Below are positions 1 to 64,000 of a DNA stretch of 64,000 nucleotides, piece after piece. Each line of letters begins with the position of its first letter. Position 1 is the first letter of the stretch. A program made the position numbers and the translations under genes. This stretch comes from Moniliella sp. 'wahieum' (lineage: Eukaryota): positions 248,001 to 312,000 of the forward strand of contig RSEE01000003.1 of NCBI GenBank assembly GCA_003971905.1. The letters run 5' to 3'. The notes beneath the pieces were generated by a model. It was not told the DNA's origin, made no database searches, and was given only the letters and a program-made list of their open reading frames with translations.

Positions 1-280
1 AATTGACCTCGCAAACTATATCAGGAGCTAGAGCAACAGCACCTTTTGTCTCTGCTCTAAACTCATACGACTTGGGTCCCGATGCAACATGGGCAACAGA
101 GATGAATAAAGATGAAGCAAAACTGGAATATGAAATCGCTTCTCGGGCCGGTCGCTTGTCCACTGCGTTGGAGCAAACGCACCGTACACAGGCTCAACGG
201 ACAGCGAAAATAGCACCACTAATTGGGGCGGGTGAATTTGCCCGAGGAGGAAAACACCATAGATTAGTCCCACGTCCTTT

Positions 281-698
281 TTACGGTTGAATCCCCTTTT
301 TCTTGAGCATCTCAGCCTCCTCCTCCTCGATCTGCTCTCGTCGATCTTGGCACCCTTGGAAGGCTCATTGCCGTGCTTGCGAGCATGCTCGGTAGGCGCC
401 TCGTCCGGTTGGTTGCTGGCCTGTTTCTCGGCCTTGTCCTCACGCGCAGCCTGGTCCAGCTTGTTCTGCACAACCACCGTGCCCTGGTCAGTACGCATTC
501 GATCACATCACAGTAGCCATAAAATAAGGCGCAGGACGGCGTTCGTACCTTGAGCGATTTGCCGTCGCGCGAGTCGAACGTTTCGTGCGAGTGGACCTGG
601 CCCGCGTGCTGTGGCGCCTTGCCAGCGTACTGGTCGTCGCCCTTGGGCAGCTGGTCGGCCCCAGTGAGGCCAGCTTCAGCGTGTGCGATGGTGGACAT
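281..698 (-). CDS. Small conserved fungal hydrophilic protein (HGNEPSKGAKID motif), 2 exons
   Basis: ATG at 698 (MSTIAHAEAGLTGADQLPKG). Intron 548-466 (GTACGA...TGCAG). Exon 2 reads NKLDQAARE...HARKHGNEPSKGAKIDE, then a frameshift to QIEEEEAEMLKKKGIQP* (TAA 283-281). Confidence 0.7.
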
Positions 699-2520
699 GA
701 TGCAAGGAGTAAACGCGATGAAGAAGGGTGCTGGGTAGGTCGGTAGCAAGACGGCATGAGTAGGAGGGAGGATATTTATACACAAACCTGTGTGTTGCCA
801 CCCGCCTCACCGCCTGCCCGTGTTCGATCCGGAAGCACACCCACACAATCGACCACATCGCCATCCGCTCCGTTTTGGGTGTTGGATGGCCATGACGTCA
901 GTGCATGCAAGGCCTCTTTTGCTTCACACACTAGATGTGGTCATAAAGACCAGGCATCCCCGTCATCGTCTCGTCTCGGTCTCATCGAGGCACAGGGCCC
1001 AAGTAGATCAGAAGGGCCATTCTGTGTGTGAAGCCGTTGCGTACGCAGCTCTGTGCAGGCGTCTCGGGATCGACATGGTACGAGCCGCCACCACAACGCA
1101 GCGTCGAATACGTTTCTCAGTATTGTCGCCATTCGATCGCGATGCACATATGGACTCTTCTCTCCATCAGCAGAAGAGGTTCCCATATTAAAAAACTCTC
1201 CGACATACGATCTGGTGCCTTTCTGTCTGTCTGTTCCTCAACAGTCCCTCACACTCGCCTTCTCTCACAAAGAATGCCATCAGTCGGGTTTCACTCCCCC
1301 CATCCACATTTTCCTTGTCGCCCATGCAAGCCTGCCTGCGGCCAAAAGCAGCAGCCGGTGTAGTGTGGGCATTAAAATAAACCTACTCGATCTGGTTGGA
1401 GATCTCATCCATCGATCATCAACATCACCGATTCCATCTTCGGGGGATCGAAGTTTGAGGATCGAGGACTCTGGAACAGCAAAGCGCTAAGAGCCATCAA
1501 GAATCCGCACTGTCCGCAGGCCCCAGGCTGGCCTCACGACACTGGCCGCACGGCATGCGTCATGATGACGTCGTGGGTCGGTCAACCTCATCAACGTTGG
1601 TTCAGCTGAACCTGAACGTTCAACGTTCAGCCAAAGCGAGCGAGCGCGCCTCTTCGCCTCTTCGCTCCACACACACGCTTTGGATCTCACACTCCAGCTT
1701 CAACTGGCACCTCTTAATCTCCGAGTTTTATTTTATGACTACGAATGCAAATCGTCCTCTCAATCTCTGATACTCAGCATTCTTGGTGCGCCTCCGGACT
1801 CGTTGTCTCCACGTACATCCTTAATGTCGCATGCGTAGCACAGGACAGGGAGAGGGGACGGGAGGAGGCAGACCAGGGAGGTAGAACAGGGCGGCACGGT
1901 AGATTGATCGTCCAACCCCTAATTAATCATTCCGAATCTTTTTCGCTTGGGTTTGTGGTGGGTTACTGGCCGGCCAGCCTATCGACAAAGGGACTTTCGC
2001 GTCTGCAGTCTGCTCCGAGTGTACAAATTAGATGATGATGTTGCAGGTCGAAGCTGGAAGCTTGAAGAGCTTGAAGATCGACCCTCAGGAAATGCACCGC
2101 GACGTGTGTGCCATGTGACATGTGACGTCAGGTGTCTGGTATCACAGACGAGCCAAGAGACCGTTACTTGAGGGAGGTGCATGAAAGATGGCACGTGGGT
2201 TCAACGTTCAACGTTCACTTATGACCCGGTTCAACGTTCACTGGGTTCACTGGTTCAACGTTCACACCCCACCCCCCGCGCCCCACCTCCCGACAAAAAG
2301 GGACCCAACTCCCTGGCGCTTAAGAGTCGAGTGCAGAGGGTCGCACGGAGACTGAGAAGTCGCTGCCCAGACATGCAGTCGACGACATTGCACATCTGCT
2401 CCTTGCAGCCCGGTCCTGGTCTGTTCAGTTCAACGTTGATCCCCCTCTGACTCATCTGGGTCGCGCAAGACATCTCGACTGATGATCAGAAGGGAGGGTC
2501 AGTTAATTGTCCTTCAACCT

Positions 2521-3442
2521 CTAGGAAGGGTGGACCCACTTGAGTAACAGTGTCCGTACGTCCGATTCTTTCCCCATCCCCCAATCGGGCTCCAAATCGA
2601 CGCGGACAAGGTTGTGGATCAACTCGCCGGCACGGTAGACAAGTATGGTGGGGGTCACATCGGCCGACTCCTGCTCGGCCTTGAGGAGGCGGGTATCAAA
2701 GTCGTCGTAGTCGTCCCCTTGCTCGTCTTCACCCGCTGGGTCCGGTCGGTCGTGCAGCAGGCCCGAGGTGGAGGAAACACAAATCCCAATCGGGCCGCAT
2801 TGACCTGGAGGAATCGGACGGTGGGGTACTGCCGTGCCAGCGAGGCAAGAACGGCAGAGAGGTGTCGACAGAGTGGAGCGCGCTGTCGAGCAAGGTCAAT
2901 ATCGTACTGTTTGGGGAGCACGTTGCGATGCGAGTAGGGAGTAACGTACCCTTGAGTAGAGATGAATGACCACTGTCACATCCGGGTGGGTATTGTCGAT
3001 CGTATCCGCATAGCTCAGCGGTTCGATTTCCCTCAAATGGCCAAACCAAAGCGAGGACCGGGTCGAGGGACCGCCTTCCTGGCCACGAAGCTCGGCCAAT
3101 CGTTGAGACCGATGCGCCTCTCGGGCCAAGAGAAAATCAACGTCCGTTCTCCTCGTCCGAGGAGTCAGCCCGAGGCAGCGACGAAGATCTCCTCCGGGGA
3201 GCAGCAAGTGCATCCTCTGCGGCACGCTGCCGCTCCTCCTGATCCCAGGTTTGGGTGTTCAGCGCAGCTCGCTCCAGGCGGTCGGTTTCCTGGGCCACAG
3301 CCGCAGCGTGGGCCTGGCGAGCAGCCAGTGCTGCGGCGCGTTGGTCGGCCAGTACGCCCTTGGCACCCGTGTTGCGTGTCGCTCTGGGCGCCTCGCCCTG
3401 AACTGAGTCGGGACTAGCCAGCGTCGGTGGGTCGGCGGACAT
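2521..3442 (-). CDS. Phosducin-like protein (thioredoxin fold)
   Basis: Fragments NTGAKGVLAD, WFGHLREIEPLSYADTID...VVIHLYS, LCRHLSAVLASLARQYPTVRFLQVNAARLGF and PTILVYRAGELIHNLVRVD match phosducin-family motifs. Several frameshifts. Confidence 0.8.
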
Positions 3443-4427
3443 GGCGTGGAGGCAGAGGTGGTGGTGACGGGGAACGAGTGGCGGATTGTCTCAAGTGCGG
3501 GAGATCGTCTGCCTGTGGCGCATGCGAGCTGTGTCTGCTGTCTCCGCCGTACGACCGGTAGTACGTAAGCACCCGGACAATCGCTGTTTGTTCGAGTTAA
3601 GTTCAATTGAACGTTCGAACGACGGTGCATTGTTGCGCCGAGGCCCACTGGCCGCAATCAACAGATGTGCGGCACGCCCGGGAGCTATAATAGTCCTAGT
3701 AGGGAGGTGTTCACGACGACGGAGGTGAACATCAATGAACACCCCAGCTGCACGAAGGAGTATCGAGGGGAAACGATGTAGGTCGTGGAGAGAAGACACG
3801 AGGAGAAAGCAAACACAAGAGCTCAAAAAGGAAGGCGTAGACGCACGGGAAAGGCAGTGGCTTGCGGCTATAACTCAATTGCCCCAACGGGGTCTGTTCT
3901 ATAAAAAAAACTATAGGGAAAAGCAATCGTCTACACGTCACGGCAACGTCCACGCATATCTGCTCAAACTACTCCCTCTTCCATCAGGTGGGCATATGCA
4001 TGCGATGGGCCAATCAAGCAGGAGTTAGTCCCTGGGACATCCTTGCCGTCAAATGATCTGTGTGGAAGAACCAGCCACATCATATATGTACTAGAGGAGG
4101 TGGTAGAGATACAGGAAAAAGACAACTTCATGGAGATATGGGAGCAACAAGCAGAGGGTGAGGCCTCTCAGCGCTCTCCATTGCGAACAAGATGATTAGG
4201 GTGCGTAAACGAAGCTGTACGCACTCAATACGTTTCGAGCCGTAGCTAATTACAGGAGGAAAGAAGAGAGTGATCAGGGGCGTAAAGGAAACGATAGGGT
4301 ATGGGCCATCCTCAATCTCTTCACCGTACCCGTCAGCGCAGGCTGTGGGAGTGAGGGATCAGAGATGAAGGGAAAAGATGGGACGGGCGTGGATTTTGGG
4401 GAACCTTATAGGGACCAAAAGGGAGAT

Positions 4428-6580
4428 TTAGTCCAACACCGGACTCGTCTCCGTGTGAAGCTGCACCGCCTCCGGCTTGGTCTTCTCATCAGGCAGCGAG
4501 GCGCGTTGGCCCTCATCCTCCAAGCTCCTTGTGCCCAACCCTTCCGTCCCCAAACCGTCTCGGGGTCGGTAGGGTGAAGGGCAATGATATTGCCATGCGC
4601 ATCGTACCGACGCGGGGTGCGACGCTCCACCAGTACCACATCAAATGGATTCGTCTTGGACGAGGCGGCGAAAATGTCATCCATCTCCTCCAGAGAGCGA
4701 CCCGCCGTCTCGGGGATGGTGAAGTAAGTCACGACGAAGAGAGGGCGTTGAGTGCCACAAAGATGGTGTAAGTGTAATTGATGTTGTGGAACGCAATGGG
4801 CGTGATCTAAGAAAGACATAGTTAGTCACTATGCTGAATGGATGAGGGAAGAGAGATGAGGACATACCATAACAATGAGGAAGTTGCTGATCCAGTTGGA
4901 CGCTGTGGAGATCTGGGGGAAGTAGGAGTCAGTACATGCCACCATGTTTTGGCTTTTCAAGTATTCCGAACAGAAAACAGGTGATACATACTCCATTTGC
5001 CGCTGCACGAATGTTAAGAGGCGTCATCTCGGCTGGAGTAAGCCAGGTCATACCCAGCCAACCAATGGCAAAGAAAGTATTGAAAGGAAGAGGGCAGACG
5101 GTGGCTACTACGGCGGCGCCTGTGTTGGTGCCTCCCTTAATACCAAGGGAAGGCTTGAGTACTGGGTGGGTTACACTGTCCGCATTGGTGATGGTCAGGA
5201 CCATCATGGTCAAGCACTGGCCAGCGGCGCCGAAGAGCATGAGAGGGCGACGTCCGGCGCGCTCCACGAGCCAGACAGCAATCCACGAAGCGGCAAAGTA
5301 CTCGGTTCCGTTGGCGGCAGCCATAACACGCGCAACCATGGAATGGAAGCCCAAGTTGTTTTGGAAGATCGTGCCAGCGTAGTATGTGATGAGGTTGATT
5401 CCCGTCAGCTACGAACAGAAAAGAGAGAAGGTCAGAGTGTACGCCTTAGGATGGGGAGGTGCCAATCCGTGGTCTAGTGACTCATGAAACCATGAATCAC
5501 CACAGATCAAAATCGGTAGTAAACAAAGAGCGGGTTACACACCTGTTGGGCCCATTGAGACCAAGCACCGAGGCACACACGGTGGAAGTTACGGTTGTGG
5601 CCATTGGTAAACAGGTCGGCGAGAGATGTTTTCTGCACTTCGGCCAGCGATTCCTTCATCTCATTCACCTTGAGCGTGATATCAGGGTGATCGGGAGGCA
5701 GCTCCTCCAAAGAACTCATCACCTCCCTGGCCTCGGATTCCCGACCGCGTAGCATGAGCCAACGAGGACTTTCGGGACACCTGATCGTCAAAACCGCAGT
5801 CGGGACGCAGAGCAGAATCTGGAGCGCAATGGGCACCCGCCAAGCTGCTTGGGGATGAGGGGCGCCATTCCTTTCAATCCAGTAAAAGGCAAAGTCGATC
5901 CAGTAGCCTGCGGAGGACGTTAGTATCAATGCAAAGACCAGAAAAGTAACACTGGGAGTAAGACGACGCACTGATCATGATTCCTCCCGTGATGAGGGCG
6001 CCCTCGACCATGATGAGTTTGCCCGCAAGTGAGCTGGGGAACATTCGGATTGCCAAGTTGGAATAGTCGCCGTGTTCATGCCGTTACCAACGCCCGTTAC
6101 GACTCGAGCGATGGCCAGCTGAGTGATGCCAAAGGAGGTACACTGTAGAATGGTGCCAATAATCATCCAGATGACGCCAATGTAGATAACCTTGCGCCGC
6201 CCAAGCTTGTCACCGAGGTACATGCACGAGAGCGCGCCCACCATGCACCCAATCTCGTAAATACTAATGACCGTCTGCAAAGTAATACAGTGTTAGCCCA
6301 CCCTTCTTTGCACTGGAAGCAAGCTGATACGTACGCCTTGCATAACCGCCTTGTGAGTGTTGTAGATGCCAGTGGTATCGATTTGGGGAAACTGGTGCCT
6401 AAAGACGTTGAGGGTGAGGAGCGATCCCATCACACCTTGGTCGTAGCCAAAGAGTAGGAAGCCAGCGCCACTGGCAACTCCAATCATGCGGCTGAGCTTG
6501 GGGCCGGAGAGGCCCATGTACTTGCGGCCTGTCCACTCCTCAGCAGGAGGGGCAGACTTCTTGCTGCCAAACCCAAACAT
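4428..6580 (-). CDS. MFS sugar porter, STL1-like (glycerol/polyol:H+ symporter clade)
   Basis: Motifs GFLLFGYDQGVMG, GDKLGRRK, PESPRWL, VERAGRRPLML, PETAGRSLEEMD. Multiple short introns. C-terminus ...HTETSPVLD* at 4430-4428 after a frameshift. TATA-like TATATAAAG at about 6745-6753. Confidence 0.9.
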
Positions 6581-7216
6581 GACGGGCAGGACGGGAGGAG
6601 GGGGGAGTTGCGAGAGGGTTCACGAAGGTGGGCTGCTGGAGGCCGAGAGAGGGGTGGGGTAAAGAACAGAGGCTCGCAGGATCGAGACGGGAGAGAGGCG
6701 GGTGGGTGGAGGGGGCGAGCACCCTGGCGGCGGGCGCATTGAGTCTTTATATATGCCTGCGGCCGGCGCATCTCCGCAGCGGTCTGCCGCGCGTGCGCCG
6801 TCGGGCCGAGGCGGGCGAACGGTGGGATTGGGCAGACACAGCCTCGGGGGCGTGGAGGACGCCGACGGAGGACGCGGTCCGCCGCAGGCAGCACGCAGCA
6901 CGCAGCACGCAGCACACGACTCCCCGGCGGCGAAGAGGCAGGCATCCTGGCCGTCGTGCTAGCCGGCGCCGGCTTCGACGCGCATCATGCATCGTGCCTC
7001 ATGCATCCGCCGGCGCACGGCGGCTGTCTCGCACCAACACATCCGCCGCCTGGCACCAGTCTGACCCACTCGTGCGGGGCGAAGCGCAGGATAGCGCTCT
7101 GCTTCCGCCTCGCACTCGACTGCCCCAGCCCAGCTCCCGCGCTCAGCACACAGGCCCCATGCCCCGCCAGGGCCAACGCGGCAGAATCGATACGCCGCCG
7201 ACGCGGGGGAGCCGGG

Positions 7217-7270
7217 ATCATCGATCATCGGCCATCGACCATCGACCATCGACCATCGACCATCGACCCG
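7217..7270. repeat. (CATCGAC)n heptamer tandem repeat
   Basis: ccatcgaccatcgaccatcgaccatcgaccatcgacc read directly. Confidence 0.85.
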
Positions 7271-9869
7271 GTCGGCAGCAGCAGCCCCCCCCAGCACACG
7301 CGGCACCCCCCGCTGTTGTTAGGGGACGTAGGCGGTAGGCAGGGCGATGCGCCAAGTCACCATGAATCACCCTCTCTCGTGCGCTACTGCCCGTTTGCCA
7401 CCTCGTGTCGGGCCCGGCTAAAGGCCCCCACGGGTGCAACGCTGGTTCCTAGCAGTTCCTCTCTCCATCGTAGCCATCGCCACCCCACGCCACCCTCCTG
7501 GCTCAATCGCCCCCTCCCGAAGGCCAGGCCTAATCCCCGCACTCACAGATTGCGCCAGACCGTGCCTTCTGCGCTCTACAGAGGGACCACAGCCTGCCAC
7601 AGCAGTGCCACCGCAGGCTACAGCCTGCCATGCATGCCACTGCGCGTCCCAGCCGCCCCAGTCCCAGGCCCTGCCCCTGCCCCTGCCCCTGCCCCCGCAT
7701 CATGCATCACGCAGCACAGGGCATCATCGAACTCATCGATGCGTAGCGAAGAGTATCAATCATCGAGGCCATAGATCGATCACCCCCGCCCCAAACCATC
7801 ACGCAAACCATGCACATCCTATATCCGCACGGGGCCCCAGCAGTAGGCAGTGCCGGTAGATCCCAGCCCATCGGCGGACGACCAAGTTCAACAGGAACCC
7901 CCCGCGGGGTAGCAGGCCCTAGGGACAGGCGTCGCCACCGCCATCGTAGGGTCGATATGAGTACAGTAAGCCCCCCGGGAGCATTATATTCACCTCACAT
8001 GCCACATGTCACTGCCTCAAGTCACTTGCACAGAACAAACAGCGGATCGATGATTGCAATAAGGCCCCTTGGTGTTCACACACTCTGCCTTGCACCCCTT
8101 TCGCCCACATGCCCCCACGTCGCCTCGTTTCCGCACACACACCTCCCGCCTTCCCTTCGGCCTCCAGGCTCCACTCCCGCCCTGCCTACGGGCCAGAGTA
8201 AGATGCGGAGCCGCGTTCGCCGCTAGAGCTCCATCTGAAACGCGCTGCCCCGCCGCGCCTTCTTGGCACCCCCTTCAAGCTTCAACCCAAGGAGGACCAA
8301 CTGACTACATTCCCAACTGACTATATTCCGGTCTTTGCGCCTTTGAAGCTCGCACCGGTTCTATGACGATAGAGATGCTAGTCTCTTCCATCCATCTGCA
8401 GGAGAGGCAAGATGTCCACCACGTAAACAATGCAGATGCTCCAAACAAGATAGGATGCCGTGGCCGGAGGAATTGCATACCGATATCATGCATCATGCAT
8501 CCTGTTGCAACTATGGTGACACGGTCACCGATGCCGCGGTGACGGCTGTGGGGTCCCCGGTCCTCTTCGATCATCGGCACCATGGTCGATGATCGATGAT
8601 CGGCCACCGCTCCCAGACGACGAGGCAGGGGGCCTCTCTGCGATATACAGGAACCTCCCAACATTTTATGGCCGCCGAGGCACCGCGCTGGACAGCAGAC
8701 GACGGGTTAAGATGGGGCCGCGGGGGTGTGACATGTGACACGTGGCATGTGAGATCTGTGATGGGAGGTGTGGGGGTGCGCGTTGCACAAAAGCATGCGT
8801 ACAAGCTCGCCATGTATGTACACCAGTCTCCGACAATGGTGCAGTGCCTGCTCGTGCTACGGCTGGCTTGCACCAGCCAACTCAGACGGCGGCCCAGGGG
8901 AGCCGAGGCACGAAGGCTGATATAACCACGCGCTCATATCTCACGACTTCACCATCCTAATAAGCAAGTGGACATTTTGGCTGTGGTCATGAAGATAGTC
9001 ATACCGCGGGCGTGGCCGGTGAGAGAGAGAGGCGATCAGGCGATGAGGCAATCAGGAGTTGATGAGAGTTGCGGCGTTGAGGCGCCGATGGCGGCCAGGG
9101 AGGGCGCTGCTGTGCATGTGTGCACCACCGCCGGCCGGCCATCCCGCCGCATTAAAACACACAGTGCCTCGCAGCGATCGTAGCGCTTTGAGGCGCTGAG
9201 GCCCTCTTGGGGAAATTCGCTCACGCTTGACGGCTGACGCGCTGAGGTGAGGCACGGAGGTACTGAGGCCGAGGCTTGAGGCTCAGCCAACGAGGCTCCT
9301 GGATCATCTGAGCATCAGCGCCCCTCGGCACTCAGCCTCCGGCGATCCCGCGGCCCCGCTGCGGCAGTTGGGGGGTGGGGTAGGGGATAGAGAAGGGTAG
9401 AGCCGGGCGAGCAGGGACGAGCAGGTAAAGCTTGGTAGCCGGCAGGGCTGGTCGAACGCCCGCCGCATTGGCTCTGTGTTTCATCCCCGCATTGCCCCGC
9501 GATTTGTGAAACAATGCCACCAGGGTGTTCGCAGCGATGATATAGTCTGCGGTAGTGGCCAGGCGTTTCGCGTGTGCTCATTAACGCGTAATGGGCGCCA
9601 CGTAAGCCGCTCTTAGGAACCCGAAGGGAGGGGGGCATCGTCACGCATAACGCTGAACGCAAGGCAGGCTAGGGCCAGAGGCGCGCGAGGAGTCCAAAAT
9701 GGCAGCCATATCTGATGCACACAGCAGTTTTCCAAGACGCCACGCACTGCCTAAAAAGATATACCCGGTTTCGATTGCGTTCAATGCCTAAGGCCTCCTT
9801 CTTCAGCTTCAAGAGCTCAGAAACTGGCTTTTAGGAACTCAGAGGCCAAAGAGAGGACACCTGAGGCCC

Positions 9870-10060
9870 GAAGCCTGAAGCCTGAGGCTTGATTGAGGCT
9901 TGAGAGAGGTCTGGGGCCTGATGCTTGCTTGAAGCTTGAAGCTTGAACGTAGAATGATAGCTTGAAGCCCCTTGAGGAGCTTGAAGCTTGAAGCTCTTGA
10001 AGCTTGACTGGTGATCGCGTTTCTCCGGTAAGTGGTTACTAGTTACTAGTTACTACTTGT
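9870..10060. repeat. Heptamer arrays (GAAGCTT)n and (TTACTAG)n
   Basis: gcttgaagcttgaagcttgaacg; gcttgaagcttgaagctcttgaagcttg; gttactagttactagttacta. Confidence 0.8.
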
Positions 10061-11136
10061 AATAGTACTACCCGAAATACTTAGTACTTGTGTGTGTACT
10101 AGAGAAGGATAGAGCGGTGCTCAGCCTGAGCCCAGGTCTGCTCAGCGCTGAGGCTCAGCGCTCACTAGCTCGGCGGTTCAACGTTTAACGTTTACGCGTT
10201 ACGGTTAATGCTCGGAGGAGATGGATTGGAGACAGAGTGTGTGCATGGGATCTATCTTTTCTGTGTGGGTACAGACGAGACAAGGCCTCAGCTCCGTCAG
10301 AGGAGGTTGCAATATAGCTCTAGGCCGGACGCGGCGGTGAGGAGAGATCAGAGCCACGTAGAAGCGGACAGAGAGAAGGAATGGGCTGGCAACTGCATAA
10401 TAGTACTAGCGACCACAGCACTATCGAGCGGGGCAAGAGTTGTGACGGATCCAGGTGTGCGAGATATGCCGCGGGCACCACTCTTTCGTCAGTAAGATCT
10501 AAAAGGTCTAACCTACTAGTACTATCATCAACTTGCGGAGGGGTGCGTACTGTTCAGTAGAACGTTGAACGTTGAACGTGAACGTCGTGAGCGTTGATGA
10601 GGTCGATGAGGGAAATTGATTGCTGACGGTATTGATGGAACATCTGCATCCTCCCTGTATCTAATTACGCGTGCGGTTGCGCACACAGTTTGCGGAGGGA
10701 CGGGCTGGGTCACTGCTGGGGCCTGCGGGGATTCTCCCAACAATTTCGCTTCATTTCGCGAGAGTACTGTGGCTCAAGCTCTGAGATGAATCAAATCTCA
10801 AAGCGGTTGTAGTTGTCATTTTGAATCGACAATATGACCGAATGGGTTATGGGCCCGTTCCCAGCAGAAGATTGCGTGGTGAAAAGGTATCACGACAGAT
10901 TGTGGCAACACGATCATACAGCTTCACAAGCTCGTTATTCTCAGTTCGATTCTGGGCGCAGTCACTTTTTTGGACCAATCATAATTTTGGGTGGGTGCCG
11001 CCCCTAATTGTACATCACCTTGTAATCACACGTCACATCTGAGGCTTTTGTACGTTTCATTGTTCAAGTCGAATGCACACAACCTCGTTACGTCAGAGTC
11101 TGGACCTCAGATTCAGAGGCCAAAGCCACTGCGGAT

Positions 11137-11837
11137 GTGGCGAAATGTTGGAACCACCTCGCCAACTGCCTGTCCAACCCGAATGGGAACCAACGCCCTG
11201 CTGGACCTGAGGATCCTTTGAGCAAGAAACGATCTGCCTCCCCCGTCAAAGGCACAGCCGAAGCTGGGTCCAAGGGGAGAGGGATGCAAAGGGGGGAGGA
11301 CGGGCGGCCGCGCAAGCGCGCGCGGGCCAAGCTGCCTAAAGCGAGCGAAGCGTTGCAGCAGCGGCAGGGTGGGCTGAACCTGGAGGCGAACGAGGGACGG
11401 ACGATGATGGTGCAAGGGCGCGGGGCTGGATGGCACTGTGCGATGTGCAATGTGCAGTGCAAAGATTCAGCCCGGTGGTTGGACCACGTCAATGGGCGGC
11501 ACCATCTTCGCCAGCTGGGCAGACAGACCCAGGTGCGCAGGGCAACGTTGGAGGATGTACGAGCAAAATTGGCCGTGCTCAGGGACCGATTGGCCCCGGC
11601 TGAGGCGCAAGGCGTAACGCGCCGGCTCCTCACCAAGTCCCAGCGGTACGACTTTGACAAACGCATTCAGGCCATTGCCGACCAGTATGCGAATCAGAAA
11701 CGCAAGCGACGCGAGGCTCGGCACCAAGTTAAACTCGACGCCCGGAAGGCCGCAGAAACTGCTAAAAAGGAGACGGAGGATCAGGATGCGATGGCCATGT
11801 TGGGCTTCGGTTCGTTTGGCTCACAAAGAAGAGGTGA
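11137..11837 (+). CDS. SNU23: U4/U6.U5 tri-snRNP zinc-finger protein Snu23/ZMAT2
   Basis: Matrin-type finger GWHCAMCNVQCKDSARWLDHVNGRHHLRQLG, then RATLEDVRAKL, YDFDKRI and the tail AMAMLGFGSFG. True stop is probably TGA 11835-11837 after a 1-bp indel. Start uncertain. Confidence 0.88.
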
Positions 11838-11999
11838 CGCACCCTCTTCCTACCACACCATCTGTACATCAATCATGTGCTTTCCTTTTGGCTTTCCTTA
11901 GGTGATCGAGGCGAGATGCTGGGCGGTATAGTGGAGAGCAGCCCAAGAAAGACAAAAAAGAAGGATCTTACATGATGTATGATGTGGCTCGAAGATGTA

Positions 12000-12696
12000 G
12001 GCAACAATGAAACGAGTTTACCCTGGCTCTATCTGTGTACTAGGACAAATGCAGCGTGACGAGGGCCTTGACCAGCTCATGCCCACTGGGGTACATCACA
12101 CTGACTTTGCGGAAGCATTGCTGATGCAGTTACCCTTGACATAGTTCCAGGTTTGGGTGTTGCGAAGAGTGCGGGAGCGGTCGACATCAAAGATGTAGAT
12201 CATATGTCCGCAGTTCACCGCCATTGACATTCTACAAAAGGGGTTATAGTCGCTTGCTTTTCTGTTAGCAGACTCGGGGGAATAAAGGTCGCGAGCAATG
12301 GATGGTATGCAGAAATTGTCCCGGGAAGGAACGGAGAGCCCGTGGACCTACATCCACTGGTTCAACCGACCAACACTAACGGACGAGTACATGTCTGGTA
12401 CGAGTAGAAACAGACTGCTTGCGGAACTGTCAAACACATCGATGTTGCAGTGCCCTATGCCCATCATAGTTCCATCCCCAAATCCACGCAGCCGATCTCG
12501 TATTAGTTACAAGCTACTAGCCAGAAGCTGTTGTAACCGTTCGACGGTAGCCACGGCGACCCGAACGCAGTAAAGTCTGACATTCTTGAGCAGGCTCTGG
12601 GTTGACTCTTAAAGCGCCATACTGGATACGATTGATTGCAGCAATTGCGTCTGATGAGCTCGGGCTTCGCTCTTTCCCCTTCGTGTTGTTAGCCAT
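12000..12696 (-). CDS. Possible hypothetical protein (fragmented)
   Basis: Protein-like pieces MANNTKGKERSPSSSDAIAAINRIQYGALRVNP and MSMAVNCGHMIYIFDVDRSRTLRNTQTWNYVKG. No family recognised. Confidence 0.25.
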
Positions 12697-13339
12697 AGCG
12701 TCCCTCTCTATCCTCAGTCTGTAACAGCATGGCGGTTTTACTTGCAAGAAAAAGGGACTATTCACGTACCTTTCCTCTCACTTTTTGCTATTAAGGACTC
12801 TACCAACAATTCACATCAAAGGGGATCAGGTCGACCAGAGGGGGGGGGAGATCATGGGCAACCGCCTGTTTATGGTTCTGAGATCCGGCCAACCCACCGT
12901 GCGGCGCCTGACTTTTCCGTGAGCACGAAGACCAAACAATTTTTGCCGACCATCTGCTTGGCCTCACAGGGCGCGACGGCGCGGTTAATTGGATGGTAAA
13001 TTGGACGGATGCATTGGTTCATCCTTGATGACTAGAACTAAGTATCAGCCTCCAATGGCAGTGGTTTCGGTTAGGGAACGGAGATGTAGGAGCCTGTCGA
13101 CGTGGGCATCGTACGGTTAACTACAGCAAGCGTGTTATATTGCAAGCCAGACGTCAATGGGCAAAATGAATTTGCTCCCAAGACCGAATTGGATTTCTCA
13201 TCGTATTACATCAGCGCTTTGGGCTTGGCAGGGGGCAGTCTCACCCCGCCTTGGCGAGCTGGCCAGCGACTGCCACCCGAACGCAACGTTGGAAGGGTGG
13301 AGCTGCCCCGACGACGACTTCGACGACATTACCGCCGAG

Positions 13340-15199
13340 ATGAGTGCTGCCCTGTGCGCGCGCGCGGTGCTGCGCTGCCTTGCGTGCCGGTGTGGCGCAT
13401 ATTCCTCACCTAGTGCTCCCAAAGCGCGGACGGGTCGCCGGGTCGTATTCTACTCCTGACCGCTGTCACTGGGTTTTACGGCCTGTCGGTCGTGGCTAGC
13501 GGGCAAAGCGAGCGCTACGCTGACTTCTTTGCGGAGAATGTACCTTATGGCGGACGCACCTGGACTTTTCGAGACCCACAACATTGATGATGCCTGTGGC
13601 AGCCGCAGGCCGTCGCCGATGGGCCCAGTCCATCTACAACAAAGGCAAGGACGTGTATGCATATCTCACTGGCGAGCATGCTAGGATGACAAGGATGCCG
13701 TCGTAATCGCTCCTGCCAAGGTCAAGGGTCCTGCGGTGCCCAAACAGGATGTTGCCAAGGGTGACCTGCGCGTCGAGCCGCCCCTCCCCCGGCACCTAAG
13801 GAGGAGCCTGCACCCTCCAAGGTGGAGGCGCTCGCGACCAAGGCCCAGGAGGCTGCCGCCGTAGCCAAGGCGCAGTTGGGAGTAGATAAGCCCGAGAAGA
13901 AGGATAACCTGTTGGTTTGGTTTCCCACTCTCCTGGCCCCAGTGATCGTCGTCTCAAGCCTGAGGAGGCACCGGCTGGCACACTTCGCCCCCCGCCAGGA
14001 GGGATCAAGCTTCCGTCCCTGGCGGGCAGTGTGACTTCGGGCCCGGCCGAGCCAATCATCCGCGAGTTGGCTACGACGATTGACGAGCTTGCTGCGGTTG
14101 TAGCTGCCACACCAGCTGGGGAAGCTGGCAGCACCCGCGCAGCGGGTGCGCTGCGCGAGGCTCAAGCCGACCTGCAGAAGCTCACGGCCCGTGTGGATGA
14201 GATCAAGGCGGCGGAGCAAGCCCGGCTGGACAAGGAGCTCAAGAATCTCCAGTCTAAGTACGAGGCGCAACTCAAGATGCAGCATGACAAGGCCGTCCGC
14301 CAGGCCGGAGAGAGCGATACGGCATGGGAGACGCGTCTCCAGGCCCAGTCTAAGGCTCTGCAGTCCGAGGCAGAGAAAAAGCTCAATGCGGAACTGACGA
14401 GCCAAGCGGCGCTGATCCACGAGCGCCTCTACAACGAGGTGGTCGCCCAGGGTGTGGCGCTTCAGAAGCGGTGGATCGATGAGATCGGCCAACGGGTCGA
14501 GCAAGAGCGTGGTGGACGTCTCGCTCGCCTTGACCAGTTGGCCAAGCAAGTCTCGAGCCTGCAGGATGCCACGGCTGCCGAGGCCAAGGCGCGGGACGAT
14601 GCCGCGCGCCTACGTCAACTGCAAAACGCAACAAGCGCTTTGGAGCATGCCACCCTCGCTCCTGGAGAATCAGCGGCTGCTTCCCCTCAGCCGTTCCGCG
14701 AGGAGCTGCGCGCTCTCAAGGAGGCCGTCTTGTCGGTGGAAAGACCGATGGAGAGGCACACAAGACGGATGCGCCCCTGCTTCATCCACTGCTAGACTGG
14801 CTTGATGGTCAATCGGCCCCGGACACTGGTGTAGCCTCGGCGCCCTACCTGAACGTGTGGTTTGTTGACCGCGTTGCGCCTGCGTTGCTCAGTGCCTCCT
14901 TGGTGCCACCCGAGGCCGGGCCGATTGCGCATGCTACATCGGCGGTGCTTGGACCACTGCTGTCGTACAACGCTGCGTTCACGCGCAACAACAAGACTGC
15001 TGCCGCCGTTGCCATTGCCCGCAACGCTCTCGAGCACAACCAGCTCGCGACCGCCACTGCTGCGCTTACCGGGCTCGAGGGCTGGCCTGCTCTGATTGCA
15101 CAAGACTGGCTCGCTGCTGCCCGGTCCCGGCTCGAGGTGCAACAAGCCATCGAGGCCATCAAGACTGAGACCCGTTTCGAATCTTTGCTGCTAGCCTAA
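13340..15199 (+). CDS. MIC60: MICOS subunit Mic60 (mitofilin)
   Basis: Presequence-like MSAALCARAVLR, TM region followed by YADFFAENVPY, long coiled coil, VEQERGGRLARLDQL, PFREELRALK, and C-terminal mitofilin motif ALTGLEGWPALIAQDWLAAARSRLEVQQAIEAI. Frameshifted. Confidence 0.92.
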
Positions 15200-15853
15200 A
15201 AACGTTTTTGTGCAAAATCAGCGATGGTACGCCAATTCATTCATTGGCCATGGTCAGAATATCCTTGTGGTTGGGCTTGGGAGTTGGGGGCGATAGTTCA
15301 GGTGAATCGAGGCGACTCTAGAGGGGTTGGGGATGGAGCGAGGCTGTTATCCTTTGTTCACGCAAAAAGGCACCATGATGTTGGAATATGAACCACAGTT
15401 GATATGGTTGTTCGTTGACCATTGAAGGACGGCTGGCGCAATGGTAGCGCGTCTGACTACGAATCTTTGTAATCAGGAGGTTGCAGGTTCGACCCCTGCG
15501 TCGTTCGACCCGACAAGGCGTCCCTTCCTTTTTATTTCTTAATCCCTGCAACGCCCGATCTACGTGCTGGTTCTTCACTCCATTCAGCGTGACCGCCTCG
15601 TCCAACCGCACAACTTGCATCGAATGCACCATCTCTCCAGCTCACGCAACAATCGTTACACATTTCAAGACAGAAAAAAAAACAAAGTGGGTAGGGAACG
15701 TAGAGCAAATGCGTTGGAGCCAAGAGGGAACGAAGATAAGAATAAGAGGTATGTCAAAGCTCAAGTGTACGAGCAGACTGATAAAAGACAACGTATGCGC
15801 CAGGGTGGAGTCCTGTGAAGGACCCAGGTAAGTTGGAGTATGGTCGTCTGTCT

Positions 15854-16374
15854 TCACCACAAGAACAAGGCAGTGCCCACCACCAAAGTAAGGGAGGCGA
15901 GTGGTACCCCCGCGCGCGCGCCAGCGTTCGGGTTGACGAGCTACTCATCAGGTTAGCCCAGGACAAGAAAGAGGTGGGGGTGGGGGGGAGACGCACCATC
16001 CGATTCGGGTCGTATCCAGGCTGGATGGGCCCAAGAGCGTTGGTAGGCATGCGGCAGAAGCTAGGGATGCGTAGGCTGCCGTGGGTTACCAGCCCGAGCA
16101 CTGTGGCGACGGGAATGTCGTAGCTGAAACTCGCTGGGCCTGGCTGGAGCGAGGGACCGACGCCGGTCAAGGCGGTGGGGACGGCGCCGATTGCACTGCT
16201 GTATGTTGTGACGGGGGTCCAGGTCACGGGTGGGACGAAGGGAGCACCACCATAGCTGTTGTTGGGCGTGGCAGCTGGGTTGGTCGTCTGTCCTGCCACG
16301 AGGGGCAGGAGGGCGGCCAAGAGCGCAACAAGAAGCGCAGCACACACAGTCGCCCTGCGGATGATGTCGTGCAT
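15854..16374 (-). CDS. Small secreted Pro/Thr-rich protein, probably GPI-anchored
   Basis: Signal peptide MHDIIRRATVCAALLVALLAALLPLVAG. Intron GTGCGT...GCTAAC...TAG near 15995-15941. Hydrophobic tail NAGARAGVPLASLTLVVGTALFLW*. Confidence 0.7.
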
Positions 16375-16886
16375 GACGGTGGCCAGGGTAACAAGGGAGG
16401 GGTGGAGGGGGTGGGTGTGGTCGTCGGGTGTCTGGATGCCAGAGCAGGAGGCTGGAAGTGAAAACCAGGATGTGGGGAAATGGATGCACTGTGCCCCGCC
16501 TTGCCTGCCGCCCCAAGCGAGCCCAAGCCTCACGCCGCGCCCCTGATGCATGATCACGGCAATTGATGGTTGATGATCCCATGGGCGATGCTTTTCATGA
16601 TCGCTGCCAGCACCTGGATTACGGCATCTCATACTCCGTACGATTACGTACACGGCTCAGTTCCGGTCTGATCGACTGATCGGCCATTCAAATTGCAAAG
16701 CGCATCAACTTGAAAGTTGAAGTTCAACATGCACGTTCGAGGTAACTCGACAGAGTCAACGCAACCAACACTTCGACACCCTCACCTCACGCGCCTCACG
16801 TGTGAGGCCCCTGAGGCCTCACACATCACACCTCGCTCGTGGCCATCAGTGTCCCATGTCGCTGTGGGAGTCGTATTGAACGAACC

Positions 16887-17450
16887 TTATCCAGTCCGTC
16901 TCTGTCCACATCCTAGCGGTTTGCACGCTCCCTCGCTGTGACCCGGGAAGGGTACGACGACTTCCAATAAACGAGAGCGTGCATGTCTCGTACACCAGCT
17001 GTGGTCAATGAGAAGTACGTCTTGTGCCTCTAAAAACCTCTTCCTAAGTAATCCTTCCAACTGTAGGCTTTCGAGGCCCTTTTCGAGTCCAGCAACCGCC
17101 TCAATCGTAAGGCCGAGGAGTGCATCGCCGTGGGACAAGAATTTGCTCCAATTTCTCAGTTGCTGGATTGCGGAGTCAGTTTTTTGGACGTGATTAGTAT
17201 ATGCGTGCAGCCGGCACCCCCGCTGTGTGGTGGGCGGGGGCCGCGGTGTGAAGGCGACGAAGTGCGACGCGCGCCCCCTGTCACACCATATGCCAAATAG
17301 GACGAGTCGGCAACGCCCCCACACACTCAAAACGACAGCAAATCTTCAGCACTAGCCGCGCCACTTCTGTTGGTGGCCATTGCGGTTGTGGTGTGCATCG
17401 AGGCCAGCTTAGACGAAGTAAACGCCTGTCCCAAAGGGCGGGGCTGTGGC
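16887..17450 (-). CDS. Possible hypothetical protein
   Basis: Globular-looking segment VQKTDSAIQQLRNWSKFLSHGDALLGLTIEAVAGLEKGLESLQLEGLLRKRFLEAQDVLLIDHSW, with upstream piece PTEVARLVLKICCRF. No family recognised. Confidence 0.3.
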
Positions 17451-17916
17451 CATCCTGATACACACACACATGAACGGCTTGGCACCTTATTATGATACAC
17501 AGTGAGTTGCGGCGGACCACCTGCCGCGCCTTCACTGGGCCGGGTACTGCTTTCACCTCTATCGGCTCAGCACAGAACAAAGATGCAGATGAGGCATGCT
17601 TCCGCTCCCCCCTCTGCCCCTTTCTCTTCAAGGGGCGGAGCGAGGCGGCTTGGTGTGGGTTGGGCGGCCTGGGTTGGACGTTGGCCTCTGGTTGTGGGGC
17701 GCTGAGGTAAGTGCCCATGGGGTACGGAGTGACTTGATCGATGATCCAAGGCGATTTTTGTGGCGCGCATCACACATCACATGTCACACACCATGTGCAT
17801 CACGCTTCAAGAGCTTGAAGCCTGAAGAGGCAGTAGGCGGCCAGCAAGCCAAGCAAGCGCCGCCCGTCGGAGCCACCGCGGCTGGACTGGCGGCCACCAC
17901 CACATGCGCAGTGCAC

Positions 17917-20900
17917 ATGCCCATGCCCATGCCCATGTCCATGCCCCTCTCCCCCGCCCACCACAGCTCGCCCTCCAGCACGCCCGACCCAGCTGCGCCG
18001 CTCCACCGCCGCTTCACCCGCTCCCTTTCCGACGCCTTCCCCTCCGACCTCGACGAGTCGGAGCAAGGCGCGCCCACTCTCCTCGCTGCCCCCTTACGTC
18101 TGGACCAAGTCCCGCCCGGAGCTTCCGATCCTGATATGGACATTCAGGATGGTGACCGAACCGTTTCGTCGCGCGTCGTACCCCGTATACGCCGTGCAAT
18201 TCCCACTGCTGCACCCGCCACCAGTGCAGCGCAGCGGCCTGCATCCGAATTTGGGCCGAGACAGACGCCCTTCCCTTCCCGCCCTGTTGCAGACCTTTCG
18301 CAAGTACGCTCCGGGCGCCCCAAAGAGCAACCTGTGGTCGTTCGCCAATATTCGCTCGAGACCCGCCTAGGATCAGGTGCATTCGGGACGGTGTGGAAGG
18401 GATTCAACCTCAAAACAGGGGAAGCCGTGGCGATCAAGAAGATTAATTCGGTGGGGGGCTACACCTCGACGCCCGAGGAACGGGAGGATGGGATGCGTCA
18501 AGCTAGAGACGAGATTCGCATTATGAAGCCTCTTCAGCACGAAAACATTGTTAAATACTTCGATGCGTTTGAGCAGCGCGACCCACAAGAGCAGCATGAG
18601 TCGCTCTACATTGTACTTGAGTATTGTGAGATCGGTTCGCTGCATCGTTGGTTCAAGCAACCAGGGCTGGATAATCGTGAGCGCTTGATTGCCAAGTTTA
18701 TGGGGCAGGTTCTCGATGGCCTTTCCTACCTTCACCATCAGGGTGTGATCCACCGCGACATCAAAGGGGACAATATTCTGCTGGTTAAGAATGCCCGCGT
18801 CAAGCTCGCCGACTTTGGTATTGCGACGGCTGTTGCAGCCGTCCAGGGGGACAAGGTCCAGGGAACGCCGTACTGGATGGCACCCGAGGCACTCATGTCC
18901 AAGCCGACTCCCAAATCGGACATTTGGAGTGTAGGATGTGTGGTGATTGAGTTGATGCAACACGGTCAACACCCGTGGCACCTCTTGACTGATATCAACG
19001 CCTCCTATCGTGCGCTCAATGGCCAGCACCCTGCCTTTCCTCCTGAAATCACTGAGCTGGGACGTGACTTTTTGCGGGTCTGTTTCCAAACTGATCAGGC
19101 CTTGCGACATGATGCCGACATGCTTGGTCGCCATCGGTGGATCCTCAACTCGAAGGATGGCCAGCCGAAGGGGTTCTACGAGGAATCGGCTACCCCCTCC
19201 AGCTCACCCGCAATGCCCGCATCACCTCCCCGCTCAGAGGAGGAGGAAAACTGGGATGAGGGGGATGAATGTGGTTGGAAGTTTCGGATCTTGTGCGCCT
19301 CGATCATCCGCAAACGTTCAACCCCAATGTGGTGCTGGTCTCAGAAACGGAAGCACGTGGCCGTCCATCAGTGGGATCGATCAGTGCGGCTGCGGCCAGC
19401 CGTGGGGCACCAAGTAAAACATCTTCGGTATCTACTGAGGAGCCATGGGACCAAGGCATCGACATGCTGGATTCGCGCCGGCTTTCCCTCCATCGTCCGG
19501 ACACGGCTGAACTTTCAGATCCTCTCTCTGACTCGGGGGACACGGGCTCGGAAGAAGGCATAGATGACCTCGAGCGCCGCCTCCTTGAAGATGAGGAAGA
19601 TGCAGAGGAGATGGAAGCCTGGAGTAGGGCACGGGAGGAGGCGGAGCGACGAAGGGAGGAAGTCATTCAATTGGTGGAAGACGTCAACGTATTCCCCTCG
19701 CTTGACGCATTGGAGGAAAGCCTCTTCCGTCTTCAGGAGCTATTTCAGGAAGACGCAAGGCAAAAACACACTTCTCGGCCCAGGGGCCTTCTCCCTGCTC
19801 GAGTTGATTGAAAAGGAGATTCTCCCTTGGCAGTGCTGCGGGTGCTTAATGTTTTGGCTTCGAATGATGTCGAGGCCCAGGAAGTCCTCTGCGTTATTGG
19901 GACTATCCCCGCCATCAAGCCATTCACTGAATCGCATTGCGACTATTCCCTTCGCCTCGAGGCTGGCCGCTTGTCACTACCATGTGTCTGTCGAAAGGAG
20001 AGCAGATCCGATTCCCAAACGCCCGGGCTAGCTTCTTTGCCCCTCGGACCATCTTATCATGTGGTGGGCTCAAGGCCATCGCTGATATGCTGGCAGAAAA
20101 CTACTCCGACGAAGGAAAGGAACTGGTTTGGTTTGGTGCAGCGTGCGTGCACAGTGTTCTTGGCCTCCCCGTATGTAACCTTCTTCCCGTTCTGCTTTTT
20201 CTCTCACAGCCCACATTGTCTGACCTCGTATTCAGGGCCGCAAAAGTACGTTCTGCAACTTGCTCGTCCGGCAAGCGGTACTTGACCCACTTTCGATTGC
20301 AATGCAGAATGTGACGAGTGATGCAGTCTCACCAGAGGCCAGCTCAGCTAGGAAGCATATCTTTAAGACGCTTAATATCCTCTCTCGTTCGGATACCCAG
20401 GTGCGAGTCCAGTTGGCCAAGGGATCTGTCCCCCGTCGTCTACTTCGAGTGATTGATTCAGATCATCTTTCATCCGAACCCGATTTACTGTACACGCTCT
20501 CCAATGTGTCAAGAACTTGAGTATGACACCTGAGTGTGCAGATGGTCTGCGCAAGAATGGAAATGCTGTCGAGATCCTGACCCATCTCTTAATCCGTCAC
20601 TTGAGCGACGAGGATCACCGTGCCGCCGATGAAATCATCACGGCTTTATACTATTTGTGCCGCCTCCCTCCCCTGGGGCAAAGGGAGTCCCGAGATGCTC
20701 CCTTGGAAGAAGCGGCAGAGGCGGGGGTGGTACCCGTGCTACTAAATGTGGCCAACTCACTCTCTAGTCGTCAGAGTGTGGTCAAACCGTTTGCTGTGTC
20801 AATGTTGTGCGATATGGCGCAAGCTGGGAATGCAACGCGGCAAAAGTTGTGGCCCAAAGCATTGGAGCAGTACCTGGAAATGATTTCGACGGATTACTGG

Positions 20901-22545
20901 GCCCGGCAACAAAGCGACATTCCTTTGGCCAAAGGCGTAAGCCAAACGTCTGACTACCATTCTCAAGCTCAGGCCATGACCTCGATCTGTGCTTGGCTTC
21001 AGGCTGACTTTGCACGAATCGAGCATGTTCTCCTCAAACCCGCTAACCTTGAACGTTTGGCCCAGTACATCCAATCGGGCGTGGATGCTGCCTCGACCGG
21101 GGCCTCGTCTGACTTGCTCTCTCCTTTCCTGCGCCTCACTCGACTGGCGCCCAAAGTCATCGCGGCCCTGGTTTCTTATGACAATGTGATCCGCTGTATC
21201 GAGTCCGGCTTACACGAGAAATCTAATGCAACACACAAACGAAAGAACGATACCCGACTCAACCTTCTTCGCTTGGTGCGGGCAATGGTCGAGGCTCACC
21301 CCCAGGGACGATATGTCCTCCACAAGACCAACTTGTTATCCACTCTACGAGCTCTCGAGGTCAGTACGGACGAAGGAGCAGTCATCGTCAAAGGCTTAGC
21401 AACCGAGATCCTCCGTGCTCAGTCGCCCGAATCTTCGCCCCTCCCGCCTCAAGACGATGAAGCCGAGATGCTTCAGCACATACCAGGCAGGCCTCATCGG
21501 AGATCGGCGACTTCCGTCCGAGGGTGTCAAGCCAGTCGAGGTTTGCTACTAGCTCTCTTGCCTCCCCACGCCAGTCCATTGTCCCACCCCTTGGTACTCG
21601 GCGACCAACCCAACTCTCCATCAATAACGTAGACCGAAAGAGAAGGGAGGGAACGCGCTCTCCTCCTTCGCCCTTGTTACCCGCACTGCCTCTATCTCCC
21701 ACCACCGGGTGATCACAACCCCATTGCCCTCGCCCCGCCCCCTTCCCAGTCCCCGTCTCCCTGTCTCTCCGACGAGGGAAGAACGACCCCTCAGTGGCCT
21801 GCCCTCGTCCAAGTCGAGCCCGGCGATTGGATCCGGCGTCCATGGGAGGCGAGTGCTCCGCACGCTCCCCTCCAACCATCACCTCATGCGCGTTCCCGCT
21901 ACGGTGCCAGCGCCGACTTGACGCCTCGCCGTGAGGAGGTGATGAGCTTCGGTTCAGCTTTGTCCACGCAACATGCCCGTGCACGCTCCGGGTCTGAATA
22001 TTCCCCCACCCTTAGCACCGAGAGGGAGGTATCCGAAAGCGCCCCGGCTCTACCTGCGCGTCGCCCCTCATCACATGCGCCAGCCCAAGCAAGATCCTCT
22101 CTACCTGTCCCTAAGACGAGCAAGGTGTCCTTGATAAATGGTGTGGGGGCTCGCCGTGCCACCGCGGGGTCGCCTACTGCTCGCTCATCAGATGGAAACG
22201 CAGCCCGACGGAGCATGCCCATTCACCCGACTGGTTCTTTTTACGCGGGGGGCGGGCTGATGGTCAACCCCCCTCTCGTTTGGGCTCCCCCCACTCGTCT
22301 AACATGGGATCGTCCCCACCTTCGGATGGTGGAGCGTTTAAACCCAGTGATCGGCCCGGGACTGGGTCCTCGTCTCCGACCCTTCTCGCCGGCCCATTTT
22401 AGCTTCCTCACGTTTGTTTGCCTCCCATGTCTCGGGTCTGCCGCGCATGCCGTCGCACCCTGTCTTGGGTACCGCTCGCGCCCTTCCCCAGCGCCGATTT
22501 ACCTCTGTGGCCCAGCGCAAGCGAGACCCTGATAGTTCGAGCTAA
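17917..22545 (+). CDS. Ser/Thr kinase, Cdc15/Cdc7(pombe)/SepH-like STE kinase with C-terminal ARM-like region
   Basis: LGSGAFGTVWKG, VAIKKI, HENIVKY, HRDIKGDNIL, KLADFG, GTPYWMAPE, SDIWSVGC. Helical region QEVLCVIGTIPAI...LEEAAEAGVVPVL...RLNLLRLV. S/P-rich tail. Several frameshifts, so the end is approximate. Confidence 0.88.
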
Positions 22546-24339
22546 GCTGGAGTGATACCCTGCCACGCCTCGCCTCTGAGCCTCTGCCACTACGTTTCGG
22601 ATCATACCCATGATGCATGTTCCTTCTAGATCTTATGCCTCAAAGCCACTACGCTTCCAATCAAAGGCATTTATGTGTTCAATATCAGATGCAAAGCAAA
22701 ACAAAGCAAAGCAAAGCAAAGAGAGTAACTAGTCCTCTACACTCCCGTAGGTTGCCCTGCTCCTCTCAAAGGGGTCGTCTTGCCATCCTCACGCCAGTGG
22801 GCATGGAATGGGTCAAAAGTGGCAGTCCCACCAACTGTTCACGATCGTTGCCGTTTTGACCGGGTGCTAGGGGATATACCCTCCCCCCCCCCCGATTGTC
22901 ACATGCGTCATCATTACATGGCAATCGAAATTTCTGGTGCACAATCTTGTGGGCCTTGCCCACCTTGAATTTCGTACGTAGTCCTCACATCTATCCGGAA
23001 CCTTGTTACCGGCATTTTCGATTAGCTATGTACTAGTATCACGCTTTATAGTTCTCAGCGATGTATACTTCTCCCTCTCAGTACGATTGATACCTTTTCA
23101 AGGGAAAGCATACCAACATGATCGTAATTCATCTTGAGGAGCAATGCCTTGTCCTTCGACGGACAAGGTGAAAAGGGCGTTCAGAACCATACCAGCCCGT
23201 CGGTAAAGCACAGTCATGGTCGTAGTGTCGTAGTGGAAAATGACAATAGTAGAGACTCATTAGTAACCTTGCCTGCCCGCATCAGAAAAGTATTGGAAAT
23301 GGAGCAAGAGCCATCCAGCATAACACGGCCAAACCGATTGAGACTCGCACAGACGGCCATGGTGCGAATGTTAGTACAGCCGAGCGCCGTAAAGGCGCCT
23401 CTCTCTCTTTGACATTGAAGGAATAGATCGATGAAGCTGGAGCAACAATAACCCAAAGAGCATCTTGTTTGCTTGCATCCCCAATCCACCGCCAACGCTG
23501 TTTCGACCAAGATTATGTGCATGGAGGTAAGGAGGTGCAAATGCAATCCACATCCCGACCAAGTCTGGGCGTGCCGGGTTAAGACTTGTGCACACAATTG
23601 CATTGGTCCTGGCAATATGGATGCAACTGCCAGATCTACGTTAAGTTTTGGCAGAGGGTGGGGGGCGCGTCCTGTATAGAAGGGTCCTGAAGATTTACTG
23701 GCGATTCCCTGATTTCTTAAACGGGGTTGGCGCTAACAAGCAACATACACCGGATGAACGGGTCGGTTTAGGCGGAGCGTTTCTTGTCCCAGCATTAATC
23801 TCTGTCAATGATATGGTTACCGTATAGAGAAGGGAGAGGATAGCTGTGCTATATGAGTGCGACTTCAGTTGGGAGCACTCGGGGATCCATCCTATGGCAA
23901 AGCAGTCTTCAGACAAGGCGTGAAGTGGTGAGCCACAAGTCTTGAAGCAATGTCGCGAGGGAAGGAGACAGGATACAGAAGAGCGAGATGGGCAAGCAGG
24001 GGGTGCGAGCGCACTCTTCTGCCCAGCTACTAGGCGAGTGCCACCGCTCACCGATCACCTGAGGGCCGTGCGCTGAAACCCTAGCATTCCAGAACAGCGT
24101 CGAAGGAGGTGGGTGATCTCATGTTGCATGTGTGATGGTGCGGACACTGGTGTGGCGCTCAGTCGGAGTACTCGACCAGCGAGGCCTGAGGTGGGGCGAA
24201 TGCGAGCCTGAACGTCTGGACGATGAAAAGCGCTGCGGGTACAACGGAGGACCACCATCCAATGGACGTATGAACAGTGAATGCCGTAACAGGCCGAAAA
24301 CACTCCCATCGCCTCTGAACACACTCCCACCATCTCCTC

Positions 24340-26683
24340 ATGTCCTCGGTTCTGTTCAAGAAAAAGCGCCGCGGTGCCCCTGGCTCCGCATCAGGGGCTG
24401 CTGCCCCGTCAGCCTCGGAGCTCGCGCAGGGGGAGCCGAAGACCGCTCCTCCCGAGTCGGACGAGGATGAAGCCGCTGCAGGACCGGCCGTGGTCCGGCG
24501 CGGCGGCAAGCACGGCGCAGCAGGGAGCTCGCGCAAGGAGCGCGTGCTTGCTGCTTCCCACGACGCCACCTCCAAGCCTAGCCTCCAGGAGGCGGCCCAT
24601 GCTACACGTGTGCTGCTGAATCATGCGTCGCTGGAGGAGGTGCGTACCCTCTTTGATGGCGGAAATAAGAACTGACTCTGTTTTTGTGCAGGAGGAAGGG
24701 GATACGTTCCAGTTGCGCAGGTCCAAGCTCTCCCAAGCTGTGCGGGATCGGACGGCGGGTGTGGCGGTGACCACGCCGGATGTGACACCAGAGGTCTCAG
24801 GCGACGCGCCCAATGAGGGGGGAGTCCAGTACACGAGCGCATACCTGGCCAATTTGAAGGCATCTACTCCTTCTTTGCACCAGAGCGATACGGGCACCCC
24901 ACACGATGATGTTACCAAGGGTGTGGAGCCCCAGGCACAAACGGTTATCCCCTCGGACCGGGCGGTCGAGGCGGCCAAGCAACAGCGAGCACAAGCGCTG
25001 AGCCGAGCAAACGCGGTTGGGGAGGGGGACGACTTCGTCTCTCTTGGCTCAGGGGCGGAAGGCAGCCGTCTGGTGCGCGAGACGGGATCCGATTCGGATG
25101 AGTATGATACATTTGTGGCGGACGAACAAGCGTTGGGGTTGAGTCGGCAGGCCCGACGGCACAACGCCGAGGAGGAACGCAAAAAAATATCCCAGGCCTT
25201 GGAGAATGTTCATCTCGGTCCCAGTGCCAGTGGGGCAAAGGGTGAAGACAATGAGGGGGATAATGAGGAGGAATTGGCATGGGAGGCTGCTCAATTGGCC
25301 AAGTTCCAGGATTCCGTTCCCATGCCCAAGCGTGCCCAATCCAAACCGGACGAGTACGTACCTGCGCCCTTGCCCGAGGAGCGGCCTGTGCCGGCACTTT
25401 CCACCCCGCATACAGCCCTCCGGGCCAAACTGGATGAAGTGAAGACAAGCGTTTCACACCGGCAAAACCTCATCCATGATTCCCAACAACTGTCCGAGGA
25501 GCTGAAGGAAGAGCAAGAGGCGAATCGCGTGGCGGTCGAAGCAGCGGCGAAGAAGAGTGCCTGGTTCTCTGAACTTAATACGTTTGTCAAGGACTTGGAC
25601 AGTTTCCTAGCAGCCAAGTTCCCTTCCTTGCTCGAACTTGAGCGGGAAATTGTGAACATCGCTCTCGGCAACGGGTCGAGGCAGCGGGAAGCCCAGGCCA
25701 GTTTGTTCGATATGTACACTGCAGCTGCCGGCCGGCCGGTCTGGCCCCATGTTTTCCTGATTGGCATACCTACCGAACGACTCTTTACCCCGATTACAAA
25801 GATATCTTTCAAAGCCGCTGGAAGCAAATTTGGTCGGACGTGGACTCCCCTGAGTTTCGTTCTGCGGTCGCCGGCCTGCCTGCCCCCCCCAAGCCGAGCT
25901 CCCCAGACGACAAAGGAATGCAATCGTTGGTTGGTCGCTTCTCCGCCTGGCGGGAACGGTACCCAGAGGAGTACACGGCTGCCTGGGGCGGGCTTTCGCT
26001 GGCCCAAGCATGGTCCTTCCTGGCGATCGGAAGTGCTGGCCTTGCTGATGGAATCCCCTGAGCTGCCCTCGGTGCAGAAATTGATTTCCCTGCCTTGGCT
26101 GCAGCAGGCACGGGCGTACGCCTCCCGCGCTTGGCCCACGGCAAGCGGTTCAGACCAGAATATCGGGGGGGACGAAGAATTGGTGCAGGTTCTGATTCGG
26201 GAGGCCATCTTGGTCCCCTTGGCCAATCTCATCTCGGGTCATGTACCGAACGAGAACGAGGACACGCCGCCTAGGGGATGGAATCCTTGGGACGAGAAGC
26301 CCAACCCGCGTCTTGCCCTGCTGATGAAGGGCCTGCTCCAAGCGGGGGCAGCGGAGGAGGACGTGCATGCCCTGGCGCTCATTGCGTTGGAGCAGGTGGG
26401 CTCGTGGGTCGATGCCTTGAAGTTGGCTACTGTGCAGTCGCATTTCAAGTTCCCGATGGGAATCCAAGTCATCTTGCTTGTCGAAAACATCTGGCCTTGG
26501 CTAAGCCTCCTTCCATTTGAGGGGCAGCACCATGACCAGATCACGACTGTGCTCGCCAACATTGACTCGCTTATTTCCCTCCAATTCCAGGGGCGATCCG
26601 CTGATGCGCGGGAGGAGTGCCTCCGTATTCCCAAAGCGATGCCGTACCTCCCGCTTAGCAGGGCCCTGGCCGAACGGAAATGA
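24340..26683 (+). CDS. Ntr2/GCFC-family spliceosome disassembly factor
   Basis: MSSVLFKKKRR start; YTSAYLANLKASTPS; GDDFVSL...SRLVRE; WEAAQL; WFSELNTFVKDLDSFLAAKFPSLLELE; alternative-frame RFSAWRERYPEEYTAAWGGLSLAQAW (GCFC-like). Confidence 0.82.
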
Positions 26684-27054
26684 GCTGGAGGATGGCCTGC
26701 AGGTTGCCAAAACACGCCGTCGGTCTGGGTGCGTGTTGTAGAGGCTCCCAGCACAGACCCCGCCCAGGCTTTTAGTATAGACCTGGTGGGCGTATACAGG
26801 AGGTCGAGGTGATAACACCAAGGCTCTCCATGAATTATTATTATGGGCTTGATGGGTGAAGCAATGGAGGTGCTAGGTAACGATGAAGTTTTGGTTCTCG
26901 TCGTTGGAAGGTAGCGGTGCTGGTGGGTTGTAGACGAACAATAATTGCGAGTGGGACAGTATACACGAGAGAGAGACTGGCAGCTGCACCTGGGCGCAGG
27001 GGGGCTGTCTTTCAGTTAGCGGGGGGGGACCAGTTCCAAGACCGCAGTGTATAT

Positions 27055-27290
27055 ACCGCGTTGAACGTTCAACACGTTGAGCACGCGCGAGCCCTCTCAG
27101 GAACTCAGGCCTGAACCTCAGACCTCAACCGGTTCAACGTGTTGAGTTCAACTTCAACCAACGTTCAACCAACGTTCGACGGCCTCAAGCTCAGGCCAAG
27201 AAGTTCAGTGAGCTCTCATTATTGGTTCAACGTGTTATTCAACGTGAACGCGTGAACGTTGAACGTTGAACGTTGAAGCTTGAAGCTTCC
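27055..27290. repeat. AACGTT/AAGCTT heptamer array region
   Basis: ttcaaccaacgttcaaccaacgttcg; aacgtgaacgcgtgaacgttgaacgttgaacgttgaagcttgaagctt. Confidence 0.85.
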
Positions 27291-29270
27291 CCCCATCTAC
27301 ATTGGGCGGTGGATGTGCTGTCCGTGATCGTGTGCGCGAGGAGGACAAGATGGACTTCTGCAAGCCCCCGGTGCATGGCTGCCAACAGCAAAAATACATA
27401 ACCTAGCAAATCGATGGAGGCGGAAGCAAACTGCAAAAAGCAACCAGCTCTACTTGAATGAATATTGAATGAAGAAGCCGGCAGAAGCTATGACATGCAT
27501 GCCATTTGAAGCGTGTGTGAGGCGTGACGCGTGACGCGTGACGCCACACTGGTGTAGTGACTAATGACTAGTGACGCGTGACGCCGGGAGCCCAAAACCG
27601 GAACCTTCCGGTTCATTCCTTGCAACAATCCGTCCTGAAGGACGGAAATATTCCCTAGCCTCTGTGTAGCTCATGTGCAATGCAATACACCGTCAACTGC
27701 CTGTTCTCTGGTCTTCTACAATTTGAAGCTGAGCGCATGAGGCGCTTACATTTTATGCTGCTGAGCTGCTGAGGCTCAGCGCTGGGCGCGCTGAGCCCTG
27801 CTGGACCCACCGGCTGACCCTTCAGATCGATGAAGGCTGCACTGTTCCTGCTGAGCGCTGAGGAGGGCTGGCGCTGAGGGCCCTGGGGTGTGATGTCTGA
27901 TGGGTGTGAGGCACTGTACAACTGATGTCTGATGCCGATGTGCATGACGATCTCGATGATCTTCGGCCCAAGTATGTCTCTGGTCTAGCAGAGACCGGGA
28001 CCTGGGAGAGGAACAGCGAAGAAGGCAGGCTCGGCGCGCTCAGCAGGTTCGGCAGGTTCAGCCAGCAGGCTGAGCAGGTGCTGATTATCGATTTCCCAGT
28101 GCCAGGTAAGCCAAGCAAGACCAGAGGAGGGGTAGCCGGTAGGGAGGAGTATCGGCCGGGTTCTCCGAGTCAAAACTTTGATGCGAAGCATACGATGGAG
28201 ATGCTGTCCATGTTCCTACGCAATGATTTGCTGCGCAGATGACGCGGATCATCGATAAGATTTCAGATCGAGATTCACCTGGAAGATAGCCATGCACGAA
28301 GCACTGCGCTTGTTCGAAAGGGGATCTGCGATCGCCGGCAGCGGCACCTGCGCACCCTCCCCCACTGCTGCCAGCAGCGGCACAGCAGCAGACTGCGTTA
28401 GCAGCCCATGCGAGCAGTGCGGCTAAGCCTCAGCGCCGCAGCGCTGAACCACTCAGTGCAACAGCCGAAGAGGCGCTGCGCGGCGTTTGGCCAGCTAGCG
28501 CAGGCTGGCGCACTGCCTCCGCCTGGTGCGTCCCGGCGCAGGGCAAGTCACTGTCACGAATGCCCACCGTCACCCAGTCACCAGTCACTGGGCACTAGGC
28601 ACTGGGCACTTGCGAAGCCATGGTCGTGGCCGTCACCGACATGTCATGTTCATGTCACAGTCACCATCACCATCACCAGGTCACCGGTCACCTGCCTGCG
28701 CAGCTCGCATGTCCGTGGCGCTGCTCCCGGCAGTTGGACCAGGTTGGAAACTGCGGGCCGCATCTGCGCGCTCAAAGTACGTTCAACGTACCGTTCGACT
28801 GCATCGATGAATTGAGCGGTGCACGTAGTACGTACGGGGAGCGCTGAGTGCCTCTGCGCCACTGCTTGCCACAGGCCGACGCATGGTGCCGGTCACCGGG
28901 CGGCACACGCGCGAGGCACTGCAGCCCAGCGCCCCGGCTTCCTTGCCACTAGCCACTGCCGCGCCGTGCGGCTCTCGCGTGCGCCGGTGTCCGGCCGACA
29001 CACCCAGCTGCGCCAGCGCTGGCTGGTTGGTCCGTTGCGCCCACACCAACCCAGTCCGTGCGCGGTGTCACGCGTCAGCGCTCAGTTACTCAGTGCCAGT
29101 TGCGCCCAGGCTCAATTCGCAGTGCCAAGACGCGCGCATCGCAAACGGCTGCCGCCGTGCGAGCAGCATGGCACACAGGCGCCGTGCACCATCAGAATCC
29201 TTTTTCTAGGCCCATCAGCGCTTCCTGTCGTCTTCCCTCCCCCCACCACCTCCTTCTTCTGTTCGTCACA

Positions 29271-30168
29271 ATGCAGCTCAAGGCCGCCCTTACCCTCCTC
29301 GCTGCCGCCGGCGCCGCCGTGGCCCAGCAGTTCACCATGAACACCCCCACCCAGGCCCTGATTGCCGTACGTTGGCCCTCCATGTTTTCCCCTCCGCCAC
29401 CATCCACAGCACTGACTCCATTTTTCGTATCAAGTGCGTGCCTGTCCTCCTTACGTGGCAAGCGGTGCCGGCCCGTACACACTGGTGATTCACACCTACA
29501 GTGGTTCTGCTGGCCCCGTTGTCGACACGATCCAGAACCTCTCTGGCACTAGCTACACCTGGACCCCTACCTCTGCTGTGGCGGGCCAGGAGCTTCAGTT
29601 CGACCTGACTGACTCTACCGGTGCCATCGCCCAGACTGGTGGCACCCCCAACGCCGTGCTTTCCAACGACCAATGGTACGTTTCAACTATCTTCTCTTCT
29701 GATTCGTTCTTCTAATCGATTCTTGTTGTTAGTGGCGCATCGTCGTCGGCTGGCAGCTCCAGCGGCGCTGCTGCTCCTTCCTCGTCGGCTGCGTCGTCCT
29801 CGGCTGCGTCGTCGTCCGCCTCCCCGTCTTCGTCGGCTGCTAGCCATTCGTCTTCGTCGGCTGCCAGTCATTCGTCCTCGTCGGCGGCTCCCTCGTCCTC
29901 GTCGGCTGCTCCCTCGTCTTCGTCGGCTGCTCCCTCGTCTTCGTCGGCTGCTCCCTCGTCTTCGTCGGCTGCTCCTTCGTCTTCGTCGGCTGCTCCTTCG
30001 TCCTCGGCTGCGGCCTCTTCGTCGGCCCCTCACTCGAGCTCGGCCCCCTCTTCTGGCCCTGCCGCTTCGGGCAGCAGCTCTCAATCCAGCAGCTCGGCTG
30101 CCGGCTCCCTTCGTGTGCCCGCCGCTGTGGCTGGTTTCGTTGGCCTTGCCGCCGCTGTCCTCCTTTGA
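29271..30168 (+). CDS. Secreted Ser-rich GPI-anchored cell-surface protein
   Basis: Signal MQLKAALTLLAAAGAAVA. Small beta-type domain (FTMNTPT...GPYTLVI...GTSYTWT...LQFDLTDSTGAIAQ). Two introns, Ser/Ala/Pro repeats, and GPI-like tail SAAGSLRVPAAVAGFVGLAAAVLL*. Confidence 0.85.
29880..30020 (+). repeat. 21-bp coding tandem repeat (SAAPSSS)n
   Basis: tcggctgctccctcgtcttcg repeated about 6 times. Confidence 0.85.
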
Positions 30169-33100
30169 GTGGAGCACTCCCTCGCGCTTTCGTTGTTGAC
30201 GGGATGAAGACGTTCTTTGTGCCAACCTCACCTTTACACTCTTCGCCGTCGAGTAGCAATGCAATACTGGTCGGGTACGGTTGTCGTGCGCTGCGCGTGT
30301 AACCGTGTGCGACCGGTTGCTACCAATACCTATATCGTCACTCTGCTTGAACGATGTTGCTTCCCTGTTTCCACCTCCATTTTGTGTTCTCTTTACTCTC
30401 CTCGCTGCCGTCACGGCTATTTCATCTCATTTACTCCCCGACCTCTTCTGCCTGTAGGTCCTTCGTTGCTGGCGCTTTTGTCGGGTCATGATGCGGAACG
30501 AATTTCTTATTCCATTTGTATCAGCCCGACTCCATGTGGCCAGTAGAAGGCCATAGAGCGAGCACCATACTATTGCCAGGATATGTCGGCGCGCCTTACG
30601 CTGCCGTCTTCAAGCGATGCTGGCGATGCATTCTTCCGTGATGTTGTGAATTGCTGTTGTATGAGGCTGGATTTGTACAGCAAACTCATGAAACGCACAC
30701 AACACGGATTCTATGGAGCGTTGGATGTATTGAACGTTGATGTTGACGTTGCCCGTGCCGACAAAGCCACTACTAGCACTAGCCATCTAGTCCTACTCGA
30801 TCCGCAACGTACTTTCCCAGCCCCTCGCGCAGCCCGATGAGAATGTAGAGTTGTCGTAACAATAGGGAAATGCATGTGACAACAACAGAAGGTGCCATTG
30901 TGATGTGACATGTGACATGTAGATGTGATGTGCGCAATTGCATGACGCGTGATGATCGATGATCGATGACGCCTGTGACCTGCTCGCACCCTTCCCCATG
31001 CCAGAAATTGTCTTGGAGGCCTGCCGAAACCAGAGCGGATTGGAGCCTGACAGTGGTCTTGTGCCGCCAGAGCACGGGGGCACTGGCGTGTACCATCCCT
31101 TCCGGCTGGGCGATGGTGACCGGTGAGATCTGATATCTGTCGAGATCATATACTCGTTGGCTCTGTTCCCTGACGGCCTGACCTTTTATCGTTTTGCGGT
31201 GTGCACGAAAGGTTCCACGGGTCACCCACCCTGCCGGCCTTCCCTGTCGGCTGCTATTGCTGGTGTGGATCATCTTCCCGAAGACATCATGACCCACATC
31301 TCTTCTCGTCCATCGTCGGACCTCTCTTCTCTCCCCCCCTACAATAATAGAAGCAGAAGGCAGAGGAGGTTATGGTCTAACCTTGGTGGCGCCTCCAAGT
31401 AACTCCCGCAAGATGAACGGTTTGGTTTAGATGCAGCGTTTCCCTGTCCCAACCTTAAGCTCAGTCAATGATATGGATGCAGTATAGAAGAGCAACTATT
31501 GGAGGTATAACTAAAGTAGGTGACAACTTGAATAAGGCTTGACGGTTAACGCGTGCGAGTCACGGCAAGCGGTGGAGAGCATCATGTGCCCGCATTCCGC
31601 GGTACGATATCTCCAACCTGCTAATAACATGGGCATGAGTGAAGCTTGAAGCTTGAAGCTTGATTGGAGGGACATGTCACCGTCGCAATCGGTTCTGGGT
31701 GCCACACAGTTTCGTGCAACAGCTGCTTTCGGAGGGCATGGGAGGGGAAGGGGGTAAGTTTGACAAGACAGGATTTCCCTCCCGAGAAGTCACCTACTCA
31801 CCCTTGATGCGTTTTTCCTGTGTGTCTCAATTTTGTGCTCGAAAGAACTTCATTGCCTCGCTCAATTATATGCAGGCTAGAGACGGGCGAAGAAAGAATT
31901 TGAATGGAACCAATCCGTGGCACTTTTTCCTAAAGTATATCATTATACCATGGAGCTCCATGGGGTGGTGAGCACAAGGCAACAGTTCCAGTTCAACATG
32001 TACAAAATCATATACCTTCTTCATCTAGGTGAATTCGGCTATACCCACACCAACAGACTCGTTCACAATGCGCCCCACACCTGAACGACAGGCATATGGG
32101 TGTGTGATCCCTGAGAGCTGGAGCGAAGATAACTTATCCTTGTGCGTTTATATACTTGTAGTCACCTCCTCATATTTTAGCCCTGGCACAATGCGTCTTG
32201 AGCGAATTCAAAATTCACCCATATGGCTTTGTAACAGTGGATATGCGAGAGCAACGTTACGCCAGCATGCGCTGAAGAAAGTCGATGAGATTCTGACAGA
32301 GGTAACAAGATATTTATAGGGTGGCACACTTTCACTGGCCTCCAATCTTGTTATCTGTTGGCTATATAATATCCGTACCATATATATATCAGAGACTTCT
32401 CACGGCCGTTCATTCACCCAAGGACCATCACAACAGAGCCACTTCATAGTGGGTTTTACAGATTTTTGTCCTTCTCCTGCTTAATTTCGTTGCAATACAA
32501 TGTTGATTATGAAGACAACACCAGGAGAAGAGTCCTTAGGCCAGGTGTGACCCTTAGTAGATCTTTATATAACAGGCAGGCAAACGCCCACAAGCTATGC
32601 AATAGGCAACCGTCCAAGCTGTTGGTGGTCTGTTGCGATACAACATATGGCTGAAGTAACAATCAAGAGAAACGCCAGTGGAGTAACCACAGCAGAGTCC
32701 AGGTCCCTCTGGCTCCCCCGCCATTCACTTTCAAATAAGATTGGATACGAAAAAGCGCGGAAGAGATATTACGCGAGTGATGAACCATTTTTCCAATGAG
32801 ACTCTTCACCAAGAATCTTTGAAGTGCTCATACACCATGTCGTTGGTGGATTTGTTGGCTGCATAATACACCCGCGTAGTGTCCTCATGACCAACGGCGC
32901 GAAGAAAAATTCTTAGCGAGTCCCTCGTACTTCAAGGACGTTCTTATCGCATTCCGTTGGCTGCAACAGTCCATGCAGTTTCTTCTCGTACTATTCCACA
33001 AACGTTAGCACCTTCTTTATACCCATATTTTTGTTTCCGAGTCAGTTTGGAGTGTGGTCCACTTCCGTATCTGATCCTACAAACACCTCGGCTCCCGTTA

Positions 33101-33428
33101 CTCGGTAGTCCGTGCGCGTGAACCTCCCCGCGCGCGTTTCCTCTCTTCTTCTTCTTCTGGATGCAGGGCACACGCCTGAATATGATATAATCCCACACCC
33201 GGCACCATGCAACGCCCCGGCCTTGGATTCGGTTCGGGTGCAGGCCAAGTTAAGGGGCGCCAGCGATGGCATCACGGACCACATAATGTTAGCACTCTTG
33301 CTCTGTGCGCCGGGAACGGGAGAGGAGACGGAGTCGGATACCAATTTGGACCTGCTTCAGTATAAGCTAGAAAAGTACAAGGCCGCATGTAGCAAGAAGA
33401 GACAAGTATAGTTGAACGCACTGTCGTC

Positions 33429-34070
33429 CTAGGATACATTGCGGCCATCATCTCGTTGAGGTTCTTGGGTAGCTCCTACCGACTCTTCTCCGAGGTCCTG
33501 GGGTAGCTCCTACTAACTCTTCTCCCACATCCTCCCACAGCGCGCACACTGCATCGCAAAAACTCTCTCTCGCCATGTATACGGGTCAGTGAAGGCAACA
33601 AAAGCGGTAATAAGATAGGGCTTGACCACATTGGCCGGCGGAGTACGCGCATAGGGCACATAATTCATCTACGAGATGAGTGGACAGCCACATGATCCCA
33701 CATAATCTCCGAAAGGACAGGCTCATGAACATGGGCGTCAAGGTAATCGTCCTTCCTATCCTGGGAGGTCCTCATCCTCCCGCATCCGTCGAAACGCCAT
33801 ACGGAGGAAAGCGTCAGTCTCAGATAGCACTTCCAGCTTATTGCCGTCCAACGCTGCATGCAGCGAAGCAGGTGGCAATGTCTTGCCTCCAAAGTACATT
33901 ACAGCGGCAATAATTACAGGCGTCTCCTCCCTGAAGGGTGAGATGCCACCAAACTTGAGCATATCCGGCCTCAGGCCTTCAGACCAAGCCTCCTTCCATG
34001 ACACCTTGTCCCGAACCAAGTTCGTCAACAATTCTCATCTGCCACCTCTTTTCCCATGCAAGTACCCATG
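33429..34070 (-). CDS. Hypothetical protein (frameshifted) in a lower-GC block
   Basis: Successive frames LTNLVRDKVSWKEAWSEGLRPDMLKFGG...AFRRMREDEDL / QDRKDDYLDAHVHEPVLSEIMWDH / VKPYLITAFVAFTDPYTWRERVF, ending ...QEPQRDDGRNVS*. Contains a ~33-bp internal duplication at 33458-33526. Confidence 0.4.
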
Positions 34071-35477
34071 TTCTCGAGTCCCTTTTCCCGGATCTAGCCG
34101 CGGGGGTTCCCTTCGAGAGTAGATACTGGCGCAGGACAATCGATAATCGATAATCGATAAGGGCGAAGCTGGCGAGGCCCCACCTGGCCTGGTGTCGTTC
34201 GAAATCTCCGCTGGCCAGTCCGCCAATGACTAGTGGTACCTGTCTCTTGTGCTAAAATAGTAGTCAATATTCAATGCCGTCCACAGGTACGCCGCACGTG
34301 CCTCGACCCCCCCCCAGCGCCAGCTGCTACATATTACACTTCCGAAGTCGGCTGCACTGCAAAGGTGGAAAAAAAGGTGGCTTTTCCAGCCCGACAGCTG
34401 TATGAGGGAAGTGAAATACGAGGAGCACACACAAAAAAATACATGAGACGGATGTGAGTGAGCTCTTGGCAATGTGCAAATGGATGTCGGTCGTCGCTCA
34501 GCAGGGAATACGGGTGAGATGGTGGTGGAGGCCTTAGATCTCACATGTCACATGTCATAGAGGGTTTTGGATACGCATAGACGCACGGCTCCCTGCAAAA
34601 CTGGACAGGTGGTCCGTGGGATCCAGGAGAGATCCCTCCAAAAATACACGGAGAAAAGGAGCGCCACATACCACGCCACGTCCTACGTTCCTGATGGGCA
34701 GGGGCGTTGGGCACAGGGACACAGCAAGTGGGCGCCGTGCTTTTCCCCGCGTACGGGGAATTGGCTGGCACCCTGCCCGACGGCGTTCTGTGGCGTTGCG
34801 CCCACGCGGACAAATGGGCCACGGACGGGACAACGTCGTCGGCATAATTCGGTTGGGGATGGGCCCAGTACCAGTGTACCTTCCCCTGTTGGGATGGGCT
34901 CAGGCTGTCGCCGTGCGGGGGCTGGGCAGAATTGTCTCACACGAGCTCAGGCTGGCGTAGTGCAGCTTGCAAGTGTGCAGACGCGATTTTTTCTCGTTTC
35001 CCATTTGCTCTGTGTTCTGTGACACGTGAAGCTTGAAGTGTGGCCACATGCAACTGCTGCACGCATCCTGGGCAGCATGGGCGCTAGCGCTAACCGGCAA
35101 CCCCACAGGCCTCCTAGGCAAGCTGGTTCAATGTGCGCACAATGACTAGTGAGCTAGTGAGGGCTTGTGCCTCTACTAGGCAGATCATCGATCACCCATC
35201 GCCCCCTCCAGCCCTCCATCCCCTGAAGCTTGCAGCCTGAAGAGGCCCTGAGGGCCTGAGCAGGGCGTGAGGTCTGAGAAGGGGTGATAGCAAGACACGG
35301 ACTTATTTTCGCGCGGGCGAGCTTCAGCGAGGGGCGAGGATATATACTCTTGCTGGGCTGTTACCGCCTGCGTTCTTTTTGAACTACCACCTGCTTCATC
35401 ATGTTGGGACGAGCACGCACACCATCTCCCGCCCGCATGAATGGGACCACAGCATTCGCTCCGACCCGGACAGCAAG

Positions 35478-36944
35478 ATGAACGAGAAGGGGGATATTGA
35501 GTCTTCGGGGTTTGACAAGCTCCCTGCCTTGTCCAAGCCTGTCGAGGAGCGCGGCGTATTCGAGGTTGACGAAGGCGATCAAGACGGCGTGAAATTGATG
35601 GGCTGGAAGTATGCCTCGGTCCTCGTTGTCAAGGTGTCCTATGGTATTGGCGTTATGGGCATTCCCGCCACCTTCGCTACCCTTGGCTTTGTGGGTGGTG
35701 TCATCTGTCTCCTGGTGCTCTGGGGCATCAGCACACTCAGCGCTGTCTATGTGGCTCAGGTACGGGTGCGTCATCCTCAAATCCACAGCATTGCCGACTT
35801 TGGCGCCATTCTCGGTGGCCCGGCAATGGGTGAGGCTTTCGGGGCGATCTACATTATCCTCATGATCCTTGTCGCTGGCGCTTCCGTTTCGACGGTCACG
35901 ATCGCTCTTAATGCCGTGTCTTCCCACGCTATCTGCACGGTCGCCTGGGCTGGGATTGCGTGCGCCATCGTCTTGATTGCTGGTTCTGCCATGCCCGATA
36001 TGGAGCGCGTCGCGTTCATTTCATGGATCGGCCTGGGCTGCATTTTCTTCGCAAACTGGGTTTTGACGATTGCAGTGCTGGTCAAGGGACACCCCCCCGA
36101 CCGTCCCGCAGGCGCCTCGCTTGGAGTGTCGGCCACGACTTCCGTTCCCTTCTGGCAGGCGATGAATGCGGTGTGCAGCCAGTTATTTGCCTGCACTGGC
36201 TCCCCAATGTTCTTTTCCATCTCGGCCGAGATGAAACGCCCGGAACAGTTTGTCCGCAGCACGTTGATCGGCAACACCTTCCTCATTGCCAACTACCTCA
36301 TCATTGGTTGCTGCATGTACGCCCGCGCTGGTAAGTATCTTGCCAGCCCAGCGTTCAACACGGCCGGGCACACGTTCCGTATCATCTGCTATGCCATCTC
36401 TCTGTTCGGCCTCTTTGTCTCGTGTCTTCTTCTCACCCACTTGGGCGCCAAGTACATGTTTGTCCGTCTTCTGCGTGGGTCGCGGCACGTGGCTCACCGG
36501 ACCAAGACGCATCAAGTGGTCTGGACGTTGTGCTTCTTCACCGTTCTCGTTCTCGGCTTCATCCTCGCCATGGCCATTCCTATTTTCGGCCAAATCGTGT
36601 CGCTGGTGGGCGCTCTGACGGGCGGACTGCTTGTGGTCGTTTTGACCTCGCTGCTGATGCTTTATGACCTTTCGGATGACCCGACGGGCGCGAGTGATGT
36701 CTCGGAGGAGAAGGACCCATCCATCAAGGCTTCTGGCAGGTCGAACTGGGTCAGCCAGGCGTGGCGCCGCGGCACACAGGGTTCTCTCATTGACCAGATC
36801 CAATTGGTCGTCGCACTCTTCCTCCTGGTGCTCGGCGTGTTCATTGCCGTGTCAGGGACGTACGCTACGATCAAGTCTATCATTGTTAGCTACGATACTG
36901 GGGATGTGGGCCATGCCTTTTCCTGCGCCGACAACTCGGTGTAA
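35478..36944 (+). CDS. Amino-acid permease (AAAP/Aa_trans family, Mtr-like neutral amino-acid transporter)
   Basis: Uninterrupted ORF with about 11 TM segments. Motifs MGWKYASV, GIGVMGIPATFATLG, RHPQIHSIADFG, ISAEMKRPEQF, and the typical end AFSCADNS. TATA at 35341. Confidence 0.92.
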   Translation: MNEKGDIESSGFDKLPALSKPVEERGVFEVDEGDQDGVKLMGWKYASVLVVKVSYGIGVMGIPATFATLGFVGGVICLLVLWGISTLSAVYVAQVRVRHPQIHSIADFGAILGGPAMGEAFGAIYIILMILVAGASVSTVTIALNAVSSHAICTVAWAGIACAIVLIAGSAMPDMERVAFISWIGLGCIFFANWVLTIAVLVKGHPPDRPAGASLGVSATTSVPFWQAMNAVCSQLFACTGSPMFFSISAEMKRPEQFVRSTLIGNTFLIANYLIIGCCMYARAGKYLASPAFNTAGHTFRIICYAISLFGLFVSCLLLTHLGAKYMFVRLLRGSRHVAHRTKTHQVVWTLCFFTVLVLGFILAMAIPIFGQIVSLVGALTGGLLVVVLTSLLMLYDLSDDPTGASDVSEEKDPSIKASGRSNWVSQAWRRGTQGSLIDQIQLVVALFLLVLGVFIAVSGTYATIKSIIVSYDTGDVGHAFSCADNSV

Positions 36945-37339
36945 CGGGAGCAACGTACAGTACCCGCAACTCAACTACATTTAGCTGTGGACTTGGCTCA
37001 TGCTCATGCGAAGCAAGAATGGGTCCGATACCTTTACCCCACCGCACCTTTCCCCCCTGTCTATTTTCTACCGATGCGATGGTCGTCCTTATTCGCCTAT
37101 CGTAGAGCTGTGGACTGTACTTCATCTCCGACTTTATACGCACAGTGCGGGCGGGTTTGCTCGCTGTGCCTGCACCTAACCTCATGTGCACTGTGTATCT
37201 TGTGCATGAAACGATGGGATGATCTGTTGATGATCTTAATGGACGACGCTGTTACGAGTTCCTTTTATTGTTTTTGTGGGCTGTGCTATGTGAGAATAGA
37301 ATTGGAAATGCCTGCCAGAGAAGATAGCTGTGTTGGTGG

Positions 37340-37590
37340 ATTGGATGGAAGGAATGGGATGGGGTGGATGGGATGGGATGGCTGGGATGGGATGGCTGGG
37401 ATGGGATGGATGGGATGGGATGGATGGGATGGGATGGGACGGGTTGAGATGATTTGGATGAGTTGAGATGAATTGGATGAGTTGAGATGAATTGGATTGG
37501 AATGGTGGGTTGGATTGGAATGGGGGAGTGGCCGTGGAATGGTTGGCTGGAATGGATGGGCAGTGGGATGGGATTGAAGTGGATGGATCA
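37340..37590. repeat. (GGAT/GGGAT)n microsatellite-like tract
   Basis: gggatgggatggctgggatgggatggctgggatgggatggatggg... Confidence 0.9.
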
Positions 37591-38358
37591 GCTTTTCCAG
37601 CTACAGCTGAAGCCCTCGGCGCCTCGCCCAGGCCTGGAGGCCAGCCCACGAGTCAACCGAGCAATGACTAGCTGGCGGTCACATGTCTGCGCTTGAGGCT
37701 CAGGCGCGGAGCGCTAAGGCTCTGCGCGTCGGCGTTCCACGTTGCCACCCGTGGGCGTGGCACATGGGCCCACAGATGGCACCGCGCCTGTGTGGTGATC
37801 CTTGCCGGTGGGCCCCGGCCTAGGCGAGTGCGTGGCTAGCCCTGTGCCTGGCCTGCACGATCGGCGCCACAGGCGGTGTGACTGCCCGCGTGCGGCATGG
37901 GTCCGTCCGGTGACACACGGGTGACCAGCTTCCTCACGCGGCACGGCCTGCCACGGCGCCAGCCTGGCTGGATGGTCGTGCGCACTGGAAGCATTAAGCG
38001 CTAAGCGCTAAGCACGGCCGCCCTGGGACGCAGCACAGCACCCTGGCCCCACTCCAAACCAGACGCAAGGGGGCAGTGCTGGCTGCGCTCCATTAATCTC
38101 CCTCGCCTCTGCCTTTATAGCTCCCTGCAAGTTTCCATCTCCATCTTCACCCCCCCCCTCTCCCCTCTCCCCCCCACCCACCTCCACGCGCAACCCCAAC
38201 ACCAGCATCGGCACCAGCATCGGCACCAGCACCAGCACTCGCACCAGTGCCGCCACCAACTCCATCGTCCTTGTTTTCTCCCTCCCCCTTACACTACGTC
38301 CTACACTTCTTTTGTCTGCCCCCCCATCGTCCGAACGCCTTGCCCCGCATCCCCCTCT

Positions 38359-39966
38359 ATGTCCTCCAGCATCGACGTGCATCTGGGGCGCATCCCCCCC
38401 GCCCCTGGCGTCCCCGTCTCCAGTCGGCGCGTCAGCCTGATGTCAGCGACCAAGCGCCACTCTGGCTTGTCTGCCAGCCAGCGCCGCGTGTCCGTCCAGC
38501 ACTCGGTCTTCAACCCGCCCCCTGCCGGCCCAGAGCCTGCCATGCCCGCCGCATCTACTCTCTCGGCCACCCATGCGCCATCCAACCCGGCCGCACCGCC
38601 TGCCTGTGCCCTTCCCCGTGTCCAGCTCCCACAATCAGATTTTCCACGGCTCTCTCCACGCGCCTCGTCTTTACGCCACTCTCCTCGCTCTGGGAGGCAT
38701 GAGCGCATCGCTCAATCGCGCTCCTCCCGCAATGATATCTTTGACTCAGAGTATCGCGAGGAGATTGTGGCCACATGCACAAAGTTGAGGTGCGTACTTG
38801 ACCTGGCAACCCATGCCATGCCCATTGGATACCGACTGACCCAATTGGCTTTTCAGGAGGCGACGCGCCCCTCGCTGAGCTTGATTGACACACAACCTGA
38901 GGTGACATGGTCCATGCGGCCCTTTGTGCTTGACTTTATGATCGAGATGCACGCAGTGTTTCATTTCCTTCCGAGACGCTGTATGTGGGAGTGGGGATTC
39001 TGGATCGGTACTTGAGTAAGCGAGTGGTGCTCAAGAAGCATTACCAGCTCGCTGGTACGACTGCCATGTGGATAGCGGCCAAGTACGAGGATGCGAAGGA
39101 CTCGGTACCAACGGCGTCGGAGCTGGTGACCATGTGTGCAACGCGTTGGACGAATCGGCATTCCATCAAATGGAAGCGCACATCCTTGCTACGCTGAACT
39201 ACGACTTGGGACGTCCCTCTCATGAGACATGGCTCCGGCTCTACCTTCACGAGCTCGATTTGCCCACTGATGCTGCCCGGGCGGGGATGGGAGCTATGAC
39301 TCGCATGCTCCTCGAGGTCGCCCTTTACCACCGTACCATGGTTCCGATTGCTCCGAGTCAAGTTGTCCAGGGAGCCATGTATGTTGCTCGGCTGATGCTT
39401 GGCCACGGTAGTGCACGAGATCTGGTTGTGAGTGAGCAATTTCAAGGGATGAGCAAAGGCACGTACGAAACCATCCAGAAGCTCATGTCAGTCCTGCTTG
39501 CTGGGAATGTGTCCACCATGCTTCGGGCCAAGCACCGTCGTTCATTCCTTATGGCACAGGAGCGATTCGCATCATGTTCCCGCCCAGCCCAACCTCGTGC
39601 CAGATGCTAAACCCTAGTCCACCGAGGCGGGAGAGTGTACTGGCCACGCCACCGACCCGTGGTCGTGTTTCTATCGCTGCCCCTTCCATGCCTCCTACGC
39701 CGAGCCTGTGCCTTACCCCAGCAACGGCTATGACAGCCGACGAGGACGACCGGGGACCGCGTACCCCCTTGACTATGCTTTCGCCTCTGCCGGGCTATGA
39801 AACAGGGGATGGGGACATGTCGGCAGACACCAGCATGGACACCAGTGTGGACACCAGCATGGAATTGTCTCCTCCCTCGGTGTCCAAACCATCCAAACCT
39901 ACTGCACCCTTAATCACTCCGTCTATGGGCCCACAGATTGTCGTGGACACAGCCCAGGGGTTGTGA
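38359..39966 (+). CDS. Cyclin, G1-type (Cln1/Puc1-like)
   Basis: Cyclin box IDTQPEVTWSMRPFVLDFMIEMH...ILDRYLSKRVVLKKHYQLAGTTAMWIAAKYEDAKDSVPT and FHQMEAHILATLNYDLGRPS. PEST/TP-rich tail. One intron near 38790-38856. Confidence 0.88.
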
Positions 39967-40840
39967 CCGCTTGTACCACATCACCGGCGGCCCCATTCTT
40001 TCGATGACTTGTGCTATGCTACCTGATCTTACTTCTGTCCCACCCTTCCGCCATCCCTGCATCCCATCCAACTTCCTTTTTTTCCACCGGCCAGCATTCC
40101 TTTGCCACGCACTCCGCATCTTCTTGCCACAGTTATCACCCTTCGCTTTCGCTCGCTAATGTCCTCGTGACCTTCCACCTTACACCATTTTAGCGCGCCT
40201 TGGTCTTCGCTCTGGCCAAGTTGTGCGTGTAGAGTATATGCCTCCCCCTTCTTCCCCCTACCCTACGTCTGTGACTTCTCACTATTCACGCGATCGCCAT
40301 AGGTGACATTAATATGCATGCTTCTTGCCACTCCTCGTCTTCCGTAGCAGCTCATGCACCTACTAGACGCCTCGTTACCGACGTTACCCCTCCTCCGAGA
40401 AGTTATGTCCCCGCCTATACAATCTGGGCGAAGGCAGCTGTCGGGCTGGAGCGAGTGGTGATCTCTTGGTTAGCGAGGGCGTCACACGCCCAGTCGGTCA
40501 CGTTTGACGTGCTGTATGCACACTTTGGGGGTCGCCTGTAGTTTCACGCAAAGCAGCTAAAAGCGACATCAAGGCAGCGCCTTCCAGTCCACTGATTCAT
40601 CCGAAGGGAGAAGCTCGTTCCGAACGTTCCAACATAAACATCGCTCTCAACTCAATGCAGCCTCCTTCTACATCACAGATAGTAGGGCGCCACCACAGCC
40701 TCGGCAGACAGTCGCCACCAGAGGATGCGAACAGGTTCAATGAGGAATACGATTGACAATCGGATTCAAGCCATGACGGCGTCCAGGGCAGATATTGGTA
40801 TGTAGAGCGTCGGGATACAGGGGCAGGTCGGCTTTGCTGC

Positions 40841-42198
40841 TTACATGGCCTGCGTCGCATCAATCTCAATCGCCGGCACGATGCTGGCCATGAACTTGAG
40901 AAAGACGATGAGATACTGATCCACCCGTAGGCCTTCCGTCTCTATCTCACCCCCCGGGGAGGTGGATAATGGCGTGTCCGTCTTGGCTTCGGACGAGTCG
41001 CCTTCCCAGCGACCTTCTTCACAGCGTTCAGCCCCCAGGCGCGTTTCTTCCCTGGCTGTGATGTGACCGGAACGGGTGCTTGACCCGAGGCCGCCGCCTC
41101 TTGCCGCTGAGACTCGACCAGACTGGCGTTCATCCGCTCCAGAACTTTTTTCATCACCGAAGCATGCTTGCAGGGGTGGATGCTAGCGTGCTCATCCGTT
41201 CACTGTGAGGGAAGGGTTCGATCGTCACCGTCTTCTGAGCATAGTCGCTACTCACATCCTCAAAGATCTGGGTTGGCTTGAGGAGGGAACCATGCTCATC
41301 GTAGCCACCAGCCACATCCGAGGAGTTTGGTAGTACTTGTCATACGTGATGAGGCAATCGTACGTTCGCACGCTCAACAGGTTGGAGTTCTTGGCAGGTT
41401 CCAACGCCTCGGAGCTCGGGGCAGTAGCGACGGCAGTCGCGTCCTCCTCCTCCTCCAGTCCGGCTCCAAATGCACCCAAATCCTCGTCCATATCAGGAAT
41501 GTCAGGGATATCAGGGATGTCCCCCACCTCCTCGCCGGCCAAGGCATCGGCACTGTGCTCGCCACCTAAGCCAGCGACACGGCGAGCCAACTCATCCTCC
41601 TCGGCGGAAGTGAGCTTATGCTCCGGGGCAGTGTCGTCATCAAACGCATCGGGGATGTCCATAATCTCGCCACCATCACCCCCAGCCTCACGATCGGCAT
41701 CAGTACCAAGCCACCCGTCGTCTTTGTCCCCCAATTCGCCACCTTCGACAAAGTAGCTCTCAGGGTCGTCGCTAGCCCCAGCTCCCTTCTTTCCTCTCCC
41801 AAACCGCCGTTTTCCCACCGCCGCAGACTCCATCTGACTCACCCGGCGTAGACATGGCACGCCTCGGGAGATGAGATACTGCTTATCGTCCGGGAGAAAG
41901 TCGCGGCGCTTGGACTGGTCTCCCGAGGCCCAGGACCAGGTAGGGAACTTGTACGTGAGAAATCGCCGGCAGCAACAAATTCCTCTGTGCTGGGTTAGAC
42001 GACAAGGAGAAAATGACTGGCCGAGGAGGAGCAAGACATACCCGGAGTGATGCGGCCATGCTCCTTGAACTTGCTCTCGCGCAGCACGGGGCTCAGGTAG
42101 TCGCGCACGGCCCAAAAGTGGGTCTGAAAGCGTGGAGGACAAGGCAGTCAGGACCAATCAGCGCGGCGAGGCCAGGCACGCACCTGGATGGCATTCAT
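40841..42198 (-). CDS. ATG3: Autophagy E2-like enzyme Atg3
   Basis: [77 protein letters not shown], catalytic [40 protein letters not shown]. Confidence 0.97.
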
Positions 42199-43032
42199 AG
42201 CAAGCACTGGCCGGGGCAGCTGGATCGGCGCGACGGGGGGCAGGCGAAGCGGAGAGGCGAAGCGGCACGAGCGCGGGCGTTGGTTGATGAACGGCCTGGG
42301 CCGCTGCCGCTGCAGCACGCAGGGAGGCGGAGGCCACGCACACAACCCTAGCGGATGGCCCGGCCGGTATCATCACATCATCATACAGCTTCGGTGTAAC
42401 CTGTGTAACCTTGGTACAGTGGTCTCCTTGCGCAAGTATCACCGGTATAACCTCCTTCTCTGGCAGTCGCATGGATGGATTTCATGTCGAAGCCTCATAT
42501 ACGCAGGACACAGACAGTCGCTTCGTCTGTAGCCGGTCGTCGTCACCCATGCCGACTCTCTGCATGTTCGGTGGATGGCGCTCGCGATTAGTTGGGCAGA
42601 AGAGCGCTCGAATTGGAGAGGCTGTCGGAGGGGACACATCTCCCGTTCCTGTTCAGACGAGCAGATGTCGCCTTTGTTCCGAGCGCGGAGAAAGCTGGTG
42701 CAGTGCTATCCCCACCTGACTTGCACTCACTGCATGTTCAATTCCTACCTCCCGCTGTCCTCCTTCTGGGCTCGCGTTAGGCTAGCTCCGTCCCCTTCGG
42801 TCCCTCAGTGCTCACTTCAACACTGCGTCTCAACCTTCTTGGATAGGTGAAGGATATAGAAATTCCAAAATCCATGTCTGAGACGCAGCCAGGCGTCCAC
42901 GCAGGGCTGCCTCGACGGGATGAGCCGCAAACGCGTTGATGGACAGGAGAAGACCGAAGCAGAGGTGATGAATCAATGAAAAGGGGCAATGACGCCAAAA
43001 GGGAGATTACGCTGATGTCAAAAGGTGAGGTG

Positions 43033-45424
43033 TTCACTCGGCGCCACTTGTGGTACCAATTACCGCTGCACTCAAGGTAGTGTGGGTGTGGAAGGGGTGT
43101 GGGTGTGGCTCGTGTGACTCGCCTGAGCTTGGGTACCTGTCCCCTTTCCCGAGCGAGATTTAGTTGATCCCTTCCCAATGACTGCAAATAGTCAGTAAGG
43201 CCCAAACAACAACGAGGGGCAAAGGACGTACACCAACTTGGCACCCATCCTCGTGCAAATGTGCCAGTCTCTTGGACGCAATATGACCAATGATTATATC
43301 GCTTAAAGACTCGCAGGTGAGTGTCCTTTGGCAAGATCCAAGGTTCGCCCTCATCCAGCAGAGCCGGAGTGCAGAGGCAAGAAGAATGGGGTGGAGTCGT
43401 TACTGGTGCAGAAGAGGCTTGTTTCCTGTGGATGGCGAGGTAGAGGCGATGGCGGCAAAAGCTTGGGCATCGTATGTCATCAAGACGACGCCTGGGGTTG
43501 AGGTACTGAGGATGAGGGAAGGCGCGATAGGGAGGGTGGTGATCCGTTTCAAGTCCCGAATCGGTGCCGAGGGACCAAGAGTGGATGGCTAATCTCGAGC
43601 AGACAACCTGCAGGCACCCAACCTGTCGTGCGTACCAGGGGAAATTCCCTCGCCCCTCACCAGGCCCTGGAAGAGAGGAAAGTGGCACGCTGGAGGTATC
43701 ATAGTCGCACGCCCCGGTTCCATCGGCCATAGGATCACCTTGGACAACCCACCAGCCCTTGGCTTTGGAAATGACAATGTACGAGTCCCCCACGGTCACA
43801 TTCAGTTCATCCGCGCGCTCTTGCTGTACGGGTAGATGGCAACCGCGTACGTAGGGTTTGAAGGACGTGATACATTGGCGCCGGGACCCGACATGCGAGC
43901 TGTGGCCGCCCGATCAGGATGCACATTTGGCCCCGCCCAGGTCAAAGATTGGCGTCTCTTCTGCCAATAGGCGGGTTGAGGCCCATACGCGAGGCAATGA
44001 TCCACTCCCTCCGAGCGCGACAAGGCTCTGCATTACAGGAGGAGGGGCCTCATCCTCGGTAGTCAAGAATGAAGCCGCCGAGTCAATGGCGGTGCCTCTG
44101 TTAGGGCCCGCTTACGCGTTCATTTAGTGCTCCCGTGCTGCTTGAGCTGCTTGAGCCTTACCCCTGGCAATGTTCGCTCGGGCTCTTAATGTCGCGGATG
44201 TGACGGAGTAAAGACAGGGTTTGATTCTGGTCAGCAGTTTTTGGAATAGGAGCAGTGGACGTTCGTCCAACGACAATACACCGTTCTTGATCGCCAGCCC
44301 GCTGGTCCCAGGTACACTGTGGTAGCAAATGAAGAGCACATACTGCTTCCAATCGTCCACAATCTTGTACTTTTAAGGGCAGCAGGTAAAACCTTGTCCG
44401 TCGGATCCTCCATCGTGACGCGGAAGGACTTGTATACACTGCCCCGACCACTCGACCGGATCGCCAGCGTACCTGATCCCGAGGTCGACGAATCTGCTGT
44501 GGGAGCCATCGCATCGACCTTGTATGTTCTGCTGGATCGTTAGCAAAGCTGGGTGACGTGGGAGGAAGGTCGGGTTGGCTTGGGTTTGCGTCGAGGGGCG
44601 AGAGGGGTCGGCCAGACCCTTATCCTCCTCTTGACTTGGATTCCTTGTTTCCATCGACCAGGGATATTGGAATGCTAGCGATGCAGTTCTAGGGCTGGCG
44701 GCGGCATCCGCTGGGAGTGAAACCTGGGAAGGCAGCGGGGCCGAACCAGGGGCAGAACTGGGAAGACGTAAAGGTCCGGGAGGCGCACTGGAGGCACTAT
44801 GCGGTGGGCTGGCGGGGAGGGGAGGCAGGAGGCTGTGGGGACATGGGAGGTTTCCTCCGTCGGGGCACCGGGTGGGAGACTTGGCCATGTACACTGGGCC
44901 CGGCAGGTGCCGAGAGTGGGGTAGAAGAGGGGCAGGTGCACGCGTATCGCCCACAGCTCGCACAGGGCGCCGCCAACGGGGGCACAGGGGTAGTGGGTGC
45001 AACCATGCGCTGCAGAGCTTTGAGCGTAGCGGAGAGGGAGGCCACATGCAACTCGAGCGCGGCAATCCGCGGGTCGTCCTGCCCGGGCGAGGAGAAGCAG
45101 GGTATGGTTCTTGCGGTTGGTCAGGCACACCAAAGGAGGCAGGGACGTAGTCCTGGTTGGCGCGGATGGGGATACCGTATTTCTTCTTGAGCGCATAGAT
45201 GGCATTCAGAAGAGCGATGCGTTGTCCAACGCTACGCACGCCCATGTCGGCAAGGGCCTCATCGTCAACAAGCGGTAACAGAGCCGGTGACGCCGTGCTC
45301 GGCAAAGGCGCGGGCATGCTGGCCCAGCTTGAGGCTGTCGAGCCAGCGGGCAACAGAGCGTGCGTCCCAGTCGTCCAGCGAGGGAAACGCTGCTGGCCTG
45401 GGCAGGCGATATGGGGCTGCTCAT
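43033..45424 (-). CDS. STE50: MAPK adaptor Ste50/Ubc2 (SAM-RA-SH3-SH3)
   Basis: SAM (WDARSVARWLDSLKLGQH...DDEALADMGVRSVGQRIALL). RA domain (YKSFRVTMEDPTDKVLPAALK...DDWKQYVLFICY, LSLDERPLLLFQKL). SH3 (YAVAIYPY...VGDSYIVISKAKGWWVV). Second SH3-like (LRVFKRYNHWSYCVQE...RGWVPSW). The C-terminal SH3s are the basidiomycete Ubc2 architecture. Confidence 0.9.
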
Positions 45425-46059
45425 GGCCAGCACGTGGTATGGTGGCGAGGGGCGATGGTGGCGAGTGAATGCGCGCAGGTCGACAGGGGAGCGGCTCCGC
45501 TCGCGTGGCGGGGACTCGACTTGCGGGCGGCGGAGCCAGCGGCCTGGGGATGGCGGAGCTCTGGTGGGGTGGCGGGGCTTACGTATGCACGCCTCATGGC
45601 GATTCATGGATGATCGATGACCGGTGTTGATGATCGATCTTGTTGGTTCCATATGGTTCTGGCATTTTGCTGTGCTGTTGCATGAATAGGTGCCCGGCGG
45701 GAAGGACAAAGGGGGAGAGGGCAAAACGGTTTATACCTGCCAACATATCCACCTGTGCGCTCTGTGGGGTGCATCGACCTCGATAGAGATCGCCGTTTCC
45801 ACACTATAGAGAGAGGTAGGGGGAAGAGAGCACAAAACAATATATTTTGGTTGTCCCCTTGCGGTATATATACCCCTTCCGAGAGTGGCATTATGTGACG
45901 TGGGCGTTGAATATACTCGCATTCTATTGAGACTGTGATGAGTGTTTCTGGGGATTTTTACTTCCCTCTGGTATACCTGCTTTCATAAGAGACGCAGAAA
46001 GCACAAAAATGACCAATGTTTTATCATCAACACATCTCGCGCTGTTCATTAATCGTCAT

Positions 46060-47020
46060 TGTCCCCGGTTACAGTCTTCGTTTTTACAGAGCCGAGCGTC
46101 CCCGCGTCTCGATCGGGTAAGTGCACACCAACAAACCGCTGAACATAAACTGCAGAGCATAACAATCCAGTCAGATAAGAGTAGGATGGGGAAACAAACA
46201 TAGTATCTGACGCGGGGTGCGATACAGGGGTGTAGAAAGAGGAGGCCGACGTACCATACCAGCAGCAGTGAAGAGGGCCGATACATTCTTCGAATAGATG
46301 GCAATGAGAGGCGATATTATCCCGCATAGACGGTTGGCAGCAGCACAGAGAGCGTCGCCGGTACCCGCGGGAGGAGCCGGGATCAACTCGGGCGCAAGAG
46401 GTAAGAACAGCATACATGATCTGTTGGGTAAAAGCGACCATACAACTGAACGCCGAATTGGAACTAGATGTCTTGGCCGTAGTAAAGGCGAACATGAATA
46501 TACCCGAGAGGAAGAACCGAAGGGCCAAGCTGCCTTGCGCCCGACTAACGGAAGTTTCGGCCGCAAAAGCGCCCAAGAAGGAACCCGGAAGGGCGCATAC
46601 CGACACGATAACATAGTTGCGGTATGTGAGATCGACTGAGCTCGCCCCTCCGGTCTTGTAGTGGGAAGAAAGATATTCGGCAAGTAGGACGAAAAGAGGG
46701 GTTCTGCAATCCCACAAGAGCCCATGTTAGAATCAAGGCCGACATGGTGTAGGCCATCCTTACACTTTGGAAAAGTGGAGTAATGTGTGCCATGCTCGGA
46801 CGGAAGGTGCTCCAACTGATCCCCACAAACATAGTAGACCAGCCACCTCGGTCTTGTCCGTCAAAGTGTCACCCTCAGACTTTCCTTCTGGATCTTCTCC
46901 TGCCACCTCACGCAACAGGCGCACTGACAAGACATCCTCCGGCAGATCTTTTCCGTTGCGACGGGCAATCTCCTGCATTGACGCCACTGCAGCTGAGTCA
47001 CGGCCTTTAGATCAAGGAAC
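46060..47020 (-). CDS. MFS transporter (SV2-like), only the C-terminal half readable
   Basis: SKGRDSAAVASMQEIARRNG, YRNYVIVSVCALPGSFLG, VGRKAA, QQIMYAVL, PELIPAP..GTGDALCAAANRLCGIISPLIA. The N-terminal half is missing or garbled beyond 47020. Confidence 0.75.
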
Positions 47021-47399
47021 TAGGCTGACTAGCCGGCGGTAAATCCCCCACATATATTCCAGTCAATAACTTGGTTCCATATATCGCCTCCCCATCATAG
47101 ATCTACACGGGCAGTCTCGACTATGTGGTTACGACGATTTGGGTTCGTGATCTACACCCCCTTCCCGCATGTTGGTGTGGTAACACAATAACACCCCTTT
47201 TAGAAAACTTCTTGTACCCCGCGATATGGTTTTTGTCCCCCCAGTTCTGTGCTGTGGGTGTTACACACCCAAAACATCCTTTTGCCCTTTTTTCCTAGTA
47301 TAGTGATCCTATACGATATTGATGGCAAGTTTGATGCGTTGTTGATTTGCTCTCACATCCAGCAAGATCGACAGTACACTATGTGCTCATGCACGGGTC

Positions 47400-47965
47400 A
47401 AGAAAGGGGCCTCACCCCCGGGGACGCCAAGCCAGGCGAGAGCCTCTGAGTTTGATCAATGCGATTCTTGCCGACGGGCTCTTGCATGTGACAGGAATAC
47501 TAGCAATGTGGCTCATGGAGCTTGATGGCTGTTCCTCGGGATGCGATCATGACCCGGATTCAAGGTGACTGGGCTGTCACGTTCTCGGGTTTCGCCGACT
47601 GTGTCTGCAAAAAACAGTCAAGGCAGATAGGATCCGCTCCGCGCTCACGCTCTTCTGTGTGTGGCCTCTTTCCCGAAGATGGCTGCTTATTGAGCGCTGG
47701 AAGAAGAGTCTTAATTAAGAAAAGGTTTTCATTGGGGATGGTTGATGTTCATCGCTCACACGCCATCATCTCGTTCATTCGTAGCCCCTCTCGCGCAGAT
47801 ACATCCGGTTTGGAAACGACAGTTCGTGCTCTCCCCGAGAACCCGATGATATTTGTGAGATGCTCTTCAGTAAATCTCGCTGGCCGTGATGAACCATGAA
47901 GAGGAAGCCTTTTGCCATTTTGTCATCCACTTTTGGGATTTTCATCTCGATGTTCTCTTGCATAC
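47400..47965 (-). CDS. Possible spliced hypothetical gene
   Basis: MQENIEMKIPKVDDKMAKGFLFMVHHGQRDLLKSI, plus two intron-like segments (GTGAGC...TAAG about 47759-47710; GTGAGC...TTGCAG about 47648-47605). Confidence 0.3.
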
Positions 47966-48137
47966 CTGCTCGTTTACTATACATATATTCGTCAGTCTAT
48001 ATGCATAGCGAGCTGCTTTGCGTCTATCTTGTTTTGTACATGAAGGTAGATAGAAGAAACAGTGGGGATGTGATTCACATTCCTCCATCTTCATCGCATC
48101 AATTCTCAGTAACATTGACCGGAAACGGATAGAGATA

Positions 48138-48158
48138 CACGGGCGGGTGTGAAAAATT
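48138..48158 (+). repeat. Left TIR
   Basis: ta|cacgggcgggtgtgaaaaatt. Confidence 0.92.
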
Positions 48159-48575
48159 GAAACATGGGTCATGGCGGGATTGGAAAATGGGTAGATCGGC
48201 TGGATAAGCGGAGTGGGGCTGAGGAGGCCGTGGCAGAGACCCGACGCTTGTGGCGACATCCATTTGGGGCTGCAACCGACGCCTCACCGTCTGGCCTCTT
48301 ACTCCATAACCGCCCCTTCGCTTCGGCCATGCCCGTGCGCATGGGACGCATGACAGTCACCCGTCACCTGGCTCGTTCGCCGGCAAAAGAAGCTTATGTG
48401 CGCATGCGCATCATGTCAAAGCGCCGCCCACCGCCCCATCTCACGTCTCGAGAGGTTCCGGCTGATGGGTCCGGGATGCGCACCACCCTATGGCCTGGCT
48501 ACTGACGACTGACTACTGACACCAAACCTATACTCATCCTCATCGCGCGATGCATATGTCCATTTGGTTCTCGCA

Positions 48576-51500
48576 TCAATCATTATCACTGTCCGAAGAG
48601 TCGCCGCTGTTGCCCCCTCCTCCGACAGCGGCCACGGCAGGTGTCTTCTTCTTGGCGCGCTTGTCCCACAGGTGCATGGCACCGTTCGTTGCAATCCTCT
48701 GGGCCACGTCTTTGCTCAGCGCGTTGGCGCTCAGTTCGGGGGACTTCCAGCTGATCCTCAAGTCCATGTGCGGCTTGTGGTGTGGTGGACTTCGCATAGC
48801 GTATTCGTTCAATACCAGCCGCTTCCCATTCTTGGCTTTAAAATGAGAAGCCGCCGGGATGAAGTACTCCATCGCCTCATTCTCCCCCGAGACTGGGTCC
48901 TTCTCGTAGTTGTGCACCAGTATTTTCTCGCCGTCTTGCTCTATCATGCACTTCTTGGTGCAGGCGTGCTGGAGAGGCGCCTCGCTGCCAACATCCTGTG
49001 GTCACAATGTCCCAGTGTCAGTACTTGATGAGCAATTGTCACGCAGCCGGATTCAGCACTCATCGGTGCTCACCATCAATAGGGCAAACTCTTCTGGAGC
49101 ATCACCATCATCGAGTTCGCGGACAATGCGGCAGCCTGAGCGATGCGTGCTACCCGTGATGATGTACGGCCTGTACCCGACCCAGGCAGCCTTCTCATCC
49201 AACGGGTCGCGCCCAATCCGGAGGATCTTGCCAATAACAAAGTCGGCGGACGCGCTGTACTCGGCCGACTTCTGGCCGATCGTCACGTTCATCCCCACAC
49301 GGATCATCTCCCCTGTAGCGATAACAGCCGCCTTGCCCACCAGGTACTGCGCCCGCACCTTGACACGGTCCGCCAACTGGAAACGACCCAGCTCCTCGTC
49401 GGTGAGGTTGTTGCAACCCACCGAGGATTGGTTCTTGGCTGGGGCCAGCACCACTCGTGGAATCGCCATGCCATCAGAGTCGTAGTCGGGCTCTTCCTTC
49501 CCTTGCTCCAGCACCCGGGAGGAGCTCCAGGCCGAGCCACCACCGAGCCGTCACTAGACACATCATACCCCGGTGAAGAGTGGTGCAGAATCTTCTCGGC
49601 GACCATGACGTTGTACAAGGTGTCACGCGGGAGGTTCTGGAAGTTGCAATGGGCAACGGACGCACGGATGTGCTTCACGCGACCCTCGAATCTGGCAGCG
49701 TCCGTGTTCTGGAGAGGGCCGAACAATTCGAGCGCATCAGACGTATGCGCCAGGAGGAGATGGAGCTTCGGTCGCGTCGCGATCATGGCGCTGTCGGGGC
49801 CGAGTCTCGAAAGGCGTTCGATCAGTCGGTATGCAGTCTGGGTCACCCGGTACTGTTCCAGCCATAACAGGCATGTCAGCGTCTAAACCCGTATATCAAT
49901 CAAGGCTGTGGGACGTACCATGAACTGGGCCCTGGCCTGCCCGGCTGCCGGGTACCATGTCCTGGAAAGCAAACCATGCAGGTCGGCTGCCGCGACGATA
50001 GCATCATAAAGCGGAATCGGAAACGTGAACTCCTTCTCATTGTTGGCCTCTTTTCCGGTCTCAAGGATAGGGAGTGCCGCGAATGGGAGAGCCACAAGCA
50101 TAGTGCGCACATCTTTCCCAACCCCAGTCTTTAGGTTAGCCATCAAACCCTTAGCTCGGATCTTGGTGCCCTCTGCGCCAGGGATACCCTCCGTGTTGAG
50201 ACCGCTGATGAATATCGCCAATTGCTCCTTCGCCTTAGGCTTCACCCTTGTCGCCACCAACTTTAGCAGGTCCTTCCCTATTCCGAGGAGGAAGGTGTGA
50301 AGAAAGTCGAGGGGAAAGCAGTCCGCCACATCAAACTGCGGCAGGGACAGCGCCGGGCACATCAAGAAACTCTTCCGTCGCAGATCGTCCGCCTCGGATT
50401 GGTTCAGCTCAATGACCCTAGCCCTTGTCTTAGGCAAAGCAAATCCCTTCCGGGACGGGCGAGTGTGAATGGGCTGCTTCTCACCCTTATTCTCGAACAT
50501 GTGTCGGCGACACAGGCAGCAGAGTCGGTGGACGTTGGGGTCCCTGTCGCCCGTCGCGGCGCGTTCCCGGTCGTATGCAGCGTTATTGCCCAGGATAGCG
50601 TGATCCACCTGCCTCTCGAGGTTCGCTTGGATCTGCTTATTGCTTCGCTTCACACCTCCTGTGAGCACATGCAGAATTTGGTCAGCATGGCCGCGGTTCT
50701 GGAAATTGGCCCCGCAAATACGGCAGCACAGGGGGCTAGGACTGAGGGCACGGGCAGCAAGGTGGTTTCCCGCTGGGTTGTCCGCTACCACAGCATGAAC
50801 AAGGGGGATGAGGACAATCGGGCGGCCTGATATTCCGTCGGCCCCCTTGATGCCTGTCTTTCCCCATATCCTGAGCAGAAATGCCAGTCAGCGGTGATAT
50901 ATAAGATAGCTTAGTAACAAAGACATACTGGACCTGGCGCACAAGGGCCTCAAACGCGCGCACTTCATCAGTTCCCAGCTTGACCATGAACAAACTCGTA
51001 CCCTCATCCGCGAACAGGTGGCTTTGAGGAAGACCGGCCCAGGACAGGTAGATGACTGTTGCACCCGCACGCTGCCGGCTGTGGCTGAAAACGCGCGCGT
51101 CGTCGCACCAAGCCATCATGGGTGCAAAGATAACGCGGTCGGCACCATGCTCCTTAGACATGGCGCGGAGCGAGTTCTGCGCCACAACGTCACCAGACTG
51201 GTCGCGAAATGACAGGCGACGGTAGGCCTGTTCCTTGAAGGGCGTGAGATCGTCGAGTGGAACAACCGATTGTTCAGCTGTAGGGGACACACGATATGTT
51301 TGCCGTATCATGCCAGCGGCGCCTCCAGCACCATCATCCAGAACCATGTCTCTCACACGGGCCATTACACGCCGAGGAGCGTTTGAGTCAGCTTCAATGT
51401 GCCATCCTTGGACAAGAACGATCCCTGGGGATGGGGAGGTTGTGTGTCAGGTCTCTGCCTCTTCACAGCCGCGGGTTCGTCCAACCAAAATACTCTCCCG

Positions 51501-52736
51501 CAGCTGTTGACAGCAGTCGGCTGTCGTGACATGACCTTATAGAAACGTTGGCCATCTGATACGTTGCGCACCACAGCTCGCTTCACTGGCAAGTCCTCGA
51601 TCACGCTCCGCAAGCGGGTGTTGCCATACGCCAGACGTGCGATCTCATCCAATGGACTGAAGTACGTCTCGCTCAGAGAAGAGTCAACATACTTCGGAAC
51701 AGATGTGAACGGCCCGTTGAGTTTCCTCCGCACTTGCGACACCTTGTGCCATGTAGGTATGGCGCACTGCAAGCAGCGGGCGAGCCGCATCAAGAGCAAT
51801 GCTGCCCGGGCCTGGCGCCTTGAGAAGGAGAATACCGAGCCATAGAACACGTTCATAACTGCCCAGATCTGCGGCTGGCAGGTTAATCTCACCAGTCACA
51901 CTCAAACGAGCAAGAGAGCAAGAATGTGACATGTGACGTACCATTGGTGACTCAAAGACGCCTGCGGCAGGCCATGACGCTGGGGGATTGGCCACCAGTC
52001 GTTCCAGAAGCTTGATCCTTGCTTCAGCAGCATGAGGCTTGGGCCGCCAGCCGTGATGCTGCCGTCTCTGTGTGGCGGAAGACGCAATGCATCCGGCTGC
52101 GTGCGCCGTGGCGTTCGACCCTGCGCCCATCATCTCCCTGTCCCAGTCGAGGTCATCCTCGGCATCAGTCCAGTTCGAGTCATCTTCGTCGCCGATCACA
52201 TCATCACCTTGGCCCAAAAGCAAGTGCTCGAGAGTCTCTTGGTTGCGGATTTGCTCGACACGCTCATTCGAGGCGCCGAGCGGGTTGTCACGCGCCCACG
52301 GGCGGCAAAGGACACGCCCGTGGGCTCTTGAAGGCGGTTCAAAGGAAACACTGGGCTGCGTCTGGCCTAACTCGTCCTCGGCCATGGTAGTGTCTACAGG
52401 TGAAGAGGCACGGGAAGCAGGGGAAGGCGAGCGTGCGTTAGGTGGCTGGGGGGGCATGCTCGCATCTTCGGCCACCTCGTCAATGGCGTGGGCGTGACTA
52501 GCCCCCATCCTCGCACCCAGCACCACGTTATGGATGTGCTTGCGCACCTTCGCGTGCTTGAGTGCATCAAACTGGGTCATCGGTCGAACTGGGCAAGCAC
52601 GGCACTGGAACAGCAACCTCCCGTTCTGCTGCACCGTGGACCAGGCCGAGGAAACAGGTACAGCAGATGCTGTCCCATTGTGCACGTGTGCGAGCTTGTT
52701 CCATCGGGCGGCACCACTGAGCCGAGGTCGAAGCAT
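48576..52736 (-). CDS. Fungal EnSpm/CACTA-type DDE transposase with N-terminal C2H2 zinc finger
   Basis: Start context GCCACCGCCATG at 52736. Zinc finger FQCRAC-x12-H-x5-H. Candidate catalytic and structural motifs PMMAWCDD, VVADNP, CCRIC, PLDFLHTFLLGIGK, RPKLHLLLAH...FGPL...RFEG. Introns at about 51941-51888, 50928-50871, 49918-49853 and near 49000. Some frameshifts. Confidence 0.85.
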
Positions 52737-53711
52737 GGCGGTGGCGACTTGGTAAGGATGGGCGATGGGTTGTACATGATGCATGGGTGTGGGTGCTTTT
52801 CTTGCCACCGGCCCGACAGACAATCGCGGCCCTCCAACCTTAAACCTTGCCCCCCCTGTCCCATACAGACCAGAGACGCACGCTCTCCCGCTTTTTGATG
52901 CTCTTCCAAGGCGTATTACATTCGTGATCCCCTATCTGATGAGAGTGGCAGTCCAGATGGCCACCCTAATGGGTGATGCGATAGCACTATAGTGTTGGTC
53001 GTGTGGTGGTCGAATACGCCACCAGCCAACGACACGCCTAATACAAGGATGCATCAAAAAGAGCAACAGAGGCTATACCTTAGGGATGCGGAGATCATGC
53101 ATCTTGGGAAAAGAAAACGCAAAAGTTAAATTGAATTAATGGTTACAACATCGGAGCTCCTTGAACTGCACGGGGCGCGATAGACCCTGGTCGAAACACA
53201 CAGACCATACTGATGCGGCTCTTCTCACAATATCCCTAGATCGCGTCTATTTCATTGACAGAGCGTAAGGCTGGGACAGGGGGAACCCTGCGTCTAAACC
53301 TAATAACCGTTCATCTTGCGGGGGTTGCTTGTTGGATGCGCCACCAAGGTTAAGGAACCAGAGGGATCGCCAGGATATCAGGACCCTCCGGTTCTCACCA
53401 TCCGGTCCTATATTATCCCTCGATTCGCCCTGTGCACTTTTAACATCAGCTGCCCCGTGCCACCTTCCACGCCCCCTGCAGCCAGCAAGCATCGGTTATA
53501 TTATTTCTCTATGTCGGTGTTGGCGACCGTGGAACGGTGGCTACGGTGGCGAAGTGGAAAAGGTGCTAAGGTGGCGACGCAGCATCAAGCTGGAGCGAAG
53601 CCCCAGCTGACCGGGCCGTAGGCCCGGTGGTCCTCCTTGTGTATAAGCGCATTACAACTTCCTTCCCAACCAACACCGTTGTGCTTATACAGCTTACCAA
53701 CTGTACCGACA

Positions 53712-55123
53712 ATGGCCCCTCCAATTGTCAGAAGAGGAACCCCCAGTCGGATTCCTCTCCGGCGCCGCACCTCGTTGGCAGGGGCGGGCACACCTTCTGT
53801 CCGTCCTGGATCAGCGCTTTCTGCTGCGAGGGCGACACGCCAGGCGCGGCCGACAACACTGTCGCAGCAAGGGACAGCTCCCTCTGAGAATAATGTTATT
53901 CTAACCCAAGCCCAGTACCATGGCGAGGATGCAAACAATGCCTTGGACATGACCACCACAGGAAACATCGACGTGGATGATGATATGACCCAGGAGGCCG
54001 TAACGGAGGGGGAAACTCCGGCTCCTGATACCGAAAACGATGGGAACAGCGCGATGAGCACTTTCGGCGAGATGTTTCCAACTATCGACACTTTGCTCGA
54101 CAACGGCGATGATACGATGCCCAGGGCCCAACGGGAAGGATCATTTCCAGCCGTCCCTTCCCTCTTCAACGAGGGAGATTTACAGGAAGGGTCTAATACC
54201 GACCAGATTGTGACGACGTTGCGTATGCTCGTAGGGGCTGTCAACCACATGAACGATCGTATGGAACGCATCGAGACTAGAATGGAGACTCATTATCAGA
54301 ACTTGATGGCGTCTGCCAATGCGAGCCCCCAGGGTTACCGGTCGTTCTTGGATGCAAACAAGGTATGCTCGCCTCATATTCTTCATTGGTTATTATAGGA
54401 CTAACTTCAATGCCTGCAGACGTGGGTTGCTGCCCTTGCGATCATCGTGTGGTGCGCCCCGAATGCGTCCATTACTAGCAATGCCCACCTGTGGTCGCGC
54501 GTGTCCCACTTGCTACGGCAACCGCGCGAGCGGCAACTCCTGTGCATACCTCTTGACCTCGCTTGGAGAGGACGTATGGACGACTTTCTCCATGAGCTCA
54601 AGAAGGTCCTGACTCCTCATTGGAATACTCTGCGGCATGATTTACTGCATCGAGTGCGCATAATCTCTCATTATGTGTCCAGGATTGCAGCTAACCCCTC
54701 CTAACCCATTTCCAGTACCGCCATCAAGGCCCTCATCCAACGCAGGCCGACAGGACGGTGTTCAACCTGGACGGCTACATTCGTGAGACCTGGGGGAAGT
54801 TGGGCAACATGCGCAACACGCTCCCGGCTCATCTCAAGCGGTTTCCAGCGTGCGCTGTGAAAAAATTTGCCCTTGTCCATATTGCCATGGCGCGCCTTCA
54901 GGTTTTCACGCAGAACGGCAGCGACACTACTGAGCGAACAGCCCAGGCCCAGTGGACGAGGGTGGAAAAAGAGTTTAACAACTTGTCTTCGAACACACCA
55001 CCAGATGCCACCACATATGTGAACACGCTGCAGAGTCAGCTAAACGTTGCAGGCGGCCCGGCGGACGTGTATCCGCATTGCTCGATGCTGCTCCCGGACC
55101 TGAACGCAGTTCCGAAGACTTAG
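53712..55123 (+). CDS. Second transposon gene (TnpA-like accessory, function unknown)
   Basis: MAPPIVRRGTPSRIP..., disordered acidic N-terminus, short coiled coil (VNHMNDRMERIETRMETHY). Introns 54363-54419 and 54654-54715. Helical C-terminus VHIAMARL...QWTRVEKEFNNL. Lies inside the TIRs, divergent from the transposase. Confidence 0.75.
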
Positions 55124-55959
55124 AGGAGCTCCTCCCAGTGATATAGCACTGACCATTCATTCGGCCTGCGCAAGGACTTTGGTGCATCGTGCGTGAACAT
55201 AAGAAGTCATGTGGTGCCCATTCACTTGAAGCTTGATGTAACACCGTAGGCCACTAGTATGGATCAAGTGAGGATAATCGTGACCTGTATAGCGATTCAC
55301 CCGGCTATGGAGACCGCAATGAATGCTGAAGCGTTTGGGACAGTAGCGTAAACGATCGATTGCGGGCGAGAGATAGGCGTTGGTGGTAGGAAGCAGGACG
55401 AGAGGGCTATACTGGACAAGGCTATTCGTCGTTGGCTTACGCGGGTACGCGCGCATCAGCAGTCTTCGGAGCCCGCGGAGCCTCGGGGCTAGAGAAGCTG
55501 CAAGTGCGTCGCGTTCGGCGAAGCCAGTAACCAGTCACCGTCGCAACAGAGACAACTAGTACTACAGCAAGTCGCAAATCGGCAAACTCAAGAGAGCGCT
55601 CTTGAAGCTTGATTGATGATTAGACCCTTGAACACTGCTGCAGGGGGCCGCTAGTGTTGTGGCGTTAATAGACAGATATAATAGCTTACCTAGGCCCCTG
55701 GCGTGGTCCAGATTGGTCTGTGCGCACAGAATGTGGCTGCGCCACACGCGCCTCCTTTTAACCTCCTGCTCCTCTGTGGTTGCATCCTGTCTCCTCACCA
55801 CCGCCCCTCTCATTGCGCCCGCAGCAACCAGTATCCCATCTCTGCAGCCAACACATCTCAGAGTGCTCTGCTGTGCCACGGCGCAACAGCACCATCTTCT
55901 TCCCCTGGCCACTAACATCACCATCGTTGTTGCCTGCACTGCTTACTGCCCGCCTTGCT

Positions 55960-56712
55960 AGTCCCGTCCCCATCGCTCGGTTCTCCGCGCCTGGTCTGCA
56001 TTGCTGCCGTACGTCTCCATTCCCTCTCCCGCCACACTCCGTCCTCCTCGCCTCGTCAGTATCGCTGGTGAACGCCCCCTCTGCCTCTCGCCCCGGCCCC
56101 CTCTCACTGTCTGCATTGCTTTTGTCGTATGTGTTCTCTTGCCCACCAGCGCTCTGTTGCTGACCCCGCCTACACAGACACCCCCTCGGTGGCCATCTTG
56201 CCCTCGTTTCACCTGATCCGCAGCGCCATCGTACGTGCCCGCTTCCTTCGCATTCCCCACACTTCTGCTGACCTTGTGGGTAGCATGCGTGATGTGCATG
56301 CACCGTTTCGCTCACCTTCGGCCTTGTCCGTCTGGTTCCATTTTGCCTCGCCTGAGGTCCTCTCGCTTGGCTGGCCTGCCTTGCCATCGTATGTCCCCCG
56401 TACTTCGCGCTTGGAGTTGTCCTGCCACTGACACTATCTACCCAGCTGCTCTGCATGCACGGAATCCCACGGTTGGTTCGTCTCGTCTTGTTCGCCTCGA
56501 CTCATCTGACCTTTTTCGCCGTCGTACGTCCCTTCTCTGTTATATGCCAACGCTGTTCCTAACCTTGTTCGCCCTACCAGTGTACATTCCGCCTTCATCC
56601 CGCTTGACCTCGCTACTGGCCCTCTTGATCGCCTGACCTGTGAGTCCGTCGCACATTTTCTGTGTCTCTCGCTAACCCCATGCTGCTGCTGACTTGGCCA
56701 GCGTCTCCCTAG
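55960..56712 (+). other. Multi-intron transcript-like unit inside the transposon right arm
   Basis: Five consecutive canonical 51-62 bp introns: 56127-56177, 56231-56283, 56389-56445, 56524-56580, 56640-56701. Each has a GTAYGT or GTGAGT donor, a CTRAC branch point and a YAG acceptor. Confidence 0.6.
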
Positions 56713-56961
56713 TGCGCGCTCCCCTCATACTAACCTGCCACTTTCTGTACCGCTCACTGCTCTACTATGTTGTGGTGCTTCCGTCTGACGTCACACCTAA
56801 CCGTGGTTGCCGTGTCATCGCTTCCCAGCGATCTTCGAATGCATTCTATACCTAAGAAATACCTACCCTGCCTATAAATCTAGTAGTTCTGGATCGATGC
56901 CAGCCCCATCCAACCAGCCGGTTAGAAAGCCTACAAGCACGCATCCAATCAACAGCTAAGC

Positions 56962-57255
56962 GTTTGAGCGCATGTGGCCAAAGCGCTTGAGCGCATGTGG
57001 CCAAAGCCATTGAGCGCATGTGGCCAAAGCGCTGAGCGCATGTGGCCAAAGCCATTGAGCGCATGTGGCCAAAGCGCTTGATCTCATGTGGCCAAAGCGC
57101 TTGAACGCATGTGGCCAAAGCTTGAACGCATGTGGCCAAAGCGCTTGATCTCATGTGGCCAAAGCGCTTGAACGCATGTGGCCAAAGCGCTTGATCTCAT
57201 GTGGCCAAAGCGCTTGACCTCTTGGGCCAAAGCGCTTGACCTCATGTGGCCAAAG
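56962..57255. repeat. Subterminal tandem array, 13 copies of a ~23-bp unit (CATGTGGCCAAAGCGCTTGAnnn)
   Basis: 13 GGCCAAAG cores counted at 21-23 bp spacing, ending about 66 bp inside the right TIR. Confidence 0.95.
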
Positions 57256-57321
57256 TGCCGAAGGTAATATTCGGAAAAATTTACTCATTTTTGGGTGATG
57301 TGGTCATCTAAGCGAAATTTT

Positions 57322-57342
57322 AATTTTTCACACCCGCCCGTG
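57322..57342 (-). repeat. Right TIR
   Basis: aatttttcacacccgcccgtg|ta. Confidence 0.92.
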
Positions 57343-57562
57343 TAGGGGGCGAAGCGGGGGCCAGGCACTGTGCACACGATATAGCCAAGGAAAAAAGAGG
57401 AGCACGGATTATACTCCGGCCGCCAAAGTGGTACAAGACCAATCGCGCAACGTCCCAAACATGCCACAGACAAAAAAAGGGAGATTTTGGAAGCAGGAAG
57501 GGCAAGGATATGGAGTGAGCGAGACGGGAATGAGCTCAGTGCTCACAGTACTTCGTGGACGC

Positions 57563-57691
57563 CTAGGCCTTTTTGGAATGCACGGGGCCTGTGATTTTGC
57601 CACAAGCGCAGATGCAGTCATAGGAGGTGGTGACAAACTTGCACCGAGGGCACCATCGTACCAAAGTCGTCGGGTTGACAGCAGCAGGCAT
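57563..57691 (-). CDS. Candidate 42-aa Cys-rich zinc-ribbon microprotein
   Basis: MPAAVNPTTLVRWCPRCKFVTTSYDCICACGKITGPVHSKKA*. Upstream on the same strand are a branch point and acceptor (TCTAAC...CACTAG) and a TATA-like TATATTAA. Confidence 0.45.
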   Translation of the reverse strand: MPAAVNPTTLVRWCPRCKFVTTSYDCICACGKITGPVHSKKA

Positions 57692-59285
57692 TGCAGCAAG
57701 CTAGTGGGGAGACAAAGACAGGAGAGTTAGACCACAGTACCGTATATTTACACGCGGGGAAGGGACTTGCCTGTGGTAGATACAGGGATGGTAGACTGGT
57801 GGTGGTGGCAGTAGGATGAAGTGAGAGGAGCAGGAAGAAAATGGCGGCATTACTATTTGGTCCTTAATATAATGGAGGGCTGCTGCGTGTGATACAAAAG
57901 CTGACAGTGGACACTCCTATGGTGTACCCTGAGAGGCTGTGTGCACAAACCGAATAAATCATTGCCCCGTTTCCGGCCTAACACATATCCGGCCCCCGTT
58001 CAGTTCAGCCGGTGGCGTGGACAGAACAGTGATGATGGTGACGCGACGACTCAGTTTGACCGCGCGTTTAATCGGGCCTTTCCGAGTCCATGTGTCCCTG
58101 GGCTGTAGCGGCATGGCTCGGCATGGTTATAGCGCCTAATGCATGTGCGTACCATACGCTGTGCCGTGACAAAAGGAATAATACCAGCAAAGATTCGAAC
58201 ATAGCCCTGCCTTTTCGATGTGCACCATACAGCCTTCTAACCCCAAACGCTGGTCCATACAGAAGCCCCCACCAACCCTGGCCTCATCGGCCTCATCCCC
58301 TGAAGCCTACTGCCAGGTAGTGAGGGGGTCGCCCGTCCAAAGCTTCTAGGTCACGCGCTTTTTTTATTGTGCAAGCGGGAACTTAGTACCGATATCTTTT
58401 CTCGTGACTTCTTTCCCACCGGACTAACGTTCGGCCGATTTCCCCTGCGTGCCCCTGTCCTCCAAGGTATACCATGATCGATGATCGTCGTGCTTGGTCA
58501 GCGCCATCATGCATCATGACCGAGAGCACTAACATTTCCCACGCTTCCCGTCTCGAGTATATAGAGGACCATGGGGAGACCTGGAGTCCTGATGGTCCTC
58601 GAGGGTGATGCAGTCGCACTGGTGGTGGTGGTGTCGCAACCAGCACTGCTTACAGAGGAACATTAAGCAGCGAGTCGCCATCAGGGGCTAAGCTGCGGAA
58701 CAAGAGAAAACAGGAGAGAGCAAACAACGGGACTCCTAGGCCTGAGGAGGAACTGAAGGGACATTGGCCAAAGCACGAGCCACCCAGCTCAACAGATCAC
58801 AGTGTGACGGTCACCAGTGGGGAGCCACCTTTGAGTAGACAAGATCTTGTACGGAGGGGGTGTTGAGTCCCGAACAACCCATCCAACACGGCGAAAAAGG
58901 GGACACTGTGCCCCTAGTTATAGCTTTGGGATGCCACACTTACTTGAACAGTGGCACCGGTTGCCCAAGTCGGAGGTTCTCTTCGGAGCGTTCCTTTCGG
59001 TCACCTTCTTATACGGCAGGAATATTCTTACTGCGTCTATAGCTCATAATGAGCTACGCAGTACACCTTCAACTGTCTGATGCTCTTCTTTGGTTTTCAC
59101 AGTACAGGTAGAAAGCAAGGTGGAGTAAATCCACAAGGGGCTATGGCCAACAAAACTGAACACGGGGGAATGCTAGACCAGCCAGCGTGCCCATTACGTT
59201 CCGGAGCAAATGGGAAAGGAAACCCAAAGAGGAGACAAAAAAGAGAACGTGAGGAGGGTACAGACAGGGTCCAAACGGTCCACAC

Positions 59286-60150
59286 TTATGAAATAAAGTG
59301 CCACGTCGCGCCCGTCAACCGGCCAAGCGACTCAGACGCAAGCGCATTGAAGGCCGAGGGGCTTAGGTCGAGGTCGAAGGACCACAACCGGGGCATTGAT
59401 CGCTCGCGGTCACCTCGATCGTCTTGCCCTGGTACGTCAAGGCAATCTTGTGACCACATAGTTTGTGCTGTGTTGCTAAACCCATACTGGGACCAAAGAC
59501 CAGTGCCAATAGCAGCAATGTAGTCCGAGTCCGAGTTGGTCCAGCCGCAAGCACCAAGGCCGGTAGCGTAGTACGTCAGCTCACCCGTGTGGGAGCCCGA
59601 TGCGGCTCCTGCAACACGCCGCCGATGCCTGATGTGGAATGAAGGGGCAGTGCAGGTGCAGGTGCAGCCGACGAGCTCTGCGCGGCGTGATCGCCCCCTT
59701 TCTTAGAAGTCGCTTCGAGGACGAAGACGAGCTGGAGATGAGTGATGATGCGACGGACGAGGCGACGGTGAGGCGACGGGATAGCCGGCGAGCTGGCTGA
59801 AGACGACGGGTGAGGCGACGGGATGGCCGGCGAGCTGGCTGACGACGAAGTCGGGGCCTTAGAAGAATGGGCGTGGCTGTGGTGCGACGGGTGGTGGCTC
59901 CCTTGGGGTCGGTGAGAAGCTGCTTCTGGAGGGCGCAGGCTCGGCCGAGGCTGCTGCTTTGGGACGGCACTTGCGCGTACGGCGCTGAGGCATGTTGCCA
60001 AAGCGGGAGACGAGACGCGGGTGGTTGTGGCACGCCAAATGCACGAGCTTGAGGGGCAAGTGCGGCGTCGTGCTGCATCGAGGCCTGGGTGCCGACAGCA
60101 CCGGCGATGGCCACAGATGCGGCGAAGAGAGCGCGCGAGAGCGAGACCAT
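59286..60150 (-). CDS. Secreted RlpA-like double-psi beta-barrel (expansin/loosenin-like) protein
   Basis: Signal MVSLSRALFAASVAIAGAVG, Ser/His-rich linker, then HTGELTYYATGLGACGWTNSDSDYIAAI...CGHKIALTYQGKTIEVTASDQCPGC...DLDLSPSAFNALA...GRLTGATWHF. Confidence 0.9.
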
Positions 60151-61231
60151 TACGGCACGAAAAGTGGGAAAGAGGGTGGGGAGGGCCGTGGGAGGGCGGG
60201 TGGAAAGCGGGCGCACGGCGCAAGAGATGGTGTGGAGGGCGGGCGGGCCAGAGAGAGTGTGCCTGCACTCAAGGAGGGTGACGTGGGTTCGCGCAGCGAC
60301 GGGATGGAGGGATTGGTGGTGGAGGGTGGTTGGGGAGGCGCAGCAAGGGGGAGGGGTGCAGTTGTGGGTGAGACCTGGGGGCAGGAGCGCTGGCAGCACA
60401 ACGCAGCACCGCGCCCTGTCCGACGCAGAACGCCGAGGCGGCGCAGAGATGCTGGCCGGGGCCTTGGCGCCGCAGCTGCACGACTGGCGCGGTGCTGCGC
60501 GGGCGCACTGGATCAGTCGCAGACCCGGAGAAAATCCGACCACGTGGACGTGAGTGGCGCCCTGCTGGCCCACGCACAGCGCCAGTCGCAGCCACCTGCA
60601 CCGCCTCAGCCGCACGGAGTAGCATGCACGAATGGCCCCACCAGCCTACCCTCGGCCAGCCCCGTCCTCTCTCTGCTGCACGTGACATTCAGGCTGGGCC
60701 ATGCGACCGATGATCGGTCCCACCTTAAGGATGACTAGATGACTGACAGGCGAGCGCTTCTGCTGCCTGCTGCCTGGACTTGGGTTTTACATGTCCACGC
60801 CTATCGTTAGGCCGTAGGTCGTTAGATGTCTATAGGCCTTAGGCCTACCCTTAGGCCTTATGAGTACCAACGTATTGTCTGCTGTACGAACCCGGAACAT
60901 GGCTCGAAAGATACCCGTCTTCCCAACACACACCGTTTGGGTACACGCAGAACAGCATCTGCACCTTGGTTCAATACGAGCAGGGGCTAGTGACCAGTGA
61001 GTACGCGGTACGAGTACTGAGTAATGGAGTGACTACGAGTGGCTAGTGACTTACTCCACGGCCGGTCCTACCCCCTACTTGCTTGATTGAGCAATCTCCA
61101 CTGCCTTTGATGCTACACAGACACTGCATATGGGGGGGGGGCATCGAACGGCATTTTGGTAGATTGGCTCCATACGAATCACTGGGCCGTGAGTTCACGA
61201 ACCTGAGCTTAGTCCCTGCCATGCGCATCGA

Positions 61232-62908
61232 TCACAAGTAAAACTCAGCACGCGTAAGGAGCGTAGCCAAGATGACCTTGGTAATCAGCTGAAGCTGGAC
61301 AAAGTCGTATCCTGGCCGGGCCGCCAAGTCGCCAGAGTTGTGGTAAAATGGGTCACGGATGGGCCCGTTGCGCTCAAAGGCCCAGCTGGCAGGATAGCCT
61401 GCTTCCCAGAAACTCTGGTGGTCTGAGCAGCACGCCGGTGTGAAGCCAGGGACAAGCTCGGGTACGTAGATCTGCGTCAAAGCAACCACGTGTTGCGTAA
61501 CCGAACGGGTGCTGAGCTTATCCGGGAACGCGATTTGCCGCGGTTCTCCCTCCACACGGTACGCAATCATGTCCAGCTGGAATTGGAGGTGGACCTTGGC
61601 CTCGGTTTGTTTGAGGTGGGCAGCATACGCTTGCGAGCCCAACAGACCTTGCTCTTCTCCACTAAAGAAGACAATCCGCACAGACCGACGGAAGCGGACA
61701 CCAAAGTTACCAGAACCCGTGCCAGGACGATCAAAGCGGTAGTTCCGCTCCCATCATCATCAGCACCGGGAGCGCTGAGTTCACCGAACGTGCCCCGGCT
61801 GTCATAGTGTGCCGAGAGAAGAACTTCGCCATCCTTCTCATCTTCATCCCATCCTTCATGCTCCTCCGTCGGAGCGGGGGGGATGGTGCACACGACGTTA
61901 GGTGCATAATACGTGTTGTACTCCCACAGGTCACACTTGGCCCCGGGGAGAGAAACGAGCGAGGCTTCCACATCGGCTACCTCAGAAAGTTAGATCCTGC
62001 CTTTAATGAACCCAATCCACATACCTTTAATCCACTCAGCTGCATGGCGAGCCCCCCAAGTGCCAGAGTGACGGGTGTGCCATTCTTTGAAGCCTTGCTT
62101 TAGCACTGTGCTCTGGGCCTCACCGGAGAGAATCTTGACCACCTCCTTGATCTTCGGCACAGACAGCTCGGAATCGTTCAGCAACTTGGCCACCACCGGG
62201 TCGTACTCGGGCCGTGGGAAGGTGGGCTCGGGCTTGTCTTGAAAGGGAATCACAGGCGGGCGCGCCTGAATCCGAGCAACATGCGTGTCATATGGAAGGA
62301 AGCGATCAATGTTGGCGCTCGCATGCTGTCCCTCTCGCGTGGGGGGAGGGAAAGCAATGCATACTCCGAGGTCAACAGCACAATCTGGGGCAGTTCACTG
62401 ATCCCCTCGGCGGTAAGGGCATGGACCACTGACGCGCTCCCGGTAGCACGGCGCTGCTGTACACGAAGCGCGGCCGCAGCACCGGTTTCATGCGTACACG
62501 AAACGTCCAATCCAAAAGAATCCGCTTCGCCTTCGGGATGAAGGGAGTGGTACAGACGCGCAAACCAAGGGCACGCGTCTGGCTGTGCGACAGCCGTTTG
62601 CGAGACCCAAAAAAGGGTGTCTTCTCGGTCGATATGAGCCTGAGCGTTCGATTGGACATGTTGCATGCCCTTCTGAGTGCATCCATCTTCTCCAAAAATG
62701 GTGGTGTACCAGTGCTGCTGCTGGTTGGAGGCGTCCCAGGCAGGGTGGGTGCTGAGGCGGAGGGGGCGGGCACAAGCTTCCTGAGTCTGCCAGGCGAGCG
62801 CATTGGTTTCTCCCTCAACGGAAGAAAGAGGCAGCACGCGAACCTCTCTCTCTCCGCGAGTACACCGACGAAGGCAGCCGCAAATGCAACAAGGCTAGCA
62901 CTGAGCAT
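61232..62908 (-). CDS. Secreted M28-family metallo-aminopeptidase
   Basis: Signal MLSASLVAFAAAFVGVLA. Zinc-ligand motifs LLSAHYDSRG, APGADDDGSG, FSGEEQGLLGS, QLDMIAY, CCSDHQSF, DPFYHNSGD. Confidence 0.93.
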
Positions 62909-63507
62909 CGGTGGTGGTGGAAGAAAGTGGAGAGCAAAACAATGGGAATGTCGTCCATGCCGCCCCAACCACGTTGGGCCAGCGTCGCCATCTTATCGGG
63001 CCAATTGGATTACATAATTTCTCATGTGTCACCATCACACCAAGTACGGTGCCATCCATTGCGTGACCCCTACAATACGGGAATTATATACATGGAAGCG
63101 AGACGCAGATGAAGCTTGGAGCTTGAAGGCTCGCAATCGCTCCACGAGAGGATACATCAAGGAAGGAAGGCAGACACCCATATGAGAGACTCCTTGATAA
63201 TGACATGCATTGCAGGAGGAACATGGATTGTAACATGTAATTCAAAGAGCATCACACAATAGGCAGAAGTGCATACATCTGGGCTCGGTCGCAGCGAAAG
63301 TATATCGACCTCAGCAGCCAAACGCCTCCGCCCGAATCATATGCACATTTACCATCGAGGGATGGACCACTGGATGCACCGTGGCCGTAGGGGTGGAGGG
63401 TCAGATCTCAGGAACCTCGACCGTGGTCTCATCTGAATGATATAAAGCAAGAAGCCATGGCCATTGAGTAGCTTGTATGCCACGTCACCGTGACGCTCAC
63501 TGTTCCA

Positions 63508-63902
63508 TCAGTTAAGGGCATAACTGAGGCCCAGCGCGGTGCGGGACACCTTCACAGGTGAGGAAGGTATATACGATTGACTTTGGTTACAGTGGTAATG
63601 TCGTTGTCGAGCATGAACACCGAGACCTTCAATGAGCCTCACCAAAAACAGGTCTTTTTCCAACGCGTATATAGAGCTGTGGGGAACAGCATTGCTTATC
63701 GCGCTCAACCACGCGTAATCCTCATCAACCAAGACGGAGGGGCCACAAGTAACCCTCTCGTCAACCGACGGAAAATCACATCATCCTGGGTGTGGTTGAG
63801 ATCGGATGCGCTCCTCCCACCACCGAAAAGTGGAGGCCTGCCGAGACCGTGGCAGGGGATCGGCCAGCGTTGAGGCCAGCTGTTCGTGGCCAAGGCGATC
63901 AT
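63508..63902 (-). CDS. Possible hypothetical protein fragment
   Basis: Protein-like pieces DLNHTQDDVIFRRLTRG and VDEDYAWLSAISNAVPHSSIYALEKDLFLVRLIEGL. No family recognised. Confidence 0.25.
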
Positions 63903-64000
63903 CTGATCATCGTGGGTTGGGTCGGAGGTTGGACGCTCGTTCCTGCAGTGAAAGCGCTGGCGGCGCTGGCGGGCGGGCTGAGTTAATGGATCAGGTGCCG

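Follow-up and report, generated by a model that had tools for sequence, protein, structure and literature searches.

A C+T-rich block in the right arm of a transposon, crowded with short introns and yielding no recognisable protein, raises the question of whether a fungal transposon controls its own expression or silencing via the host spliceosome. The block lies in a 64-kb window (the whole stretch of DNA that we analysed), on the same strand as the second gene of the element and directly upstream of a subterminal array of 23-bp repeats; we refer to it as the third unit. The reading that we favour, with roughly even confidence, is that the third unit would be a spliced non-coding transcription unit of the transposon, reading toward the subterminal array. 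We weighed this reading against the signals of the intron cluster, the anatomy of the host element, its copies in a second source, and the coding potential of the block. The features concerned are listed in Table 1.

Table 1. Features of the transposon and its third unit; positions are numbered from the first nucleotide of the window.
Feature	Position	Strand	Details
Transposon	48136-57344		inverted-repeat, 9.2 kb; EnSpm/ESTA/Plavaka type
Left terminal inverted repeat	48136-48162	+	27 nt; terminus TA followed by CACGGGCGGG...
Transposase-like gene	48576-52931	-	multi-exon; ORF pieces; introns 49853-49918, 50871-50928
Gene 2	53712-55123	+	no assigned function; exons 53712-54362, 54420-~54653, 54716-55123; stop TAG 55121-55123
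TATAAT(A) motif	55677-55683	+	candidate core promoter; ~50 nt before ATG 55731 and the block start
Third unit	55740-56850	+	C+T-rich block with all introns, 1.1 kb; C 431, T 321, G 219, A 140
Extra candidate intron	56009-56059	+	51 nt; GTACGT...CAG, without canonical branch motif
Candidate intron 1	56127-56177	+	51 nt; GTATGT..CTGAC..CAG
Candidate intron 2	56231-56283	+	53 nt; GTACGT..CTGAC..TAG
Candidate intron 3	56389-56445	+	57 nt; GTATGT..CTGAC..CAG
Candidate intron 4	56524-56580	+	57 nt; GTACGT..CTAAC..CAG
Candidate intron 5	56640-56701	+	62 nt; GTGAGT..CTAAC/CTGAC..CAG
Weak candidate intron	56712-56828	+	117 nt; GTGCGC...CTAAC...CAG (relaxed scan)
Subterminal array	56958-57255	+	13 copies of 23-bp unit AAGCGCTTGAGCGCATGTGGCCA; right end only
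Right terminal inverted repeat	57318-57344	+	27 nt; end ...CCCGCCCGTG followed by TA

The earlier note had described five introns on the + strand with canonical donor, branch and acceptor signals, and all five were found where it had placed them. A strict intron scan (donor GT[AG][ACT]GT, branch CT[AG]A[CT], acceptor YAG, length 40-120 nt) returned 16 + strand and 17 - strand candidates from the 64-kb window, and 5 of the 16 fell within 575 bp (Poisson P ~8e-8 at the rate of the rest of the + strand). Five strict introns were reached in none of 2000 dinucleotide-preserving shuffles of 55740-56850 (mean 0.135, maximum 3); this block is also enriched in CTRAY branch motifs (13 vs 3.9 expected) and donor hexamers (6 vs 1.8 expected). 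Each of the five introns follows the strict fungal-type spliceosomal pattern, with a GTAYGT or GTGAGT donor, a YAG acceptor, and a CTGAC or CTAAC branch motif positioned 9-26 nt from the intron 3' end. Their lengths of 51-62 nt lie within the range of the ORF-flanked candidate introns elsewhere in the window (two of them in the transposase-like gene), which carry like signals and are mostly 48-82 nt long. The splice signals of the cluster are real and non-random, and in type and size they are like those of introns in the host and in the element itself.

The three near-identical exon ends that had been reported (GCCATC, GCCATC, and GCCGTC, each followed by GT) are present, and the upstream exon end of the extra candidate intron has GTCTGCATTGCT in common with that of intron 1. 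Position -1 of the donors is C or T in 6/6 cases in the unit vs 5/14 host candidate introns, the other 9/14 having G, and the donors of the unit are thus atypical on the exon side. The claim that the introns are regularly spaced holds only roughly, since donor-to-donor distances are 104, 158, 135, and 116 nt. None of the five introns folds unusually (z from -1.10 to +0.68). We considered introner-like elements as well and rejected them, given that the five introns are unlike one another in BLAST and unit alignments and have no special fold.

In line with the earlier note, the third unit lies inside a transposon, as indicated by the inverted repeats, the transposase-like gene, and the membership of the element in a mobile family. 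The two inverted-repeat arms are 96% complementary, and the termini read CACGGG...CCCGTG, i.e., they have the 5'-CA..TG-3' form laid down as a criterion in PMC12730594. Provided that CAC is read as the first bases of the repeat, TA flanks the element at either end, which would fit the 2-5 bp target-site duplication expected of such an element, with the reservation that, in a single copy, the TA could equally belong to the repeat. According to the available part of the same source, termini of this form characterise the CMCT clade (EnSpm/CACTA, ESTA, and Plavaka), and ESTA elements have TA duplications (PMC12730594, Kojima). A scan for the subterminal array gave 12 matches, all on the + strand, vs 0.05 expected, and the 23-bp array was absent from the left end of the transposon. 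Two perfect palindromes, AAGCGCTT and TGGCCA, are embedded in every array unit, and the core GCGCATG of the unit recurs toward the left end of the transposon (48337 and 48400). A metagenome scan with a 16-mer of the array returned 119 loci, which we consider chance hits because each contained a single 16-mer and none matched the transposon (BLAST, E<=1e-3).

The element's transposase-like gene points indirectly to the same clade. For its 334-aa piece (49883-50887, - strand), the nearest groups in a protein atlas were Basidiomycota Plavaka clusters (0.96, 186 shared features), and a search among 1.84 billion representatives yielded 36 relatives (E<=1e-3), which are mostly 500-1600 aa long. P0001, with 82% identity to the transposase over 78 residues, was the only close relative among these representatives; together with the others (P0002-P0036), the transposase belongs to a group of 350-1600-aa proteins with no Pfam profile at threshold. 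No relatives were found when the piece was searched among longer proteins, in a set of searches (those with the transposase piece and with the - strand ORF over the third unit) that failed to return the window's own proteins. Pfam gave no match to the transposase ORF pieces even at E<=10, and neither PF02992 (Transposase_21) nor PF18759 (Plavaka) was found at threshold in them. Likewise, no Pfam family reached threshold in the 16 relatives scanned at E<=1e-5, and sub-threshold matches to PF02992 (En/Spm Tnp2) were present in 9 of the 13 relatives scanned at E<=1 (E 0.004-0.16). Because no transposase profile was found at threshold, we file the transposon only as 'EnSpm/ESTA/Plavaka-type'. Gene 2, which has introns at 54363-54419 and probably 54654-54715, admits seven frame-preserving models of 404-437 aa; it has a positive codon score in its true frame, and no Pfam family reaches threshold in it.

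We also recorded a 12-mer, CTTGAAGCTTGA, that occurs eight times in the window, all on the + strand, vs 0.01 expected (sites at 9928-10007, 31645-31663, 55225-55236, and 55601-55612). The interval between gene 2 and the third unit holds two of them, and the others are in (GCTTGAA)n-like runs within intergenic repeat-like DNA. These 12-mers could represent binding sites or the termini of related elements.

Diverged copies of the element came from sequencing run X1, one of four sets of DNA contigs that were compared, which derives from another sample and holds element pieces that are 0-10% diverged. One contig, spanning 56579-56966 with 11 differences in 388, takes in two final bases of intron 4 together with the whole of intron 5 and continues into the array, so that the third unit and the array remain contiguous in a diverged copy. 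A contig over 56229-56472 has 18 differences and 7 gap letters in 247, and the one unit difference itemised for X1 is exonic (56622 C>G). The third unit, of which X1 contigs carry diverged copies, is thus a family trait of the element in a second source too, and its evolution includes indels. Two deleted forms of the element were also found. In the first, 48340 is joined to 57211 (depth 31); this form retains ~205 bp at the left and 134 bp at the right, is roughly five to ten times as deep as the internal parts (depth 3-6), and resembles a miniature non-autonomous derivative. The second is an internal deletion from 50216 to 52233 (50217-52232 missing) within the transposase gene. Together, the diverged pieces, the end-to-end deletion form, and the internal deletion show that the element is a real mobile family, and the absence of the third unit from the end-to-end deletion form shows that the unit is not needed in cis for mobility. 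Separately, the part with the highest depth in X1 (25-56) is 53243-53387, a 110-140 bp repeat between the element's two genes that has inverted copies elsewhere in the window at 31378-31480 and 23681-23814 (82% and 73% identity).

A unit that is dispensable in cis could be captured or decayed cargo: the element would have picked up part of a host transcription unit, either a dead gene or an untranslated region rich in introns, too recently for the signals to have decayed, and would draw no function from it. Such an origin has precedent in that large fungal DNA transposons bear extra genes, according to the available portions of two reports (PMC11588098; PMC12730594). However, the 64 kb contain no second copy of the third unit, and its exons have no coding trace in any frame, so that the parent of the cargo would itself have to be non-coding. 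Moreover, the copies diverged by 3-10% still place the unit beside the array, and the full consensus is kept in all five introns. We therefore consider cargo an unlikely explanation.

The earlier note also raised the prospect that the third unit is a 3' extension of the gene beginning at 53712. The stop codon of gene 2 lies 886 nt upstream of the first candidate donor of the third unit, no canonical intron bridges the two in either strict or relaxed scans, and the stretch 55123-55700 is not C+T-rich. Considered together with the TATAAT motif at 55677, these observations make an independent promoter of the third unit plausible, bearing in mind that TATAAT-like motifs are ordinary, short, and occur by chance, as do end motifs. 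Under the extension hypothesis, the block would be a long 3' tail of gene 2 or a set of alternative 3' exons, with its introns in a 3' UTR of 1.8 kb that perhaps makes the mRNA a target of nonsense-mediated decay. This fits with the unit being on the same strand as gene 2 and downstream of it with no gene between, and the promoter that would separate them is itself conjectural. The length of the gap, its lack of a bridging intron, and its differing composition all count against an extension, as does the finding that no host-size short intron can join the unit's open frame to gene 2. An extension of gene 2 is thus quite unlikely.

Another concern is whether the signals are used at all. The block might be an unspliced or untranscribed spacer in which the intron-like motifs are remnants of old duplications of one intron-like module. 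This possibility is related to the earlier proposal that the third unit arose by duplication of exon-intron units, which we assessed by self-comparison. BLAST detected no internal repeat in the third unit, and in whole-unit local alignments 1 of 15 pairs was above z 4, with the other 14 at z<=2.2. Short in-register matches are present around donors 2-4 and where exons 3 and 4 begin, and 11 of 45 part-wise comparisons exceed z 2 (relative to mononucleotide shuffles, a weak null). There is hence faint support for the third unit having possibly been built by exon-intron unit duplication: the in-register matches and part-wise comparisons speak for it, but the lack of a BLAST repeat and the single high-scoring pair speak against it. 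The same faint similarity, alongside the atypical exon-side context of the donors, would suit a spacer with unused signals. Nevertheless, five complete introns never arose in the shuffles, and duplication alone cannot explain five intact signal sets because the units are otherwise dissimilar in BLAST and alignments. We regard this explanation as very unlikely.

The 'exons' of the third unit resemble untranslated sequence. The base composition of the block is C 39%, T 29%, G 20%, and A 13%, and its pyrimidine content is nearly the same in exons (0.68) as in introns (0.67), compared to 0.47-0.55 in the coding exons of the element's two genes. As the earlier note observed, splicing introns 1-4 leaves one frame open, up to the TGA at 56634-56636, and two of the introns are in-frame anyway, given that ORF 56217-56636 reads open through introns 3 and 4. 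This open frame has 218 codons, and 612 of 2000 shuffles of the spliced sequence contain one as long or longer; stop codons are rare in the third unit because of its C/T-heavy composition, and the frame is therefore no evidence of coding. It had also been stated that no clear ATG is visible. This is correct for the spliced frame, which has none before exon 3, but overlooks an ATG at 55731 in another phase. The latter opens a 76-codon frame that ends at TAG 55959-55961, upstream of every intron, and has a hydrophobic start, many Cys codons, and a codon score near zero (0.014); a small peptide is therefore possible.

Codon usage provided no support for translation of the spliced unit. The score, for which nine Pfam-supported ORF stretches of the window served as training data, was -0.077, -0.136, and -0.038 in the three frames of the spliced unit, compared to +0.06 to +0.19 in the true frame of seven real gene pieces (two host genes from the training set, the other five pieces belonging to the two genes of the element). 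It was also below zero (-0.028) in the true frame of a real exon of the window that is Ser-rich and C+T-rich; because the score fails on this exon, coding of the third unit is unsupported while room is left for unusual coding. The gene at 29273-30167 encodes a secreted Ser/Ala-rich repeat protein with a signal-peptide-like start, SSSAAP-type repeats, and two candidate introns, and it equals the third unit in C+T richness, so that strand composition alone cannot rule out coding in this genome.

The conceptual product of the spliced unit contains no Lys and one Glu in 201 residues. Consistent with the earlier observation that the peptide resembles nothing familiar, Pfam found no family in the three + strand ORFs or the 247-codon - strand ORF over the third unit, and in the protein atlas the largest exon piece (55762-56124, + strand) had a recognition of 927 and a best score of 0.78, indicating low protein-likeness. 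A coding role, whether through a micro-exon S/L/P-rich protein with an upstream exon or non-AUG start or through the hydrophobic, Cys-rich frame at 55731-55961, can draw on the long open frame, the existence of real C+T-rich coding in this genome, and the ATG of the shorter frame, but is highly improbable in light of the chance length of the open frame and its lack of an ATG, the scarcity of Lys and Glu, the missing Pfam match, the low atlas score, the 7 gap letters in 247 nt of the X1 copy, and the stop that ends the shorter frame before all introns. The micro-exon gene entertained in the earlier note is likewise not borne out, its exons being intron-like in composition and without a start codon.

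Several other candidates were rejected. A gene on the - strand is contradicted by the lack of splice candidates on the - strand of 53000-57400, and the 247-codon - strand frame over the third unit is a purine-rich read-through without relatives; large protein searches with it, subject to the same failure to return the window's own proteins, found none at near or shorter lengths. A snoRNA host gene was dismissed given that there were no Rfam matches and that the introns are too short. An antisense regulator of the element's genes was dismissed given that nothing else in the element matches the third unit in inverted orientation. Rfam gave no matches at E<=1 in 55500-57400 and, at the gathering score, none in the 64-kb window except one tRNA; this tRNA-Ser (CGA) gene at 15427-15507 is the sole Rfam or ARAGORN match in the window.

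We return to the favoured reading, a spliced non-coding transcription unit of the transposon. On this model, the block 55740-56850 would be transcribed on the + strand and spliced at five strong (and up to seven) short introns, yielding a spliced RNA of ~0.8 kb. Transcription would probably start from its own promoter at ~55680-55740 and probably end either in the less C+T-rich sequence at 56840-56900, just before the array, or inside the array. The transcription, splicing, start, and end of the unit are all predictions from sequence. What is maintained would be splicing rather than a product, and the role of the unit would be regulatory for the transposon. The transcript may, for example, accumulate in a spliceosome-dependent manner and be directed at the array, a putative transposase-binding site, or it may serve to be marked as gene-like. 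Transposon RNAs that splice poorly are reportedly channelled into RNA interference. A stronger version, to which we assign a low probability, is that the act of splicing is itself the function, with the transposon encoding a 'splicing cassette' of consensus introns in a non-coding RNA. An efficiently spliced unit of this kind, directed toward the array, could permit the element to be expressed, protect it from silencing, or determine the state of the chromatin at that end. In basidiomycetes, mRNA accumulation depends on intron number and position, according to the available part of one report (PMC3744415).

Transposons with non-coding transcription units are already known. One that is non-coding, packed with introns, and perfect in its splice signals would be a direct test case for use of the spliceosome by a fungal transposon. 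If the third unit proves to be unspliced or a dead passenger, it would be ordinary transposon cargo. In the titles and abstract openings that we surveyed, we found no CMCT-type fungal element described as having consensus introns densely stacked in a non-coding unit.

The known systems closest to the third unit each share part of its organisation. Introners are introns of which many near-identical copies have spread through host genes. The third unit resembles introner-like elements in linking short canonical introns to mobile DNA, but its introns are mutually unlike, lack a special fold, and are grouped inside one transposon. In the maize CACTA element En/Spm, the multi-exon tnpA gene reads toward the 3' subterminal repeats, splice sites occur in the element ends, and the tnpA exons encode a DNA-binding protein. 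The two elements have a transposase of the same broad clade, subterminal arrays, and an accessory gene beside the transposase, and their layouts are parallel in that a run of small exons and introns occupies the repeat-adjoining arm. They differ in that the tnpA exons are coding while those of the third unit lack a coding signal, and in that the element described here has its transposase gene on the opposite strand and an array at one end only.

ESTA, fungal EnSpm, and Plavaka elements share the 5'-CA..TG-3' termini and the presence of extra genes beside the transposase, and the TA/TA flanks may correspond to the TA duplications of ESTA; in the available part of the source, the cargo described for them consists of proteins (TET/JBP dioxygenases) rather than intron-dense non-coding units (PMC12730594). 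The nearest precedent in the literature consulted is KDZ1 of Cryptococcus neoformans, a ~10.9-kb DNA transposon with two annotated non-coding RNAs and three coding genes (PMC11588098, as available in part). The transposase of KDZ1 is of another group (KDZ, PF18758), one of its non-coding RNAs is antisense to the transposase gene, and the available text describes neither dense introns nor a C+T-rich unit directed toward a subterminal array; furthermore, the non-coding RNAs of KDZ1 are annotated in a reference genome, whereas the RNA of the third unit is predicted from sequence. To the extent that KDZ1 is described in that text, the two are nonetheless alike in being large (~9-11 kb) inverted-repeat DNA transposons of basidiomycetes that combine a transposase with genes of unassigned function and units annotated or predicted as non-coding.
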